Part shown: positions 1 through 37,911 of the stretch, piece after piece
How positions within the stretch are numbered: position 1 is the stretch's first letter
How the letters are laid out: each line of letters opens with the position of its first letter
Source: a virus
Virus genome (UHGV): UHGV-0078433
Direction: 5' to 3' (one strand)
Length of the DNA stretch: 37,911 bases
Position numbers and translations under genes: made by a program
The notes under the pieces: model-generated
The model's input: only the letters and a program-made list of their open reading frames with translations
What the model was told of the DNA's origin: nothing
The model's database searches: none

Positions 1-49
1 GCGCTAATTTTTTGTCAACGCACTGGGTTAGTTGAATTTACAACCATGC

Positions 50-445
50 TCAGTATCTCGATAAACGCAGAGAAATGATGCAGTGGTGGGCGGATTGGCT
101 TGATGAAAAAGTGGCGTAATGCCACCCATCACCCACCCTGTCATCCTGTAGCGCGCTGTTGATGAAGAACGTCACGCGCCCCAGCACCTCAACTTCCTCC
201 TCCTCCTCCCCTTCGATCGCTTCACCATCATCAGTGATTAATGTCCTACCCATTACCCGGGCAAACTGCGTTCTGCCGCCAGATAAAATCAGCAGAACCT
301 GATTCTGTACCAGCCTGGTGCACGGCTCGATAACGGCAAAGCCGGATGAGGTTTCCAGGATGCGAGTGTCGACGCCAACACCGCAGATTCGCTCCGGAGT
401 TAACCGCTGCTCTACATAGTCGCCAGCCGGCGAAGGGAAGCCCAT
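50..445 (-). CDS. UmuD'-like S24-fold protein, begins at the UmuD autocleavage position, catalytic Ser/Lys not conserved
   Basis: N-terminus MGFPSPAGDYVEQR matches the UmuD segment just after the Cys24-Gly25 cleavage site; GGAGG-type RBS 8 nt upstream; positions aligning to SGDSM and TVKKL read SSGFAV and a Gly/Glu-rich stretch. Confidence 0.6.
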   Translation of the reverse strand: MGFPSPAGDYVEQRLTPERICGVGVDTRILETSSGFAVIEPCTRLVQNQVLLILSGGRTQFARVMGRTLITDDGEAIEGEEEEEVEVLGRVTFFINSALQDDRVGDGWHYATFSSSQSAHHCIISLRLSRY

Positions 446-693
446 TACAGAACCCTCCCCATGTTACGTAGCATCCAGAGACGGTTTTCACTGTGGTCAG
501 GCGTCTTGTCGACAAAGAACTCTTGATAGCGCTGGATCCACTCGTTGGCGTCGACCTGGCTGAAATGCCAGTTTCTCGTGCGCAACTCACGGATGAAGTC
601 GTTCGTATGAAGGCACTGATAACCCTTTGGGTTTTGCTGTACTGCAGCGACAAATGCGCTGTGAATGTCTGATTGGCGGGGTATGATCTGCAC
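445..693 (-). CDS. Hypothetical 82-aa protein, stop overlaps start of UmuD'-like gene (TAATG)
   Basis: Open frame of 82 codons; only possible start is GTG at 693 abutting AGGAG with zero spacer, in-frame TAA immediately upstream; no recognisable family. Confidence 0.45.
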   Translation of the reverse strand: MQIIPRQSDIHSAFVAAVQQNPKGYQCLHTNDFIRELRTRNWHFSQVDANEWIQRYQEFFVDKTPDHSENRLWMLRNMGRVL

Positions 694-700
694 TCCTTTT

Positions 701-720
701 TACTGTTTTTATATACAGTA
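701..720 (-). promoter_or_regulatory. LexA (SOS) box, TACTGTATATAAAAACAGTA as read on the - strand
   Basis: Perfect CTGT-N8-ACAG with AT-rich spacer; as I recall it, the same 20-mer as the E. coli umuDC operator; sits at the centre of a ~60-bp palindrome (684-743) upstream of the 82-aa/UmuD'-like unit. Confidence 0.75.
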
Positions 721-776
721 GTTTTAAAGGAGATGCAGATCAATGAGGCGATACCTATCAATAATCCCGGCTGGCG

Positions 777-2606
777 TTACACCTGACCAAGGTCCTCTAC
801 GCTTTCCTGATCATTCAGCAAGGTAATGGCAACAGCAATTGAGGAGAGGATAGTTTTGATTTCTATGGTGTTCATCCCTTCCTTTTCCCGGACGTACTCG
901 CATAATTTATCGACGTCAAATATCTCTCTGATGTTTGTATATTCGGCGGCTCTTTCAAGCAAGTGCACGATTTCTTCTCGCTGACCTTCGACAAATTGAG
1001 CCTGCCATGCTTGCACAGACCTTGGCGTGAATTTAACCCCGCTATCATAAGGAGCATCTGCGATATCAAGGCCAAATCTACCCTGCAATGATTTATCCCA
1101 TGTCGCATTCAAAAATGGCAGAGAAACTAATTCAGGAGCCAGCTTTGCCATGACGCTGTAGTGGAACAATTCTTTGTTCCTGGCCTCCGGACTGAGCTTG
1201 AATACCAAACGCGCAACTTTAGGAGAGAGAAGTGGCATCAGTTTAATTCTGCCTGTGACGTTCTGAGCAAGAGGGCCGTTCCAATTGGAAAGACGGTTTT
1301 CTACGAAGAACTTCTCAGGTAAAACATCAAACCTTACAGATTTAATATTCTCCTCAAGCCAGCCGTAGAACCAACCTATTTGAGCGTTTTTATACAAACT
1401 GGAGAGAATGTTTAATGGATCCATCTTCTGATGGTAGTTTATGAACTTAGAAAGAATTGCATCTTTATTGTCCATAAAGGACAGGTTTTTAAACTGCTTG
1501 GCGTGTCCGCCGGGTCCGCGATATAGCTCGCCGCCAAAGCCAGTCATATCGGACGTTATATTTTTGATGGTGCGTTCAGCTGTTGCTCCATCCCATGGGC
1601 AAATATAACTTTCCATTCTGTAGGAATGCCAGTTAAGTTTTTCCCATGAATTAGCAAAATCCTGAGCTTTAACTTGTGGAGCCTTAACGTTAGCGACGTG
1701 CTTAACGCCGATTTTGCTGGCTATGTTCTGAGCGCAACTTATCTCCGGGCTTCCTTCCGGTCCGTTCGTAAATGTGGTAATCCTGTCTTTGAATCCTGCA
1801 CCCAATGCCAGTGCAAGGACAAGACGAGAGTCCTTACCACCGGTCAGTGATAAGCGGAGTTCACCGGGAATGTTTTCACTCGCAGCCTTAAAGTTTTTCA
1901 CCAATTCATCTACGATCAAATCCCAGTCATCACCTGAAAGGTCATTTAGATATTCAGCATCCTCACTTGAAGGCCAGATCTGATTCTTAAATTTATTGAT
2001 ATTTACTGTTGTTGAACCGATTGGTGACTTTAAATAGCTACCTGCCGTGATTGTATTTACACCTTCAAATGGTGTTTCATTTCCAAATATATTGGCATGC
2101 CCAATCAACCAGCTCAATGAGGAAAGGTTATATTTACCATTGCCTCGTAATTCATGTAATGCAGATGCTCTGTTACTTACGCAGGTCACACCATCAATTA
2201 TTGTGTAATAAATAGGACAGGTGCCTGAGAAATCGCCGAAAGCAAGGAGGCCATTCTTGGAGGTTATTGAAACGAAGTTGTAAGACCCGGAAATATTGTC
2301 AAACATGTATTCCGCATCGTTTTTTGTGGAGGCATCAAGTGCGGCGTCAGACACGTCATAGCTATCCCCCATCCTTAAAACAGGGCCATTTATCAGGCAT
2401 ACGCCGCTTTGCTTAGATGTTATTCTTTTTGATATTTCGCCTTCCGCATTGCCACATGCTGTATATGCCCAAGCTCCGCTACCAGATATTTTATTAGCCA
2501 CCTCTACTGGCTTAAATGTTAAGTTCCTTTTTAGGGCCTGCTGCGCTGTCTCGTATAATTTCTTAACAGACTCGCTTTTTCCATTTAAAACAATAAAGTT
2601 TATCAT
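777..2606 (-). CDS. Asparagine synthetase (AsnB)-family PP-loop protein with GATase-like N-domain lacking the N-terminal Cys nucleophile
   Basis: 609-aa ORF; PP-loop LSLTGGKDS; AsnB-like motifs GDFSGTCPIYYT and AGSYL; residue 2 is Ile not Cys; visibly AT-rich versus neighbours. Confidence 0.8.
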   Translation of the reverse strand: MINFIVLNGKSESVKKLYETAQQALKRNLTFKPVEVANKISGSGAWAYTACGNAEGEISKRITSKQSGVCLINGPVLRMGDSYDVSDAALDASTKNDAEYMFDNISGSYNFVSITSKNGLLAFGDFSGTCPIYYTIIDGVTCVSNRASALHELRGNGKYNLSSLSWLIGHANIFGNETPFEGVNTITAGSYLKSPIGSTTVNINKFKNQIWPSSEDAEYLNDLSGDDWDLIVDELVKNFKAASENIPGELRLSLTGGKDSRLVLALALGAGFKDRITTFTNGPEGSPEISCAQNIASKIGVKHVANVKAPQVKAQDFANSWEKLNWHSYRMESYICPWDGATAERTIKNITSDMTGFGGELYRGPGGHAKQFKNLSFMDNKDAILSKFINYHQKMDPLNILSSLYKNAQIGWFYGWLEENIKSVRFDVLPEKFFVENRLSNWNGPLAQNVTGRIKLMPLLSPKVARLVFKLSPEARNKELFHYSVMAKLAPELVSLPFLNATWDKSLQGRFGLDIADAPYDSGVKFTPRSVQAWQAQFVEGQREEIVHLLERAAEYTNIREIFDVDKLCEYVREKEGMNTIEIKTILSSIAVAITLLNDQESVEDLGQV

Positions 2607-2871
2607 TTAATTCCCGCGCAAGATAATTGGCAATATTTAAAGTTGATAACTATTTGGTTAACAGAGTAAACAACCAAGATTGTGCAATACTTGCTAGGAC
2701 GGGTCAATGATTTGTGTGTGGTTTTGGGGTCTAACCACTAATTTTGATATCAGTAGTGAATTTTACAAATGCAGGATTGAGGGTGCTCTTGCGCCACCAA
2801 AAGATGCGAATATGACGTAGCGAAAGCACCCTCTCTGTTTGGGTAGGATTGACGATTAGTGCATCAGAAAG

Positions 2872-5358
2872 CTACTTTGCTTCGAGATTTCCCACTCGTT
2901 CAGCCAGAGCCTCAAACTGCGATAGCAGCCTTTGATGATTACGACGATGAAGGGCAGCCTCCATCACTAATGCCTCCTCATATCGAATGCCATAGCGTGA
3001 TCCCGCTTCAACCGCCGGAACTACTACATCGCCAGTCTCTTCATCAAGAACTTCTGGTGAGCTTTCCCACTTGTCATAACAGAAGAAAGCAAACTGGTGA
3101 GGATCAAGTCCATGACGGATAAACGCTTCTTGCGCACGCTGGGCAATAATGCCGACATGCCAACGGGCTCCATCATCTCCCTTTGCCTCTATACGGTCAA
3201 TGAACTGGAACTGCACGAAATCTACTTCCGCCCAGGCATCCAGAATATCATCTGCGTACGGCGCTTCCATTAACCGTGAATCTGTCGTTTGGACGGGTTC
3301 GAGAGAACCACGAGCCAGCATCACTGGACGCGATTTTTGCCTTTCATCGGAGGTGACAGTATACGCAGCCTGAGTGAATCCGCCCGCAAATGGACTTGAA
3401 CTGGTACCAACAGTTCTGGTGTTAGCGGCGCTGGGCTGGATATTGCCGTTTACGCTCATGTTGGTGTTGATATTTACGACAGCAGAAGCAAAGCGTGCAA
3501 CTTCAGTACCGGCCGACGCTTCAGTTGATGAGACGTAGAGGCCGACAGCATTTTTACTAAGGACTGCGGTTCGGGCAAATCCACTAGAATCGCGGATCTC
3601 TCCGAGCCCAACTTGATAATCGTCAGACTGCGGGCCGGTAACGTTAGTGATGCAATGGAATACGCCACCCATTTGGTTAAACGGATCTGTCACGGATTCA
3701 AGATGAAGGCCATCTATAATGATCTTCCCGGTATTGCTACCCCCTGACTCTATGCCTACAGGGCAATTCCTTAACGTCACGTTGGTTAGTTTTTGATATT
3801 TCCTGTTCAGGCGTAAGGCAACATTGGTGTCTCTACACACAATATTGGTTACAGAACACGCCTCTGCATCACCAAACTGCCGATCACTGGCTCCGGAGGC
3901 TGTTGTTGTCTGGTATCCGGTTATTGCGTTAGCGCACTGAATATTTGATCCGTTGCAATATCGCTCCTCAATCCACACTGAAGCCCCAATTCTTCCGCCA
4001 TCATATCCGAGACATGATATATTGCTGTAATTGACGAATGGGGATTTAATATGGAGCCCGATGATGTCTGAATCAGTGGATTTAAATCGGTTCTGAATGA
4101 CTGTGATGTTTGTAACATCACTCCATACACCGCCAGTTCCACGACTGACGGTATCGCCAATGATCCCCTGCTTGATACGGACGCCAGCGCCGGGCGCTCC
4201 GACGTTACCAAAGTCTGACACATAAACGTTCGATACCTTCGGCGCCAATGACATTACGTCAACGCCTGCCCAAGGGTGGGCTGGCTCGTCAAGTTGCCCG
4301 AAGTTGAAAACGAAGATGTTATTTAATTGAAACGCGCGACTGACAGACCCATTATCCTTAATGTCGATACCATCTGCGCCGGTGTTTTCAGACCAGAATC
4401 CGTCGATGCTGCAGCCCTTATACCCGCCATTCTGAAGACCCAAGGCATAATGAGAGCAGTTCTTTACCTTGAGGCCGCGAATTGTAAGCCCCTCGATTCC
4501 TGCTCCGACAATGCCTTCAGTTTGCCGGGCGTAAGGAGTACCATTCCATAAGTAATTCCCGTCGATACAAATATCTTGAAGGCCGACGCCCCTTACTTTT
4601 GTGGTGCCGTTTTCGAGCGGTGGCTTTGACCACTGTATTACCCCATATGCAGCATCTGTGTTGTAAGCTCTTATAGTAGTAGAGTTCCATCCCTGCCCAC
4701 GGAGAATAATGTTGTCAAATGGGATGCGCAAAGCAGCAACGTTTAACGTTGCGTTGGCAGAGCTAAATTCAGTCGGATCCTGATGCACCATGTATAAGGG
4801 CCGCGGGAATACAATCGTGCCCCCGCCGGCTGCACTGAGTTCCTGCGCCTTCTGCATTATCAGTCTTGCGTTCTGCAGGGCGACAACCTGGCTAACAACC
4901 CCAGGGATTACGCCAAATGAATCAGCGGTTATTTCAATGCCACCAATTAATGACGAGCCGGTACTGGAGCTTAATCTCTGGACAAAAGAAAACGGATCAA
5001 CCAGGGAGCAATTTTCAAAATAGTATTGCTGAGCCCCATAAGCATCGTAAACAGCCATGCTGTAATCACTTTCAGTGACTATGGTTACAACCTGGCCATT
5101 ATATACTGGGTAACCTGAGGAATTAATTTTAACTGGCTGGCTGATCTGCACCAGGGAGCCATTTTCATTCCTGAAATAAACCGCTACCCTATTGGCTGGA
5201 TTTGTTGGATCCGTGTCAGGAACACCAACATAAATATTACCGTTTGCGATAGCTTTAAAGCTTCTCGGCGTAATAAATGGGATGTACGGCATTGTTACTT
5301 GCTGGTTGGCAATGATATCTGGCATTTGCTGTTCTCCAGGTGCAGAAAAGCCGCACAA
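2872..5358 (-). CDS. Tailspike: P22 gp9-like head-binding N-domain, beta-helix depolymerase-like centre, C-terminal self-cleaving chaperone (S74-type) domain
   Basis: N-terminal ~110 aa resemble P22 tailspike N-terminus (recall); repetitive beta-helix-like middle; SDERQK motif followed by ~150-aa chaperone-like tail. Confidence 0.85.
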   Translation of the reverse strand: MCGFSAPGEQQMPDIIANQQVTMPYIPFITPRSFKAIANGNIYVGVPDTDPTNPANRVAVYFRNENGSLVQISQPVKINSSGYPVYNGQVVTIVTESDYSMAVYDAYGAQQYYFENCSLVDPFSFVQRLSSSTGSSLIGGIEITADSFGVIPGVVSQVVALQNARLIMQKAQELSAAGGGTIVFPRPLYMVHQDPTEFSSANATLNVAALRIPFDNIILRGQGWNSTTIRAYNTDAAYGVIQWSKPPLENGTTKVRGVGLQDICIDGNYLWNGTPYARQTEGIVGAGIEGLTIRGLKVKNCSHYALGLQNGGYKGCSIDGFWSENTGADGIDIKDNGSVSRAFQLNNIFVFNFGQLDEPAHPWAGVDVMSLAPKVSNVYVSDFGNVGAPGAGVRIKQGIIGDTVSRGTGGVWSDVTNITVIQNRFKSTDSDIIGLHIKSPFVNYSNISCLGYDGGRIGASVWIEERYCNGSNIQCANAITGYQTTTASGASDRQFGDAEACSVTNIVCRDTNVALRLNRKYQKLTNVTLRNCPVGIESGGSNTGKIIIDGLHLESVTDPFNQMGGVFHCITNVTGPQSDDYQVGLGEIRDSSGFARTAVLSKNAVGLYVSSTEASAGTEVARFASAVVNINTNMSVNGNIQPSAANTRTVGTSSSPFAGGFTQAAYTVTSDERQKSRPVMLARGSLEPVQTTDSRLMEAPYADDILDAWAEVDFVQFQFIDRIEAKGDDGARWHVGIIAQRAQEAFIRHGLDPHQFAFFCYDKWESSPEVLDEETGDVVVPAVEAGSRYGIRYEEALVMEAALHRRNHQRLLSQFEALAERVGNLEAK

Positions 5359-5437
5359 GCTAAAACTTGCGCAGCGTGGCTACGGTTAGTTTTTTGTGAT
5401 AAAACAACTTTTTCGGAAGTTATTTTGTTCGCTTTTC

Positions 5438-5460
5438 GACCTACACTTTTTGTGTAGGTC
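5438..5460. promoter_or_regulatory. Perfect palindrome GACCTACAC-TTTTT-GTGTAGGTC, candidate operator for the adjacent Mnt-like repressor
   Basis: 9-bp arms, 5-nt spacer, between tailspike start and mnt start; no U-tract on either strand so not an intrinsic terminator. Confidence 0.35.
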
Positions 5461-5583
5461 TCTCCTTCAAGCTCATTGCCTAAGCGTGGCTACGGTTGGT
5501 ATTTGTTGCATACCGAGACGGTACCATTGTTGATTTGTACAGTAGGTTTTACGATGCCATTCCACCCATTTGGTGAGGCATTG

Positions 5584-5847
5584 ATGATGTACAGCAAATA
5601 CGATGAGGCGCAGTTCCACTTGAGGCTTACGCACGAGTTGCACGCTAAGATTAAGCAGCGTGCGAAGATGAATAACAGGTCGCTGAACTCAGAGATAATT
5701 GCAGCGATTGAAGAATCATTGGATAAACAAAGCTCTGCATCAGTTTACATTGACGATGCAGAGCGTATGGCAGAACAACAATCTGATATGGTTAAGAAAA
5801 TTGTCTTTGATACGCTCAAGGAGCTATATAAAAAAGACTGCAACTAA
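5584..5847 (+). CDS. mnt: Mnt-like ribbon-helix-helix repressor (Arc/MetJ family)
   Basis: FHLRLTHELHAKIKQRAKMNNRSLNSEII and C-terminal DAERMAEQQSDMVKKIVFDTLKELYKK resemble P22 Mnt (recall); start set at internal MMYSKYDE rather than track start 5476. Confidence 0.75.
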   Translation: MMYSKYDEAQFHLRLTHELHAKIKQRAKMNNRSLNSEIIAAIEESLDKQSSASVYIDDAERMAEQQSDMVKKIVFDTLKELYKKDCN

Positions 5848-5936
5848 CCATCCATTACGGAGGATTTATGCAAAGAGATATGCTGAATATTGCATTCTAC
5901 ATATTTGGTTTTTGCACTTTCCTGGTGTTTGCAAAG

Positions 5937-7934
5937 CTATTCTGACAACGCATCAGACTTAGCGCCTTGGGTCAGCGCGTTAATTGCCTTTTGTGCCTGC
6001 TGCAAGGCTTTCTCAAACGCTGTTGATCCGCGTTGGGTGTTTGCCATTCGGAGCATTGCATTTCTGAATGGCTCGCTCTCATAGGCGCGAGCAAGAAGTC
6101 CGTAGCTTACTGCTGCGCCAGTTGTCGCCGGGTTCATTGCCGTCCCATACCCAATAATGAACGGGATAGTTTGCTGCCCTGTGGGTGTTGTTACTGCCGC
6201 TTTTGCAGCCTGCTGCGTGGATTGCAGGTAGTTTTTTAATCCTTTCAGATAAGCAGCGTCCTGCCCCTTAAATGTGATGCCAGTCTGGTTTTGCAGGATA
6301 TTAAGCTGCCGAAGGAACTGGTCAGGGGATCCACCTGATTTCTCCATCGCCTTTCCAATGATGCCATTGCGCATTTGCGCCCTGCCAACACGGCCAACTG
6401 AGTTGTACAGCGTCTTAATTTCCGATTTGTTCTTGCTGAATAGCATGTTGTTGACAACTTCCGGAGTAAGATCTCCTTTAATGAGAACATTCTTCAGCCG
6501 GGTATTCTTTAGTTTCGCCGCTTCGTCAGCGTAGACGGCATTGGCCTGCTGATATTTACGGAGAGTATCGTTGCCAAGATTCTGACCAATGGCACCATTG
6601 ATATCGTCGGTCATCGCCTTGTAAACGCGCTGAATGGCAGCATCGGAACGGTTTGGTAACACTGGTCGCTCACCCTTCACGTCCATTCTGAACTGGCTGC
6701 GCAGATCGCTTAATTGCTTCAAGTCCAGATTTACCGGACCATCAGGGCCAGCATTGCGAACAAGCTCATCACGATATGACTGAAGTTTTGAAATGGTCTC
6801 GTTATCAGCGACCTTACCAAGCTTCTGCAGATTAGATATCTCGGTATCAATCTGCTGAATTGCTCGCGCAGGATGAATGTTTACTCCAGCCATAGCATTC
6901 TGAACCTGCTCCAGTCGATTACCGGCGGCACGACGAATTCCTGATGTTTTCGCTTTAAGGCTGTCAATAACAACTGCTGGATCATACTCACCGAATTTAT
7001 CAGCAAATCTCTGCACCAACTGGCTTCTCGCTTCCTGTTGCGTTGCTCTCATTCCGCTTGTGCCAGCCAGGGGGATATTTTCCGCTGTCGTCTGCGCCAT
7101 TTTCCCGACGCGGGAAGTAGGCTGTAACAGGTCTGTGGTGTGCAGAGGAACTCCTTCACGCTCTGCAAATCTGATAGCCTGCTGCGCTTCTGGCGCAATA
7201 GCACCACGAACGCCACGATAAGCAGCACCTAATCCACGTCCGGCAGCGTTAATAGCACCGCCAGCCAGCACACCAACGCCTAAATCGGTGGCGAGGGCTT
7301 CCGCATCATCTTTCGCACTATTTGCAGCAAGTGATCCAACTGCGTTTTCAGCGAGAAGACGAGTTGCCCCCTGAGCAATTCGACCAGCAAGTGTTGGTGC
7401 CTGTGTTGCCGCTCTCTCAATGCCAGCAGGAGTGAGGTAAGGCAATGCCTCAGCAAATACCCTTCCCTCTGTAGTTTGTGGAGTCAGCGCGCCTTGCTGA
7501 AGGCCAAAGTCCTGCTCTAATCCCTGCGTTGTTACTCGTGGCGCTGGTTGATATGTACCATCACCAATACCGAGTTTACCGCCAGCCCATGCCGCCGCGC
7601 TTGTTACAGCATCGGCAACTGATGCAGGTATGTTTGCCACGTTCACGCCAGCCTGTACCAGTCCGCGACCAGTCTCTTTTACTGCTTCGCCAAGATCAGA
7701 CATAAATCCACTTTGCTGTGGTTGTTGCTGTGCTACTGGCTGTTGTGTCTCCACTGGCTGCACTGATGGCAATGGATAGGCAGCATAGAAAGCTTGCTTA
7801 GCCTGCTCTGCATTTTCTCCGGCTTGCGGGGCCACGACTTCATTGAAGTATTGCTCCTGAGCCTGCGCTTTTTGTTCTGGTGCTAACGCCTGATACTGTG
7901 GAGAGGCGATAACATCTTTCCATGCTTTAGCCAT
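5937..7934 (-). CDS. Ejection/injection protein, P22 gp16-like
   Basis: 665-aa Ala/Gln-rich protein at the gp16 position in P22 gene order 7-20-16. Confidence 0.75.
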   Translation of the reverse strand: MAKAWKDVIASPQYQALAPEQKAQAQEQYFNEVVAPQAGENAEQAKQAFYAAYPLPSVQPVETQQPVAQQQPQQSGFMSDLGEAVKETGRGLVQAGVNVANIPASVADAVTSAAAWAGGKLGIGDGTYQPAPRVTTQGLEQDFGLQQGALTPQTTEGRVFAEALPYLTPAGIERAATQAPTLAGRIAQGATRLLAENAVGSLAANSAKDDAEALATDLGVGVLAGGAINAAGRGLGAAYRGVRGAIAPEAQQAIRFAEREGVPLHTTDLLQPTSRVGKMAQTTAENIPLAGTSGMRATQQEARSQLVQRFADKFGEYDPAVVIDSLKAKTSGIRRAAGNRLEQVQNAMAGVNIHPARAIQQIDTEISNLQKLGKVADNETISKLQSYRDELVRNAGPDGPVNLDLKQLSDLRSQFRMDVKGERPVLPNRSDAAIQRVYKAMTDDINGAIGQNLGNDTLRKYQQANAVYADEAAKLKNTRLKNVLIKGDLTPEVVNNMLFSKNKSEIKTLYNSVGRVGRAQMRNGIIGKAMEKSGGSPDQFLRQLNILQNQTGITFKGQDAAYLKGLKNYLQSTQQAAKAAVTTPTGQQTIPFIIGYGTAMNPATTGAAVSYGLLARAYESEPFRNAMLRMANTQRGSTAFEKALQQAQKAINALTQGAKSDALSE

Positions 7935-9322
7935 TAATCACCCCATAGTGAAGAAAAGTTACTGCTGGCTGCTGGCTGTGATACCTGTGCAGGTTGAGAT
8001 TTCTGCCGCTGAGATTTACCAACATCAACGTTATATTGTTGATTGTAATTGTTGGTGTATTCCTGAATCTCACGAATCGACTGCTGCATAGCCTCCGGGC
8101 TTGAATAGTCAACCTGCGGCATCCCCTGAAAATACATCTTCGCTTCTGCAACGGTGTTAATACCACTGGCACCCATATCCCTTGCTGCCGCCACACCCTG
8201 ATTCTGCATTCTGCCCTGAATACGTTGTGCTGAGTTATATAACTGGCGCTGCTCTTTTCCTGTTAATCGGCTGCGAACATCAGCACCAATTGCTGGATTA
8301 CCTGCACCGCCTGTCATTCCTGTCATGAAATCGAGAGCAGAAGCGTCTGCATTTGCGATCGCGTCGATATCCTTCTTCATGGCATAGTTTTGTGCTGATG
8401 CAGACGATGTTGCAGGCGCTGCGATTGAACTGGCAGGCACGCGAACCATATTCCCCTCGTTGTCGATGCCTTCGTAGAACGCATTAGCCCCAGCGCCGTG
8501 AAGTTTCCCGCCTACCGTTACAGTTCTGCCATCTGATAACTGAACTGTACGCTCATCATTCCCAGCGGTTCCTCTTGTTGACGCTCGCTGCATTGCCAAA
8601 TCCTGCCCGCGTCGCGCAGTAGAAGCAGATAAGTCCTGACCGCGCATCGTGATGTTCTGGCCTCGTGCTGTTAGCGCCTCGCCAGCCTGATTGCTGCGGA
8701 TTGTCTCTGCAAGTTTTCCGCGATCAATCTCACGACCAGCCATCTTGTCCTGAACATTGAAGTAATCAATTGGACCAAGAGCAGCCATCCCAAGGTGATC
8801 AACAAACTCACCAAATCCTGAAGGATTCTGCTGATACATCTGAGCAACGCTGTTAGGGTCAACACCGACGCGAGTCAGTTCCTTGGCGTTGTTTTGCAGC
8901 CATGATTGCATTGCTTCTGGAGACGATGACGCAAGGCGGGCGCCAGCCGCTAATGTGCCGATAGAATTACGCTGGTCTTCATCAATGAATCCCATGCCTT
9001 TACGAACGGATTCAATCTGGTCTGGATATTGAGTAGCCAACTGACGCAAAGCACCGCGATCACCAGACGCATAAGCATTAGCGTACGCCTGCTGAAATTC
9101 TTTCTGCCGCTGAGCCTGCTTTTCCTGCTGAAACACCCCCGCAATACCTGAAAGACCTTGCAAAGCAGTCAGCCCAACATTGTTAGCGCCTGAACGCTCA
9201 ATATCATTGTTCTGCCTGATAAGCTGAAGCGTATTGCCGATGTCATTTACGCTCGGAGCGTTTGAGTTGACGCCGCCGATACCAGCTAACAATCCGCCAT
9301 TTGATCCTTGCCAAGTAGCCAT
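7934..9322 (-). CDS. Ejection protein, P22 gp20-like
   Basis: 462 aa; synteny between gp7-like and gp16-like; start overlaps upstream stop. Confidence 0.75.
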
Positions 9323-9331
9323 GATTACCCC

Positions 9332-10027
9332 TTAAAACAACGAACCAAGCAGGCCAAGTCCGCCGCCAATTGCCGCACCTAATCCAGTGCCAAGTCCGGG
9401 AACAATAGAGCCAAGAGCAGCGCCAGTCATAGCTCCTGAAGCTCCGCCGCTAATTGCTGTCTGAAGACCTGATGGTTTATTGGCATTAGCAGCGGCAAGA
9501 GCCGCACTTTGCTGCGAAATCTGACTCATGTTGTTGGCATATGTCTGCCCGGCGTTTGCCTGACCTTGCAGTGCGCCAAGACCAATATTTGCCAGATTCT
9601 GGTAGTTGTTCATCTGACCAGACAGCCACTGCTGACCAAGCGTTGGTGCGATTGTTGCTAACTGATTACCGGTTGCAGTGGAACCCAATCCACCTGTTGC
9701 TTCCGCTGCAGCCAGACTCTGATAGCGAGCCTGACCAGCAAGATCTTTGTACTGCTGAGAGTTGTAATACTGGTTAAGTGCCTGACCTTGCCCCTGAAGA
9801 GAGGAAAGATTCTGCAATTGTGATACGTACTGCTGAGCGAGTGGCGTGAACGGAGCAAGGTTTTTCATGATCGTCTGCCACTGCTTATTCTGCAGGTCTG
9901 CGGCATACTTCTGAGCTTCTGCGGCATACTTTGCGCTTTTATCAGAGCTGCCACTTTTCCCGCCTTTTTCAGGGCACCAAGGTTCCTCGCCGAGCAGTTT
10001 TCTGCCCAGCTTAAATGCATATAACAT
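9332..10027 (-). CDS. Ejection protein, P22 gp7-like
   Basis: 231 aa with Gly-rich hydrophobic C-terminus; synteny. Confidence 0.7.
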   Translation of the reverse strand: MLYAFKLGRKLLGEEPWCPEKGGKSGSSDKSAKYAAEAQKYAADLQNKQWQTIMKNLAPFTPLAQQYVSQLQNLSSLQGQGQALNQYYNSQQYKDLAGQARYQSLAAAEATGGLGSTATGNQLATIAPTLGQQWLSGQMNNYQNLANIGLGALQGQANAGQTYANNMSQISQQSAALAAANANKPSGLQTAISGGASGAMTGAALGSIVPGLGTGLGAAIGGGLGLLGSLF

Positions 10028-10029
10028 GG

Positions 10030-10488
10030 CTATCTCCCGTGATTCAGGAAGTCGATTAGTTCTTCGCGTGTGGCGCTGTAAAAAGTCACGTCATCCACGC
10101 CTTTAAAGTATTTCTTGATGGTTCCGACACGCTTAAGGCCAATCATTGCGCAATAAATCTGCCCGTGGCGGAATTTGCGTGCGGCGAACGATGTGACGCA
10201 CTGAACGGTGGTGTTAGTCAGAATGTATCGCCAGAACGCCAGCCCGATTTCCTTGCTGAATCCACGAACCTCTGGCAGGTACATGGCGTGGCAATCGAAT
10301 GTCTGCGGCTGAATCTCCTGATAGTAAACAATGCCGCCAAACTGCCCGTGCACGTTCACCTCAAAGTAACGGCATTCAGGTTTGTAGTCGTATCCATCGC
10401 CGTTGTTGCTACCGGCGATAATGTCAGGGTGATTTCCGACTGCTTCTATCAGGTCGATGTTTCGCGTTGGTTTGAACTGAATCATCAC
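10030..10488 (-). CDS. Virion assembly protein, P22 gp14-like (by position)
   Basis: 152-aa ORF between needle and gp7-like genes. Confidence 0.55.
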
Positions 10489-11438
10489 TGCTCCGCGATT
10501 ATCTTGATGGTTGTGGCAGTAAACGCCGCTCCATTCGACTGAATGGTTAACGTGCTGCCATTTGTGGCAAGAAAGCCGTCTTTATCCACGCTGAAGAACG
10601 TAGCTAGCAGGATGTTGTCGGTTGTTGTCACCGCATTACGACTGCTAACCAACGTGTCAGGAACAGAACCGGAAAAGGTTAGCTGCATTGACCTGTTGGC
10701 TGTTCCGCTGGGCCACGTCCCGACGATCGACAGCTTGAAGAACAAGGTTTTGTTCTCGTTGAACACAACCATCTTGTTGTTAACGGTGTCGAAGAATGGT
10801 GCCAACGTGCCGGATGACGGCGTGATCGTTTTCAGTAGGCTAACAAGGTTGGTAGGCGCTGTCGGGATGGTTACTGATACGCCAGAGTAAACAACCTCTG
10901 ACTTCTTGCGAGTAGTGGCATACTCAAGCGCAGATATTCTTGTAGAGTGATCACCAACTGTGCTTTGTAGCGTTGAAATACTTCCCTCTGCCGCTGTGAG
11001 CCTGGTATCAAGTGCGTCGATATCGGTTTTATTCTGAGTTATTCGCGCATCATGGTTTGCTAACTCAGATTCATTGGCAGCAATTCGCGTCTCGTGATCA
11101 GCCAGCTCTGTTTCAGCAGCCGTAATCCTTGTTTCATGATCTGCAAGAGTGCTTTCCGCTGCTGCAATTCTATGTTCATGATTGACGAGAGTTTCTTCAG
11201 CAGCAGCAATTCTGGATTCATGGTCTTCAAGGGTGACATCCTGCTCATCATTCTTCACCTGTGCATCATAAGCCCCCTTCCCTGCTTCGTTGGCCTTGTT
11301 CGCCACGTTACCAACATCAGTGCCCTGTGCAATAACGTACAGCAGATATGACTGCGAGAAGATATTGCGTGGAAGGATTGATGTATCGAGCCACGTCGCC
11401 TGCACAATAACAGGGGTGTTGAGATTCGAATCAGCCAT
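10485..11438 (-). CDS. Tail needle, P22 gp26-like, coiled-coil repeats plus C-terminal knob
   Basis: 317 aa; tandem ~11-residue repeats ([11 protein letters not shown]) typical of a trimeric coiled-coil needle; synteny. Confidence 0.8.
10923..11237 (-). repeat. In-frame tandem repeats (~33 nt unit) encoding the needle coiled coil
   Basis: Periodic repeat visible in DNA and protein (residues ~68-172). Confidence 0.6.
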
Positions 11439-12856
11439 TACTCAATCCTTATCTGGCAGCCAGACAGAGTGACAGGTGACTTCGTGATAACGCGCAATTT
11501 GAAGCCAATGTTTTTCCTGATGCGCCCTACTTTCTTCCACAAAACGCGTTTGTCGTAAACGAACGGTTCATTCTGCTCAATCATCTGCTCACGCCCGTAA
11601 TTGATGCCGTCAGTGGTTGCAGAAAGGAACAAGCGGTCGGCGTACTGCGCAACACCAGTTGAAGATTCAACCTCAAGGTCGAACACTCTTGCGTTATCCG
11701 CTTTGAACAGCGGAGTAAACAGCAGATGTTCCTGTTGCTTGTCGTACTGGCTGCTGATGTCGAATTGCAATTTCCCGGTCACGGACTCCAGTTTATCGCC
11801 GCACGTTATCTGATTGCCTTCGTAAATGAAGTCGATAGCGCGGTACACATCGTCATACAGACCTGTTTTCAGCACACACCATTGCGGACCATTGGCGCTT
11901 GAAGATGCGTCGTACACGAGAACATGGCGCGGAAGGTGGATAATCAGCAACTCATGAGCATCAAATCGCAGCGATTCCATCACACCATCAGCCAGTTCAT
12001 CAGCAGTGTAGGAGCGGAGGATTTTCTCAATGCTCGCGCTGGCGATTGGTGACACCTGACCGGAGCCGATGATGTATACAGACGGCGCACCCGTTGCCGG
12101 ATTACTGATGAACGCATACGAATCAGCAAACGGCGTTTTGCAGTAAGTCCCGGCGATGCCTTTTTGCACCATCAGTGATGGCTGTGCGACATACAAAGCA
12201 GCACCAACGGTGGTTGCGCCAGTCAGGGAGAAATATTCAATAGTCGATGAACCAAAGCAGACGATGAAGTCTCGCCATGTCCCGATACCGATGATGCCGT
12301 CCGGCTGAGACTCGGCACGATATTGTGCGCTGTAACGGTCAGGATGCGATTCGTCTTCAAGGTCAGTGATAAACCATGAATCAGTGCCGTCTTTTGACCA
12401 CGCATAACGCCCACGTAAACGCGTAATGTCGCGAACCGAACCTAACTCATACTGAGTGAATCCGCTGTCTGTAGGCCAGTTTGAGACTGTTTTAACCGTG
12501 CCATCATAGCGATACTCGACCAGTTGACCATTAACGCCTACCGCCTGAGATGTTCGACCATGCGCCATTGATACGCGACCACTTCCGGCAACATCACCGA
12601 CCTCGCTTTCTCCCTTATACAACTTGCCACCACACACGCGATAAACAGCATTCTGCGCCATGTTGTACTCGACACCGCGCGATACACCATTCACATCAGA
12701 ACGTTTGGCAATGCCCGGGAATGAGCGAAGATATCCGCTGCTGTTGAGTATTTCTTTGGGTGTAGCCAACATATTCACTGGCAGATAGTCGATATAGTCG
12801 GCGTTTCGAAAGTCTTTGCCGACACCTTTCATAAGCGGAAGTTGCTGAATCGGCAT
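11438..12856 (-). CDS. Tail hub protein, P22 gp10-like
   Basis: 472 aa, same length as I recall for P22 gp10; synteny 4-10-26. Confidence 0.8.
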
Positions 12857-12865
12857 TTATTCACC

Positions 12866-13327
12866 TCACGTACTCGGATCATCTTTCTCGATGTAAAACC
12901 GATTCCACGTAAACGCGCTTTTGTTACCACTACCGCGAGGCATGTCATTTCGCCGCTCAAGTGGTGGTATTTTGGTTAAAGCGATACAGATTGTCTGATA
13001 TGCACTGTCAGCAGCGGTAAGGAGAGCGTCTGACGGCTGAATGACGTTATCCATGCACACTTGCACAGCGAGTTTCAAAGCGACGCCATCATTTGCCCAT
13101 GCAGGGATACCTGAATCATCGTCAGGTAACGGCATGATGCCGTTTTCTGTATCAGCAAACTGATATCCAAGCTCGATACCTTTAGCCTGCCATGCTGCCA
13201 TCATGTCTTCGAGGTCATTAATGGCATCTTCAATTGCCTGAGGGTCAGCATCTGTCAACGTGGCATTGGAATACAGCCCGGCTTTTCGTAAAGCCTTAAG
13301 AACGAGATCACCCTTCGTTTTCGCCAT
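12866..13327 (-). CDS. Head-to-tail adaptor, P22 gp4-like
   Basis: 153 aa; synteny after coat. Confidence 0.7.
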   Translation of the reverse strand: MAKTKGDLVLKALRKAGLYSNATLTDADPQAIEDAINDLEDMMAAWQAKGIELGYQFADTENGIMPLPDDDSGIPAWANDGVALKLAVQVCMDNVIQPSDALLTAADSAYQTICIALTKIPPLERRNDMPRGSGNKSAFTWNRFYIEKDDPST

Positions 13328-13535
13328 CTTCTTCCGCCTTAGCCACTTTATGCTTCGTTGCGGTTTCTTCAGGAGTTTTTACCCAGCCTTTTTTCAGGTG
13401 AGATTTAACTTCTTCGTCATCAACAATGATGTAATCGACAGCAAACTGACCACAGGTGATCATGTTGCCAGGCTTATAGAGCATTGTTCGTGCCATTGTC
13501 TTCTCCCAATAAAAATGGGGCCGAAGCCCCACCAA
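13308..13535 (-). CDS. Small hypothetical protein between coat and adaptor (start uncertain, possibly internal MARTMLYKPG)
   Basis: ORF track only. Confidence 0.35.
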   Translation of the reverse strand: MVGLRPHFYWEKTMARTMLYKPGNMITCGQFAVDYIIVDDEEVKSHLKKGWVKTPEETATKHKVAKAEEDGENEG

Positions 13536-13537
13536 AA

Positions 13538-14791
13538 TTACTGCCCGGCAATAACGATGCCCGTATATTCAGGAACAAGTACAGAGCAACCGTACAGAGT
13601 GGTGAAACGAGCAGTGGTTACACCTTTGATGTGGTCGAAGGCGTAAGACATGATCAGCGTAGCGCCCTGCTCGGTGGTTGCTGTCATTACCTGTGGACCC
13701 TGACCAGTCGGGAACGCCAGTTTGCCGTACATCAGCTCAACAGAACCATCAGCCCAGAACAGGTTAGCAGGTGCTGCGTTCTTGTTGAGAATGGTGATTG
13801 CTGCTGATGCTGCCGGCTTGGCATCGACGTTTGCATATGGACGACTCGCAACATCGGCATTTTCAACAGGGAGAATCTTTGGAGAGATTGTTACGGTAGT
13901 TCCGCTAACAGCCAGAACACGGAATACCTGCGGTTGCCCGGTGGTATCTTTTGTGATCTGGTGTACGGAATTCACACCGGCAATGGTGAACGCATCACCA
14001 ACCTGCAAGCCAGATGCAGATACCGTAATAGTCCCCTGTCGGTTATCAACTGGCATACCATTTGAATCTTTCGCTTCAACCTTGTGTTCAGGTTGGCCTG
14101 ATACTGTCAAGGATTCAGCGCTTCCTTTCGGTAATCGACCAGAAATATCGGTCTTGTAGCTATCAAAGGAAGCAACCGGAGGGATCTGCGCTTTTTCGTA
14201 TGCTGTCAGGGTTGCGCCCTGAGCATAGGCACGGTGACCAAGCTCGCCTGCAAGATCTTTGTAGTTGAAGGGGTTCCAGAAAGAGCGACGGTTGATGCCC
14301 TGAGGTACACCAATCGCCGTCATGGTGGCATCAATGCCTGCCGCACAGTTCCACAAATCACGGCCCTGTGTACCTGTGGTTGAGTCAGCCATCGTGATCA
14401 CGTTAGTAGCACGCTGCGTGACCATGGAAATCAGGTCAGAGTCAATCTGTGCAGCAAGGCGCATACCTGCGGCGCGACCAGCTTCAGTTTTATGTTCCGG
14501 GTCACGCATTTCACGCGCATCCAGAGTGTACAGAATGTTTTTCGGCTCCTTGAACACAGAAGGAACAAGGCGCTGAACCAGTGCTGTTGGCGTTTTGCTG
14601 CTGAGGTCGAGGCCTTCCTCAATATTCATGTGGTAATGCTGCGGACGATACAGAACATCACCTGCTCGCTGCATTGCTGTATCACCGGGACGGAATTTTT
14701 TAGCGTTACGGGAAACTACGCAGGCGGCCTCAAAGCCTTCAACGTAGTTTTCGAACATGATTTCAAGGTCTTTTGCTAATTGGTTAGCCAT
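13538..14791 (-). CDS. Major capsid (coat) protein, P22 gp5-like
   Basis: 417 aa directly after scaffold gene; synteny. Confidence 0.85.
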   Translation of the reverse strand: MANQLAKDLEIMFENYVEGFEAACVVSRNAKKFRPGDTAMQRAGDVLYRPQHYHMNIEEGLDLSSKTPTALVQRLVPSVFKEPKNILYTLDAREMRDPEHKTEAGRAAGMRLAAQIDSDLISMVTQRATNVITMADSTTGTQGRDLWNCAAGIDATMTAIGVPQGINRRSFWNPFNYKDLAGELGHRAYAQGATLTAYEKAQIPPVASFDSYKTDISGRLPKGSAESLTVSGQPEHKVEAKDSNGMPVDNRQGTITVSASGLQVGDAFTIAGVNSVHQITKDTTGQPQVFRVLAVSGTTVTISPKILPVENADVASRPYANVDAKPAASAAITILNKNAAPANLFWADGSVELMYGKLAFPTGQGPQVMTATTEQGATLIMSYAFDHIKGVTTARFTTLYGCSVLVPEYTGIVIAGQ

Positions 14792-14809
14792 GCTTAATGC
14801 TCCGATAGG

Positions 14810-15703
14810 TTATTTTTTTGCCTTTTTAGCGGCGAAATACGGCGTCCAGTCACCAGTTTCCAGCGCCTTGGCTTTCAGTTTGTCGAGGTTATTGATTACT
14901 GCGCCGTTGCTCCCCTTAACTGTCGGGGTTGTGGCTGCCGTGTTTTTTGCTTTTGGCATGATTCTGGCCTTCGATTCGATACGTTCCAGCAGACGACCAA
15001 TTGCTACGGGGTTGGTAGCTTCTGCCAGTTGCTTGCGCAGTTCAGCGTTGCGACCGAGTGCCAGAACAACGATTTCCGGCTTCTCTGACTCAAACAGGAT
15101 CGCGTTTTGTGTCTCGATGGGGATTTCCTCGAGTACGGCCTGCTCAGCTTCCTGATAGCCAGGAACTTTGAGAGCCTTAACACGTTGCTGATATTTGGAT
15201 AATCGCTCTTGATAGGCAGCCTGAAGCTCCTGCTCCTTCTGCTTGCGAGCCATCTCCTGTTGCTGGTACTTGCCGTTATCCTCTGCCCACTTAGCCATGC
15301 GTTGCTGATAGATTTCTTCATCGAAACCGATGTCCTCATCATCCAGTTTTGGCATTCGCGGTGGTTGAGTGATTACCGGCTGCTGCTCGACGGGTTTCTG
15401 AGACTGACGCATCAGCTCTTTCAGCTCGCGGTCTTTCTCTTTAATCGTCTTGCGCAGGTGTTTTACCAGTCCATGCTCTGCGCCATCTTCGCTGGTTGGC
15501 GAATCCAGCTTTTCGTCACCAAAGTAGAATTCCTGTTCTGATTCGTCGCCATCAGTTTCAGTAGCTTCCTCTGCATCATTGCCGGAGGACTCACTGCCAT
15601 CTTCTGTTTCGACTTCTTCAGCCAGTTCGACATCATCAGGAATCTGCTCTGACGCGTCGGTTTCGATTTCAACTTCTGGTGTGTTTTCTGCCATCTGGTC
15701 CAT
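14810..15703 (-). CDS. Scaffolding protein, P22 gp8-like
   Basis: 297 aa, acidic N-terminus, charged helical; synteny. Confidence 0.8.
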   Translation of the reverse strand: MDQMAENTPEVEIETDASEQIPDDVELAEEVETEDGSESSGNDAEEATETDGDESEQEFYFGDEKLDSPTSEDGAEHGLVKHLRKTIKEKDRELKELMRQSQKPVEQQPVITQPPRMPKLDDEDIGFDEEIYQQRMAKWAEDNGKYQQQEMARKQKEQELQAAYQERLSKYQQRVKALKVPGYQEAEQAVLEEIPIETQNAILFESEKPEIVVLALGRNAELRKQLAEATNPVAIGRLLERIESKARIMPKAKNTAATTPTVKGSNGAVINNLDKLKAKALETGDWTPYFAAKKAKK

Positions 15704-15793
15704 TTGTTACCCCTGTTTACTCGATGTTCAGCCCATCGGAAGGCAATAGGGTGCCAGGCCTCATAAAGACAGCCATTGCACGTTATGGGTTAA

Positions 15794-17992
15794 TTACTGC
15801 TGTGGTTGTTGCTGAGTTGATTTTTGCAGGATGCTGCTGATGCCCATGCGCTGCGCATGGCCCTGCGCCTGACTCTTCAGGACAAGCTCTGCATCAGCAC
15901 GGGCATTATCTCCTTGCTGTTGCTGGAACTGTCCGAGCAGTTTCAGCGCCTCACGGATATCAGATTTTTGCTGGCTATCGGCAGATGCGAGGATTTTCAC
16001 AACATTTGCCGCTGCAACCTGAGCATCAGTCTGTGCCTGGAATGCTTTAACCTGAATGGCTGCCTGTTCGTTCTGCGCTTTCTGCAATTCAGCCTGACCA
16101 GCAAGAAGCTGACCTTGCGCTGCAACCATAGCCGGATCTGGCTGACTGGCCTGTTGTTGTTTCGCCTGCTCAACCATTTGCTGTTCTTCAGGCGTTCTCG
16201 GCTTGATAACGCCAGACAGAAGCAACTGATTGCGGTTGTATTCTTTAAGGTCGCCCATCCCTTCGCCGTCCATATTGTCGAGAATCATCGACGATACAAG
16301 GTCGTGCTTCGGCGTCCCTGGCGGGATAAGTGCCAGCATGGAAAGTAACGACTTAACCGTTGCATCACGGCGAGTAGCGAACGACTGACCGACATCGACA
16401 GTCACTTCGTAGTTACCCTGCGAAAGGTCGTTAAGCGCGATAACCTGCCCTGTCTGACGGTCAACCACTTCACCAGTCATCAGCGCCACGTCATCGCTGC
16501 CGTCCTCATTAACGATACGCATCGGCGTATCGCTGCCATAGACTTCACGCGCCATAGAAAGCCACACAACGCCAGCGCGACGCATGGATTTAGCCATGTT
16601 GTCCATGTAGATATAGGACTGCGTATCCATCCGGTTAAAGATGCTATCAACGGTATCGGTGGCGACGTTGCTCGGCATGTTCTCAAGCTGCGACGCACCT
16701 GTAATTTGCTGAATAGCCGTTCCGGTGTACTGCAATAGCCCGGCAAGAGCTGGAGGCATTTGTGTCGGAGGTGTATAACTGCTGACCTGAGCCTGCGCAG
16801 TAATATCTCCGTTTTTGTTTTTCAGACTGACCATCGGCAGGAACGCCGGGCGCTTTTTGTTGCGCTCCGCCCAATGAGTGGCAAGAGGACCAGGAATCAT
16901 GTCAACATCAACTACAGGAATGCCATCACCGCCAGCCTGAGTGGCGTTATCTGCAATCATGGAAACCATCAGGTTCTCAAGACGCTGTGCATCCATCGCT
17001 TTTGCTGCGTGGCCTTCGATTCGCTCCTGATTATCAACAAATGAGCGACGCCCATATACCGGGATGAGAGGAATATGTTCGCCCGGAATACGCTTCGGTT
17101 CTTCCAGCCATTCAGCGCCAGACAGAAGACCGCAATAAACTCGGCGCTTCTTCACCGTTCGCTCGCCAATCAGTTCGAATGCACCATCGGTCAGCTCGTC
17201 GACAATATCTTTGATTTGCTCTTCATCATAGATTGCCGTTTCTCCGCTGACAGGGTTACGCCATGCTGTGAGCTTCACCTTCTCTATGCGGACTTCGTAG
17301 TAACGTCCAACATAGATGGCATCTGGCGTTGACCAGTCATACTGAGTACCAGTGTCATCACGAGAAAGGCTTGCCGCGATGGAATCAGGGTATTCAGCCT
17401 CGAACGCTTTAGGCGTCATGGAGAACATTTCCATAGCCCACATAGCATCAGAGCGGTCATATTGCTTGCTGTCCTGATCGAAGAAGACGCATGTCGCCGG
17501 GTCGTAAACAGGAAGAAGGCTGATGCGCCGCTGCTCATTACTAGGATCCATTTCATCTTCGTAATCGGCACACATGCGGAAACAACCGAATCCGCCCGTT
17601 ACGGCATCATCAAATGCGTTATCACACGCTTCGCCACCGGATGTTTCCTGATAGTCAGCGCGGAATTTGCCGTTCATCTTTTCGGCTAACGCTTCCGATG
17701 CCTTATCGTCCTTCGGCCTGAATTTAACGCTTATGCGATTCTGTCGATACTCGCCAATGATGCGATCACATTCACGGGCAATCTTATTCAGTTCAAAGCG
17801 CGGATAATGCTCAAACCTGCCTTCATCAAATGAGTAACCAGCGTTTGTGCTGCCTTCCCACTGTGCGCCGGATACCCGGACGAAACGTTGAGCCTCAATA
17901 ATCTGCTCACGCATATCCTGCGTTGCTGACCAGGCATTATCAAAGTTGCACAGCACCTTGCGATGCCAGTCAGTCATCTTTTTTTCTGCCAT
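15794..17992 (-). CDS. Portal protein, P22 gp1-like
   Basis: 732 aa between terminase and scaffold; Gln-rich C-terminal barrel-like tail. Confidence 0.9.
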   Translation of the reverse strand: MAEKKMTDWHRKVLCNFDNAWSATQDMREQIIEAQRFVRVSGAQWEGSTNAGYSFDEGRFEHYPRFELNKIARECDRIIGEYRQNRISVKFRPKDDKASEALAEKMNGKFRADYQETSGGEACDNAFDDAVTGGFGCFRMCADYEDEMDPSNEQRRISLLPVYDPATCVFFDQDSKQYDRSDAMWAMEMFSMTPKAFEAEYPDSIAASLSRDDTGTQYDWSTPDAIYVGRYYEVRIEKVKLTAWRNPVSGETAIYDEEQIKDIVDELTDGAFELIGERTVKKRRVYCGLLSGAEWLEEPKRIPGEHIPLIPVYGRRSFVDNQERIEGHAAKAMDAQRLENLMVSMIADNATQAGGDGIPVVDVDMIPGPLATHWAERNKKRPAFLPMVSLKNKNGDITAQAQVSSYTPPTQMPPALAGLLQYTGTAIQQITGASQLENMPSNVATDTVDSIFNRMDTQSYIYMDNMAKSMRRAGVVWLSMAREVYGSDTPMRIVNEDGSDDVALMTGEVVDRQTGQVIALNDLSQGNYEVTVDVGQSFATRRDATVKSLLSMLALIPPGTPKHDLVSSMILDNMDGEGMGDLKEYNRNQLLLSGVIKPRTPEEQQMVEQAKQQQASQPDPAMVAAQGQLLAGQAELQKAQNEQAAIQVKAFQAQTDAQVAAANVVKILASADSQQKSDIREALKLLGQFQQQQGDNARADAELVLKSQAQGHAQRMGISSILQKSTQQQPQQ

Positions 17993-17993
17993 A

Positions 17994-19409
17994 TCAACCT
18001 ACACCACAAGGAATTGAGTAACTGGAATAGTCGGGTTGCGCAGCCGACTCCGGGCAATGCATACACATCATCAGCGCATCAGCCAGGTTAGGAGATGGGA
18101 TACCGAGCTTCTGCTTCATTTCGACCTTAGTCATAAGCTCCAGCTTCCCGTTATTATTGAATTTGCGCTGAATCTGCGTCAGTTCTGCAAACAGCTTCTC
18201 CAGCATCTTCTCGCCTATCACTTCTTTGTCGAAACTCAGCATGTCGTCGGGGTCTGCATACTCACCGTGGACAACCGCCCGATATGTCAGATAAAGCCTG
18301 TCAGCCAGCGCGTAATAGAATTGCGCTCGCTTATTGCGGAACACATCACCAATAGTGCGAACGTTGTCACCCTGTACGACTTCATCAGCCCATGCCCCGG
18401 CCTGATAAGGCGCATCCTCATCGAATGGCGATTCGCTGCCCTTGAACATCGTGGCGGTGATTTTCTTACCGGAGAACGCTTCCGTTGTCTGTCTGCGTAG
18501 ACCTGCACCAACACCATCACCATCCCACAAGTAGTGGTCAGCGCCGTCTTCAATCGCCAGAGAAGTAGCCCAGTCAGCGCCCTCGTTGATGTCCATCAGC
18601 AGGCCTTCGGCAATGCGCTTAACTACCGAACCGTGACGCGATGCGTAACCTTTAGCATCTGGCCCTGTGTCTGATGGGTCATGCGCAGAAACAACCGCGC
18701 CTTTCGCTTTCCATCCGAGTTTCTTGTGCGCATCGGTAGCAGCTTCAAGCCATTCACGTTTGATGATTGCCATATCACTTGCGCTCACTGGCTCACCAAG
18801 CCAGATGTGACGATACAGTGTCGGGTTTCTGCGTTTACGCTCTTCCATCTCCAGCCGGAGAACTTCAGGAAAGTGCGGGTTGTCGGTGTAGTTCACCGTC
18901 AGCAGGCAAATATCATCGGGAGGATTTACGACGAACCGCTGATAGGTATCGTCGAGTATGTTCTTCGGGTTAAAGCTCACCCATATTTCAGAGAACGGCT
19001 TACGGATGGTTGGTATCAGGATATCCCATGATTCCTTCGTTACCGCTTCCGCTTCTTCCACCCAGCAGATATCAATGCCTTCGAGCGATTTAATCTTCGT
19101 CGGGTTGTTTTTTATGCCGTAGAACATGAATTCAGCATTCGTTCCGAGATGACGAATCATGGAACGCTGAATTTCAAACTCAGCCGAATACCCTTCACGC
19201 TCGATGGTATCTTCAAGCAACCGGATTACCGAATCGCTGATACTGTTTTGCAGTTCACGAGCGCAGAGAATACGCACAGGCTGCCGACGCGCCGCTTCAA
19301 CAAGCAGCCTCGCAATTGCCCATGACTTACCGCTACCTCGACCGCCTTTGGCGACTTTGTAGCGATGCGCCTCAATGAACGGTTCAAAGATAGGATTAAT
19401 CGAGGTCAT
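17994..19409 (-). CDS. Terminase large subunit
   Basis: Walker A GGRGSGKS near N-terminus; 471 aa; overlaps small-subunit stop. Confidence 0.9.
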   Translation of the reverse strand: MTSINPIFEPFIEAHRYKVAKGGRGSGKSWAIARLLVEAARRQPVRILCARELQNSISDSVIRLLEDTIEREGYSAEFEIQRSMIRHLGTNAEFMFYGIKNNPTKIKSLEGIDICWVEEAEAVTKESWDILIPTIRKPFSEIWVSFNPKNILDDTYQRFVVNPPDDICLLTVNYTDNPHFPEVLRLEMEERKRRNPTLYRHIWLGEPVSASDMAIIKREWLEAATDAHKKLGWKAKGAVVSAHDPSDTGPDAKGYASRHGSVVKRIAEGLLMDINEGADWATSLAIEDGADHYLWDGDGVGAGLRRQTTEAFSGKKITATMFKGSESPFDEDAPYQAGAWADEVVQGDNVRTIGDVFRNKRAQFYYALADRLYLTYRAVVHGEYADPDDMLSFDKEVIGEKMLEKLFAELTQIQRKFNNNGKLELMTKVEMKQKLGIPSPNLADALMMCMHCPESAAQPDYSSYSIPCGVG

Positions 19410-19834
19410 TTTCCGAATAGAGTACTCATCGGTGATGTTTCAATCTGGATTGCGCCGCCGTCCTTACCGACAAGCTCGTTAGTTACCTTGTCGCCATACT
19501 TACGGGGATTCATTCGGGCCAGCGCCCATTTGCGGGTATCAACGCGAAGTCTTGCCTTTGCCACCTCAGCAGCATCTGGAATCGCATTGTCAGCAATTTC
19601 GAATATCTCTTCGAAAATAGAATCAGCTCGTGCCTCAGTTGCCTTCGCGTACTTGTCGCGAAAATCCTCATGCTTTGCCAACCAGCGGAAAACAGTGGAC
19701 TTATCCGGCATACCAGGACGCTTACATACTTTCAGCAGACTTTCGCCAGAAGAAAGCAACGAGCAGATATCGTCAGCCACCTCCGGCATATAATCAGAGG
19801 GGCGACCAGCTTTTGGTTCAGTCGCCATATTCAT
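19406..19834 (-). CDS. Terminase small subunit (Sf6-type)
   Basis: 142 aa immediately upstream of large subunit with 4-nt overlap. Confidence 0.75.
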   Translation of the reverse strand: MNMATEPKAGRPSDYMPEVADDICSLLSSGESLLKVCKRPGMPDKSTVFRWLAKHEDFRDKYAKATEARADSIFEEIFEIADNAIPDAAEVAKARLRVDTRKWALARMNPRKYGDKVTNELVGKDGGAIQIETSPMSTLFGK

Positions 19835-20032
19835 CTCACTTAATTGTCATTTCAGGTTGAGGACTCTTTCGCGCCTTCAATCAGTGACTGCTTCAGCAAT
19901 TCGAGTGCGCCAATCGCCTCGCATAAACTGATTTCACCATCGTAATCATGGATGACGCTTTCAAGCCGCTCGTATAGCTCTTGAGTAATTGGGAATTTCT
20001 TCTCCTTACCCAAATTGATTACGCGGCTCACA

Positions 20033-20275
20033 TCATGCTCCGGCAGTGAACAGGTCTAACGCTTCCTTCGATTTACGCACCGCTTCGAATGTGCGGATCG
20101 TGATATCTGAATTAGCGCCGCCTGACTGGAAGTGAATTTTGAATAGCTCAAGCTTCAGCTCGTCAGTGCCAATGAATTGAAATGCTTCTTCTGCGGCTGC
20201 GTTCTGGTTCATGACCAGTTTGTAAATCTCTAACTGGAATTTCTGTTCTTCAGTCATGGGAATAATCTCTGTCAT
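20033..20275 (-). CDS. Hypothetical protein
   Basis: ORF track only. Confidence 0.35.
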   Translation of the reverse strand: MTEIIPMTEEQKFQLEIYKLVMNQNAAAEEAFQFIGTDELKLELFKIHFQSGGANSDITIRTFEAVRKSKEALDLFTAGA

Positions 20276-20531
20276 TGTTGGCTCCGTTTATCCGTTAAAA
20301 GGGATATCAGTTAAGTTATCCCGTGTAGGGTATAAGCCATTGTCGAGACCACTCATTGAATGGTCTCTGCAATAACCGATGTCTTTCCATCAGTCCGCCA
20401 CCACAAAGAATCTTTTTTGCCATAAGGCAGGAGGTTCATCTTTCAGTGGCTGCCAGTGTTATTTCCCCACTTACTGGCTTGGGTTGTTTCGCTGTACTGC
20501 CGTAATGCAAAAACTGGATTAACCTGCGAAA

Positions 20532-21062
20532 TCACACCATTCCGGGCAAATACATTTGCACTTCATTTGCCGCTCTCTCACGTGCAACATGAAGCAATCT
20601 TTTTCGCCCACCAACGCCCCACTTAGCCATTTGGCTTGCGCACTGGCTTATCGCTTTGGTTTCAGTATTGATGATGTGATCGATTCTATTCAGACGGGAC
20701 ATTGCGCCAACGCCGAGACGGACAACCGTTTTGAAAACTTCATAAACTTCGATTTCAAATTCCGGCTTAATCCATGCTGCATATCTGATTGCCAGAAGTT
20801 CAACACCCCACACACCTGGTTCTGCACCACCTTTGATTATTTTAAGTGGTTGAATTTGTTCCAAAGTGCTTTTTTGCACTTTGGCCTCCAGTGCTTTTAT
20901 GAAGCGTTTTATCTGCGCGCTACGCAAAAACTGGCTTGGGCGCTGTTGCTCTGTAGCCTCTCCATTTGCAACTGCTGCTGCATGGAGATCGTTTAAGTTG
21001 TAGCGTCCATCCTCATCAACACGAACGGACACACCATTGACAATAACTGTTGGGTACTTCAT
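20532..21062 (-). CDS. KilA-N domain protein
   Basis: N-terminal VIVNGVSVRVDEDGRYNLNDLH pattern typical of KilA-N. Confidence 0.7.
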   Translation of the reverse strand: MKYPTVIVNGVSVRVDEDGRYNLNDLHAAAVANGEATEQQRPSQFLRSAQIKRFIKALEAKVQKSTLEQIQPLKIIKGGAEPGVWGVELLAIRYAAWIKPEFEIEVYEVFKTVVRLGVGAMSRLNRIDHIINTETKAISQCASQMAKWGVGGRKRLLHVARERAANEVQMYLPGMV

Positions 21063-21204
21063 CAGTGATTACCTTTTAGTGATGAACCTTGTCACACAGG
21101 ATTCCGGCCCACAGAAAGGCACCGATCACCAAACCGGCATCCTCAAGGGTCATCCTGAAAGGTTCTGTGTTCAGAAGTCGCGCGTGTGAAGCGCGTTTGT
21201 TGCA

Positions 21205-21234
21205 GATATAAAAAAGCCCCGCAAATGCGAGGCT
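21205..21234 (-). terminator. Rho-independent terminator downstream of lysis cassette
   Basis: On - strand: GCCUCGC-AUUU-GCGGGGC stem-loop followed by UUUUUUAUAU. Confidence 0.5.
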
Positions 21235-21407
21235 AAATCCTGGTGTTTGTGATGACTGGCTCTTATCTCAACGCAGCCCCTTACCGCGCGCAAGATGCTC
21301 AATATCAAGCATCAGCAATGAGATGTTTAATCTGGATTCACTCCAGAAGTGATCACCACCCTGTCTACAGAGCCAGATGTGAAGGATGATGAGTAAAATT
21401 ATCGCTA

Positions 21408-21875
21408 TCATCGAAGGCATTGCGTCCCGATGTATTCCTGAAGCGTTCTCAGTGCTGTTTGGTCGCGGATAATTCCGTCCCGGATACCGAGAACGTTTCG
21501 TCCAGCAACTGGAGAGAGTTCGACGGTGGCATCATTGCCCATGCCGGAGGCACTGGAGGCTTCGGCTGAGGATGGCACAGGGCATTTTCCTTTGACGAGC
21601 ACCCTGCCACCATTATCAAGCTTGCGCCGAAGAGCATCATTTTCAGCTTTCGCATCAGCTAACTCCTTCGTGTATTTAGCATCAAGTGCATCAGCAGTAC
21701 GCTGGCGCTGCTGCATGTCAGTAATGGTGGCAGTCGCCTGCTTCAGCTCACTGACTTTTTTATCGCGCTGCTCTTTGTAGGTCATGGCGTTATCACGGTA
21801 ATGATTAACAGCCCATGACAGGCAGACGATGATGCAGATAATCAGAGCGGAGATAATCGCGGTGACTCTGCTCAT
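21408..21875 (-). CDS. Rz: i-spanin Rz
   Basis: N-terminal TM segment, coiled-coil; follows endolysin with overlap. Confidence 0.85.
21449..21655 (-). CDS. Rz1: o-spanin Rz1 (lipoprotein, embedded in Rz)
   Basis: Lipobox VAGC, proline-rich; fully embedded in Rz in +1 frame. Confidence 0.8.
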
Positions 21876-22348
21876 ACCTCAATCTCTCTGACCGTTCCGC
21901 CAGCCTCTTTGAATTTTGCAATCAGACTATCAGCCTTATGCTCGAACTGACCATAACCAGCGCCCGGCAATGAAGCCCAGATATTGCTGCAACGGTCGAT
22001 AGCCTGACGAATATCACCGCGATCAATCATCGGTAAAGCGCCACGCTCTTTAATCTGTTGCAGTGCCACAGCGTCCTGGCTTTTCGGAGAGAAGTCTTTC
22101 AGGCCAAGCTGCTTACGGTAGGCATCCCACCAACGGGAAAGAAGCTGGTAACGTCCGGCTGCTGTTGATTTGAGTTTGGGGTTTAGCGTGACAAGTTTGC
22201 GAGGGTGATCGGAGTAATCAGTGAATAGCTCTCCGCCAACAATGACGTCATAACCATGATTTCTGGTTTTCTGCCGTCCGTTATCAGTTCCCTCTGACCA
22301 CGCCAGCATATCGAGGAACGCCTTACGTTGATTATTGATTTCCACCAT
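21872..22348 (-). CDS. R: Endolysin, lambda R-type lytic transglycosylase
   Basis: [26 protein letters not shown]... essentially as I recall lambda R. Confidence 0.95.
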
Positions 22349-22655
22349 CTTCTACTCCGGCTTTTTTAGCAGCGAGGCGTTTGATAAGCGAACCAATCGA
22401 GTCAGTACCGATGTAGCCGATGAACACGCTCGTTATATAAGCGAGATTGCTACTTAGTCCGGCGAAGTCGAGAAGGTCACGAATGAACCAGGCGATAATG
22501 GCGCACATCGTTGCGTCGATTACTGTTTTTGTAAACGCACCGCCATTATATCTGCCGCGAAGGTACGCCATTGCAAACGCAAGGATTGCCCCGATGCCTT
22601 GTTCCTTTGCCGCGAGAATGGCGGCTAACAGGTCATGTTTTTCTGGCATCTTCAT
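22332..22655 (-). CDS. S: Holin, lambda S (dual-start motif MKMPEK)
   Basis: Sequence essentially as I recall lambda S. Confidence 0.95.
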
Positions 22656-23182
22656 GTCTTACCCCCAATAAGGGGATTTGCTCTATTTAATTAGGAATAA
22701 GGTCGATTACTGATAGAACAAATCCAGGCTACTGTGTTTAGTAATCAGATTTGTTCGTGACCGATATGCACGGGCAAAACGGCAGGAGGTTGTTAGCGCG
22801 ACCTCCTGTCACCCGCTTTCACGAAGATCATGTGTAGAAGGCCGCAGCATAACTATCACTGATGAATTCAGGACATCCAGTGGCTACGGCTCAGTTTGGA
22901 TTGTGGCGACCGGTGCTGATCTCCGGTTTGCTGCAACTGCCTACAGCGGGCTACGTGGCCACACCGAATCCAGCGAAAGATTCTTGCCCTTACACATCAG
23001 CCTGTGCATTCACCACAACGATAAGAGCACTGCGCGGCACCTTTCACCAATTCCGCGAGGTCTGAGGGTTCAATGCTCTTGCCTGTTGTGCAAACAAAAA
23101 AAGCCACCGTTGCAACTTAAGAGTCACTAACGGCAGCTTATGCGAATAGTGTTGCTCATTTGCTCAATGATGTCAACACGTT

Positions 23183-23671
23183 CTACGCTACATGTTTAAT
23201 TTTCTCTACACGTTTCCGGTTTTTAAACGCACTATCCAGAACCGGGTAAATCATAAACAACGAGGCATTGAGGATTTCGTCAACTTCCCGACGACAGGTT
23301 GCGAGCGATGGTTTTTGAATGCGCCCGCCGCCCCGGCATAACATCTTGCGAGGTCTTGCGACGCGATGATAGTAAGATGCAATGGCGTGCTTGGAAGAAC
23401 CGTGGGCGTAGTAGCTGAGGAGGATGCCAAAGGCTTTCTTGTCAATGTACATGACGGAATCGACGACCTGAGAAATCAACATTCCATCATCATCATTGCA
23501 CATCGGCCTTGTCATAACTCTTCCCGGCTCTACGCTCTCCATGAACTTCGCTATTACGCTGCTCATGCGCTTTTCAAGACGACCTGAATAAACCCATGCT
23601 CCCCACAGTTCAAGCCAGCCATTCAGCCAATCGTGCTGCTCTTTGGTGAGGTTTAGTTCTCTTATGCTCAT
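23183..23671 (-). CDS. Late-gene antiterminator Q-like protein
   Basis: 162-aa ORF between NinH and the ~530-bp leader before S; no zinc-finger of lambda Q visible, so a different Q family. Confidence 0.65.
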   Translation of the reverse strand: MSIRELNLTKEQHDWLNGWLELWGAWVYSGRLEKRMSSVIAKFMESVEPGRVMTRPMCNDDDGMLISQVVDSVMYIDKKAFGILLSYYAHGSSKHAIASYYHRVARPRKMLCRGGGRIQKPSLATCRREVDEILNASLFMIYPVLDSAFKNRKRVEKIKHVA

Positions 23672-23856
23672 CGTCTTCCCCTCTTGCCCTGTTTGACCAT
23701 CAGGACGCCGTTAACTATTACATGACGCTCGCCTTTGCTGTCTCGGTTGTACTTGAGCACTGTTCCTCTTGCGCAGGAAAGCATCCTCGCCACTTCGGTC
23801 TGATTGCCTCGTGTCTGGATAAGAAGCTCTGGTATCGTTTGAATTGTGGCGTTCAT
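23668..23856 (-). CDS. ninH: NinH
   Basis: TIPELLIQTRGNQTEVARMLSCARGTVLKY resembles lambda NinH (recall). Confidence 0.8.
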   Translation of the reverse strand: MNATIQTIPELLIQTRGNQTEVARMLSCARGTVLKYNRDSKGERHVIVNGVLMVKQGKRGRR

Positions 23857-24215
23857 ACGTTCTCCAGTTCGGTGATTTTTATTCCAAGCCTTCCGCCTGG
23901 TACTTTCACGCCACGAATTACGCGAATGTCATCGAATTGCTCGTCGTCTTCCGCAAATCCGGCGTGGATAAGGGAGTCGAGTAAACCTTTAAGAATGTTG
24001 TCGAGGTCGCGGCGGCGGGAGTCTGGAACGTCTGCGATGACTTTGATTCGTAGTCGTGATTTGGTGAAAATGTCTAACTTGAGTTGGCGGATGATTTGCT
24101 GAACGTCTTTTCGGTATTTCTGGCCTTTATCGCTGATGTAGTATTGGCTTCCCCGTCTTCGCCAGTAGGTGTTCACCGACGGCGGGTATGGAAGCACAAA
24201 CTGATATTCGTTCAT
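23853..24215 (-). CDS. rusA: Holliday junction resolvase RusA
   Basis: LPYPPSVNTYWRRRG ... DVPDSRRRDLDNILK resembles RusA. Confidence 0.9.
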   Translation of the reverse strand: MNEYQFVLPYPPSVNTYWRRRGSQYYISDKGQKYRKDVQQIIRQLKLDIFTKSRLRIKVIADVPDSRRRDLDNILKGLLDSLIHAGFAEDDEQFDDIRVIRGVKVPGGRLGIKITELENV

Positions 24216-24502
24216 GACTTAATCTTCCCCTCCTTCAGCAGTATCGCCTGCGTCCTGATCACGCCTTCGAGGTGGTAAAGTCTGGCGTCTTTGTTGTCGA
24301 GAATCCGGGTGCGTCGGTCGATCTCCGCGTGGCAGTCACTACAAGCCCATGCGCCGATCAGGTCGTCAGGCTTCATTCCCGTTCCGCAAATTCCAGCCAT
24401 CCGGTAATGTGCCAGAACTGTAGTTTCAGGATTGCCATTGCATACGCCGTAAATACGTACCTGGCATTCTCTGCCGCGCGCTTCTTTGCGTATACTAGCC
24501 AT
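24212..24502 (-). CDS. YbcO-like (DUF1364) putative nuclease
   Basis: RKEARGRECQVRIYGVCNGNPETTVLAH Cys-rich pattern as in DLP12 YbcO (recall). Confidence 0.7.
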   Translation of the reverse strand: MASIRKEARGRECQVRIYGVCNGNPETTVLAHYRMAGICGTGMKPDDLIGAWACSDCHAEIDRRTRILDNKDARLYHLEGVIRTQAILLKEGKIKS

Positions 24503-24721
24503 TTAATACTCCAGTTCAGGGTCATTTTTTAGGTCATGTTTTTTGCAGAATTGCTGCCACTCTCTTTCCAGCCGCTTACCTGTAAATTTCACTCTGCATT
24601 TTGAGTAAGTGCTAATGGCATTAAATGGTGCTGAGCCTTCAGGAAATCGAGAGCGGAATACTTCTGCCACAGGTACTAAAACCAAATACAAATAATCAGA
24701 GCTACTAAAGGAATCACTCAT
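24503..24721 (-). CDS. Hypothetical nin-region protein
   Basis: ORF track; start ATG overlaps NinF stop. Confidence 0.45.
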   Translation of the reverse strand: MSDSFSSSDYLYLVLVPVAEVFRSRFPEGSAPFNAISTYSKCRVKFTGKRLEREWQQFCKKHDLKNDPELEY

Positions 24722-24890
24722 CTTCTTCTTCCTCGTGCATCGAGCTATTCGGATCGCTCATCAGTTCTGCGCAGCAATCGGAGCACACGTGAACTTCCAG
24801 CACATGCAGCTTCTGACCGCAGTTAGCGCACGTTAAAGCTCGCTCGACGCTTTCTTTCTGGTATTGGAGGGATTGGGATGGGCTAAGCAT
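24714..24890 (-). CDS. ninF: NinF (58 aa; below the ORF-track size cutoff)
   Basis: Hand translation gives MLSPSQSLQYQKESVERALTCANCGQKLHVLEVHVCSDCCAELMSDPNSSMHEEEEDE, close to lambda NinF as I recall it. Confidence 0.7.
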   Translation of the reverse strand: MLSPSQSLQYQKESVERALTCANCGQKLHVLEVHVCSDCCAELMSDPNSSMHEEEEDE

Positions 24891-25236
24891 TATTGGCGTC
24901 CTGCATCATGAGAAAGACAATCATGGCGGCGCGGAGGGAATTTTCATGTATAGCTCGCTTAGATTTACAGTCGGCCACACCACGTGCACCCCACTCGTCT
25001 TCATCGAGATTGATAATGCTAATCCTGTACTTCTCAATAATCGGCCATGAGGCGCTAGGATCATTGCAGTAGTCAGGTAAAGGGTTTAATGGCTCAAAAG
25101 TTGTATCAGCATTTCCGTAATACCATTTGTTGGTGTTATTCCCTGATGTTTCCGGTTTACATGCCCAAAGGCCTTTAAAAATTATGTCTCCTACCATTCT
25201 GTTAATTTCAAAATCATTTAACTGTGAATAATCCAT
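24883..25236 (-). CDS. Hypothetical nin-region protein (start at MDYSQ preferred; GAGGAA RBS 6 nt upstream)
   Basis: ORF track 24883-25278; start choice from RBS spacing. Confidence 0.45.
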   Translation of the reverse strand: MDYSQLNDFEINRMVGDIIFKGLWACKPETSGNNTNKWYYGNADTTFEPLNPLPDYCNDPSASWPIIEKYRISIINLDEDEWGARGVADCKSKRAIHENSLRAAMIVFLMMQDANNA

Positions 25237-25411
25237 TGTCATTTCCTCGCACGATGTCTTAGCCACCGGATATCCCACAAGTGAGCCGTGTAGTTGAAGG
25301 TTTTTACGTCAGATTCTTTCGGGATTGGCTTGCGTTTATTTCTGGAGCGTTTCGTTGGAAGGTATTTGCAGTTTTCGCAGATGATGTCGGTGAAACTTCG
25401 TCGCTGTCGCC

Positions 25412-25939
25412 TCATGCCGCCCTCCTGACGCCCTGCCCGATCGCCATCAATGCCGCTTTGGATACGGTAGTAAACATCCGTCGAGGACTGATGAACGGTC
25501 GCCAAATCAGCAGCATGGAGCCTTTGCTGTTTCCCTTCTTCTCCAGCCCTGTCGATGGTTCGATAAAATTAATCCGTCCATCAGTGATAATGCGAACTTC
25601 GTCGACACTCTCCAGAGCCTTGCTGAACCATCCGACTGACATATCCTCTGGCACAAGCATAACTACCGTCTGTCGCTGTTGTATGCACTGCTCAGCGGCT
25701 TTTTCCACCCACGGCCTGATATTGCTGTACGGTGGGTTATTCCAGATTGCACCGTGGCTTACCCACTCAGAATTGAGCGCGTCGTCGGCCTCAGTTAGCC
25801 AGTGAGCACACAGAGCATTTTTGTCGCTCGCTGCCGAATCCAGCCAGAATCCAAACTCAATATCCAGTGCATCAAAAAGCCAAAGCGGCGTTTGCCAGCA
25901 GTCCTTGTCGTGTGCTGGCGTATTTGATTTGATAGTCAT
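25412..25939 (-). CDS. Phage DNA N6-adenine methyltransferase (Dam-like)
   Basis: CWQTPLWLF and NPPY motifs; start MTIKS overlaps ninB stop (ATGA). Confidence 0.8.
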
Positions 25940-26379
25940 GCAGCCCGATCTCCCCATCTCGCTTTCCACTCCAGAGCCAGTCTCGCTTCGTCTGACCACT
26001 TAACGCCACGCTCTGTACCGAATGCCTGTATAAGCTCTAATAGCTCCGCAAATTCGCCTACACGCATCCTGCTGGTTGACTGGCCTATTACCACAAAGCC
26101 ATTCCCGGCAAGGTTAGGAACAACATCCTGCTGCTTTAATGCTGCGGTAAACACACACTTCCAGCTTTCTGCATCCAGCCAGCGACCATGCCATTCAACC
26201 TGACGAGAGACGTCACCAAGGCAAGCCCAAAGCTTTCGATTCTGGTCTAAGCTGCGGTTGCGTTCCTGAATGGTTACTACGATTGGTTTTGTTGGGTCTG
26301 GAAGGATTTGCTGGATAGCTTGAATGGCGTTCTGCTGATGGATGGGGCTTCTTAGTTCAAACGTTAGTTTCCTCACCAT
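25936..26379 (-). CDS. ninB: NinB (Orf-family recombination mediator)
   Basis: Near-identical to lambda NinB as recalled. Confidence 0.9.
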   Translation of the reverse strand: MVRKLTFELRSPIHQQNAIQAIQQILPDPTKPIVVTIQERNRSLDQNRKLWACLGDVSRQVEWHGRWLDAESWKCVFTAALKQQDVVPNLAGNGFVVIGQSTSRMRVGEFAELLELIQAFGTERGVKWSDEARLALEWKARWGDRAA

Positions 26380-26523
26380 TTACGCTCCTGTAATCGTCAA
26401 GTGCAGCTGCAATAGTCCCTATCGGGTCATGGTCTTGCCCGATAATCTCATTTACGTTTTCATCTTCTTCCACACCGAAAAAGAATCGCAGGGCTAACAT
26501 AATTTCTTCGTATGCGCTCATAC

Positions 26524-26790
26524 TCACTCCTTCACTTTGACTCCAGCGGCGCGGATGGCCTCTACATCGCTTTCGTATTGTGATTCTGCACCTGAGTCAT
26601 AGCCAATGTGATAATCACCGGGAAGAGGGCCTTTCTTTGGCTTTTGCAACTCAATTTCAATAGCTGCTCGCGATGCCTGCCATGCCTCCCATGCAATCTC
26701 AACCTTGATGTGCATAATCTTCATCACGTCACTTGAAACGTGATATTTGTTTTTAAACCATTCTTCAAACTGCTTTCTTGATTCGTCCAT
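26524..26790 (-). CDS. Hypothetical protein
   Basis: ORF track only. Confidence 0.45.
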   Translation of the reverse strand: MDESRKQFEEWFKNKYHVSSDVMKIMHIKVEIAWEAWQASRAAIEIELQKPKKGPLPGDYHIGYDSGAESQYESDVEAIRAAGVKVKE

Positions 26791-26801
26791 ATCAATCCCC
26801 G

Positions 26802-27002
26802 TTATGACAGGTTAATTTTCACCCAACCCTTCCCACGCACATTTGCAACAAGCCCTTTCTTTCTCAGGTATTGCATACGGCGATCGATGGTTTCGATATA
26901 CATTCCATTGCTCCGCCATTTAAGCCAGATATCAAAAACAGGTGTTGGTCTTTCACTCAGCATTGAAAGAATGTTTTGATCTAATTTTTCGTACTTGCTC
27001 AC
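26802..27002 (-). CDS. Hypothetical protein
   Basis: ORF track only. Confidence 0.4.
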   Translation of the reverse strand: MSKYEKLDQNILSMLSERPTPVFDIWLKWRSNGMYIETIDRRMQYLRKKGLVANVRGKGWVKINLS

Positions 27003-27325
27003 AAATACCCTCTCTCACTTAATCGCGCCCACGCTTCGTTAAACTCTTCTCGGGTTGCGCCGGATTTTCTTTCTTCAAACATCATGCATTCGCTGATGTC
27101 TCCCCATGACTTTGGTCGCTTTTCAGCGAACAGATCATCCCATTCGAATACCCAGCGGCCTGATTTTCGGTAGTGGTAAATGGTCAGCCATGTTGTGCAG
27201 TTCGCTGGATACCCATAGAGAACTTCGACTTTTTGATCACGGTCTTTATGCTTCTTCAGCAGGATAAAGCCAGCAACCAGCGAAGCTCCGGCAAGAATGA
27301 TGATTGGAATTTGCCAGTCAGCCAC
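26999..27325 (-). CDS. Hypothetical membrane-anchored protein
   Basis: N-terminal hydrophobic segment IPIIILAGASLVAGFILL. Confidence 0.45.
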   Translation of the reverse strand: MADWQIPIIILAGASLVAGFILLKKHKDRDQKVEVLYGYPANCTTWLTIYHYRKSGRWVFEWDDLFAEKRPKSWGDISECMMFEERKSGATREEFNEAWARLSERGYL

Positions 27326-27340
27326 ACTTCCCTCTCCCCC

Positions 27341-27372
27341 AAATAAAAAGGCCTGCGATTACCAGCAGGCCT
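27341..27372 (-). terminator. Rho-independent terminator after helicase gene (tR2-like)
   Basis: Perfect 8-bp stem AGGCCTGC/GCAGGCCT, 8-nt loop, followed on - strand by UUUUUAUUU. Confidence 0.6.
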
Positions 27373-27397
27373 GTTACAAGCTCAGTGATGTAGATGG

Positions 27398-28774
27398 TCA
27401 TACGTCCGCCCCTTGTGCATATCGTCTGCCACGCGCAGCAGGTGCATTTGATGCTGTGCAAATCTGTCTGGCTTCATCCTGGTCACATGCAACAAAGTGT
27501 CCGTTGCAGAACCGCTGGTAAACCGTACCAAGCGAGCCAAAACGGTTTTTCGTCACGATGATTTCAGCAAATGGCGCGGCGCTACTGTTCTCGTCATATA
27601 CCGCTTCCCGATAGAGCATGATGATTGAGTCTGCGTCCTGTTCAATGCTTCCTGAATCACGCAAATCTGCGTTTGTCGGGCGTTTGTTTGGTCGCTTCTC
27701 AACATCGCGTGAAAGCTGACTCAGGGAGATAACTGGCGTTTTCAGGTCTTTCGCCATCGCCTTAAGGCTTCCTGAGATGTGAGCAATTGCGAGGTCGTTG
27801 CGGTCTGCTTTCGGCTTCTCAATCAGGCCAAGATAATCCGCCATGATGAGTGACAGGTTTGGATTTTCCTGTTTGTGCCGTTCTGCGATTGAGCGAATTT
27901 CTTCGACCGATAACCGCGAGGCATCGACTACCCATACATCCAAATCTGCAAGCTGACTCATGCCTTTAGCAACACGTGCCCAGCCCTCGTCATCCATCGA
28001 TGCAGGATTTCGCAGTACGCTAACCGACATCCTCCCGGCGTTGGCAATGCTTCGCTCTGCGATCTGCAATGCGCTCATTTCCATCGAGAAAATCAACACT
28101 CCGCGCCGGACGTCAGAACCAGGAATAACGCGGCTTGCAACGCCTTCGGCAATCTTCAGCGCCAGCTCGGTTTTCCCCATACCCGGACGAGCAGCGATAA
28201 TCACCAGGTCTTCCGAGTTCATCCCTCCGGTGATGACATCAAGTTCTTCGATTCCGGTCTTCAGGGTATCTGACTCTTCTCCGTTCCTCAGACGCCTGTC
28301 AAGCGTGTCAGTGTAGTCAGTGATGATTTCCCCTAACCGTACAGGTTTAACCTCGTCACGGGGCTTTCTGATGGCTGAAAGACGCTTTACGAGCTCGTCC
28401 ATCGCCTGACTCGATGTATCGATGGTTCCGCTCTGAATTGGTTCACGCATTTCATCCATGATTTCCAGCACCAGACGACGGTGATAGTTATCCGCGACCA
28501 TTCCGGCATATCCCTTCAGGTTTGCGGCACTCGGGCAGTTCTTGCTGGTCATCAGGATTGACGTGAAATGCTCCTCTCCGCACGCCTCGGCAACCATCAG
28601 CGCGTCGATTAGGTTTCTGTTTCGCGCCTGCTTGCGGATAACCTCGAAGGCTTTCCGGTAGAGCGGAATTGAAAACGCTTCCGGCTCCAGCGTTGCCAGA
28701 ACGTCGCTGGCGGTTGGAGTTAATCCACCAATCAGCAGGCCACCGATAACGCTCGCTTCGATATCCTGTTTCAT
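27398..28774 (-). CDS. Replicative DNA helicase (DnaB family; P22 gene 12-like)
   Basis: Walker A ARPGMGKT, DnaB-like N- and C-domains. Confidence 0.9.
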
Positions 28775-29592
28775 GCAATCCCCCTGTCTGCAAACTTCCC
28801 TTCCCGTACTCCCGTTAACGAATCTTCCCTCAGCAGGTAATCAAAATCTGCCGTCCATCCCGTGTCGTTGTCTCCGAAGTAAAACGGCTTGGCCTGATGC
28901 ACAAACGCCCTGACATACGCTCTGAAACCGTCCACGTTTGGCGTTTTCAGTTGCGGGATGATTTTCTTCAGGCGGCGTTTGCGTTTCTCGTTGACCGCAA
29001 CAGCATGTGGAAGTCTGTCACCGACTTCGGTGTTGTAGGCGTTCAGGAAGGATTCGTAGTCGATTCGTTCTGCCTTGCGACGTTCAGGTTTAACCTGCCC
29101 ATCGCCTCCCCCGTTAGGGGGTAAGGGGGTATTTGTATTTATTGTCTTTTGTATATTGTCTTTTGTGTTTAGCTGACTTGGCTTATACCCATTAGCTGAC
29201 TTGGCTAATGTTTTATTAGCTGCTTTAGCTAATGTTAAGCTGTCCTGGCTAATCCACTGAGAAACCACCTTGTTCACTCCGATTTTCACGCCATCAGCAA
29301 TGAGGAATTTACGCTCGATAAGCTGGCGCTTGGCAGCGCAAACATGAGTGTGATGAATACCTGTCATGGCTGCTATCTGCGTGTTTGTGAGTCGATCCAT
29401 CGGCTTATTGAATCCGTATGTCTTGCGCATGATAGCGAGCATCACCTTCAACTGCCGGACGGTTAAATCAGCCATCAGCAGACTGTCGGTAATCTCGTTA
29501 GCAACGCGCATGAAACCATCTTCGGTATCTGCCACGCGATGCTCCACGACCTCAAGTTGAGGCCTGTAATCAGCTAACTTAACGACGCCCAT
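28771..29592 (-). CDS. Replication initiator O-like (P22 gene 18-like)
   Basis: HTH N-domain, origin iterons inside the gene, directly upstream of helicase. Confidence 0.8.
29131..29260 (-). repeat. Replication origin: four iteron-like repeats plus adjacent AT-rich region, inside the O-like gene
   Basis: TAGCTGACTTGGCT x2, TAGCTGCTTTAGCT, AAGCTGTCCTGGCT (29169-29256) next to T-rich 29131-29170. Confidence 0.6.
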
Positions 29593-29740
29593 GTTTCACT
29601 CCTGCTTTGGCTAGTCTGTAAACACCAACAAGGCGCTCTGCGAACGCCCTGTTATTTGCTGCGGCTACCACTAATCCCTCAGGTGAATCAGGGTGTCGAA
29701 TCTCTTCTTTTTCCTGGTATTTCTTACGACGTTTTGTCAT
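29579..29740 (-). CDS. Possible 53-aa basic ORF between c1 and O-like gene
   Basis: Hand-translated MTKRRKKYQEKEEIRHPDSPEG...; stop overlaps O start; below track cutoff. Confidence 0.3.
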   Translation of the reverse strand: MTKRRKKYQEKEEIRHPDSPEGLVVAAANNRAFAERLVGVYRLAKAGVKHGRR

Positions 29741-29772
29741 AATGACTCCTGTGGATTGATCCAGTAATTCCC

Positions 29773-30069
29773 TCAGAATTGCATATCAATTTGCTTAGAG
29801 TCCCCGGCGGCCACCGGGGATTTTTTCTTTGTGATTTCATCAAGCGCATACTTAAAAGCCCTGCTAATCGGACTGATGTCTGATGCCATTCCGAAAGCAC
29901 ACAAGACCGAAGCAATAAATCTCCAGTCCGTTCTGCTTATCTTCGATTCATGACAGCCAATCATCTTTGCCAGACCGCGCTGGGTAAGCGTTGACAGGTT
30001 GATGAGTAAATCAGTTTCAGCGCGATCAATTTCTCGCTGTGTTGGCTTGCTGTAGCTTGCTTGTGCCAT
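29773..30069 (-). CDS. c1: cII-type transcriptional activator (P22 c1-like)
   Basis: Position right of cro; HTH LAKMIGCHESKISR. Confidence 0.75.
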   Translation of the reverse strand: MAQASYSKPTQREIDRAETDLLINLSTLTQRGLAKMIGCHESKISRTDWRFIASVLCAFGMASDISPISRAFKYALDEITKKKSPVAAGDSKQIDMQF

Positions 30070-30137
30070 TTGTTAATTTTCCTATATTGATATTGAGTTA
30101 TAGCGGCACACCCAATGGATTTGCCGCTGATGTTTGC

Positions 30138-30178
30138 TCACCCGGTTAGAGGTGAAAGACCAGAACTGTTAAAGAGCA
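30138..30178 (-). promoter_or_regulatory. nutR candidate: boxA TGCTCTTTAACA plus boxB-like hairpin with CUAACC in loop
   Basis: Immediately downstream of cro stop on - strand. Confidence 0.5.
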
Positions 30179-30184
30179 ATTTGC

Positions 30185-30370
30185 TTATGCCGCTTGGCGG
30201 TAAGCACTTTCTTGATACTTCAGGGCGCCAGCTGTAACGATTTCCAATCGATAGGCGTCTTTCTCTGGGATAACTTCTTTCCACTGAGAGACTGCTGCAT
30301 CGCTAATGCCTAGTGCTTTAGCAACAGCACGCTGGGTTCCGAAGTGGTCAATAACATCTTTTTTGTACAT
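30185..30370 (-). CDS. cro: Cro repressor (P22-type)
   Basis: MYKKDVIDHFGTQRAVAKALGISDAAVSQWKE... as recalled for P22 Cro. Confidence 0.9.
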   Translation of the reverse strand: MYKKDVIDHFGTQRAVAKALGISDAAVSQWKEVIPEKDAYRLEIVTAGALKYQESAYRQAA

Positions 30371-30383
30371 AGACTCGCTCCGA

Positions 30384-30450
30384 AATTAAAGAACACTTAA
30401 ATTATCCACCAAAGGAATCTTAAGTCAAGTTTATTTAAGATGTCTTAACT
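30384..30450. promoter_or_regulatory. Right operator/PR-PRM region with P22-type palindromic operators
   Basis: AATTAAAGAACACTTAAATT (30384-30403) and ATTTAAGATGTCTTAACT (30433-30450) between divergent cro and c2. Confidence 0.6.
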
Positions 30451-31101
30451 ATGAATACACAACTGATGGGTGAGCGTATTCGCGCTCGCAGAAAAGAACT
30501 CAAGATTAGGCAGGCTGCCCTTGGCAAGATGGTTGGCGTGTCTAATGTTGCTATTTCCCAATGGGAGCGATCTGAAACTGAGCCCAATGGCGAAAACCTA
30601 TTGGCCTTAGCCAAGGCTTTGCAGTGCTCCCCTGATTACCTGTTGAAAGGAGAGGATAGTCTTTCAAACATTGCCTATCACAGCAGGCATGATCCAAGAG
30701 GTTCGTATCCTCTAATTAGTTGGGTAAGCGCAGGATGTTGGATGGAAGCTGTAGAGCCATATCATAGGCGTGCAATAGATAACTGGTACGACACAACGGT
30801 AGATTGTTCTGAAGACTCTTTTTGGCTCGACGTTAAAGGCGATTCAATGACTGCCCCGGCAGGACTGAGTATTCCTGAGGGGATGATTATTCTCGTCGAC
30901 CCAGAAGTCGAACCACGTAATGGAAAGCTGGTAGTCGCCAAACTTGAAGGAGAAAACGAGGCGACATTCAAAAAGTTAGTTATTGATGCCGGTAGAAAAT
31001 TCCTGAAACCACTCAATCCACAATACCCAATGATTGAAATCAATGGGAACTGTAAAATCATTGGCGTTGTCGTTGATGCCAAGCTAGCAAACCTTCCTTA
31101 A
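30451..31101 (+). CDS. c2: C2 repressor (LexA-like S24 family, P22-type)
   Basis: Near-identical to P22 C2 as recalled; intact GDSM and KK cleavage motifs. Confidence 0.95.
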   Translation: MNTQLMGERIRARRKELKIRQAALGKMVGVSNVAISQWERSETEPNGENLLALAKALQCSPDYLLKGEDSLSNIAYHSRHDPRGSYPLISWVSAGCWMEAVEPYHRRAIDNWYDTTVDCSEDSFWLDVKGDSMTAPAGLSIPEGMIILVDPEVEPRNGKLVVAKLEGENEATFKKLVIDAGRKFLKPLNPQYPMIEINGNCKIIGVVVDAKLANLP

Positions 31102-31125
31102 GGGGCTTTCGCCCCTTTTTTATTT
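31101..31125 (+). terminator. Rho-independent terminator after c2
   Basis: AGGGGC-TTTC-GCCCCT followed by TTTTTTATTT. Confidence 0.7.
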
Positions 31126-31159
31126 CCCGTTAAAAATCAAAGACAAACTAAATTCACGT

Positions 31160-31220
31160 CCATAAAATTAAGTTTTCTTCAAAAATGCACTTGACCAATA
31201 AATTAAGAAGTCTTAAATTT
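31160..31220 (+). promoter_or_regulatory. pL with left operators
   Basis: -35 TTGACC (31191-31196), -10 TAAATT (31214-31219), palindrome AATTAAGAAGTCTTAAATT overlapping. Confidence 0.5.
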
Positions 31221-31265
31221 AAGCCATCAGCAGGACGCTGGAAGCCAAACGGAACAGATTGGCAG

Positions 31266-31305
31266 GCTCTTTAACATCGACGGACTCTCAACCTAACCGT
31301 TGAGA
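31266..31305 (+). promoter_or_regulatory. nutL candidate: boxA GCTCTTTAACA plus boxB-like hairpin TCTCAAC-CTAACC-GTTGAGA
   Basis: Between pL and N-like gene; loop shares CUAACC with nutR candidate. Confidence 0.5.
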
Positions 31306-31415
31306 CCAGAACTTGAGTGGTTTTGGGGATGGCGCGAATTGCAGCTGCAAGACAGCGATCGAGAAGATAAGCACCTCGACGCGTCATGCGCCAAAGCCAC
31401 TTAAAGGAGACCATC

Positions 31416-31721
31416 ATGGTAACCATTGTCTGGAAAGAATCCAAAGGTACGGCAAAAAGCCGCTACAAAGCTCGCAGAGCAGAACTTATTGCCGAGCGAC
31501 GCAGTAATGAAGCACTGGCGCGAAAAATTGCGCTAAAGCTCTCTGGTTGCGTCAGAGCAGACAAAGCAGCATCACTAGGAAGCCTTTGCTGCAAGAAGAA
31601 AGAAGAAGTCGTTCGAAAAAATAGAAGTATTTATTACAAAGATTCAAACCCGTTAGGAAACAAAATACATGCAGTCCAAAAAATAAAATTGTACAGTAAA
31701 CTACCGTACGGTGCTTATTGA
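31416..31721 (+). CDS. N-type antiterminator (P22 gene 24-like) with arginine-rich motif
   Basis: ARM GTAKSRYKARRAELIAERR resembles the P22 N peptide GNAKTRRHERRRKLAIER (recall); start at MVTIVW with GGAG RBS rather than track start 31386. Confidence 0.7.
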   Translation: MVTIVWKESKGTAKSRYKARRAELIAERRSNEALARKIALKLSGCVRADKAASLGSLCCKKKEEVVRKNRSIYYKDSNPLGNKIHAVQKIKLYSKLPYGAY

Positions 31722-32062
31722 GTATGCTTATGGTGAAAAAGACTATTTATGTTAATCCTGACCGCGGACAAAACAGAAAAGTATCTGATAGAGGTCTTAC
31801 ATCTCGAGACAGGAGGAGAATAGCGAGATGGGAAAAAAGGATAGCATATGCATTAAAAAACGGTGTAACACCTGGATTTAATGCTATAGATGACGGTCCG
31901 GAATATAAGATTAATGAAGAACCAATGGACAAAGTTGACAAAGCATTAGCAACACCATTTCCTCGCGATGTAGAAAAAATTGAAGATGAAAAATATGAGG
32001 ATGTAATGCACAGAGTTGTTAATCACGCTCACCAACGAAATCCAAATAAAAAATGGTCATAG
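31718..32062 (+). CDS. Hypothetical AT-rich moron protein downstream of N
   Basis: ORF track; followed by its own terminator. Confidence 0.5.
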   Translation: MSMLMVKKTIYVNPDRGQNRKVSDRGLTSRDRRRIARWEKRIAYALKNGVTPGFNAIDDGPEYKINEEPMDKVDKALATPFPRDVEKIEDEKYEDVMHRVVNHAHQRNPNKKWS

Positions 32063-32085
32063 CCCACTTCGGTGGGTTTTTTATT
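32061..32085 (+). terminator. Rho-independent terminator
   Basis: CCCAC-TTCG-GTGGG followed by TTTTTTATT. Confidence 0.7.
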
Positions 32086-32091
32086 GTCTGA

Positions 32092-32193
32092 ACAAATCTA
32101 ATTTACTACCGCAAGCCACGCAGTGAAATGGGTGTGACTTGCTCAGGCCGCCAGAAGCAACGCGGAAAATCAATTCCAGCTTATTACGATTGA
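32092..32193 (+). pseudogene. Relic 3' end of a lambda-type N gene
   Basis: Frame reads IYYRKPRSEMGVTCSGRQKQRGKSIPAYYD, matching the lambda N C-terminus ...WYSKPGERGITCSGRQKIKGKSIPLI (recall); in-frame stop just upstream. Confidence 0.5.
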
Positions 32194-32200
32194 GGTGGTC

Positions 32201-32338
32201 ATGCTCAAGAAAGTCAAACGCCGACTTTACAAAGAAGGTAGATATTCATGCCAGTTGCCAAAATGCGACACAACAAAATGGAGTGTCGATGATTGGTGTA
32301 ACTGGATAGATAGATACGGAACTTGGTGGGATAAATAA
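32201..32338 (+). CDS. Small Cys-containing ORF (45 aa) with GAGGTGG RBS, below track cutoff
   Basis: Hand-translated MLKKVKRRLYKEGRYSCQLPKCDTTKWSVDDWCNWIDRYGTWWDK. Confidence 0.35.
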   Translation: MLKKVKRRLYKEGRYSCQLPKCDTTKWSVDDWCNWIDRYGTWWDK

Positions 32339-32394
32339 CAGGTAACTTAAGCATATTTACTTTCGCAGCAAACCACTTATTTGAGGACTGATAC

Positions 32395-32637
32395 ATGAGA
32401 GTAAAAACTATGGGCGCAAGCCCATTAAGCGGTCGTATTTTTCAAGGAACATTAAACACTGAAAAAGGAATGTGGGTAGGAAAGAAAGAAGATGTCACCG
32501 AACAGGCAGTTAAGGCAGTAGCCGAACACATGATGATAAAAGACCAGAAATATGCATACGAAACGAAGGATGGCAAATGGCTGATAATAAGCCATCAACT
32601 GGTTGATAAATTACCAGAAGAGTTTATTGCTGGTTAA
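32395..32637 (+). CDS. Hypothetical protein
   Basis: ORF track; GAGGA RBS 7 nt upstream. Confidence 0.55.
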   Translation: MRVKTMGASPLSGRIFQGTLNTEKGMWVGKKEDVTEQAVKAVAEHMMIKDQKYAYETKDGKWLIISHQLVDKLPEEFIAG

Positions 32638-32765
32638 ATTCACTTTGGAACAAACAACAGAATAAACACTGCACTGTGTATTCATTCCAACGAGTGAATA
32701 CACGGAGCAATGTCGCTCGTAACTAAACAGGAGCCGACTTGTTCTGATTATTGGAAATCTTCTTT

Positions 32766-32790
32766 GCCCTCCAGTGTGGGGGCTTTTTTA
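32766..32790 (+). terminator. Rho-independent terminator upstream of c3
   Basis: GCCCTC-CAGTGU-GGGGGC followed by TTTTTTATAT. Confidence 0.5.
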
Positions 32791-32855
32791 TATGCATACC
32801 AATAACGCTTCACTCGAGGCGTTTTCGTTATGCAATCAAACAGAAGGAGCATCCT

Positions 32856-33026
32856 ATGCAACAGTTCGCTATTGCAGGGGCGGCATCGGTTCGCCCTTTC
32901 AACCCGATTTTATCGGTACAGCATTCACGAAAAAATATTTTAACCGGAGCAGACTTTAAACAACCAAGAATGAAAAGTTTGCTCGAAAAGCTTTGGGATA
33001 TTTTGAAACAACAAGGCCGTCCATGA
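32856..33026 (+). CDS. c3: CIII-type protease inhibitor (c3)
   Basis: MQQFAIAG...KLWDILKQQGRP resembles lambda CIII MQYAIAG...LIDILNQPGVP; internal start chosen because the track's N-terminal extension contains a terminator. Confidence 0.7.
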   Translation: MQQFAIAGAASVRPFNPILSVQHSRKNILTGADFKQPRMKSLLEKLWDILKQQGRP

Positions 33027-33193
33027 GTTTTACGGATAACTGGTCAGACGAAGAATTCATTCGTCAGATGAAAGAATTAATCGGTAACGAAGGAGATATT
33101 CATGTCACTTGCAACCACGGTGAAGGAGAGCAAGTTACAGAGACGCATGTACACGCAGCAGGCGTTAATGTATCGCCAGAAGGGAGATCGTGA
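33023..33193 (+). CDS. Hypothetical 56-aa protein (kil position)
   Basis: Start overlaps c3 stop (ATGA); acidic; identity unknown. Confidence 0.45.
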   Translation: MSFTDNWSDEEFIRQMKELIGNEGDIHVTCNHGEGEQVTETHVHAAGVNVSPEGRS

Positions 33194-33280
33194 AGGTGTT
33201 CGCGTATTTTTGAATGCGGCAAAGACTGAAGTATTAAATCAGCGTTATTTCCTTGGGCCATGTCCATTCTGAGGTGAATT

Positions 33281-33988
33281 ATGGATTTGAACAAATTCGA
33301 TGAGCCATTCAGCCCTGAAGATATCGAATGGCGAATACAGCAAAGCGGTAAAACACGCGATGGAAAGGTGTGGGCTATGGTGCTGGCTTATGTCACGAAC
33401 AGGGCAATCATGAAACGCCTGGACGATGTTTGTGGCAAAGCAGGATGGCGCAATGAATACCGCGATATTCCTAACAACGGCGGCGTTGAATGCGGCATAT
33501 CAATCAGGATTGATTCCGAATGGGTAACCAAATGGGATGCCGCTGAAAACACGCAGGTAGAAGCCGTAAAAGGTGGTCGTTCCGGTGCAATGAAGCGCGC
33601 TGCCGTTCAGTGGGGAATCGGTCGGTATCTGTATAACCTTGAGGAAGGTTTCGCACAAACATCTCTCGATAAAAAGCAGGGATGGCACAGGGCAAAACTG
33701 AAAGATGGAACAGGATTTTACTGGCTCCCTCCATCGCTGCCTGGATGGGCAATCCCAGCATCAGATAACAAACCATCACCAGAAAATACCAACCAGAAAT
33801 CACCATCGGTTGACTGCGAACAAATCCTGAAAGACTTCAGCGATTATGCGTCAACAGAAACTGACAAGAAAAAACTCATCGAGCGTTATCAGCGTGACTG
33901 GCAATTAATGGCTGGCAACGAGGAGGCGCAGGCTAAATGCGTTCAGGTAATGAACATCAGAGTTAACGAACTAAAACAGGCGGCATAA
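33281..33988 (+). CDS. Single-strand annealing recombinase: Rad52/Sak-like N-domain with Erf-like C-terminal tail
   Basis: N-domain ...GGRSGAMKRAAVQWGIGRYLYNLEEGF; C-terminal ~60 aa resemble P22 Erf C-terminus (recall). Confidence 0.75.
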   Translation: MDLNKFDEPFSPEDIEWRIQQSGKTRDGKVWAMVLAYVTNRAIMKRLDDVCGKAGWRNEYRDIPNNGGVECGISIRIDSEWVTKWDAAENTQVEAVKGGRSGAMKRAAVQWGIGRYLYNLEEGFAQTSLDKKQGWHRAKLKDGTGFYWLPPSLPGWAIPASDNKPSPENTNQKSPSVDCEQILKDFSDYASTETDKKKLIERYQRDWQLMAGNEEAQAKCVQVMNIRVNELKQAA

Positions 33989-34495
33989 ATGGCAAGCAGA
34001 GGCGTAAATAAGGTGATTATCCTTGGTCGGGTAGGACAAGACCCGGAAGTTCGATACTCACCATCAGGAACAGCGTTCGCTAACCTGACAATAGCCACGT
34101 CAGAACAATGGCGAGATAAAAATACTGGCGAGCAAAAGGAATTGACTGAATGGCATCGTGTTGCTGTATCCGGGAAACTGGCTGAGGTCGTGGGGCAGTA
34201 TGTGAAAAAAGGTGATCAGATTTATTTCGAGGGAATGCTGAGAACCAGAAAGTGGAAAGACCAGTCAGGGCAAGACCGTTACACAACCGAGGTTCATGTC
34301 GGAATTAATGGCGTGATGCAAATGCTTGGCGGCATTGGCGACAGCAAACAACAAGCAGCCAGCAGGCAATCACAGAAGCCACAGCAGCAATCATCACCAG
34401 CACAACACAACGAACCTCCGATGGATTTTGACGACGATATACCCTTTGCACCAGTAACTCTCCCCTTCCCTCGTCACGCTATTCACGCAATTTAA
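33989..34495 (+). CDS. ssb: Single-stranded DNA-binding protein with 15-residue extension beyond the DDDIPF tip
   Basis: Canonical OB-fold N-terminus ([18 protein letters not shown]); ...[11 protein letters not shown] then [15 protein letters not shown] before stop. Confidence 0.9.
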
Positions 34496-34508
34496 TCAGG
34501 AGAAAATC

Positions 34509-34802
34509 ATGCCAGCGCCTCTGTATGGTGCGGACGACGCGCGCCGCTGTTCCGGCAATTCCGTATCGGAGGTGCTGGATAAATTCAGAAAAAACTACGA
34601 TCGAATAATGTCTCTACCGCAGGAAACGAAAGAGGAAAAGGAATTTCGCCACTGTATATGGCTTGCAGAGAAAGAAGAACGCGAGCGAATTTACCAGACA
34701 TCAATCCGACCATTCCGCAAAGCCACATATACCCACTTCCCTGAAATTGACCCGCGCCTGCGTAATTACCGCTCACGCTATGGCGCTATCAGTAATGACT
34801 GA
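34509..34802 (+). CDS. Hypothetical protein
   Basis: ORF track; AGGAG RBS. Confidence 0.55.
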
Positions 34803-34812
34803 GGAATTTACA

Positions 34813-34980
34813 ATGAGAGGACTTGCATACAATCCCGGCATTCTTCCGGCAGAAATGATTATTCGCCAACGCGTAAAGCCAATGCCATCGAGAGAGGAAT
34901 TGCTTAAGAGAAATTCTTTTCCGTCAGTAAATCAAAACAAATATCTGAATGCGATGTGGCGCAAAGGAGGCAAGCAGTGA
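34813..34980 (+). CDS. Hypothetical 55-aa protein
   Basis: Internal ATG of track ORF 34663-34980 with GAGGA RBS. Confidence 0.4.
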
Positions 34981-35276
34981 GTGTATATCTTATTGATAAA
35001 CGTCGACGTGGGCAACAAATACCACCTGTAGGAATTCCGAATCACACATGGTTTTGCGTACTTGATATCGATGGTATGGATGCGTTGGTTGACACTCGTC
35101 ATTACTGCGATACCGCAACAGCTACTCCGGAGAAAGCAAAGAAAATGGCTGCTCTGATAGAAAACTGGACTCCACCTGATGGTTGGTGCAATGGGAATGA
35201 TCGAGATTGGCATGAAAAAATGAAGGGCTATATCTGCGATTTCTTACGTAAATGCAACGGCTTCAGGGTGATGTGA
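34977..35276 (+). CDS. Hypothetical protein (GTG start 6 nt after AAAGGAGG)
   Basis: Track ORF 34956-35276; start refined by RBS spacing. Confidence 0.5.
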
Positions 35277-35277
35277 C

Positions 35278-35826
35278 ATGAACAAGATTGACTATCAGGC
35301 ACTGCGTGAAGCGGCAGAGCAGGCAATGCATGACGACTGGGGATTTGACGCAGACCTTTTCCATGAATTGGTAACACCATCGATTGTGCTGGAACTGCTG
35401 GATGAACGGGAAAGAAACCAGCAATACATCAAACGCCGCGACCAGGAGAACGAGGATATTGCGCTAACAGTAGGGAAACTGCGTGTTGAGCTTGAAACAG
35501 CAAAATCAAAACTCAACGAGCAGCGTGAGTATTACGAAGGTGTTATCTCGGATGGGAGTAAGCGTATTGCTAAACTGGAAAGCAACGAAGTCCGTGAAGA
35601 CGGAAACCAGTTTCTTGTTGTTCGCCATCCTGGGAAGACTCCTGTTATCAAGCACTGCACTGGTGACCTGGAAGAGTTTCTGCGGCAGTTAATCGAACAA
35701 GACCCGTTAGTAACTATCGACATCATTACGCATCGCTATTACGGGGTTGGAGGTCAATGGGTTCAGGATGCAGGTGAGTATCTGCATATGATGTCTGACG
35801 CTGGCATTCGCATCAAAGGAGAGTGA
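35278..35826 (+). CDS. Ea22-like protein
   Basis: 182 aa at the lambda ea22 position next to ea8.5; identity by recall and synteny. Confidence 0.6.
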   Translation: MNKIDYQALREAAEQAMHDDWGFDADLFHELVTPSIVLELLDERERNQQYIKRRDQENEDIALTVGKLRVELETAKSKLNEQREYYEGVISDGSKRIAKLESNEVREDGNQFLVVRHPGKTPVIKHCTGDLEEFLRQLIEQDPLVTIDIITHRYYGVGGQWVQDAGEYLHMMSDAGIRIKGE

Positions 35827-36017
35827 GATCGGTTTTGTAAAAGATAACGCTTGTGAAAATGCTGAATTTCGCGTCGTCTTCACAGCGATGCCAGAGTCTG
35901 TAGTGTCAGATGATGACCGTACTCAAACATCGGGTTGAGTATTATCTTACTGTTTCTTTACATAAACATTGCTGATACCGTTTAGCTGAAACGACATACA
36001 TTGCAAGGAGTTTATAA

Positions 36018-36299
36018 ATGAGTATCAATGAGTTAGAGTCTGAGCAAAAAGATTGGGCGTTATCAATGTTGTGCAGATCCGGTGTCTTGTCTCCATGCAG
36101 ACATCACGAAGGTGTTTATGTAGATGAAGGTATAGATATAGAGTCGGCATACAAATATTCCATGAAGGTTTATAAGTCTAATGAAGACAAATCCCCATTC
36201 TGCAATGTGCGAGAAATGACTGATACCGTGCAAAATTATTATCACGAGTACGGTGGAAACGATACTTGCCCTCTCTGTACAAAACATATAGATGATTAA
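36018..36299 (+). CDS. Ea8.5-like protein
   Basis: 93 aa, Cys/His-rich; resembles lambda Ea8.5 (recall); synteny. Confidence 0.7.
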   Translation: MSINELESEQKDWALSMLCRSGVLSPCRHHEGVYVDEGIDIESAYKYSMKVYKSNEDKSPFCNVREMTDTVQNYYHEYGGNDTCPLCTKHIDD

Positions 36300-36319
36300 A
36301 CCCAATATTACATAACAAT

Positions 36320-36348
36320 CCTCGCACTCGCGGGGATTTATTTTATCT
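36320..36348 (+). terminator. Rho-independent terminator after ea8.5
   Basis: CCUCGC-ACUC-GCGGGG (one G-U pair) followed by AUUUAUUUUAU. Confidence 0.5.
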
Positions 36349-36387
36349 GAACTCGCTACGGCGGGTTTTGTTTTATGGAGATGATAA

Positions 36388-36555
36388 ATGCACTTCCGAG
36401 TCACAGGAGAATGGAATGGAGAGCCATTCAACAGAGTTATCGAAGCGGAGAACATCAACGACTGCTACGACCACTGGATGATATGGGCGCAGATAGCACA
36501 TGCAGACGTAACCAATATTCGAATTGAAGAACTGAAAGAACACCAAACCGCCTGA
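36388..36555 (+). CDS. 55-aa ORF upstream of xis (lambda orf55 position)
   Basis: Hand-translated MHFRVTGEWNGEPFNRVIEAEN...; GGAG RBS 7 nt upstream; below track cutoff. Confidence 0.5.
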   Translation: MHFRVTGEWNGEPFNRVIEAENINDCYDHWMIWAQIAHADVTNIRIEELKEHQTA

Positions 36556-36570
36556 TGGCGGTTTTTTCTT
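36546..36570 (+). terminator. Rho-independent terminator
   Basis: AACCGCC-TGAT-GGCGGTT followed by TTTTCTT. Confidence 0.5.
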
Positions 36571-36594
36571 GCGTGTAATTGCGGAGACTTTGCG

Positions 36595-36813
36595 ATGTAC
36601 TTGACACTTCAGGAGTGGAACGCACGCCAGCGGCGCCCAAGAAGCCTTGAAACAGTTCGTCGATGGGTACGCGAATGCAGGATATTCCCTCCTCCGGTTA
36701 AGGATGGAAGAGAGTATCTGTTCCACGAATCAGCGGTAAAGGTTGACTTAAATCGACCAGTAACAGGTAGCCTTTTGAAGAGGATCAGAAATGGGAAGAA
36801 GGCGAAGTCATGA
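36595..36813 (+). CDS. xis: Excisionase Xis (lambda-type)
   Basis: MYLTLQEWNARQRRPRSLETVRRWVRECRIFPPP... as recalled for lambda Xis; 23-nt overlap with int. Confidence 0.95.
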   Translation: MYLTLQEWNARQRRPRSLETVRRWVRECRIFPPPVKDGREYLFHESAVKVDLNRPVTGSLLKRIRNGKKAKS

Positions 36814-37861
36814 GCGCCGGGATTTACCCCCTAACCTTTATATAAGAAACAATGGATATTACTGCTACAGGGACCCAAGGACGGGTAAAGAGTTTGGATT
36901 AGGCCGAGACAGGCGAATCGCAATCACTGAAGCTATACAGGCCAACATTGAGTTATTTTCAGGACACAAACACAAGCCTCTGACAGCGAGAATCAACAGT
37001 GATAATTCTGTTACGTTACATTCATGGCTTGATCGCTACGAAAAAATCCTCGCCGGCAGAGGAATCAAGCAGAAGACACTCATAAATTACATGAGCAAAA
37101 TTAAAGCAATAAGGAGGGGGCTGCCTGATGCTCCACTTGAAGACATCACCACAAAAGAAATTGCGGCAATGCTCAATGGATACATAGACGAGGGCAAGGC
37201 GGCATCAGCCAAGTTAATCAGATCAACACTGAGCGATGCATTCCGAGAGGCAATAGCTGAAGGCCATATAACAACAAACCCGGTCACTGCCACTCGCGCA
37301 GCAAAATCAGAGGTAAGGAGATCAAGACTTACGGCTGACGAATACCTGAAAATTTATCAAGCAGCAGAATCATCACCATGTTGGCTCAGACTTGCAATGG
37401 AACTGGCTGTTGTTACCGGGCAGCGAGTTGGGGATTTATGCGAAATGAAGTGGTCTGATATCGTAGATGGCTATCTTTATGTCGAGCAAAGCAAAACCGG
37501 CGTAAAGATTGCCATCCCAACAACATTGCGTGTTGATGCTCTTGGGATATCAATGAAGGAAACACTTGATAAATGCAAAGAGATTCTTGGCGGAGAAACC
37601 ATAATTGCATCTACACGTCGTGAACCGCTTTCATCCGGCACAGTATCAAGGTATTTTATGCGCGCACGAAAAGCATCAGGTCTTTCCTTCGAAGGGGATC
37701 CGCCTACCTTTCACGAGTTGCGCAGTTTGTCTGCAAGACTCTATGAGAAGCAGATAAGCGATAAGTTTGCTCAACATCTTCTCGGGCATAAGTCGGACAC
37801 CATGGCATCACAGTATCGTGATGACAGAGGCAGGGAGTGGGACAAAATTGAAATCAAATAA
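36791..37861 (+). CDS. int: Tyrosine integrase (lambda Int)
   Basis: Near-identical to lambda Int as recalled; C-terminal catalytic HxxR...Y region. Confidence 0.95.
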   Translation: MGRRRSHERRDLPPNLYIRNNGYYCYRDPRTGKEFGLGRDRRIAITEAIQANIELFSGHKHKPLTARINSDNSVTLHSWLDRYEKILAGRGIKQKTLINYMSKIKAIRRGLPDAPLEDITTKEIAAMLNGYIDEGKAASAKLIRSTLSDAFREAIAEGHITTNPVTATRAAKSEVRRSRLTADEYLKIYQAAESSPCWLRLAMELAVVTGQRVGDLCEMKWSDIVDGYLYVEQSKTGVKIAIPTTLRVDALGISMKETLDKCKEILGGETIIASTRREPLSSGTVSRYFMRARKASGLSFEGDPPTFHELRSLSARLYEKQISDKFAQHLLGHKSDTMASQYRDDRGREWDKIEIK

Positions 37862-37911
37862 TGATTTTATTTTGACTGATAGTGACCTGTTCGTTGCAAC
37901 AAATTGATAAG
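37862..37911. promoter_or_regulatory. Int-proximal att arm (lambda P' arm-type Int sites); core lies just beyond window end
   Basis: Reverse complement reads CTTATCAATTTGTTGCAACGAACAGGTCACTATCAGTCAAAATAAAATCATTA, matching the lambda attP P' arm as recalled. Confidence 0.65.

Follow-up and report, generated by a model that had tools for sequence, protein, structure and literature searches.

A probable HK022-type nun gene beside a phage-21-type N gene in a P22-like phage of E. coli

Directly downstream of the N antiterminator gene of a P22-like phage lies a small, AT-rich open reading frame, and its place in the left operon raises the question of what it encodes. The sieB and rex genes of lambda are exclusion genes of the pL region of lambdoid prophages, and sieB is annotated next to lambda N. 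The locus considered here belongs to the 37,911-nt virus sequence UHGV-0078433, the whole of which is called the window below. It represents a nearly complete genome of the P22-like kind, with Kapi1 and CUS-3 as the closest matches (62% of 25 kb at 95-97%) and with a repressor and a Cro of the P22/21 type.

Our comparisons indicate with high confidence that the gene is nun, the transcription-arrest and superinfection-exclusion gene of the HK022 type, carried by a P22-like E. coli phage or prophage and predicted to act through the HK022-type mechanism. It is an already known gene, which the original prediction, made from the sequence alone, had correctly sensed to be an exclusion moron. That prediction also called the function unknown, which is wrong given that the target, the mechanism and the RNA polymerase-bound structure of HK022 Nun have all been published.

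Identity, reading frame and composition of the gene downstream of N

The product was identical at 107 of 109 residues to chain N of PDB 6ALG, which is HK022 Nun on an E. coli elongation complex (E 8e-71, residues 1-109), and matched PHROG 5632, 'Nun-like transcription termination factor', over profile positions 1-112 of 112 (E 9e-71). It was further identical at all 26 residues to chain B of PDB 1HJI, the Nun ARM peptide solved with lambda boxB RNA. Only two residues are changed relative to HK022 Nun, S11R and D63E when numbered as in the solved protein, and both fall outside the ARM (residues 19-44) and the arrest segment (residues 87-109). The ARM of the predicted protein, including R25-R36 and Y39, is unchanged, and the arrest segment is identical to that of HK022, with H93, R94, N97, H98, H100, R102, K106, K107 and W108 all in place. 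The DNA of the locus shares 96.7% identity with HK022, HK75 and O276, a hybrid of HK022 and lambda, and 97-99% with mEpX1, mEp235, PDP110P1 and Kapi1; several records annotate Nun or a Nun-like protein. Scans of the protein against Pfam (none at E <= 1), NCBIfam and PADLOC gave no match, the N models of Pfam (N_peptide PF25694, N36 PF11438) included, nor did it match PHROG 271, the N family. As the first three hold no model for Nun, RefSeq, like the original reader, would be expected to call the gene unknown. The profile and structure searches that had been proposed as a check thus led to Nun and to no housekeeping phage function, which leaves the moron reading in place, since nun is an exclusion gene and HK022 nun mutants grow and lysogenize normally (PMC4124055; PMC5386594). 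The guess that an exclusion gene might lie here was likewise borne out, the product being 98% identical to HK022 Nun, a superinfection-exclusion protein.

Nun has a single known role, the exclusion of lambda and lambda imm434, two phages with nut sites in common (PMC4124055; PMC5386594). Its ARM binds boxB of the nascent transcript in competition with N, and RNA polymerase is arrested at pause sites with the assistance of NusA, NusB, NusE and NusG, after which Mfd clears the arrested complex (PMC4124055; PMC5386594). The structure solved by cryo-EM shows the stretch 87-109 winding its way between the nucleic acids and the zipper, lid and rudder of beta'; contacts to RNA, template strand and rudder are made by H98, N97 and H100, R102-S109 close into a loop that occupies a pocket next to the hybrid, and translocation is blocked both ways (PMC5386594). 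Substitutions of H98, K106/K107 and W108 have reported effects (PMC4124055; PMC5386594). Compared with other exclusion genes, Nun is unusually narrow in its specificity, acting on phages with lambda-type nut sites only (PMC4124055), and its target is transcription elongation rather than the membrane or abortive infection.

A different emphasis would make the protein mainly a non-specific toxin or abortive-infection factor that arrests host RNA polymerase everywhere once induced, instead of a nut-specific exclusion factor. Over-produced Nun is toxic to E. coli, and in vitro it arrests elongation complexes devoid of nut RNA (PMC4124055; PMC5386594); pL, moreover, would also transcribe nun here after induction. 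We nevertheless regard this as very unlikely, because the ARM that confers lambda boxB specificity is conserved at 26 of 26 positions and the PADLOC defence models did not match. The protein carries all of the testable sequence features that define the Nun family and is by these a member of it, and its 98% identity suggests that the copy in the window would be active as a nut-specific exclusion factor, the observations behind this being sequence identity, the anatomy of the locus and an insertion or deletion among relatives.

The open reading frame was listed at 31718-32062 on the plus strand, which gives 114 aa when counted from TTG 31718, a codon overlapped by the N stop codon. Over the ORF region the nun frame contains a single stop, against 3-15 in each of the other five frames, and a comparison with the HK022 nun codons found eight synonymous and two non-synonymous differences. 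The start of the HK022 nun CDS corresponds to ATG 31730, the solved Nun protein having 109 residues of which the first is V, and the nun start in the O276 record (MH547045) corresponds to ATG 31724 (112 aa). On the basis of these two CDS, one of these ATG codons is preferred and the TTG start is rejected as an artefact of the ORF-listing rule. Translation probably begins at ATG 31730, the counterpart of the HK022 start, so that we place the nun CDS at 31730..32062 (plus strand, 110 codons and a stop), based on the matches to PDB 6ALG, PDB 1HJI and PHROG 5632 and on the codon comparison. The plus-strand frame that had been described as a 114-aa ORF is therefore real, but its TTG start and its length are products of the listing. 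A 64-aa antisense ORF at 31747-31941 (minus strand) and other overlapping ORFs were dismissed, given that the sense frame is the sole open one and matches the solved protein.

The composition of the locus is as deviant as had been claimed. GC is 0.368 in the listed ORF and 0.358 in 31604-32097, compared to a mean of 0.483 (sd 0.04) for 345-nt windows taken across the whole window; 0.35% of these have a GC this low, nearly all at the nun locus, which is the lowest-GC stretch of the entire window (0.36-0.37 vs 0.483). The GC3 of the nun ORF is 0.24. The AT-rich block sets in about 110 bp upstream of the ORF, within the 3' end of N, whereas the N head and an orphan N tail beyond nun both have a GC of 0.484. 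N itself occupies 31416-31721, its stop overlapping the listed TTG, so the position just downstream of N was also correctly described. With a foreign composition, its own terminator, a promoter sequence of the O276 type and absence from collinear relatives, the insert fits the description of a moron-type accessory element of the pL operon. It resembles prophage morons in being accessory, in its deviant composition, in having its own terminator and the counterpart of an annotated promoter, in being present or absent between otherwise collinear genomes, and in the predicted protection of the lysogen from another phage. It differs from other morons in that it sits inside a gene, N, to which it gives a replacement 3' end.

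Transcription signals and the resident antitermination system

A 29-nt string annotated as 'nun gene promoter' in the O276 record (MH547045) is identical at 31669-31697 of the window (plus strand), inside the N coding sequence, with the -35 hexamer ATGCAG at 31669-31674 and the -10 hexamer TACAGT at 31692-31697. A generic promoter scan found none before nun, and these hexamers are weak matches to the consensus; the putative nun promoter is proposed from its identity to the O276 annotation. That record originates from the laboratory which studied nun transcription. A promoter that is weak by consensus fits the low Nun level described for lysogens (PMC5386594), a consistency rather than a proof of activity here.

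At the other end of the gene, the predicted terminator was confirmed as an intrinsic terminator at 32061..32085 (plus strand), in which a 7-bp stem (32061-32067/32072-32078) closed by a UUCG loop is followed by TTTTTTATT (T6ATT) to 32085. The nun stop codon runs into the stem, and the hairpin has a Delta G of -10.3 kcal/mol (z = -2.8). The hairpin recurs in HK022, its stem differing by a compensatory change (CCCAC/GTGGG vs CCCGC/GCGGG), and this covariation further supports the structure. Terminator hairpins also stand 3' of nun in Citrobacter (L014) and in a metagenomic contig (L015). The terminator is not indispensable to nun, as its stem is broken in the O157:H7 lineage described below.

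Upstream of these elements, a consensus scan placed a pL-like promoter (TTGACC-17-TAAATT) at 31191..31219 (plus strand), 3' of the c2 repressor gene and its terminator, where it overlaps a palindromic operator of the P22/21 type; it would drive N, nun and the early left operon in lytic growth. It is followed by a phage-21-type nutL at 31266..31305 (plus strand), comprising boxA GCTCTTTAACA (31266-31276) and a boxB hairpin CTCTCAACCTAACCGTTGAGA (31285-31305) that folds, and the corresponding nutR lies on the minus strand (boxA 30167-30177, boxB 30137-30156), recognized through sequence identity to lambda imm21. Both nut sites are letter for letter those of lambda imm21. The N antiterminator gene (31416..31721, plus strand) has a phage-21-type head with the ARM GTAKSRYKARRAELIAERR and, from about 31604-31612, an AT-rich end that we call tail A, which reads VRKNRSIYYKDSNPLGNKIHAVQKIKLYSKLPYGAY to the stop. 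Its product matched PHROG 271 (E 1e-31), and its ARM is identical to the phage-21 N peptide (PDB 1NYB chain A) at 22 of 22 residues; up to 31598, the DNA of the N head and nutL has 98.9% identity to lambda imm21.

A search of the window for the lambda boxB pattern returned only three matches, each with two or three mismatches, none forming a hairpin and all located in structural genes, which is the chance level according to shuffles. Self-targeting by Nun was rejected on these grounds. With N, nutL and nutR all of phage-21 type and no lambda-type boxB present, the phage should not be a target of its own Nun. Robert et al. reportedly observed in 1987 that lambda imm21 is not excluded by Nun, and this escape, together with the sequence difference, suggests that the phage-21 boxB should not be a Nun target. 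As far as sequence tells, then, the phage has a matched set of antitermination elements of phage-21 type, and beside it a factor directed against nut sites of the lambda type. Rfam at gathering thresholds matched nothing across the whole window, so no put-like or other curated RNA was detected, and ARAGORN found no tRNA in the window.

The same observations bear on a reading of the gene as a second N-type antiterminator paralogue that serves the phage's own early transcription, rather than as a terminator or exclusion factor. N antiterminators and Nun both depend on Nus factors, and both engage RNA polymerase through their C-terminus (PMC5386594). Homology links residues 22-74 of Nun to residues 1-52 of lambda N, a region that takes in the ARM and the NusA-binding region (hhalign probability 95.7%, E 1e-8; BLASTP E 6e-4) and in which the part after the Nun ARM corresponds to lambda N residues 23-52, and the gene stands in tandem with N in the pL operon, all of which would suit a paralogue. 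The two proteins differ, however, in their action, antitermination as opposed to arrest and termination, and the C-terminal half of Nun is unrelated to the N tail (ERKNxR-[WY]Y-..GRQK..), being instead identical to the HK022 Nun arrest segment seen inside RNA polymerase (6ALG). As the phage furthermore offers this ARM no lambda-type boxB and already has a matched phage-21 N, nutL and nutR, we consider a second antiterminator extremely unlikely.

For an exclusion factor of the HK022 type we propose the following course of events. King, Madsen and Weisberg are said to have found in 2000 that Nun is made by the repressed prophage, and in this expression HK022 nun again resembles prophage morons. 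In a lysogen, nun would be expressed constitutively from the weak promoter that lies within the 3' end of N, and the transcript would stop at the hairpin 32061-32085, so that kil and the other repressed early genes farther 3' would stay silent. Upon superinfection by a phage with lambda-type nut sites, such as lambda or lambda imm434, the ARM (residues 19-44) would take boxB of the pL and pR transcripts in place of lambda N, and with NusA, NusB, NusE and NusG residues 87-109 would thread into the active-site cleft of RNA polymerase. Nun would thereby tie the polymerase to DNA and to the RNA/DNA hybrid so that translocation fails; Mfd would then remove the arrested complex, and the early genes of the invader would go unexpressed. 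The resident phage would be spared, its own N, nutL and nutR being of the phage-21 type without a lambda-type boxB, and after induction the pL transcripts modified by phage-21 N would be expected to read through the nun terminator.

Anatomy and origin of the nun segment

About 0.5 kb at this locus, spanning the alternative tail of N, the putative promoter, nun itself and its terminator, is missing from the nun-less phage N7, which is collinear on both sides, and from lambda imm21, which has the same N head. The left part of this segment (31604..31721, plus strand, GC 0.36) codes for N tail A in the window and is a non-coding nun leader in HK022. Homology to HK022 and O276 begins at 31604, inside the N coding sequence, and the last ~36 N codons show three differences in 126 nt from the non-coding HK022 leader (L001 2502-2627). 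Tail A (VRKNRSIYYKDSNPLGNKIHAVQKIKLYSKLPYGAY and stop; ~31604/31612-31721) is homologous to the N tails of phage 21 and lambda but has diverged from them. As the tail A stretch contains the annotated nun promoter, promoter and N codons overlap in the window, and HK022, which is devoid of N, retains the N-tail relic as the leader of nun.

Directly after the nun terminator lies a further N tail, an orphan, at 32088..32193 (start 32088/32101, plus strand), which is an untranslated N 3' end that runs to IYYRKPRSEMGVTCSGRQKQRGKSIPAYYD and a stop. Its frame-3 translation is the N C-terminus of the nun-less phage N7, in agreement with the DNA alignment, and the gene that comes next is the DUF5484 gene, as it is after N in phage N7. 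A decaying, unexpressed passenger without present function, left behind by recombination with an HK022-like phage, would account for these recombination scars (the orphan tail 3' of nun and the mosaic N) and for the mostly 'hypothetical' labels in RefSeq, but is exceedingly improbable in view of the intact ORF, the predominance of synonymous changes (8 to 2), the conserved promoter string and terminator, the presence of the identical protein on 860 contigs and the lack of change at any residue known to matter.

The putative exclusion gene of the window shares with that of HK022 the Nun ARM and arrest segment, a leader with the annotated promoter sequence, a homologous terminator hairpin and a place in the pL operon. 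HK022, however, has no N and uses put RNA, and its nun comes after putL and the non-coding N-tail relic, with IS903 just downstream, whereas nun in the window follows an intact phage-21-type N in the same operon and has the orphan N tail after its terminator. The virions also differ, that of the window being P22-like and that of HK022 of the siphovirus type. The layout in which nun follows N is already represented among deposited sequences (mEpX1, mEp235, Kapi1, PA28 and Stx1a phages); a literature search for N and Nun together in one phage (mEp235, Stx) returned nothing relevant.

Orphan N tails that begin at ERKNxR-[WY]Y, or at the equivalent motif of the lineage in question, stand right after nun or its terminator in four divergent lineages, namely the window, O157:H7, a Citrobacter put-nun locus and the metagenomic phage encoding P0022. 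In the E. coli phages with both genes, a second, AT-rich N tail 5' of nun completes the N reading frame. We give roughly even credence to the view that nun is nested in, or derived from, N, either as a mobile segment that recombined into N via the tail repeats or as an N paralogue that was shortened by a stop codon and a terminator while its old tail survived. Both histories, joining at the head/tail boundary and truncation of a paralogue, would fit the sequences. In either case the HK022 layout, with put RNA, no N and nun, would be derived from an ancestor with N and nun, since the leader and promoter of nun in HK022 are a relic of the N tail that is still 98% identical. The nested architecture with its duplicated N tails is the only mildly new element at this locus.

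The related loci vary in detail. In O157:H7 Rafaela_II (L005 1313-2100; also L006), of the O157/Stx1a-phage lineage, N has lost its stop codon and extends 11 codons into nun; in the same lineage the nun terminator no longer forms a stable hairpin owing to mutation of its 3' arm, Nun has eight substitutions, including G21S and K42E in the ARM, and the orphan N tail after nun is of the phage-21 type. Citrobacter braakii L014 (MTJW01000031, 456-1060) has an HK022-like putL, a nun gene 65% identical, a terminator and an orphan N tail (PVERKNHRTWYKDANPFGNKIHAVQKSRGKSTPLI and stop) with a tail A middle, and 0.4 kb further 3' stands a different gene of the N family (PF26859). In the metagenomic phage L011 (ERR3481970_7033, 2330-2899), an uncalled 51-aa N-like ORF is followed by P0022 and then by a duplicate of the N tail of that lineage. 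P0022 itself joins the Nun arrest motif to an N-terminus of the lambda N type (MDAQARRREKRKEKQEEWK), which includes a lambda-N-type ARM and has 54% identity to lambda N 1-52. In L015, N and a 47%-identical nun stand in tandem with a terminator present and no clear tail relic.

Between nun and the recombination genes the window carries two small genes of unknown function on the plus strand, 32195-32338 (DUF5484, 47 aa) and 32395-32637 (DUF7446, 80 aa). HK022 is without this block of about 560 bp; its match to window 32651-32690 comes directly 3' of the nun terminator and is interrupted by IS903. The two genes are followed by a 9-bp inverted repeat, GTGTATTCA..TGAATACAC (32672-32700, plus strand), and about 70 bp after it by a strong terminator-like hairpin, GCCCTCCAGTGTGGGGGC with T6 (32766-32790, plus strand). 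Together the repeat and the hairpin (32672-32790) may be a tL-type terminator of the left operon.

Distribution and annotation of nun

The nun segment was found in 221 of 5426 complete E. coli genomes (~4%), always on the chromosome and mostly labelled 'hypothetical protein'. The upstream tail alone was found in 188 E. coli genomes, a count not above that of the segment, so there is no sign of a tail without nun. A phage-21-type N ARM was present in all six inspected loci with N and nun, which were the window, mEpX1 (counted by near-identity), O157:H7 Rafaela_II, 2014C-3338, CUVET19-1704 and LR-64-1. The usual home of nun is beside a phage-21-type N and not in the N-less arrangement of HK022. 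This point, and the insertion of an accessory gene inside an essential regulator gene while providing its new 3' end, both concern the locus, and neither alters what is known of how Nun acts.

Among 5.8 billion sequences the Nun family forms 22 clusters. The C-terminal arrest motif EDVMHRVVNHAHQRxPxKKW is kept in relatives down to 45% identity. RefSeq labels for Nun orthologues (H43-H66; P0001) read 'hypothetical protein', 'regulator' or 'transcriptional regulator'. As neither Pfam nor NCBIfam nor PADLOC has a model for it, nun goes under such labels in the ~4% of complete E. coli genomes that carry it, O157:H7 and Stx1a-phage lineages among them. This is so although Nun is among the best-understood exclusion factors that one phage directs against another, and recognizing the gene is of some small practical use for annotation. 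One Nun variant from E. coli (P0003, 119 aa) carries a tandem duplication of seven residues within the ARM (RIARWEK RIARWEK).

What the first reader, a model, noticed from the sequence alone, without database searches (positions are those of the whole stretch)
32092..32193. Relic of a lambda-type N gene 3' end marks a recombination junction
Directly after the terminator of the moron ORF, one frame encodes ...YRKPRSEMGVTCSGRQKQRGKSIPAYYD, matching the C-terminus of lambda N, with an in-frame stop just upstream so no intact gene exists. The intact N in this prophage is the P22-type gene further right. This indicates that the immunity and N module was swapped by recombination inside an ancestral N gene.
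Basis: partly seen in the sequence, partly recalled or inferred. Interest (0 to 1): 0.5.

Follow-up and report, generated by a model that had tools for sequence, protein, structure and literature searches.

The report
Leftover N-gene end behind nun insertion
The roughly 100-base stretch is a real, dead leftover of the end of a phage N (antitermination) gene, pushed aside when the nun exclusion-gene cassette landed inside that gene; it is an ordinary recombination scar, found in about 4% of complete E. coli genomes.

Summary
Window 32092-32193 encodes TNLIYYRKPRSEMGVTCSGRQKQRGKSIPAYYD*, a match to N-protein C-termini: lambda N by tblastn E=1.6e-6, PHROG 271 E=1.7e-11, and 85/87 nt identical to the 3' end of the lambda-type N of phage Sf6. 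A TGA lies just upstream and there is no start codon.

- The 'moron ORF' is HK022 nun (2 aa differences).
- The intact N (31416-31721) lies upstream of the relic, not to its right. It has a phi21-type arginine-rich motif (ARM) and nutL.
- Relative to phage 21 N, an AT-rich 472-bp block (31614-32085, 36% GC against 46-48% in the flanks) sits between N codons ~63 and ~65. It holds a substitute N tail, the annotated nun promoter, nun and a terminator.
- The relic is the displaced original 3' end. Its first 22 nt carry phi21-family alleles.
- From 32142 on it is Sf6-type, so a later homologous crossover at 32123-32141 joined it to Sf6-like DNA (gp36-like gene).

The nun-relic junction occurs in 195 of 5426 complete E. 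coli genomes, in phages mEpX1 and mEp235, and with at least four different downstream modules. HK022 itself lacks it. I found no sign of a function. This is a known kind of thing, a mosaic-junction pseudogene fragment, of modest interest.

The parts
31266..31305 (+). nutL of the resident N: boxA GCTCTTTAA (31266-31274) and a boxB-like hairpin TCTCAAC-CTAACC-GTTGAGA (31286-31305).
   Evidence: Sequence read. The same stretch is annotated as a putative Nut boxA in mEpX1. It lies inside the block that is 97% identical to lambda imm21.
31416..31721 (+). Intact N gene, 101 aa (an upstream ATG at 31386 is an alternative start). Phi21-type ARM and core up to about codon 63-66, then a substitute AT-rich tail KDSNPLGNKIHAVQKIKLYSKLPYGAY.
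   Evidence: 80% identity to phage 21 N, 99-100% to mEpX1/mEp235 N. PHROG 271 E=4.6e-31. Tail resembles the ST64T gp24 tail.
31614..32085 (+). Inserted AT-rich nun cassette: substitute N tail, nun promoter, nun and terminator. It is absent from phage 21 / lambda imm21 N. HK022 shares 31604-32079.
   Evidence: Breakpoints. GC 35.8% against 48.3% for the N 5' part and 45.7% for the relic. Present as a unit in 218-221 of 5426 E. coli genomes.
31669..31697 (+). Hexamers ATGCAG (31669-31674) and TACAGT (31692-31697). They are identical to the 'nun gene promoter' -35 and -10 annotated in the HK022/lambda hybrid O276, and lie inside the N tail coding sequence.
   Evidence: The generic consensus scan did not pick it up, so its activity here is inferred, not shown.
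31724..32062 (+). nun, the HK022-type transcription termination and exclusion factor, 112 aa ending ...NPNKKWS.
   Evidence: 111/113 positions identical to HK022 Nun, counting the stop. PHROG 5632 'Nun-like' E=8.5e-71 over the full length.
32061..32088 (+). Intrinsic-terminator-like hairpin AGCCCAC-TTCG-GTGGGTT followed by TTTTATTGTC. This is the right end of the cassette.
32086..32193 (+). N 3' relic, roughly N codons 63/65 to the stop.
- 32086-32100: decayed edge with small deletions and TGA 32089-32091. That codon is CGA (N codon R65) in Escherichia sp. E1V33.
- 32101-32122: phi21-family alleles.
- 32123-32141: crossover interval.
- 32142-32193: Sf6-type (lambda-type N) 3' end.
32107..32386 (+). 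Block 98.2% identical to Sf6 (N 3' end, gene 36 and the downstream spacer).
32201..32338 (+). 45-aa gene identical in protein to Sf6 gp36 (DUF5484). Its Shine-Dalgarno sequence GAGGTG overlaps the relic's stop codon, as it does after the intact N in Sf6.
32395..32637 (+). 80-aa DUF7446 gene. Context only.
32644..32794 (+). Conserved lambdoid 'boundary sequence' with a terminator-like site at 32766-32790. It is 95% identical to lambda DNA between ea10 and ral (L001 921-1073) and to Sf6 bsq4/tL2A. In HK022 and strain E50 it follows nun directly, with no relic.

Best explanation
The relic is the original 3' end (about the last 35 codons) of a phi21-family N antitermination gene. It became non-coding when a 472-bp AT-rich cassette was inserted into that gene between codons ~63 and ~65.

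The cassette supplies three things: a replacement C-terminal tail that keeps N intact, the nun gene with a promoter embedded in that tail, and a terminator. The displaced N end therefore sits just downstream of the nun terminator inside the pL operon.

It has no start codon and, in this window, an in-frame TGA. Most likely it does nothing as a protein. Its last bases still carry the ribosome-binding site of the next gene.

Because it still matches the 3' ends of intact N genes in other lambdoid phages, it keeps recombining with them. In this prophage a crossover at 32123-32141 replaced its distal half and everything to its right with DNA from an Sf6-like phage that had a lambda-type N.

Shown here: the homology, the breakpoints, the composition jump, the population distribution and the chimeric make-up of the relic. 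Inferred: the order of events, the physical mechanism of insertion (homology-anchored illegitimate recombination or a template switch out and back), and the lack of function.
For: 1. Relative to lambda imm21, window 31100-31638 aligns at 97% and 32101-32156 at 89%. The two alignments abut at the same N position, the ATTTAYTAC = IYY codons.
2. In codon terms the phi21-like left flank ends at ...GAA GTC G and the relic resumes at GTC (C/T)GA ACx AAC CxA ATT TAC TAC. So both breakpoints fall within about 3 codons of one N gene.
3. GC content is 48.3% for the N 5' part, 35.8% for the cassette (29.5% for the N tail) and 45.7% for the relic.
4. The cassette behaves as a unit: 218 of the 221 E. coli genomes that contain any of it have it whole. 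HK022 shares exactly 31604-32079.
5. The nun-terminator-relic junction is in 195 of 5426 complete E. coli genomes and in 62 of 69 IMG/VR nun loci. These include lineages whose nun is only 93-94% identical, and N genes with a different ARM.
6. In most relatives the relic is purely phi21-family and identical in protein to the C-terminus of an intact N, that of the SF-468 prophage.
7. The modules after the relic differ: gp36-like, ral, Nmad5-family and a 156-aa ORF. Each of the three compared (gp36 in Sf6, ral in lambda imm21, the 156-aa ORF in SF-468) is also found right after an intact N elsewhere.
8. The window's relic carries relic/phi21 alleles up to 32122 and Sf6 alleles from 32142.
9. The 5' edge is decayed while the rest is 93-98% conserved, as expected if crossovers with intact N genes keep refreshing the distal part.
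10. NCBI's PGAP pipeline independently calls the relic an incomplete pseudogene in one genome.
Against: - The cassette's own N tail is homologous to N C-termini (QKIKL.SK; NPLGNKIHAVQK as in ST64T gp24). The donor therefore already had an N-nun arrangement, and a plain 'insertion' needs either a homology-anchored event or two crossovers.
- Arrangements with N tail, nun and terminator but no relic exist: E50, L084, HK022 and HK75. They could be ancestral rather than deletion derivatives.
- The relic is at least as conserved as the functional nun gene. For BR1220 against RM12522 the figures are 85/87 for the relic and 317/339 for nun. An undetected function could explain that equally well.
- No donor genome with a full-length AT-rich N next to nun was found (one search returned a single locus).
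Confidence: 0.72

Rival explanations
1. Single unequal (illegitimate) crossover between two phages. One parent contributed immunity region, complete N, nun and terminator. The other contributed everything from the middle of its own N gene rightward. The relic would then be the remnant of the second parent's N, and nothing was ever 'inserted' into the resident N.
For: - N tail, nun and terminator occur without a relic in E50, L084, HK022 and HK75, where the conserved boundary sequence follows directly. N-nun is therefore a self-contained unit that could have been one parent.
- The resident N has a complete homologous C-terminus of its own.
- The distal relic and the DNA to its right in this window do come from an Sf6-like phage with a lambda-type N.
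Against: - The point where the resident N stops resembling phage 21 N (after GAAGAAGTCG, 31613) and the point where the relic starts resembling it (GTC.CGA, 32086) correspond to the same ~3 codons of N. Two independent events would not be expected to coincide like that.
- The N tail shares nun's low GC, whereas the N 5' part and the relic share normal GC.
- The relic's proximal alleles are phi21-family, like the resident N's 5' part, and not lambda-type.
Confidence: 0.18
2. The relic is kept because it does something. Candidates are a short peptide from the internal ATG at 32128 (MGVTCSGRQKQRGKSIPAYYD, the RNA-polymerase-contacting end of N), a translational-coupling leader for the downstream gene, or an RNA element.
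For: - The relic is 93-98% identical between lineages whose adjacent spacer is 74-89% identical.
- The frame from IYY to the N stop is open in all 10 copies examined.
- The downstream gene's Shine-Dalgarno sequence overlaps the relic's stop codon.
Against: - There is no start codon with a ribosome-binding site, and in this window there is an in-frame TGA.
- The internal ATG is ACG in the RM12522 and SCPM9504 copies.
- The differences seen between copies are mostly amino-acid changing: I/N, M/T, S/R, S/C, G/R, A/T.
- The predicted RNA fold is no better than shuffled sequence, z=-0.17. Rfam found nothing.
- HK022, HK75 and E50-type phages do without the relic.
Confidence: 0.07
3. Chance resemblance of a short basic peptide to N, with no common descent.
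For: The stretch is only about 30 codons long. A direct blastn of lambda against the window (word size 7, E<0.01) reports nothing there.
Against: tblastn E=1.6e-6, PHROG 271 E=1.7e-11, 85/87 nt identical to the Sf6 N 3' end and 50/56 to phage 21 N, and collinear with the gene that follows N in Sf6.
Confidence: 0.01

Closest known systems
C-terminal segment of lambdoid N antitermination proteins (lambda N, phage 21 N, Sf6 gp37; PHROG 271)
   Same: The relic aligns codon for codon with the last ~30 residues. That covers YxKP..GxTCxGRQK and the end variants ...GKSIPAYYD (Sf6, ST64T) and ...LGSKPLI (phage 21). The nucleotide identities are 85/87 to Sf6 gp37 and 50/56 to phage 21 N.
   Different: It has no ARM, no NusA-binding middle part and no start codon, and it has an upstream in-frame stop. 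It is a gene fragment, not a gene. It is also chimeric, with a phi21-family proximal part and an Sf6-type distal part.
Morons of lambdoid phages (promoter-gene-terminator units of deviant composition; concept from the HK97/HK022 genome comparison, cited from my own knowledge)
   Same: The nun block has an annotated promoter of its own, a terminator and a GC content 10-12 points below its flanks. It is present in some relatives and absent from others.
   Different: It is not placed between two genes. It is embedded in the N gene, brings a replacement N C-terminus, and leaves the old one as a downstream duplicate.
HK022 nun locus (records X16093, AF069308, and O276 MH547045)
   Same: Same nun (2 aa differences), same 120 nt upstream carrying the annotated nun promoter, and the same position in the pL operon.
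   Different: HK022 has putL in place of nutL and the N 5' part, so it has no N. It lacks the relic, and it has IS903 further downstream. An HK022-immunity IMG/VR contig (L065) does carry the relic.
Boundary or linker sequences at mosaic joints of lambdoid genomes (for example the 'bsq' features annotated in Sf6)
   Same: It is a short conserved stretch shared by phages whose flanking modules differ, and exchanges visibly occur within it. The crossover is at 32123-32141 here and at 32111-32121 in mEpX1. Sf6 N itself switches away from lambda N at the same place.
   Different: Here the shared stretch is a non-coding duplicate of a gene end, not an intergenic element or a live coding sequence.

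Membership tests
Functional N antitermination gene (PHROG 271, lambda/phi21 N family) | N-terminal arginine-rich motif that binds boxB RNA | tested here: not met
   The relic matches only profile positions 142-172 of 176. tblastn hits cover only N residues ~70-110.
Functional N antitermination gene (PHROG 271, lambda/phi21 N family) | Uninterrupted ORF with a start codon and ribosome-binding site | tested here: not met
   TGA at 32089-32091 and the nun terminator immediately upstream. The only in-frame ATG (32128) has no Shine-Dalgarno sequence and is not conserved.
Functional N antitermination gene (PHROG 271, lambda/phi21 N family) | Conserved C-terminal segment (YxKP...TCxGRQK...) | tested here: met
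   E=1.7e-11 to PHROG 271, E=1.6e-6 to lambda N and E=2e-14 to Sf6 gp37.
Lambda-type N specifically, as opposed to phi21-type | Nucleotide alleles of a lambda-type N gene (one whose N-terminus is Pfam N36, such as lambda N and Sf6 gp37) | tested here: inconclusive
   Met for 32142-32193, which is identical to Sf6 gp37; Sf6 gp37 has N36 at E=1.6e-26. Not met for 32101-32122, where ATTTACTAC and AGT are phi21-family alleles while lambda/Sf6 have ACATGGTAC and TGT. In most relatives the whole relic is phi21-family.
Moron (nun cassette 31614-32085) | Own promoter | tested here: inconclusive
   The hexamers annotated as the nun promoter in O276 are identical here. The match to consensus is weak and the generic scan did not report it. 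Activity was not tested.
Moron (nun cassette 31614-32085) | Own terminator | tested here: met
   Seven-pair stem with a UUCG loop and a T run at 32061-32088.
Moron (nun cassette 31614-32085) | Base composition unlike the flanks, and presence/absence among close relatives | tested here: met
   35.8% GC against 48.3% and 45.7%. Absent from phage 21 / lambda imm21 N and from the SF-468 N.
HK022 Nun | Full-length similarity, including the N-terminal ARM and the C-terminal ...KKWS | tested here: met
   111/113 aligned positions identical. PHROG 5632 E=8.5e-71 over residues 1-112.
HK022 Nun | Arrests transcription at lambda nut sites and excludes lambda | not testable with these tools
   Needs a superinfection or in vitro transcription assay.
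Mosaic boundary / linker sequence | The same short sequence flanked by different modules in different phages, with crossovers mapping inside it | tested here: met
   Four downstream module types and at least three upstream immunity or ARM types share the relic. Crossover intervals map inside it.

The most novel reading that the evidence does not exclude
The duplicated N end is what makes nun mobile. The cassette sits between the N 5' core and a still-recombinogenic copy of the N 3' end, so it is flanked on both sides by N homology. Ordinary homologous recombination could then copy it into any related N gene without destroying N. That would explain why one junction is found with different ARMs, immunity regions and downstream modules.

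A corollary follows. N-less, put-dependent HK022 would descend from such a split-N phage: it keeps the N tail (now the nun promoter), and a near-identical relative still keeps the relic.
Probability: 0.2. Interest if true: 0.5.

Novelty: new member of a known kind. Interest (0 to 1): 0.3.

Why it matters
As a feature, it is a pseudogene scrap at a mosaic joint, which is ordinary for lambdoid prophages.

Its value is as a marker. It shows that the HK022-type exclusion gene nun normally lives inside a phi21-family N gene rather than replacing N. It also shows that the last ~30 codons of N are a recurrent exchange point between otherwise unrelated early-left modules. Finally, it gives a concrete route by which HK022's N-less arrangement could have arisen.

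For annotation, these stretches should be labelled as N 3' remnants. The two upstream 'hypothetical proteins' in RefSeq records should be labelled N and Nun.

Tried and rejected
- Direct blastn of lambda against the window (word size 7) found nothing at the relic. Only protein-level and pairwise alignments to lambda are significant, and closer N genes (Sf6, phage 21) were needed.
- A tblastn hit suggested that the HK022 putL region might be a decayed N 5' half. This was rejected: N residues 1-62 alone give E=10 there. Only the last ~38 codons survive in HK022.
- A small peptide from the internal ATG was rejected because the ATG is not conserved.
- RNA structure in the relic: z=-0.17. Rfam returned nothing relevant for 30000-33500.
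- Pfam and NCBIfam gave no hit for the relic, and only a sub-threshold N_peptide hit for the intact N.
- A P22-type N 'further right' was not found. All N queries hit only 31416-31718 and the relic.
- The apparently truncated nun in strain E50 is an annotation artefact. The DNA is collinear with no indels.
- The search for an AT-rich donor in GTDB genomes returned a single Escherichia locus.
- Microhomology between the HK022-type sequence after nun (AACAGAAT) and N codons 66-68 was considered, by eye only and without a computed alignment, as the illegitimate joint. The similarity was too weak to claim.
- Open-access literature searches found no description of the relic or of the N-nun arrangement. 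King et al. 2000 on the nun promoters was not held in the library. Oberto et al. 1989 and the HK97/HK022 genome paper were judged not to be open access and were not requested.

Full report
**1. What is at the coordinates**

In the finding's frame, 32062-32196 reads AHFGGFFIV*TNLIYYRKPRSEMGVTCSGRQKQRGKSIPAYYD*G. The peptide, the in-frame stop (TGA 32089-32091) and the terminal stop (32191-32193) are as described.

Lambda N searched against all six frames of the window has its best hit here: 32104-32178, 68% identity over 25 aa, E=1.6e-6. The 33-aa peptide matches the C-terminal end of PHROG 271 'anti-termination protein N-like' (positions 142-172 of 176, E=1.7e-11).

At the nucleotide level the relic gave these local alignments:

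| Compared with | Identities | Note |
|---|---|---|
| lambda N | 51/74 | score 20; 1000 shuffles had mean 9.0, maximum 19 |
| phage 21 N | 50/56 | |
| Sf6 gp37 | 85/87 | |

Sf6 gp37 is a lambda-type N. It matches lambda N almost exactly (one difference) up to TWYSKP and carries Pfam N36 at E=1.6e-26.

**2. The neighbourhood**

The immunity region is inverted relative to the lambda map:

| Feature | Coordinates | Strand |
|---|---|---|
| replication gene | 28771-29592 | - |
| cII | 29773-30069 | - |
| cro | 30185-30370 | - |
| cI-like repressor | 30451-31101 | + |
| nutL (boxA, boxB hairpin) | 31266-31305 | + |
| N | 31416-31721 | + |

This N has the phage 21 arginine-rich motif GTAKSRYKARRAELIAERR. 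It is 80% identical to phage 21 N and 99-100% identical to the N of phages mEpX1 and mEp235.

The 'moron ORF' (31724-32062) is HK022 nun: 111 of 113 positions identical, PHROG 5632 E=8.5e-71. It ends in a hairpin with a T run at 32061-32088.

After the relic comes a 45-aa gene identical in protein to Sf6 gp36 (32201-32338, DUF5484), then a DUF7446 gene. At 32644-32794 lies a conserved lambdoid boundary/terminator sequence.

N queries of four types (phage 21, SF-468, Sf6, ST64T/P22-group) hit the window only at the N gene and at the relic. There is no other N 'further right'.

**3. Anatomy of the junctions**

Against lambda imm21, window 31100-31638 aligns at 97% and 32101-32156 at 89%. The two alignments meet at the same N position, the IYY codons ATTTAYTAC.

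Codon-level comparison shows that the phi21-like sequence of the resident N ends at ...GAA GTC G (31613). The relic resumes the N sequence at GTC-(C/T)GA-ACx-AAC-CxA-ATT-TAC-TAC (32086 onward), with small deletions. The comparison used intact N genes (lambda imm21, the SF-468 prophage) and diverged copies (RM12522, Escherichia sp. E1V33). In E1V33 the window's TGA is still CGA, which is N codon R65.

Relative to an intact phi21-family N, then, 472 bp (31614-32085) are interposed at essentially one point.

Base composition agrees:

| Segment | GC |
|---|---|
| N 5' part | 48.3% |
| interposed block | 35.8% |
| its N-tail portion | 29.5% |
| its nun portion | 36.9% |
| relic | 45.7% |

The block's first 105 nt encode a substitute N tail, NRSIYYKDSNPLGNKIHAVQKIKLYSKLPYGAY. 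This is itself homologous to N C-termini and is closest to the tail of ST64T gp24, RDVNPLGNKIHAVQK.... So N stays intact.

The same 105 nt contain the hexamers that the O276 (HK022/lambda hybrid) record annotates as the nun promoter. They are identical here, at 31669-31674 and 31692-31697. Promoter, gene, terminator and deviant composition together describe a moron, one embedded in N rather than lying between genes.

**4. The relic is chimeric**

Ten copies were compared. Most are purely phi21-family: IYY(R/S)KPRSEMGVTCVGRQKMKLGSKPLI*. This set includes mEp235, BR1220, HCP17S3, 2013C-3252, Z1323, RM12522 and SCPM9504. The sequence is identical in protein to the C-terminus of an intact N in the SF-468 prophage.

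The window, mEpX1 and XJW9B263 share the same proximal part and the same junction with the nun terminator, but switch to the Sf6 sequence. In the window the relic/phi21 alleles run to 32122 and the Sf6 alleles start at 32142. In mEpX1 the switch lies between the equivalents of 32111 and 32121.

From 32107 to 32386 the window is 98.2% identical to Sf6. This is a second, homologous crossover inside the relic. It attached an Sf6-like right-hand module.

**5. Distribution**

- The whole cassette is in 221 of 5426 complete E. coli genomes, and 218 of those have it in one piece.
- The nun-terminator-relic junction is in 195 genomes.
- Among 69 IMG/VR nun loci, 62 have the relic: 49 with a phi21-type end, 12 with an Sf6-type end and 1 variant. 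Five tail-bearing loci lack it: HK022, O276, HK75, one E50-like locus, and one where the sequence is interrupted. Two distant nun homologues have neither tail nor relic.
- The junction occurs with different repressors, LexA-family and XRE-family, with a different N ARM (E1V33 and two IMG/VR loci), and with at least four downstream modules: gp36-like, ral, Nmad5-family and a 156-aa ORF. Each of the three modules compared (gp36 in Sf6, ral in lambda imm21, the 156-aa ORF in SF-468) also follows an intact N elsewhere.
- PGAP already flags the relic as an incomplete pseudogene ('regulator, missing N-terminus') in one genome.

**6. Function**

Nothing points to a function.
- There is no start codon or ribosome-binding site.
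- The internal ATG is not conserved.
- The differences seen between copies are mostly amino-acid changing.
- There is no RNA structure beyond shuffled controls (z=-0.17) and no Rfam match.
- HK022-type phages lack the relic altogether.

One oddity remains. From IYY to the stop, the relic is 93-98% identical between lineages whose nun is about 93.5% identical and whose terminator/spacer is 74-89% identical. My preferred reading is that recombination with intact N genes repeatedly replaces the distal part. That fits the decayed 5' edge, which crossovers cannot refresh, the allele sharing with intact N genes and the variable downstream modules. A hidden function is not excluded, and I give it about 7%.

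**7. How it arose**

Most likely a donor fragment was integrated into a phi21-family N gene. The fragment ran from the homologous point in a donor N gene through nun to its terminator. Integration would have been anchored by N homology on the left and joined illegitimately on the right at nearly the same point. Homology-facilitated illegitimate recombination or a template switch out and back would both do this. These mechanisms are inferred from the anatomy.

The main rival is a single unequal crossover between an N-nun phage and the interior of another phage's N. It is supported by the existence of relic-less N-nun phages. It does not explain why both breakpoints coincide within ~3 codons, or why the composition is split as it is.

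**8. Verdict**

What created the relic was insertion of the nun cassette into a phi21-family N, not a swap of the immunity and N module.

In kind it is an ordinary mosaic-junction remnant. I found no published description of this architecture in the open-access library, and the key older papers were not available. The side result about HK022 may interest lambda specialists: an N tail remnant upstream of nun carries the nun promoter, and a 99%-identical relative still carries the relic.

Noticed in passing
L002 (HK022 AF069308) 1501-1626; window equivalent 31604-31729: HK022, which has no N gene, keeps the last ~38 codons of an N gene directly upstream of nun (EVVRKNRSIYCKDSNPLGNKIHAVQKIKLYSKLPYGAY, with the stop changed from TGA to TGG). 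The O276 record places the nun promoter hexamers inside this remnant. N residues 1-62 have no significant match in HK022.
   Followed up: yes
L065 (IMGVR_UViG_2737471864_000010) 1-3336: This contig is 99.4% identical to HK022 from cII through nun. Unlike HK022, it carries the phi21-type N relic plus a ral-type module after nun, and has no IS903. It is a put-type phage with two N remnants flanking nun, which suggests that HK022 descends from a phage with a split N.
   Followed up: partly
L020 (Escherichia sp. E1V33) 1636-2400; also two IMG/VR loci: The same tail-nun-terminator-relic structure sits in an N gene with a different arginine-rich motif (NARNRRRARRQAQREQA, as in the SF-468 prophage N). 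Here the relic frame is open back through N codon R65.
   Followed up: partly
L085 1489-1833 and L088 1501-1836 (IMG/VR): Distant nun homologues (66% and 58% identity) have no N tail upstream and no relic downstream. One lies two genes after a 933W-type N. The other lies directly after a putL-like region and an HK022-like repressor. Both are next to the same 147-aa gene.
   Followed up: no
window 31617-31721: The resident N is itself a mosaic. It has a phage 21 ARM and core, a middle tail like ST64T gp24 (NPLGNKIHAVQK) and an end like phage 21 (IKL.SK). This stretch has only 29.5% GC.
   Followed up: partly
L004 (Sf6) 1255-1587 compared with lambda N: Sf6 gp37 matches lambda N with one difference up to TWYSKP and then switches to a phi21/ST64T-like end. 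The N 3' end is therefore a mosaic joint in intact genes too.
   Followed up: partly
L010 (RM12522) 1537-2260 and L015 (SCPM-O-B-9504): In this lineage, where nun is about 93.5% identical, N appears to have lost its stop and is annotated as overlapping nun by 32 nt. I inferred a frameshift from the protein end and did not check it at the nucleotide level. The 3' half of the nun terminator stem is also destroyed (CCCACTTCGATAGA), yet the relic is 85/87 identical to that of BR1220.
   Followed up: partly
L016 (Z1323HEC0393) 1566-1658: RefSeq/PGAP annotates the relic as a pseudogene ('regulator; incomplete; missing N-terminus'). In most of the RefSeq records inspected, N and nun are both labelled 'hypothetical protein'.
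   Followed up: no
window 32644-32794: A 150-bp conserved element is 95% identical to lambda DNA between ea10 and ral and to the Sf6 'bsq4 / tL2A' boundary sequence. In HK022 IS903 is inserted in it, with a 9-bp target duplication equivalent to window 32682-32690.
   Followed up: partly
window 32201-32338: The 45-aa DUF5484 protein is identical to Sf6 gp36, which that record notes as similar to T4 Orf55.4. It contains several Cys and Trp residues. Its function is unknown.
   Followed up: no

Follow-up and report, generated by a model that had tools for sequence, protein, structure and literature searches.

A conserved 45-codon gene in the early-left operon of a P22-like/lambdoid prophage and its assignment to the DUF5484 (T4 gp55.4) family

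Results

The 45-codon frame at 32201..32338 on the + strand of the window (the whole stretch of viral DNA that was analyzed, 37,911 nucleotides) is a genuine, conserved small protein-coding gene. Its reading frame is intact, and it is almost certainly a member of the family that includes T4 gp55.4 and Sf6 gp36 and is curated in Pfam as DUF5484, an identity for which Pfam and PHROG matches, identity to Sf6 gp36, and the pN/pS ratio all argue. The gene is already known, being annotated in reference phages and belonging to a curated family, and that family is common to temperate lambdoid and P22-like phages and to virulent T4-like, N4-like, and T7-like phages. The overall explanation set out below, which joins this identity to a mode of expression and to host binding, is in our judgment quite likely to be correct as a whole.

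The ATG lies at 32201 and the TAA stop codon at 32336-32338, and the 45-residue product (MLKKVKRRLYKEGRYSCQLPKCDTTKWSVDDWCNWIDRYGTWWDK) has a mass of 5.7 kDa, a pI of 9.37, and a net charge of +5 (11 Lys plus Arg, 6 Asp plus Glu). It contains three cysteines (positions 17, 22, and 33), five tryptophans (27, 32, 35, 42, and 43), and no histidine, and its predicted first helix is rich in lysine and arginine; an earlier sequence-only reading of this DNA, which had described a basic peptide with three Cys and several Trp, was accurate on composition. That reading had also pointed to a GAGGTGG motif at proper spacing before a 45-codon ORF, and both are present. We identify the motif (32192..32198, + strand) as a Shine-Dalgarno sequence: it ends 2 nt 5′ of the ATG, with its GAGG core 5 nt from the ATG, and in the best duplex predicted, the 16S rRNA tail pairs with the 20-nt upstream segment at an energy of −8.5 kcal/mol, a value reached by ∼2% of random 20-mers from the window. 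It is conserved in related loci, with TTGAGGTG kept in 70 of 82 and TTGAGGTA in 9 more, and the window has 1 nt fewer between this motif and the ATG than the majority form. An alternative GTG start at 32195, which appears in the ORF listing and would give a 47-residue product, was rejected because it falls within the Shine-Dalgarno sequence itself and because the ATG is the start given in the reference phages.

With 60 ORFs of 25 aa or more overlapping the surrounding 4 kb, the length of the frame is not significant by itself, and the reality of the gene follows from homology and the pattern of substitution rather than from length. Read in the +1 or +2 sense frame, the same DNA is interrupted by stops, and synonymous changes are not in excess there. 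On the opposite strand, an ORF of 60 aa (32214-32396) begins in the variable downstream region.

The window is a P22-like/lambdoid prophage, and its early-left (pL) operon runs rightward on the + strand. Upstream of the small gene, the order is a repressor (30451-31101), an N-like antiterminator (31386-31721, + strand; PHROG 271, with a sub-threshold Pfam N_peptide match over residues 14-67), a Nun-like transcription-termination factor (31718-32062, + strand; PHROG 5632, E=9e-71), an intrinsic-terminator-like hairpin followed by a T run (32061..32085, + strand), and a 76-nt, ∼25-codon 3′ relic of a lambda/Sf6-type N gene (32118..32193, + strand), which was recognized from its translation (ending in ...SEMGVTCSGRQKQRGKSIPAYYD and a stop) and from alignment with Sf6, SfI, and mEpX1. 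Downstream, a conserved spacer of ∼50 nt (32339..32390, + strand) extends to the ribosome-binding site of the following gene, which encodes an 80-aa DUF7446 protein (32395..32637, + strand; Pfam PF24233, 100.6 bits; PHROG 1578). A second terminator-like hairpin and T run (32766..32790, + strand) lie 3′ of the DUF7446 gene, so that this gene and the small gene make up a two-gene segment between two such hairpins. Two overlapping small + strand ORFs in different frames, with provisional boundaries, follow (32993-33193 and 33102-33272; PHROGs 2123 and 1723, "recombinase", E=6e-39 and 5e-34), and then Erf (33281-33988), SSB, Abc2, and others, with the integrase last. The tandem of N-like and Nun-like genes is the same as that formed by mEpX1 gp40 and gp39 and is notable because in HK022 Nun is found in place of N.

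The 82 related loci differ in what surrounds the small gene. In 67 of them a complete N gene ends 7 nt before its ATG, while the order found in mEpX1 (Nun-like gene, terminator, N relic, small gene) occurs in 10 loci and in the window. The relic cannot be translated as N in the window because of an in-frame stop upstream; its TGA (32191-32193) overlaps the Shine-Dalgarno sequence of the small gene, and it evidently travels with the small gene because the ribosome-binding site of the latter is contained in it. Directly 3′, at least 10 different genes were seen (ral in 33 loci), and the DUF7446 gene is the neighbor in only 4 of 82 and lies outside the conserved segment. Because conservation stops at the ribosome-binding site of the next gene and the next gene varies, the right-hand mosaic joint is placed within 32339..32390. 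As judged from these alignments, the mosaic cassette is the 3′ end of N, the ORF, and the ∼50-nt spacer. The relatives carry a near-identical string, TTGAGGTGAG(N2)ATG, at both cassette ends, once at the gene's own start and once at the start of the variable downstream gene (1570-1600 and 1775-1800 of the Sf6 locus, equivalent to 32185-32203 and 32380-32397 of the window), and these repeats may be a microhomology that promotes module exchange at gene starts.

Family membership is supported by profiles and by pairwise comparison. The protein matched DUF5484 (PF17583) at 46.7 bits against a cut-off of 27, with residues 5-42 aligned to positions 3-41 of the 43-position model, and PHROG 1871 with E=1.4e-22 over residues 1-43 of 45; every position of the signature K6, Y15, P20, W27, W32, I36-D37, G40, and W42 (window numbering) is present. 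The window protein shares 100% identity with the product of Sf6 gene 36 (NP_958212), whose record describes it as "similar to phage T4 gene Orf55.4", and 53% identity over 40 residues with T4 gp55.4 (AAD42495) by BLASTP (E=2e-15; tblastn against T4, E=4e-7). The DNA here matches parts of phages Sf6, SfI, mEpX1, N7, and phi458 at 95-98% identity and was found in 212 of 5426 complete E. coli genomes. Searches with tblastn matched 1065 phage records, with query coverage of at least 80% in 1018; most are T4-like phages of Escherichia, Klebsiella, Shigella, Yersinia, and Enterobacter; weak matches (E=0.03-0.06) were to the N4-like phage IME11 (E=0.06) and the Pseudomonas autographivirus phiGM22-3. 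HMMER was run exhaustively against 1.84 billion cluster representatives and returned 55 clusters (50% identity) at E≤1e-3, and all 49 of the trimmed representatives matched DUF5484 with no other recurrent match (Pfam scan, E≤1). A word-indexed protein search gave little besides close relatives, and a search of genome contigs for related loci found no relative. No known anti-phage defense protein (PADLOC HMMs) matched at E≤1, and a literature search on DUF5484, PF17583, PHROG 1871, and gp55.4 found no functional account among the papers covered.

In alignments of 51 and 49 family representatives, P20 and G40 are invariant, conservation reaches at least 90% at K6, Y15, W27, W32, I36, D37, and W42, and L9, Y10, G13, T24, and D31 are commonly conserved. 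The family is defined by the residue types Trp, Tyr, Pro, and Gly. The AlphaFold2 model, built on the alignment of 51 sequences, is confident (mean pLDDT, 85.8) and consists of a helix (residues 3-12), a strand (15-17), a second helix (29-39), and a second strand (40-42). Nothing meaningful was found by Foldseek against the PDB (best E=6.5) or by a profile search of PDB sequences (best E=2.4), and a BFVD structure search returned only uncharacterized family members. The extra parts of longer family members contain no recognizable Pfam domain, one of these members has a weak, sub-threshold match to a DnaJ-type CXXCXGXG motif, and one of the sequences retrieved (P0038) is low-complexity junk.

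The sequence-only reading had stressed the cysteines and the basic charge, and although both are present in the window protein, they proved to be specific to its clade and do not define the family. Net charge among the representatives has a median of 0 (range, −6 to +5), 55% have a pI below 7, and none is as basic as the window protein. This distribution bears on the proposal that the product, being basic, binds nucleic acid, for example as an accessory factor in transcription or antitermination with RNA, DNA, or RNA polymerase as its target. Such a role would suit the charge of +5, the Lys/Arg-rich first helix, the position directly after N in most of the related loci, the overlap of the IME11 homolog with the end of the phage RNA polymerase gene, and the location of the T4 homolog near gene 55. 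However, the family as a whole is not basic; the structure of the cassette accounts for the linkage to N, because the ribosome-binding site of the small gene sits within the end of N; the match to IME11 is weak; and other homologs stand in unrelated contexts, including small-ORF arrays and a primase/helicase region. Generic charge-based binding of nucleic acid as a property of the family is ruled out by the charge distribution, and a nucleic-acid-binding role for the product is, in our view, unlikely.

A zinc-binding or redox peptide, in which the CX4C...X10...C arrangement would bind a metal or form a disulfide, is less credible still, and we consider it very unlikely. The evidence for it comes from the lambdoid relatives, where the three cysteines are kept in all 80 copies, C17 even through a synonymous change from TGC to TGT, and from some distant members that are fused to Cys-rich, zinc-ribbon-like N-terminal segments (P0024, P0041, P0045, and P0049). 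Across the 49 representatives, however, the three columns hold Cys in only 59%, 8%, and 10%, with Phe/Met/Leu, Val, and Ile/Val being the usual residues, and 14 members, T4 gp55.4 included, have no Cys at all. Because these positions are hydrophobic in other members, the cysteines are most likely core residues rather than metal ligands. Moreover, a zinc finger or ribbon needs four ligands, whereas this protein offers three Cys and no His and the family shows no conserved fourth ligand; the fold is predicted with confidence without a metal. As a trait of the family, a zinc or redox site is ruled out by the lack of Cys conservation, though a metal or disulfide role confined to the lambdoid clade, whose 80 copies all keep the three cysteines, is conceivable.

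Conservation of the frame and the synonymous pattern in related phages had been proposed as a check by the sequence-only reading. The frame was open in all 80 of the lambdoid loci (IMG/VR and GenBank), and these loci contained 9 synonymous and 12 non-synonymous variant sites out of 22.7 and 106.3 available, giving a pN/pS of 0.28 (binomial p=0.006) in the small-gene frame only. Among 16 T4-like loci, 24 synonymous and 14 non-synonymous variant sites gave a pN/pS of 0.13 (p=2e-9), again in this frame only. The frame is therefore conserved, as the sequence-only reading required, and under purifying selection in two independent clades. Constraint is not absolute: in 6 loci the otherwise invariant proline is altered (P20Q), and several E. 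coli prophage variants (P0003-P0007) keep the first 19-38 residues and then continue into unrelated sequence, which indicates recombination joints or truncations within the ORF in some prophages. Together, the chimeric or truncated copies and P20Q suggest that the gene is easily lost, only moderately constrained, and dispensable in prophages.

It might still be argued that the frame is a chance ORF or a decaying relic whose conservation reflects recent shared DNA ancestry only. ORFs of this size are common by chance, some copies are broken as just described, and the lambdoid copies, at 95-100% identity in DNA, carry little information. Automatic annotation offers the gene no help either: NCBIfam has no model that matches the protein, and RefSeq/PGAP leaves the gene unannotated in the two copies inspected (NZ_CP185938.1, 1252-1389, and NZ_CP083512.1, ∼852-989), the DNA of which is 98.5-100% identical to that of the window. 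Against this stand homologs at 35-55% protein identity in unrelated phage groups, where megablast DNA alignment is absent for the region; a synonymous excess seen in two clades and in one frame only; a curated Pfam family matched above its threshold; and a confidently predicted fold. A chance or relic origin is thus exceedingly unlikely, and with the missing NCBIfam model the two RefSeq copies instead exemplify a real small gene that automatic annotation can miss. The sequence-only reading had called the ORF unlisted, and with respect to the literature this does not hold: the gene is annotated in Sf6, SfI, and mEpX1 and belongs to DUF5484 in Pfam and to PHROG 1871, although these two E. coli prophage copies lack an annotation.

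Discussion

Among named phages, the closest counterparts of the small gene are Sf6 gene 36, SfI gp44, and mEpX1 gp38, which are 138-nt coding sequences at exactly the same place, with the same start codon, the same ribosome-binding site, and the same position in pL after the N region. They differ in what precedes them, as the small gene directly follows a complete N in Sf6 and SfI, whereas in the window and in mEpX1 the preceding elements are a Nun-like gene, a terminator, and an N relic. The likeness to T4 gp55.4, a founding type of DUF5484 and PHROG 1871, is more distant: both proteins are ∼45 aa long, share the conserved residues K, Y, P, W, W, I-D, G, and W, and are encoded among small early or middle genes. 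On the other hand, T4 gp55.4 lacks Cys at the three positions, is not basic, and belongs to a virulent phage in which the context is the nrdH-to-gene 55 region, its gene lying four genes upstream of gene 55 (late sigma factor). It has been listed among transcripts called early-to-middle infection functions (preprint 10.64898/2026.03.01.708804). Around the distant homologs, small hypothetical genes are arrayed in a single direction, as is typical of early regions. In one case the homolog is flanked by genes for a primase and a helicase, and in another it comes after an NrdG-like radical-SAM gene, an arrangement also seen in T4.

The location of the small gene also invites comparison with lambda Ral and the other small pL accessory genes, which occupy the same stretch of pL. 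In lambdoid phages, such genes are small, non-essential, and delayed-early, and they are exchanged as mosaic cassettes. The sequence-only reading had noted this ral-like location, and as a statement about position it holds, since the order in Sf6 is N, gene 36, ral and since ral is the next gene in two-fifths of the related loci; it does not extend to kinship. That the product is itself a Ral-like restriction-alleviation protein has hardly any likelihood, as location in the N-to-ral stretch is the sole argument for it, whereas BLASTP against Sf6 Ral gave no alignment even at E≤100, the family assignments differ, and in 33 of 82 loci the small gene accompanies ral and does not stand in for it; the absent alignment and the co-occurrence rule out kinship to Ral.

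We return to the small gene as a DUF5484 member with its own place in the pL operon. From its position, it would be transcribed from pL as a delayed-early gene, and because an intrinsic terminator precedes it in the window, its expression should need N antitermination. Translation would start from the gene's own strong Shine-Dalgarno sequence, and as the N stop codon lies inside that sequence in most relatives, translation may there be coupled to that of N. We consider this logic of expression (delayed-early, N-dependent, and with its own ribosome-binding site) likely.

The product is predicted to be a soluble mini-protein in which helix, strand, helix, and strand would pack around an aromatic core of L9, Y10, Y15, W27, W32, I36, and W42, with turns modeled at P20, G13, and G40. 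Because the protein is too small for an enzyme, varies in charge across its family, and is always encoded among small early accessory genes, we speculate that it binds a conserved host macromolecule stoichiometrically and serves as a host-takeover or counter-defense accessory factor that is dispensable for growth. We offer stoichiometric binding of a host macromolecule as a tentative mechanism, and we count against it that the neighboring genes in distant phages encode uninformative hypothetical proteins. A broader form of the proposal, that DUF5484 is an uncharacterized mini-fold that neutralizes one conserved gamma-proteobacterial target early in infection across phage lifestyles, with the lambdoid copy as a portable cassette, is a conjecture that we think rather doubtful. 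Were it true, the target could be a defense system or a core host enzyme, and the lambdoid cassette would move between phages through the ribosome-binding-site-like strings at its ends.

As a discovery, the small gene carries little weight, since it is already annotated and its family is curated. DUF5484 is nevertheless unusually widespread, spanning temperate and virulent enterobacterial phages, and has a confidently predicted fold without a solved counterpart, and it is a cheap and reasonable candidate for early-protein screens of toxicity, binding partners, and counter-defense. Among the genes that follow the cassette, one belonging to its variable cargo was observed in NZ_CP185938.1, where a gene annotated as "Nmad5 family putative nucleotide modification protein" (1447-2070) lies 3′ of a small gene identical to that of the window.

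Follow-up and report, generated by a model that had tools for sequence, protein, structure and literature searches.

A phage annealase gene that joins a Rad52/Sak-type core to an Erf-type C-terminal tail

The annealase gene at positions 33281..33988 (+ strand) of the window, the whole 37,911-nucleotide stretch of virus genome UHGV-0078433 that was analysed, is an intact open reading frame (ORF) of 235 aa and an orthologue of gene 28 of phage Sf6, and it would encode a two-domain phage single-strand annealing protein of the Sf6 gp28/ST64T Orf-235 lineage. Residues 1–159 (33281..33757, + strand) form a Rad52/Sak-type annealing core, residues 160–176 (33758..33808, + strand) a low-complexity linker rich in Pro, Ser, and Asn, and residues 177–235 (33809..33985, + strand) an Erf-type C-terminal three-helix module. 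The two-domain architecture and its mosaic origin are held here to be nearly certain, while the explanation as a whole, in which the tail would serve as a protein–protein adaptor outside the annealing machinery, is considered probable.

The core is recognized by profile, sequence identity, and predicted fold. Residues 4–136 match the Pfam family Rad52_Rad22 (PF04098) with E = 7.2e-26 and 91.4 bits, covering model positions 7–153 of 153, against a curated cutoff of 20.3 bits for this family. Residues 6–159 are 58% identical to ORF252 (Sak) of Lactococcus phage ul36 (tblastn, E = 7e-55), and the PF04098 match together with this identity places the core in the Sak subgroup of the Rad52/Rad22 family. 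An AlphaFold2 model of the full protein, built on 27 homologues, has a mean pLDDT of 84, with values mostly above 85 in the core, where strands are predicted at residues 15–24, 30–38, 56–62, 69–77, and 80–88 and a long helix at residues 93–110. When this model was compared with solved structures in the PDB by Foldseek, the 16 best matches were all yeast Mgm101 or human RAD52 (probability 0.99–1.0); model and matches both give the core the fold of the Rad52 N-terminal domain with its beta-beta-beta-alpha core. By contrast, the window protein has no match to Pfam ERF (PF04404) at E up to 1, and neither Pfam nor BLASTP assigns it a core of the ERF family, whereas the same Pfam model recovers the cores of P22 Erf (E = 4.6e-46) and HK97 Erf (E = 2.1e-44). 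The sequence-only reading had described the N-terminal ~150 residues as Rad52/Sak-like; that description is borne out, with the core extending to residue 159. From what is known of the family, such a core would assemble into rings or filaments and anneal complementary ssDNA independently of ATP.

Within the core, residues 1–128 are highly conserved and are followed by a conserved Trp/Pro-rich segment that runs to residue 159, in which W148, P151, L153, P154, W156, and P159 do not vary from enteric phages to ul36 Sak and the homologue from a Vibrio phage. This segment, GWHRAKLKDGTGFYWLPPSLPGWAIP (residues 135–159, positions 33683–33757), is predicted to form a small three-stranded beta unit and has a W-x21-W-x2-P spacing like that of WW domains. 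A WW-like unit was considered and rejected: residues 129–164 gave only a weak phmmer match to the PRP40 WW domain (E = 0.1), no Pfam WW match was found even at E = 10, and the first Trp is not conserved.

The linker stands out by low predicted confidence and low conservation. Residues 162–175 have a pLDDT below 50 in the AlphaFold2 model, and identity across the linker is 0–29% among family members, except for the closest homologue (P0003, 88%). The Erf-type tail, as defined by the alignments of this analysis, is a module of approximately 57 residues that ends the protein and is preceded by a disordered linker. In the window protein, its helices are modelled at residues 179–192, 196–209, and 214–234, the tail modelled alone reaches a pLDDT of 96, and residues 177–235 are thus predicted to fold as an independent three-helix module. 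In BLASTP comparison with P22 Erf, only residues 157–235 of the window protein align, with Erf residues 134–205 (63% identity, E = 2e-30); over the last 59 residues, identity is 72% to the tail of P22 Erf and 38% to that of HK97 Erf, while no sequence similarity between the window core and the P22 Erf core was detected by BLASTP. The window tail also aligns by hhalign with the tail of a Vibrio phage ERF protein at 98% probability. Across 141 unique tails, conservation is 90% or higher at L183, F186, A190, L199, Y203, W207, Q217, R227, E230, and L231; these are mainly hydrophobic core residues together with the invariant R227, E230, and Q217, and all of the conserved Erf-type positions are found in the window protein. 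The net charge of these tails averages −1.6 (range −5 to +2), with R227 as the single invariant basic residue. A tail HMM matches 116 of 120 Rad52-type homologues, and no Pfam model matches the tail. A marginal match of 24 residues to the coiled coil of colicins E3/E2/E9 (E = 0.008 in a profile search of PDB sequences) was judged compositional or due to chance. Searched domain by domain, the protein thus separates into two parts from two families, a Rad52_Rad22 core and a P22 Erf-like tail, and the likeness of the last ~60 residues to the P22 Erf C-terminus, pointed out from the sequence alone, comes down to 57–59 structured residues (72% identity) plus a weakly similar linker.

The tail is also delimited at the DNA level. 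The window shares with the 3′ end of P22 erf a patch of homology at 33836..33988 (+ strand), from codon 186 to the stop codon, in which 123 of 153 nucleotides are identical (80%; blastn, E = 6e-30), and blastn showed no further similarity between window and P22 DNA elsewhere in the gene, in the 200 nt before it, or in the 300 nt after it. The module of Salmonella phage BTP1, which consists of arf, a Rad52-type ‘erf’, abc1, and abc2, is homologous to that of P22 as far as arf extends, unrelated to it over the core, and 95% identical to it from codon 186 through abc1/abc2, which makes codon 186 the same junction in the window/P22 and BTP1/P22 comparisons. The homology between the window and BTP1 stops exactly at the stop codon, and an SSB gene stands in the window in place of abc1. 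With one junction at codon 186 and the linker and the other at the stop codon, the tail stands as a mosaic unit of its own that reaches from the linker to the gene end. The reverse pattern is seen between P22 and HK97, whose DNA is 82% identical over the ERF core and loses similarity at P22 codon 135, their Erf proteins being 92% identical in amino acids over the cores and 39% over the tails. In 26 diverse Rad52-type homologues, the core is 69–93% and the tail 22–83% identical to that of the window protein, and the P22 Erf tail (72%) is nearer to the window tail than are the tails of 23 of these 26 family members. Four homologues considered as tail-swapped forms (P0091, P0024, P0098, and P0116) were rejected as frameshifted or truncated copies. 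Taken together, it is strongly supported by these sequence comparisons that core and tail have been reassorted repeatedly by mosaic recombination, and the domain shuffling suggested in the sequence-only reading holds, given the differing divergence of core and tail and the sharp DNA junctions at codon 186 and the stop codon. Any individual exchange may have run in either direction; P22 Erf itself has the look of a recombinant and might with as much right be named the chimera. The window gene is not a one-off chimera either; it belongs to an old and abundant lineage present in many Enterobacterales genera.

A vertical history has been weighed against this mosaic one, in which there would be no chimera at all and the tail would simply be the best-conserved part of a two-domain ancestor inherited by distantly related annealases. 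Such a history would suit the placement of Erf, Sak, and Redβ in one Rad52-like superfamily (Lopes 2010), the match of PHROG 1097 to the whole protein as a single family, and the age of the tail, which is found on ERF cores of both Vibrio and enteric phages. It is hard to reconcile with tails that are 72% identical while their cores have no detectable sequence similarity, with a shared DNA patch of 80–95% identity that has sharp edges, with the opposite pattern in P22 and HK97, and with the case of ul36 Sak and the Vibrio Rad52-type protein, which have the core in common but not the tail. The vertical ancestor is therefore given only the slightest chance and is effectively refuted by the sharp DNA junctions, and an assembly artefact is implausible across many independent genomes.

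The distribution of the tail differs from that of the cores that carry it. By tblastn, the tail was found in 167 phage records, all from phages of Enterobacterales, of which approximately 93 have it on a Rad52-type core, approximately 22 on a P22-type ERF core (assigned by identity bands), and approximately 50–55 on HK97-type or other ERF cores. The Rad52/Sak-type core occurs in 166 phage records, including those of Lactococcus, Vibrio, and others, and the ERF core in 563, including those of Streptococcus, Lactococcus, Vibrio, Gordonia, and others. Annealases with a Pfam ERF core that carry the tail include those of P22, HK97, Klebsiella phage RCIP0098, Erwinia phage 49, and Morganella phage IME1369_01, and also a Vibrio phage ERF protein, while the tail was not detected on ul36 Sak (hhalign, 1%) and not convincingly detected on the Vibrio Rad52-type protein (hhalign, 7.6%). 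On present data, the tail is restricted to gammaproteobacterial phages (Enterobacterales and Vibrio), where it is found on two cores that are both far more widespread. Of the two, the ERF core carries the tail over the broader range, which makes ‘Erf-type tail on a Rad52/Sak core’ a fair description. The Rad52-plus-tail architecture is present in many Enterobacterales genera; the gene was found in 401 of 5,426 complete E. coli genomes, where it is annotated as ‘Rad52/Rad22 family DNA repair protein’, with copies in E. coli chromosomes that are 99.9% identical. A phmmer search with the tail alone against 1.84 billion representative proteins returned 16 matches, mostly fragments, the 67-aa query being too short for a set of that size. 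A tail profile run against a set of 5.8 billion proteins returned 35 matches, again mostly fragments (‘recombinase, partial’ and ‘ERF family, partial’), with both core types represented and no new architectures.

The closest known relative is Sf6 gene 28, with 98% nucleotide identity over all 708 nt and 100% identity in the core as well as in the last 62 residues, and identity of approximately 98% at the nucleotide level is also found to mEp235, mEpX2, and HK75. The same gene is known as ST64T Orf-235, ES18 gp49, and epsilon34 gp36 and is present in HK75, mEp235, and mEpX2. The window protein resembles ul36 Sak in its core, including the Trp/Pro-rich motif, and in the ssb gene that directly follows the annealase, but differs from it at the C-terminus, as the C-terminal region of ul36 Sak is unrelated to the Erf-type tail (hhalign, 1%). 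With P22 Erf and HK97/HK022 Erf, it shares the three-helix tail, the linker-plus-tail layout, and the position in an early-left module upstream of abc2; however, the P22 core is Pfam ERF and the window core Rad52_Rad22, and P22 has Arf upstream, Abc1 downstream, and no SSB. The window protein matches PHROG 1097 over its full length (E = 6.5e-130), and the GenBank note on Sf6 gene 28 reads ‘similar to phage P22 Erf protein’. Since the core has neither a PF04404 match nor BLASTP similarity to Erf, the ‘Erf-like’ label used by PHROG 1097 and in RefSeq phage annotation reflects the tail and the gene position, not the core. The common annotation ‘Erf-like ssDNA annealing protein’ is thus wrong for the core, which is of the Rad52/Sak type. 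The gene family, its likeness to P22 Erf, the Rad52/Rad22 call (Pfam and RefSeq), and the sharing of the tail (published in 2021) are already known.

The surrounding genes are a lambdoid early-left recombination module, with the order gp42-like small ORF, annealase, SSB, abc2, and an Ead/Ea22-like gene. A Shine-Dalgarno sequence read from the DNA, GAGGTGA (33271..33277, + strand), has its GAGG at 33271–33274, 6 nt before the annealase ATG, and shares bases with the stop codon that ends the ORF before it. The annealase TAA abuts the ATG of ssb, whose first base (33989) is the next one, and with no gap between the two, the annealase, ssb, and their neighbours are tightly packed in one operon; the annealase had been placed immediately upstream of the phage SSB already on first inspection of the sequence, and so it is. 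The small upstream ORF (33102..33272, + strand; 56 aa) occupies the same slot as Arf in P22 and is gp42-like, with 82% identity to Sf6 gp29 and 60% to HK97 gp42, and the window DNA is 86% identical to that of HK97 over 33023–33273, which covers this ORF. It is unrelated to P22 Arf, and no Pfam family matched it. The gp42-like and Arf-like small proteins are unrelated in sequence, and either type can precede annealases of the Rad52 type as well as of the ERF type. The recombination module ends with abc2 (34509..34802, + strand), an anti-RecBCD gene (Pfam Anti-RecBCD_p2, E = 5.6e-63) with 85–94.5% nucleotide identity to abc2 of P22, BTP1, and HK97. Upstream of the module, just downstream of a cI-like repressor ORF (30451–31101), a 114-aa ORF (31718–32062) matches (E = 9e-71) a PHROG that carries the annotation of a Nun-like transcription termination factor.

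The adjacent SSB gene (33989..34495, + strand) encodes 168 aa with a Pfam SSB match of E = 1.6e-36 and is 99.8% identical in nucleotides to the SSB gene of HK75. The canonical E. coli-type motif DFDDDIPF is internal in this protein and is followed by 15 extra residues, encoded by the last 45 nt of the gene. This extension is 100% identical in the SSB of epsilon34 (L012:1201-1707) and absent from the SSBs of Sf6, a Morganella phage, and ul36. As in the window, the annealase of Sf6 precedes SSB and abc2, but in Sf6 (L002:4709-5671), the SSB ends right after a free IPF, and an HNH endonuclease gene is inserted at this point; the window is endonuclease-free, as are HK75, mEp235, and epsilon34. The last 14 aa of the window SSB are the C-terminus of this Sf6 endonuclease (gp26), an identity that places the Sf6 endonuclease gene in frame within the 3′ end of ssb. 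In epsilon34, gp34 (L012:1716-2264; 182 aa), annotated as a 3′–5′ exoribonuclease, lies between ssb and abc2. The slot between ssb and abc2 appears to be an insertion hotspot, occupied by the exoribonuclease in epsilon34, by the HNH endonuclease in Sf6, and by nothing in the window.

As for what the tail does, a protein–protein adaptor is the likely role. The model with which the field works, and for which Redβ is the sole established case, has annealase C-terminal domains bind a partner exonuclease and the tail of host SSB. The Erf-type tail would most likely bring the annealase to ssDNA coated with SSB, or to some other factor common to gammaproteobacterial hosts, a role parallel to that of the unrelated Redβ C-terminal domain, which serves lambda Exo and host SSB. 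The modelled combination of a flexible linker and an independent fold would favour such a role, as would the mainly hydrophobic conserved positions with the invariant R227, E230, and Q217 and the acidic average charge. It also fits a tail found in no phages but those of Enterobacterales and Vibrio, although both of its cores occur far more widely. The Erf C-terminal domain is reportedly dispensable for ring formation and DNA binding and required in vivo. Binding of host SSB by the tail is plausible by analogy with Redβ, and SSB may be named the leading candidate for the tail's partner, with somewhat less than an even chance of being the right one. The sequence-only reading had found the position next to the phage SSB consistent with a conserved SSB-interaction tail, but this adjacency is a weak argument because the same tail is found in P22 and BTP1, which have no phage SSB and have abc1 next instead. 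The adjacent SSB is weak evidence of a partner also because its acidic IPF tail is buried under the conserved 15-residue extension, and the independent variation of neighbour genes and tail type counts against the SSB-interaction reading in general. Moreover, the SSB C-terminal peptide is nearly invariant across these hosts, and the fast divergence of the tail, down to 22% identity, would be unexpected if this peptide were its sole partner.

That same divergence would suit co-evolution with a variable phage partner, and the tail might bind such a partner instead of host SSB, be it Abc2-modified RecBCD, an Arf/gp42-like protein, Abc1, or the cognate phage SSB. Abc2-modified RecBCD takes the functional place of an exonuclease here, all the enteric tail-bearing modules examined (window, Sf6, P22, HK97, BTP1, and epsilon34) contain abc2, a small ORF always precedes the annealase, and the binding of its exonuclease by the Redβ C-terminal domain offers an analogy. 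A comparison by hand of the neighbours in 12 modules speaks against such a partner: abc2 is not found beside the tail-bearing annealases of Klebsiella phage RCIP0098, Erwinia phage 49, Morganella phage IME1369_01, and Vibrio phage 1.213.O, a P22-type tail occurs with Arf and Abc1 in P22 and BTP1 and with a gp42-like protein and SSB in the window and Sf6, the HK97-type gp42 accompanies a very different tail, and HK620-type modules have abc2 and SSB but a Sak4 annealase without an Erf-type tail. A phage partner in place of host SSB is thus regarded as unlikely. Still lower stands the proposal that the tail is an auxiliary DNA-binding helix-turn-helix (HTH) domain, the label given by Steczkiewicz et al. 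2021, which is considered quite improbable although its three-helix topology would allow an HTH. With an average net charge of −1.6, the tails are acidic, a property that speaks against DNA binding, only R227 is invariantly basic, and no Pfam HTH model matches even at E = 10. The Redβ C-terminal domain is, moreover, documented as a protein-binding module, and P22 Erf fragments without the tail are said to bind DNA still.

The adaptor role proposed here is modelled on lambda Redβ, which likewise has a small helical C-terminal domain, a flexible linker, and a Rad52-like annealing core, and for whose C-terminal domain (PDB 6M9K) binding of both lambda Exo and host SSB is documented. The likeness would be one of function, as hhalign detected no sequence homology between the tail and the Redβ C-terminal domain (0.8% and 3%). 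Fold searches with the tail return generic matches, and the tail HMM matches none of 120 Redβ-core proteins. Foldseek of the tail against predicted viral structures gave no significant match, and 8 of its 50 top rows, none of them significant, were annealases of the ERF, Sak3, and RecT families. Many proteins of the Redβ family have a core 65–80% identical to that of lambda Redβ and unrelated tails, which form at least three clusters (27, 19, and 7 sequences). In the 7-member cluster with a Redβ/RecT core (P0273, P0274, P0275, P0279, P0282, P0285, and P0287), the tail aligns to helices 2–3 of the Erf-type tail (hhalign, 81%, E = 1.2e-5), and on the strength of this alignment tail swapping seems to be general among annealase families. 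A C-terminal domain common to distinct annealase families has been described and attributed to domain shuffling (Steczkiewicz et al. 2021), and the possible third (Redβ/RecT) core agrees with that qualitatively. The Erf-type tail may then belong to a wider set of exchangeable three-helix adaptors, tethered by flexible linkers to at least three cores (ERF, Rad52/Sak, and some RecT/Redβ), that would set the choice of host or phage partner in place of the annealing core, a tentative and rather doubtful extension of the findings.

The annealase of the window is a clean and well-bounded natural case of domain-level mosaicism inside a phage gene, although its practical value is modest. The recombineering field still asks what annealase C-terminal domains do outside Redβ, and the annealases of the Sf6 type and the P22/HK97 type, with versions of one tail, are a ready-made swap experiment on these domains. 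If the wider set of exchangeable adaptors is real, the 15-residue SSB extension that masks the IPF would, as a corollary, change which SSB recruits the annealase, and the exchange of tails would give phages a natural means of changing host or partner and provide a rational basis for porting recombineering enzymes.

What the first reader, a model, noticed from the sequence alone, without database searches (positions are those of the whole stretch)
33989..34495. SSB whose conserved DDDIPF tip is buried under a 15-residue extension
Bacterial and phage SSBs normally end exactly at ...DDDIPF, and the free C-terminal Phe is the docking site for many partner proteins. Here the frame continues [15 protein letters not shown] before the stop. 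This may block recruitment of host SSB-interacting proteins, or it may be a frameshift or read-through artefact.
Basis: partly seen in the sequence, partly recalled or inferred. Interest (0 to 1): 0.55.

Follow-up and report, generated by a model that had tools for sequence, protein, structure and literature searches.

The report
Prophage SSB with a capped tip
This prophage single-stranded-DNA-binding protein really does carry 15 conserved extra residues after the usual DDDIPF end, and similar "capped" ends turn out to be common on SSBs of mobile elements, which may change which host repair and replication proteins they can recruit.

Summary
Window 33989-34495 (+) encodes a 168-aa bacterial-type SSB ending ...[24 protein letters not shown]. 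It is not an artefact: the same gene is in phages HK75, mEp235, mEpX2 and epsilon34, and the junction is in 409 of 5,426 complete E. coli genomes. In 108 diverged SSB clusters from Enterobacteriaceae the extension is always 15 aa. It is 81.5% conserved, against 45% for the linker, 88% for the OB fold and 92% for the internal tip. AlphaFold predicts it disordered.

Sibling phages with a canonical ...IPF* end (Sf6, Huey, N7, IME10) carry a mobile endonuclease gene inserted exactly between the Phe153 and Ala154 codons. The insert supplies a recoded tip plus a stop codon and takes over the 15 codons as its own C-terminus. The tail is foreign to that endonuclease family, so it is not a deletion scar.

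Short post-IPF extensions are widespread. In a capped sample of viral contigs encoding FDDDIPF, 36 of 120 continue past IPF, and there are lineage-specific families in Pseudomonas, Rhizobiales, Alteromonadales and Psychrobacter mobile elements.

The function is inferred, not shown. The cap removes the free Phe carboxylate that host partner pockets anchor, and it adds a second linear motif. I found no description in the searchable literature.

The parts
33281..33988 (+). Rad52/Rad22-family single-strand annealing protein gene, immediately upstream of ssb (its stop codon abuts the ssb ATG)
   Evidence: Pfam PF04098 at E=7.2e-26. The same arrangement is annotated in HK75, Sf6, Huey and epsilon34.
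33989..34495 (+). ssb gene: 168 codons plus stop; the 'SSB-1' type of lambdoid recombination modules
   Evidence: Named SSB-1 and described as not studied experimentally in PMC12315714.
33989..34330 (+). OB-fold ssDNA-binding domain (aa 1-114)
   Evidence: Pfam SSB matches residues 6-104. AlphaFold pLDDT is 70-88 for residues 8-112. Mean pairwise identity is 88% and pN/pS 0.16.
34331..34411 (+). Disordered Gln/Pro-rich linker (aa 115-141)
   Evidence: pLDDT about 30. Mean pairwise identity is only 44.7% among tail-bearing homologues.
34412..34447 (+). Canonical acidic tip [12 protein letters not shown] (aa 142-153), here internal rather than terminal
   Evidence: Aligns to the last residues of E. 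coli-type SSB structures. Mean pairwise identity is 92% and pN/pS 0.10-0.13.
34448..34495 (+). 15-residue extension [15 protein letters not shown] (34448-34492) plus TAA stop
   Evidence: Always 15 aa in Enterobacteriaceae; P155 and L158 are invariant; F160, P161, R162, H163 and I168 are at least 90% conserved; predicted disordered.
34420..34449 (+). Segment replaced or recoded in alleles carrying the mobile endonuclease gene. The insertion point lies between 34447 and 34448 (the Phe153 and Ala154 codons). This is the presumed homing-site region; the window carries the uninvaded allele.
   Evidence: Window and Huey ssb are identical over nt 1-431. They then differ at 11 positions in 34420-34451, and identity resumes at 34450. 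The endonuclease ORF ends ...[21 protein letters not shown] in L221-L223 and L227.
34509..34802 (+). abc2 anti-RecBCD gene, 13 nt downstream of the ssb stop
   Evidence: Pfam PF11043 at E=5.6e-63.

Best explanation
What it is (shown). This is an intact prophage ssb gene in the recombination module (Rad52-like annealase, ssb, abc2) of a P22-like/lambdoid prophage. Its 15 extra C-terminal residues are a conserved, intrinsically disordered, clade-specific peptide, and they are the default state of this gene in enterobacterial prophages. It is one family among many short post-IPF extensions on SSBs of proteobacterial prophages and integrative elements.

The canonical ...IPF* versions in sibling phages (Sf6, Huey, N7, IME10) arose secondarily. 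A free-standing mobile endonuclease gene (PHROG 2340) is inserted exactly between the Phe153 and Ala154 codons. It brings a recoded copy of the tip plus a stop codon for ssb, and it reads into the 15 codons as its own C-terminus.

How it most likely works (inferred). Making Phe153 internal removes the alpha-carboxylate that the pockets of host SSB-interacting proteins anchor with an arginine. The phage SSB is therefore expected to coat ssDNA while recruiting host partners (ExoI, RecQ, RecO, PriA, chi) weakly or not at all. That would shield phage recombination intermediates, in line with the neighbouring anti-RecBCD gene.

Both the buried tip and the tail stay under purifying selection. The C-terminus is therefore best read as a two-part module: the acidic tip is kept for a role that does not need a free end (for example intramolecular binding to the OB fold, or a phage partner), and the tail motif P-(V/I)-x-L-x-(F/Y)-P-R-H...(I/L) contacts an unidentified partner or controls turnover.
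For: Real and widespread. In a sample chosen by OB domain alone, 71 of 74 resolvable ssb genes carry the tail.

Protein-level constraint: the tail is 81.5% identical against 44.7% for the linker; tail pN/pS is 0.40-0.44 with pS 0.5-0.74; the tip is 92% identical with pN/pS about 0.1.

Disorder: AlphaFold pLDDT is about 30 for residues 113-168.

Independence from neighbours: tailed SSBs follow either a Rad52-like or an AAA_24/Sak4-like recombinase. They precede abc2, an Rv2179c-like exonuclease or unrelated genes.

The endonuclease insertion is secondary:
- Huey ssb equals the window gene up to nt 431, then shows a recoded tip, a stop and the endonuclease gene, and then the identical tail DNA.
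- L221-L223 and L227 retain all 15 residues after ...PIYPDE, and L227 carries the local variant RHTIHAI.
- Homologous endonucleases in Yersinia, Vibrio and Pararheinheimera phages end at ...PIY plus 0-5 residues.
- The PHROG 2340 profile ends before the tail.
- phiKp_30 holds a gutted copy in the same slot.

Generality: 36 of 120 viral FDDDIPF ORFs are extended. 83 HMM-confirmed SSBs in species-representative genomes carry extensions of 5-16 aa, in mobile-element contexts.

Biochemical premise: RecO Arg132 anchors the carboxyl end of the SSB C-terminal peptide, and deltaF177 and P176S abolish binding (PMC3152348). A precedent for a phage annealase depending on the tail of its cognate SSB is HK620 Sak4 (PMC5928155).
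Against: No binding, stability or processing data exist. AlphaFold gave no docked conformation.

The strong conservation of the buried tip argues against simple permanent masking.

Phages whose SSB has lost the tail through the endonuclease insertion (Sf6, Huey, IME10, N7) are viable isolates, so the tail is dispensable under at least some conditions.

Close relatives in Enterobacter have a canonical end with neither tail nor endonuclease (L224-L226).

The tail is less constrained than the tip or the OB fold.

Extension families in different orders share little beyond a frequent Ala-Pro start and a hydrophobic end, so one common partner is not evident.
Confidence: 0.55

Rival explanations
1. 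Artefact: a sequencing or assembly error, or a frameshift, removed the stop codon after DDDIPF.
For: Housekeeping bacterial SSBs end at IPF; nothing else supports this reading.
Against: The identical or near-identical gene occurs in independently sequenced phages, in 94 of 120 tail-bearing viral loci, in 71 of 74 OB-selected loci and in 409 complete E. coli genomes. Diverged homologues keep the same 15-aa length.
Confidence: 0.01
2. Deletion scar: the tail is the native C-terminus of the endonuclease, and an in-frame deletion of that gene fused it to ssb.
For: The tail DNA is identical at the end of the endonuclease ORF in Sf6 and Huey. A partly deleted endonuclease gene exists in phiKp_30.
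Against: Homologous endonucleases outside this phage group end at ...PIY plus 0-5 residues, and the PHROG 2340 profile stops before the tail. Tails on SSBs are much more diverse and taxonomically wider than the endonuclease-linked copies. The endonuclease copies carry the local SSB variant, including the Ala. The Sf6/Huey junction codon GAA differs from GCA, so extant copies cannot yield the SSB junction by simple deletion.
Confidence: 0.04
3. Neutral appendage: an old stop-codon loss or recombination junction that is tolerated but has no function.
For: Tail-less variants are viable phages (Sf6, Huey). The tail's pN/pS (0.4) is higher than that of the tip or OB fold. The tail is predicted disordered.
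Against: Identity is 81.5% against 44.7% for the adjacent linker. Several positions are invariant or nearly so, and the length is strictly conserved across at least 8 genera. No single-base change of TAA or TGA gives the Ala codon that starts most extensions (inference from the genetic code). Distinct, internally conserved extension families exist in other orders.
Confidence: 0.12
4. Docking motif: the tail's main role is to bind a specific partner, for example the beta sliding clamp through PVTLPF. Masking of the tip would then be incidental.
For: The canonical clamp-binding hexapeptide is Q-phi-x-[L/M]-x-[F/L], and the Gln is important but not essential (PMC11139829). P155-V-T-L-P-F160 fits positions 2, 4 and 6, and the conservation pattern matches: V/I/A/L at 156, invariant L158, F/Y at 160, variable 157 and 159. 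One extended SSB in Rhizobium sits next to an element-borne DnaN homologue.
Against: Position 1 is an invariant Pro, not Gln. P161-R162-H163 are equally conserved, which is not a clamp-motif feature. Extension families of other lineages (APLHHLAGA, APEWR, APHFDGQF) do not fit the motif. No interaction prediction was possible with these tools.
Confidence: 0.13
5. Degron or pro-peptide: the hydrophobic C-terminus (...RHAIHAI-COOH) targets the protein to ClpXP or another protease. Alternatively, the tail is clipped off after Phe153 to release a canonical SSB.
For: ClpX recognises two classes of C-terminal degrons, ssrA-like and MuA-like (PMC12723719). Extensions in most lineages end in hydrophobic residues. 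The tail works as the C-terminus of two unrelated proteins, SSB and the endonuclease, as a portable tag would. Clipping would explain why the tip stays conserved.
Against: There is only a loose resemblance to known degrons and no test was made. The conserved core P-x-x-L-x-F-P-R-H lies away from the extreme end. No protease is known that cuts Phe|Ala-Pro here.
Confidence: 0.12

Closest known systems
E. coli-type homotetrameric SSB (PF00436 / TIGR00621; PDB 1eqq, 4mz9, 7f2n)
   Same: OB fold about 70% identical over residues 1-115, a disordered Gln/Pro-rich linker, and the acidic tip [11 protein letters not shown].
   Different: The tip is not the C-terminus: 15 further conserved residues follow. 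The linker is shorter. The gene sits in a prophage recombination module and is not the housekeeping copy.
'SSB-1' of lambdoid recombination modules (Sf6 gp27, ES18 gp48; PMC12315714)
   Same: Same gene family, the same position between the annealase gene and abc2, and 75-100% identity in the OB domain.
   Different: Sf6 and ES18 SSBs end at ...IPF* because an endonuclease gene sits immediately downstream. The window carries the uninterrupted, tailed form. The paper passages read here do not mention the extension.
HK620 Sak4 and its cognate SSB (PMC5928155)
   Same: A phage annealase-ssb-abc2 operon in which the last residues of the phage SSB are what the annealase needs.
   Different: HK620 SSB is not homologous to bacterial SSB and ends in a free NDYPPF. 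No such dependence has been tested for the tailed SSB, which pairs with Rad52-like or Sak4-like proteins alike.
Free-standing phage homing endonuclease genes that insert next to or inside conserved genes (intronless homing, as described for T4 mob/seg genes; from general knowledge)
   Same: Presence/absence polymorphism at one precise site in otherwise identical backbones, a cluster of substitutions in the flanking target region of the carrying allele, a decayed copy (phiKp_30), and a relative that splits a DNA polymerase gene in BCP8-2.
   Different: Here the insertion lies inside the 3' end of the host ORF. It restores a canonical protein end to that ORF and fuses the displaced 15 codons to the endonuclease. 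Cleavage and homing were not demonstrated, and the nuclease fold was not verified.

Membership tests
Bacterial-type SSB (PF00436 / TIGR00621) | N-terminal OB-fold ssDNA-binding domain | tested here: met
   Pfam E=1.6e-36. TIGR00621 scores 166.9 bits against a cut-off of 53.95. PDB 7f2n and 1eqq match at E about 1e-58. AlphaFold predicts a beta-barrel at pLDDT 70-88.
Bacterial-type SSB (PF00436 / TIGR00621) | Intrinsically disordered linker followed by the acidic tip ...DFDDDIPF | tested here: met
   Residues 115-141 have pLDDT about 30. Residues 142-153 read [12 protein letters not shown] and align to the last residues of the E. coli-type chains.
Bacterial-type SSB (PF00436 / TIGR00621) | The tip Phe is the C-terminal residue, with a free alpha-carboxylate used for partner docking | tested here: not met
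   15 residues follow F153. The role of the carboxyl end is documented for RecO in PMC3152348.
Bacterial-type SSB (PF00436 / TIGR00621) | Homotetramer that binds ssDNA | not testable with these tools
   Only a monomer prediction is available.
Homing endonuclease gene (the insert in Sf6/Huey-type alleles; absent from the window) | Presence/absence at one precise site in otherwise near-identical genomes | tested here: met
   Window versus Huey: 431 identical nt, then the insert, then identical DNA from 34450 onward. 3 of 74 OB-matched loci carry it.
Homing endonuclease gene (the insert in Sf6/Huey-type alleles; absent from the window) | Altered target sequence next to the insert in the carrying allele | tested here: met
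   11 mismatches are clustered in 34420-34451, against none in the preceding 431 nt.
Homing endonuclease gene (the insert in Sf6/Huey-type alleles; absent from the window) | His-Me finger (HNH) nuclease fold with its catalytic motif | tested here: inconclusive
   PHROG 2340 'endonuclease' matches at E=4e-39 to 3e-47, and depositors label homologues HNH. However, there is no Pfam, NCBIfam or PDB sequence match. Only the motif CxxC...HH...CxxCHxxxH is visible.
Homing endonuclease gene (the insert in Sf6/Huey-type alleles; absent from the window) | Cleaves the insert-free allele and is copied into it | not testable with these tools
   Needs in vitro cleavage assays and phage co-infection crosses.
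Beta-clamp-binding motif (Q-phi-x-[L/M]-x-[F/L]) | Gln at position 1 | tested here: not met
   P155 is invariant in 108 of 108 sequences. Motif definition from PMC11139829.
Beta-clamp-binding motif (Q-phi-x-[L/M]-x-[F/L]) | Aliphatic residue at position 2, Leu/Met at position 4, Phe/Leu at position 6 | tested here: met
   Position 156 is V/I/A/L, L158 is invariant, and F160 is present in 105 of 108 sequences with Tyr in the other 3.
Beta-clamp-binding motif (Q-phi-x-[L/M]-x-[F/L]) | Binds the clamp pocket | not testable with these tools
   No complex prediction or binding assay is available.
ClpX C-terminal degron (C-motif 1 or 2) | ssrA-like ...LAA or MuA-like basic ...KAI C-terminus that confers ClpXP degradation | not tested
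   Only a loose resemblance of ...RHAIHAI-COOH. The degron classes are described in PMC12723719.

The most novel reading that the evidence does not exclude
Short 'caps' on the SSB tip are a general and so far undescribed strategy of proteobacterial mobile elements (prophages and integrative elements). By burying the terminal Phe under a lineage-specific 5-16-residue peptide, the element's own SSB would coat its ssDNA without handing it to the host's SSB-interactome. It could instead present a private motif to a chosen partner or protease. The enterobacterial 15-mer would be one family of this class. A mobile endonuclease family that homes to the 3' end of ssb can toggle the cap off by inserting at the Phe|Ala boundary.
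Probability: 0.35. Interest if true: 0.75.

Novelty: new variant of a known kind. Interest (0 to 1): 0.6.

Why it matters
The free ...DDDIPF-COOH tip is the hub through which bacterial SSB recruits more than a dozen replication, repair and recombination enzymes. It is also what phage annealases use to work in a given host, which matters for recombineering. A large natural class of SSBs in which this hub is capped, while both cap and hub are conserved, would give the field several things:
- Ready-made separation-of-function variants.
- A natural paired comparison: Huey differs from the window's gene by the cap, over otherwise identical ssb sequence.
- A testable idea of how mobile elements insulate or redirect their ssDNA intermediates.

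It also changes how the 'HNH nuclease' genes in lambdoid recombination modules should be read. At least the Sf6/Huey type looks like a mobile insertion inside ssb rather than a designed module member.

In practical terms, annotation pipelines call these proteins plain 'ssb', and recombineering designs that borrow prophage SSBs should take the cap into account.

Tried and rejected
1. Sequencing artefact or frameshift: rejected because the gene recurs in independent genomes.

2. Tail as a remnant of P22 abc1, or shared by any gene occupying the slot upstream of abc2: P22 Abc1, HK620 SSB and HK97 gp40 have unrelated C-termini.

3. Tail tied to one annealase or to abc2: rejected. Tailed SSBs follow Rad52-like or AAA_24/Sak4-like genes and precede abc2, an exonuclease or other genes.

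4. Tail conserved at the DNA level (RBS for the downstream gene, homing arm, gene conversion): within E. coli and Salmonella phages the 48 nt are identical even where ssb is only 75-89% identical, which fits mosaic exchange. Across genera, however, synonymous sites are near saturation while the peptide is kept, so DNA-level constraint cannot explain the conservation.

5. Programmed frameshift giving a canonical end: a +1-frame TAA lies in CCAGTAACT, but the sequence is not conserved in diverged tails (L214, L215), so this was dropped.

6. Tail docking onto the OB fold: AlphaFold with a 43-sequence alignment gives pLDDT about 30 and no contacts.

7. Assigning the endonuclease to HNH through Pfam, NCBIfam or PDB sequence search: no hits.

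8. Literature: no paper in the library contains PVTLPFP, DIPFAP, DDIPFA, IPFAPV or IPFAPL. The Sf6 GenBank note '14 contiguous amino acids identical to E. coli SSB' is the only prior trace found.

9. My first dN/dS value for the OB fold was wrong because of a one-codon offset in sequences starting MGRGVN; it was corrected.

10. Idea that the extension evolved to destroy the target of endonucleases homing to the ssb 3' end: not excluded as an origin, but it does not explain the amino-acid conservation, and tailed alleles were invaded anyway.

Full report
**Observation.** Window 33989-34495 (+) is an ATG-started ORF of 168 codons. It abuts the stop codon of a Rad52-family annealase gene (33281-33988) and is followed 13 nt later by abc2 (34509-34802). 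It translates to a bacterial-type SSB: Pfam PF00436 at E=1.6e-36, TIGR00621 at 166.9 bits against a cut-off of 53.95, and E about 1e-58 to solved E. coli-type SSBs. Those alignments end exactly at residue 153. After ...[12 protein letters not shown] (aa 142-153, nt 34412-34447) the frame continues with [15 protein letters not shown] (34448-34492) and then TAA. The description in the finding is accurate. Overall, the window is a P22-like podovirus prophage with a mosaic lambdoid early region, and it corresponds to IMG/VR contig 2740892042_000001.

**Not an artefact.** The same gene with the same tail is 99.4-99.8% identical in phages HK75, mEp235 and mEpX2, and 89% identical in Salmonella phages epsilon34, g341c and NM-3.
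In 94 loci the peptide is fused to SSB, in 24 it ends another ORF, and 2 are aberrant.
- When loci were selected by OB domain alone, 71 of 74 resolvable ssb genes had the tail. The other 3 had a canonical end plus an inserted gene.
- The tip-tail-abc2 junction is present in 409 of 5,426 complete E. coli genomes, annotated simply as ssb.

**The tail is under protein-level constraint.** Of the 120 best protein clusters, 108 carry exactly 15 residues after IPF. They come from Escherichia, Salmonella, Klebsiella, Citrobacter, Enterobacter, Kluyvera, Pluralibacter and Phytobacter, at 66-93% identity. Examples are [45 protein letters not shown] and SPVGLQYGKHRVYAL.
- Mean pairwise identity is 88% for the OB fold, 44.7% for the linker, 92% for the tip and 81.5% for the tail.
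- P155 and L158 are invariant. F160, P161, R162, H163 and I168 are at least 90% conserved.
- On nine DNA sequences that include the most diverged tails, pN/pS is 0.16 for the OB fold, 0.10-0.13 for the tip and 0.40-0.44 for the tail. Synonymous sites are close to saturation (which corrects an alignment slip).
- AlphaFold with a 43-sequence alignment gives a confident OB fold and no structure for residues 113-168, at pLDDT about 30. The tail therefore behaves as a short linear motif at the end of a disordered arm.

**Relation to a mobile endonuclease gene.** Phages Huey, Sf6, IME10, N7 and CurroJimenez matched the query in two pieces. In them SSB ends canonically (...NFDDEIPF* or ...NFDDSDIPF*). 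An 'endonuclease' ORF of 155-159 aa follows, and that ORF ends ...[22 protein letters not shown], using DNA identical to the window's tail. The GenBank note on Sf6 gene 26 ('14 contiguous amino acids identical to E. coli SSB') is evidently this peptide.

Window and Huey ssb are identical for 431 nt and then differ at 11 positions within 34420-34451. Identity resumes at 34450. In Salmonella and other loci the endonuclease ends ...[21 protein letters not shown], which keeps all 15 residues including the Ala, and one locus carries the local variant RHTIHAI. The insertion therefore lies between the Phe153 and Ala154 codons, and it brings its own recoded tip plus a stop codon for ssb.

**Direction of transfer.** Four lines of evidence show the tail belonged to ssb and was captured by the inserted gene, not the reverse.
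- The closest homologues elsewhere end at ...PIYETKAA* (Yersinia phage vB_YenM_30.14, 62% identity)...PIYS* (Pararheinheimera phage) or a short unrelated end (Vibrio).
- The PHROG 2340 profile ends at residue 139 (Huey) or 143 (Sf6), before the tail.
- SSB tails are far more diverse than the endonuclease-linked copies.
- The GAA codon at the Sf6/Huey junction cannot give the GCA of the SSB junction by simple deletion.

Seven of nine family members examined lie immediately 3' of an ssb gene: Sf6, Huey, Yersinia, two Vibrio phages, Pararheinheimera and Skarpretter. One splits a DNA polymerase gene in Bacillus phage BCP8-2. Klebsiella phage phiKp_30 has a gutted copy in the same slot. This is the behaviour of a homing endonuclease gene whose site is the 3' end of ssb, and the window carries the uninvaded allele. 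Two caveats apply. I could not verify the His-Me finger fold, because there are no Pfam, NCBIfam or PDB sequence hits. Homing itself is inferred.

**What the tail is not tied to.** Tailed SSBs follow either Rad52-like (PF04098) or AAA_24/Sak4-like (PF13479) recombinase genes. They precede abc2, an Rv2179c-like exonuclease or unrelated genes. P22 Abc1, HK620 SSB (which ends NDYPPF*) and HK97 gp40 do not share the tail. Close relatives in Enterobacter end at IPF* with neither tail nor endonuclease (L224-L226), so tail-less forms exist in the clade.

**A wider phenomenon.** I scanned one genome per species for DDDIPF followed by Ala/Ser-Pro. It returned 83 HMM-confirmed SSB ORFs with extensions of discrete lengths:
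- Enterobacterales, 15-16 aa: Proteus APIGLPYPHIAIHII, Xenorhabdus APIGKQYPGHSIHII, Tatumella APIGLQHPAHFIYSI.
- Alteromonadales and relatives, 14 aa: APIGLQYPALLSVM, APMGLECRRMLHCI.
- Pseudomonas, 9 aa (APLHHLAGA family) or 11 aa (APISRLLLNII).
- Rhizobiales, 5 aa: APEWR, APEVR.
- Psychrobacter, 8 aa: APHFDGQF.

In a sample of viral contigs anchored only on FDDDIPF, 84 ORFs end there and 36 continue: 29 new loci plus 7 re-listed E. coli-type loci. Among HMM-confirmed SSBs in the new loci the split is 39 canonical to 23 extended. The first extra residue is Ala in 19 of the 29 new cases, and Ala-Pro in 14. No single-base change of TAA or TGA gives an Ala codon, so simple stop-codon loss does not explain this bias. 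That is my inference from the genetic code.

The non-enterobacterial examples sit in mobile-element contexts: ERF plus YqaJ; RecT plus ParB; integrase plus RdgC-FtsK-gamma plus an exonuclease; and an element-borne DnaN homologue plus DUF2303. The statement that phage SSBs normally end at DDDIPF therefore does not hold for a large minority of mobile-element SSBs.

**Mechanism (inferred).** Published structures and mutants show that partner pockets hold the hydrophobic end of the SSB tip and anchor its carboxyl end with an arginine. Removing Phe177 or changing Pro176 abolishes binding (RecO: PMC3152348). An internal Phe153 lacks that carboxylate, so canonical docking of host partners should be weakened or lost. 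That would suit a recombination module that also disarms RecBCD.

However, the buried tip is the most conserved part of the protein, so it must still do something. Possibilities are an intramolecular role on the OB fold, a partner that does not need the free end, or exposure after processing. The tail also has its own conserved core.

Two resemblances are noted but untested. PVTLPF fits positions 2, 4 and 6 of the clamp-binding hexapeptide Q-phi-x-[L/M]-x-[F/L] but has an invariant Pro where Gln is expected (PMC11139829). The hydrophobic ...RHAIHAI end loosely recalls ClpX C-terminal degrons (PMC12723719). HK620 Sak4 provides a precedent for a phage annealase that needs the last residues of its cognate SSB (PMC5928155). 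My confidence is about 0.9 for the structural and evolutionary statements and about 0.35 for the masking mechanism.

**Comparison with what is known, and novelty.** The protein is a member of the bacterial SSB family in every feature tested except one: the tip is not terminal. It is the 'SSB-1' type that the 2025 survey of lambdoid recombination modules describes as not studied experimentally. The passages of that paper I read do not mention the extension, and they treat the neighbouring HNH genes as probable module members while noting their apparent mobility (PMC12315714). No paper in the searchable library contains the tail or junction sequences. I rate it a new variant of a known kind. Interest is moderate to high, because capped tips appear to be a common and unremarked property of mobile-element SSBs, and nature provides matched capped and uncapped alleles for direct tests.

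Noticed in passing
L001 1978-2445 (Huey); L002 1984-2463 (Sf6); L129 1501-1929 (Yersinia); L130 1201-1626 and L231 1204-1653 (Vibrio); L131 1204-1653 (Pararheinheimera); L229 1201-1587 (Skarpretter): A family of small Cys-rich endonuclease genes (PHROG 2340) sits immediately 3' of ssb in unrelated phages of several genera. This suggests a homing-endonuclease lineage that targets the conserved 3' end of ssb. The proteins have no Pfam or NCBIfam model.
   Followed up: partly
L007 about 1851-2054 (Klebsiella phage phiKp_30): A decayed copy of the Sf6-type endonuclease gene. The first 9 codons (MKICSRCH...) and the last ~22 codons (...[23 protein letters not shown]) are retained around an internal deletion, and the stretch is unannotated in the record.
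   Followed up: partly
L008 2010-2531 (ES18); L003 2016-2564 (epsilon34); L007 2055-2603: The slot between ssb and abc2 is an insertion hot spot. ES18 has a different endonuclease there, annotated as similar to T7 gene 7.7, with no tail. Phages epsilon34 and phiKp_30 have an Rv2179c-like 3'-5' exonuclease gene starting a few nucleotides after the tail's stop codon.
   Followed up: partly
window 34448-34495 compared with L003, L004 and L006: The 48 nt of tail plus stop are 100% identical between the window and phages whose ssb bodies are only about 72-89% identical (epsilon34, HZ41, CP-1639). The segment behaves as a sharply bounded mosaic unit within E. coli and Salmonella phages.
   Followed up: partly
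L240 2904-4031 and 5901-6410 (Rhizobium sp. Root1203): An extended SSB (...[12 protein letters not shown]) lies about 2 kb from a full-length DnaN (beta clamp) homologue and a DUF2303 gene. This is apparently a mobile element carrying its own sliding clamp.
   Followed up: partly
L267 about 5100-6700 (Rheinheimera MAG): A tandem duplication of the 3' end of an extended ssb (...APMGLECRRMLHCI* and ...APMGLECWRMLHCV*), each copy together with a downstream lipoprotein-like gene.
   Followed up: no
L230 1084-1623 (Bacillus phage BCP8-2): A homologue of the same endonuclease family lies between two ORFs that are both annotated as DNA polymerase, so it appears to split that gene.
   Followed up: no
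L220 1393-1782 (HK97 gp40): The SSB-like protein in the same slot of HK97 ends ...YDDSNPILI*. That is an acidic stretch followed by a hydrophobic end unlike IPF, and may be another way of building a non-canonical SSB tip.
   Followed up: no
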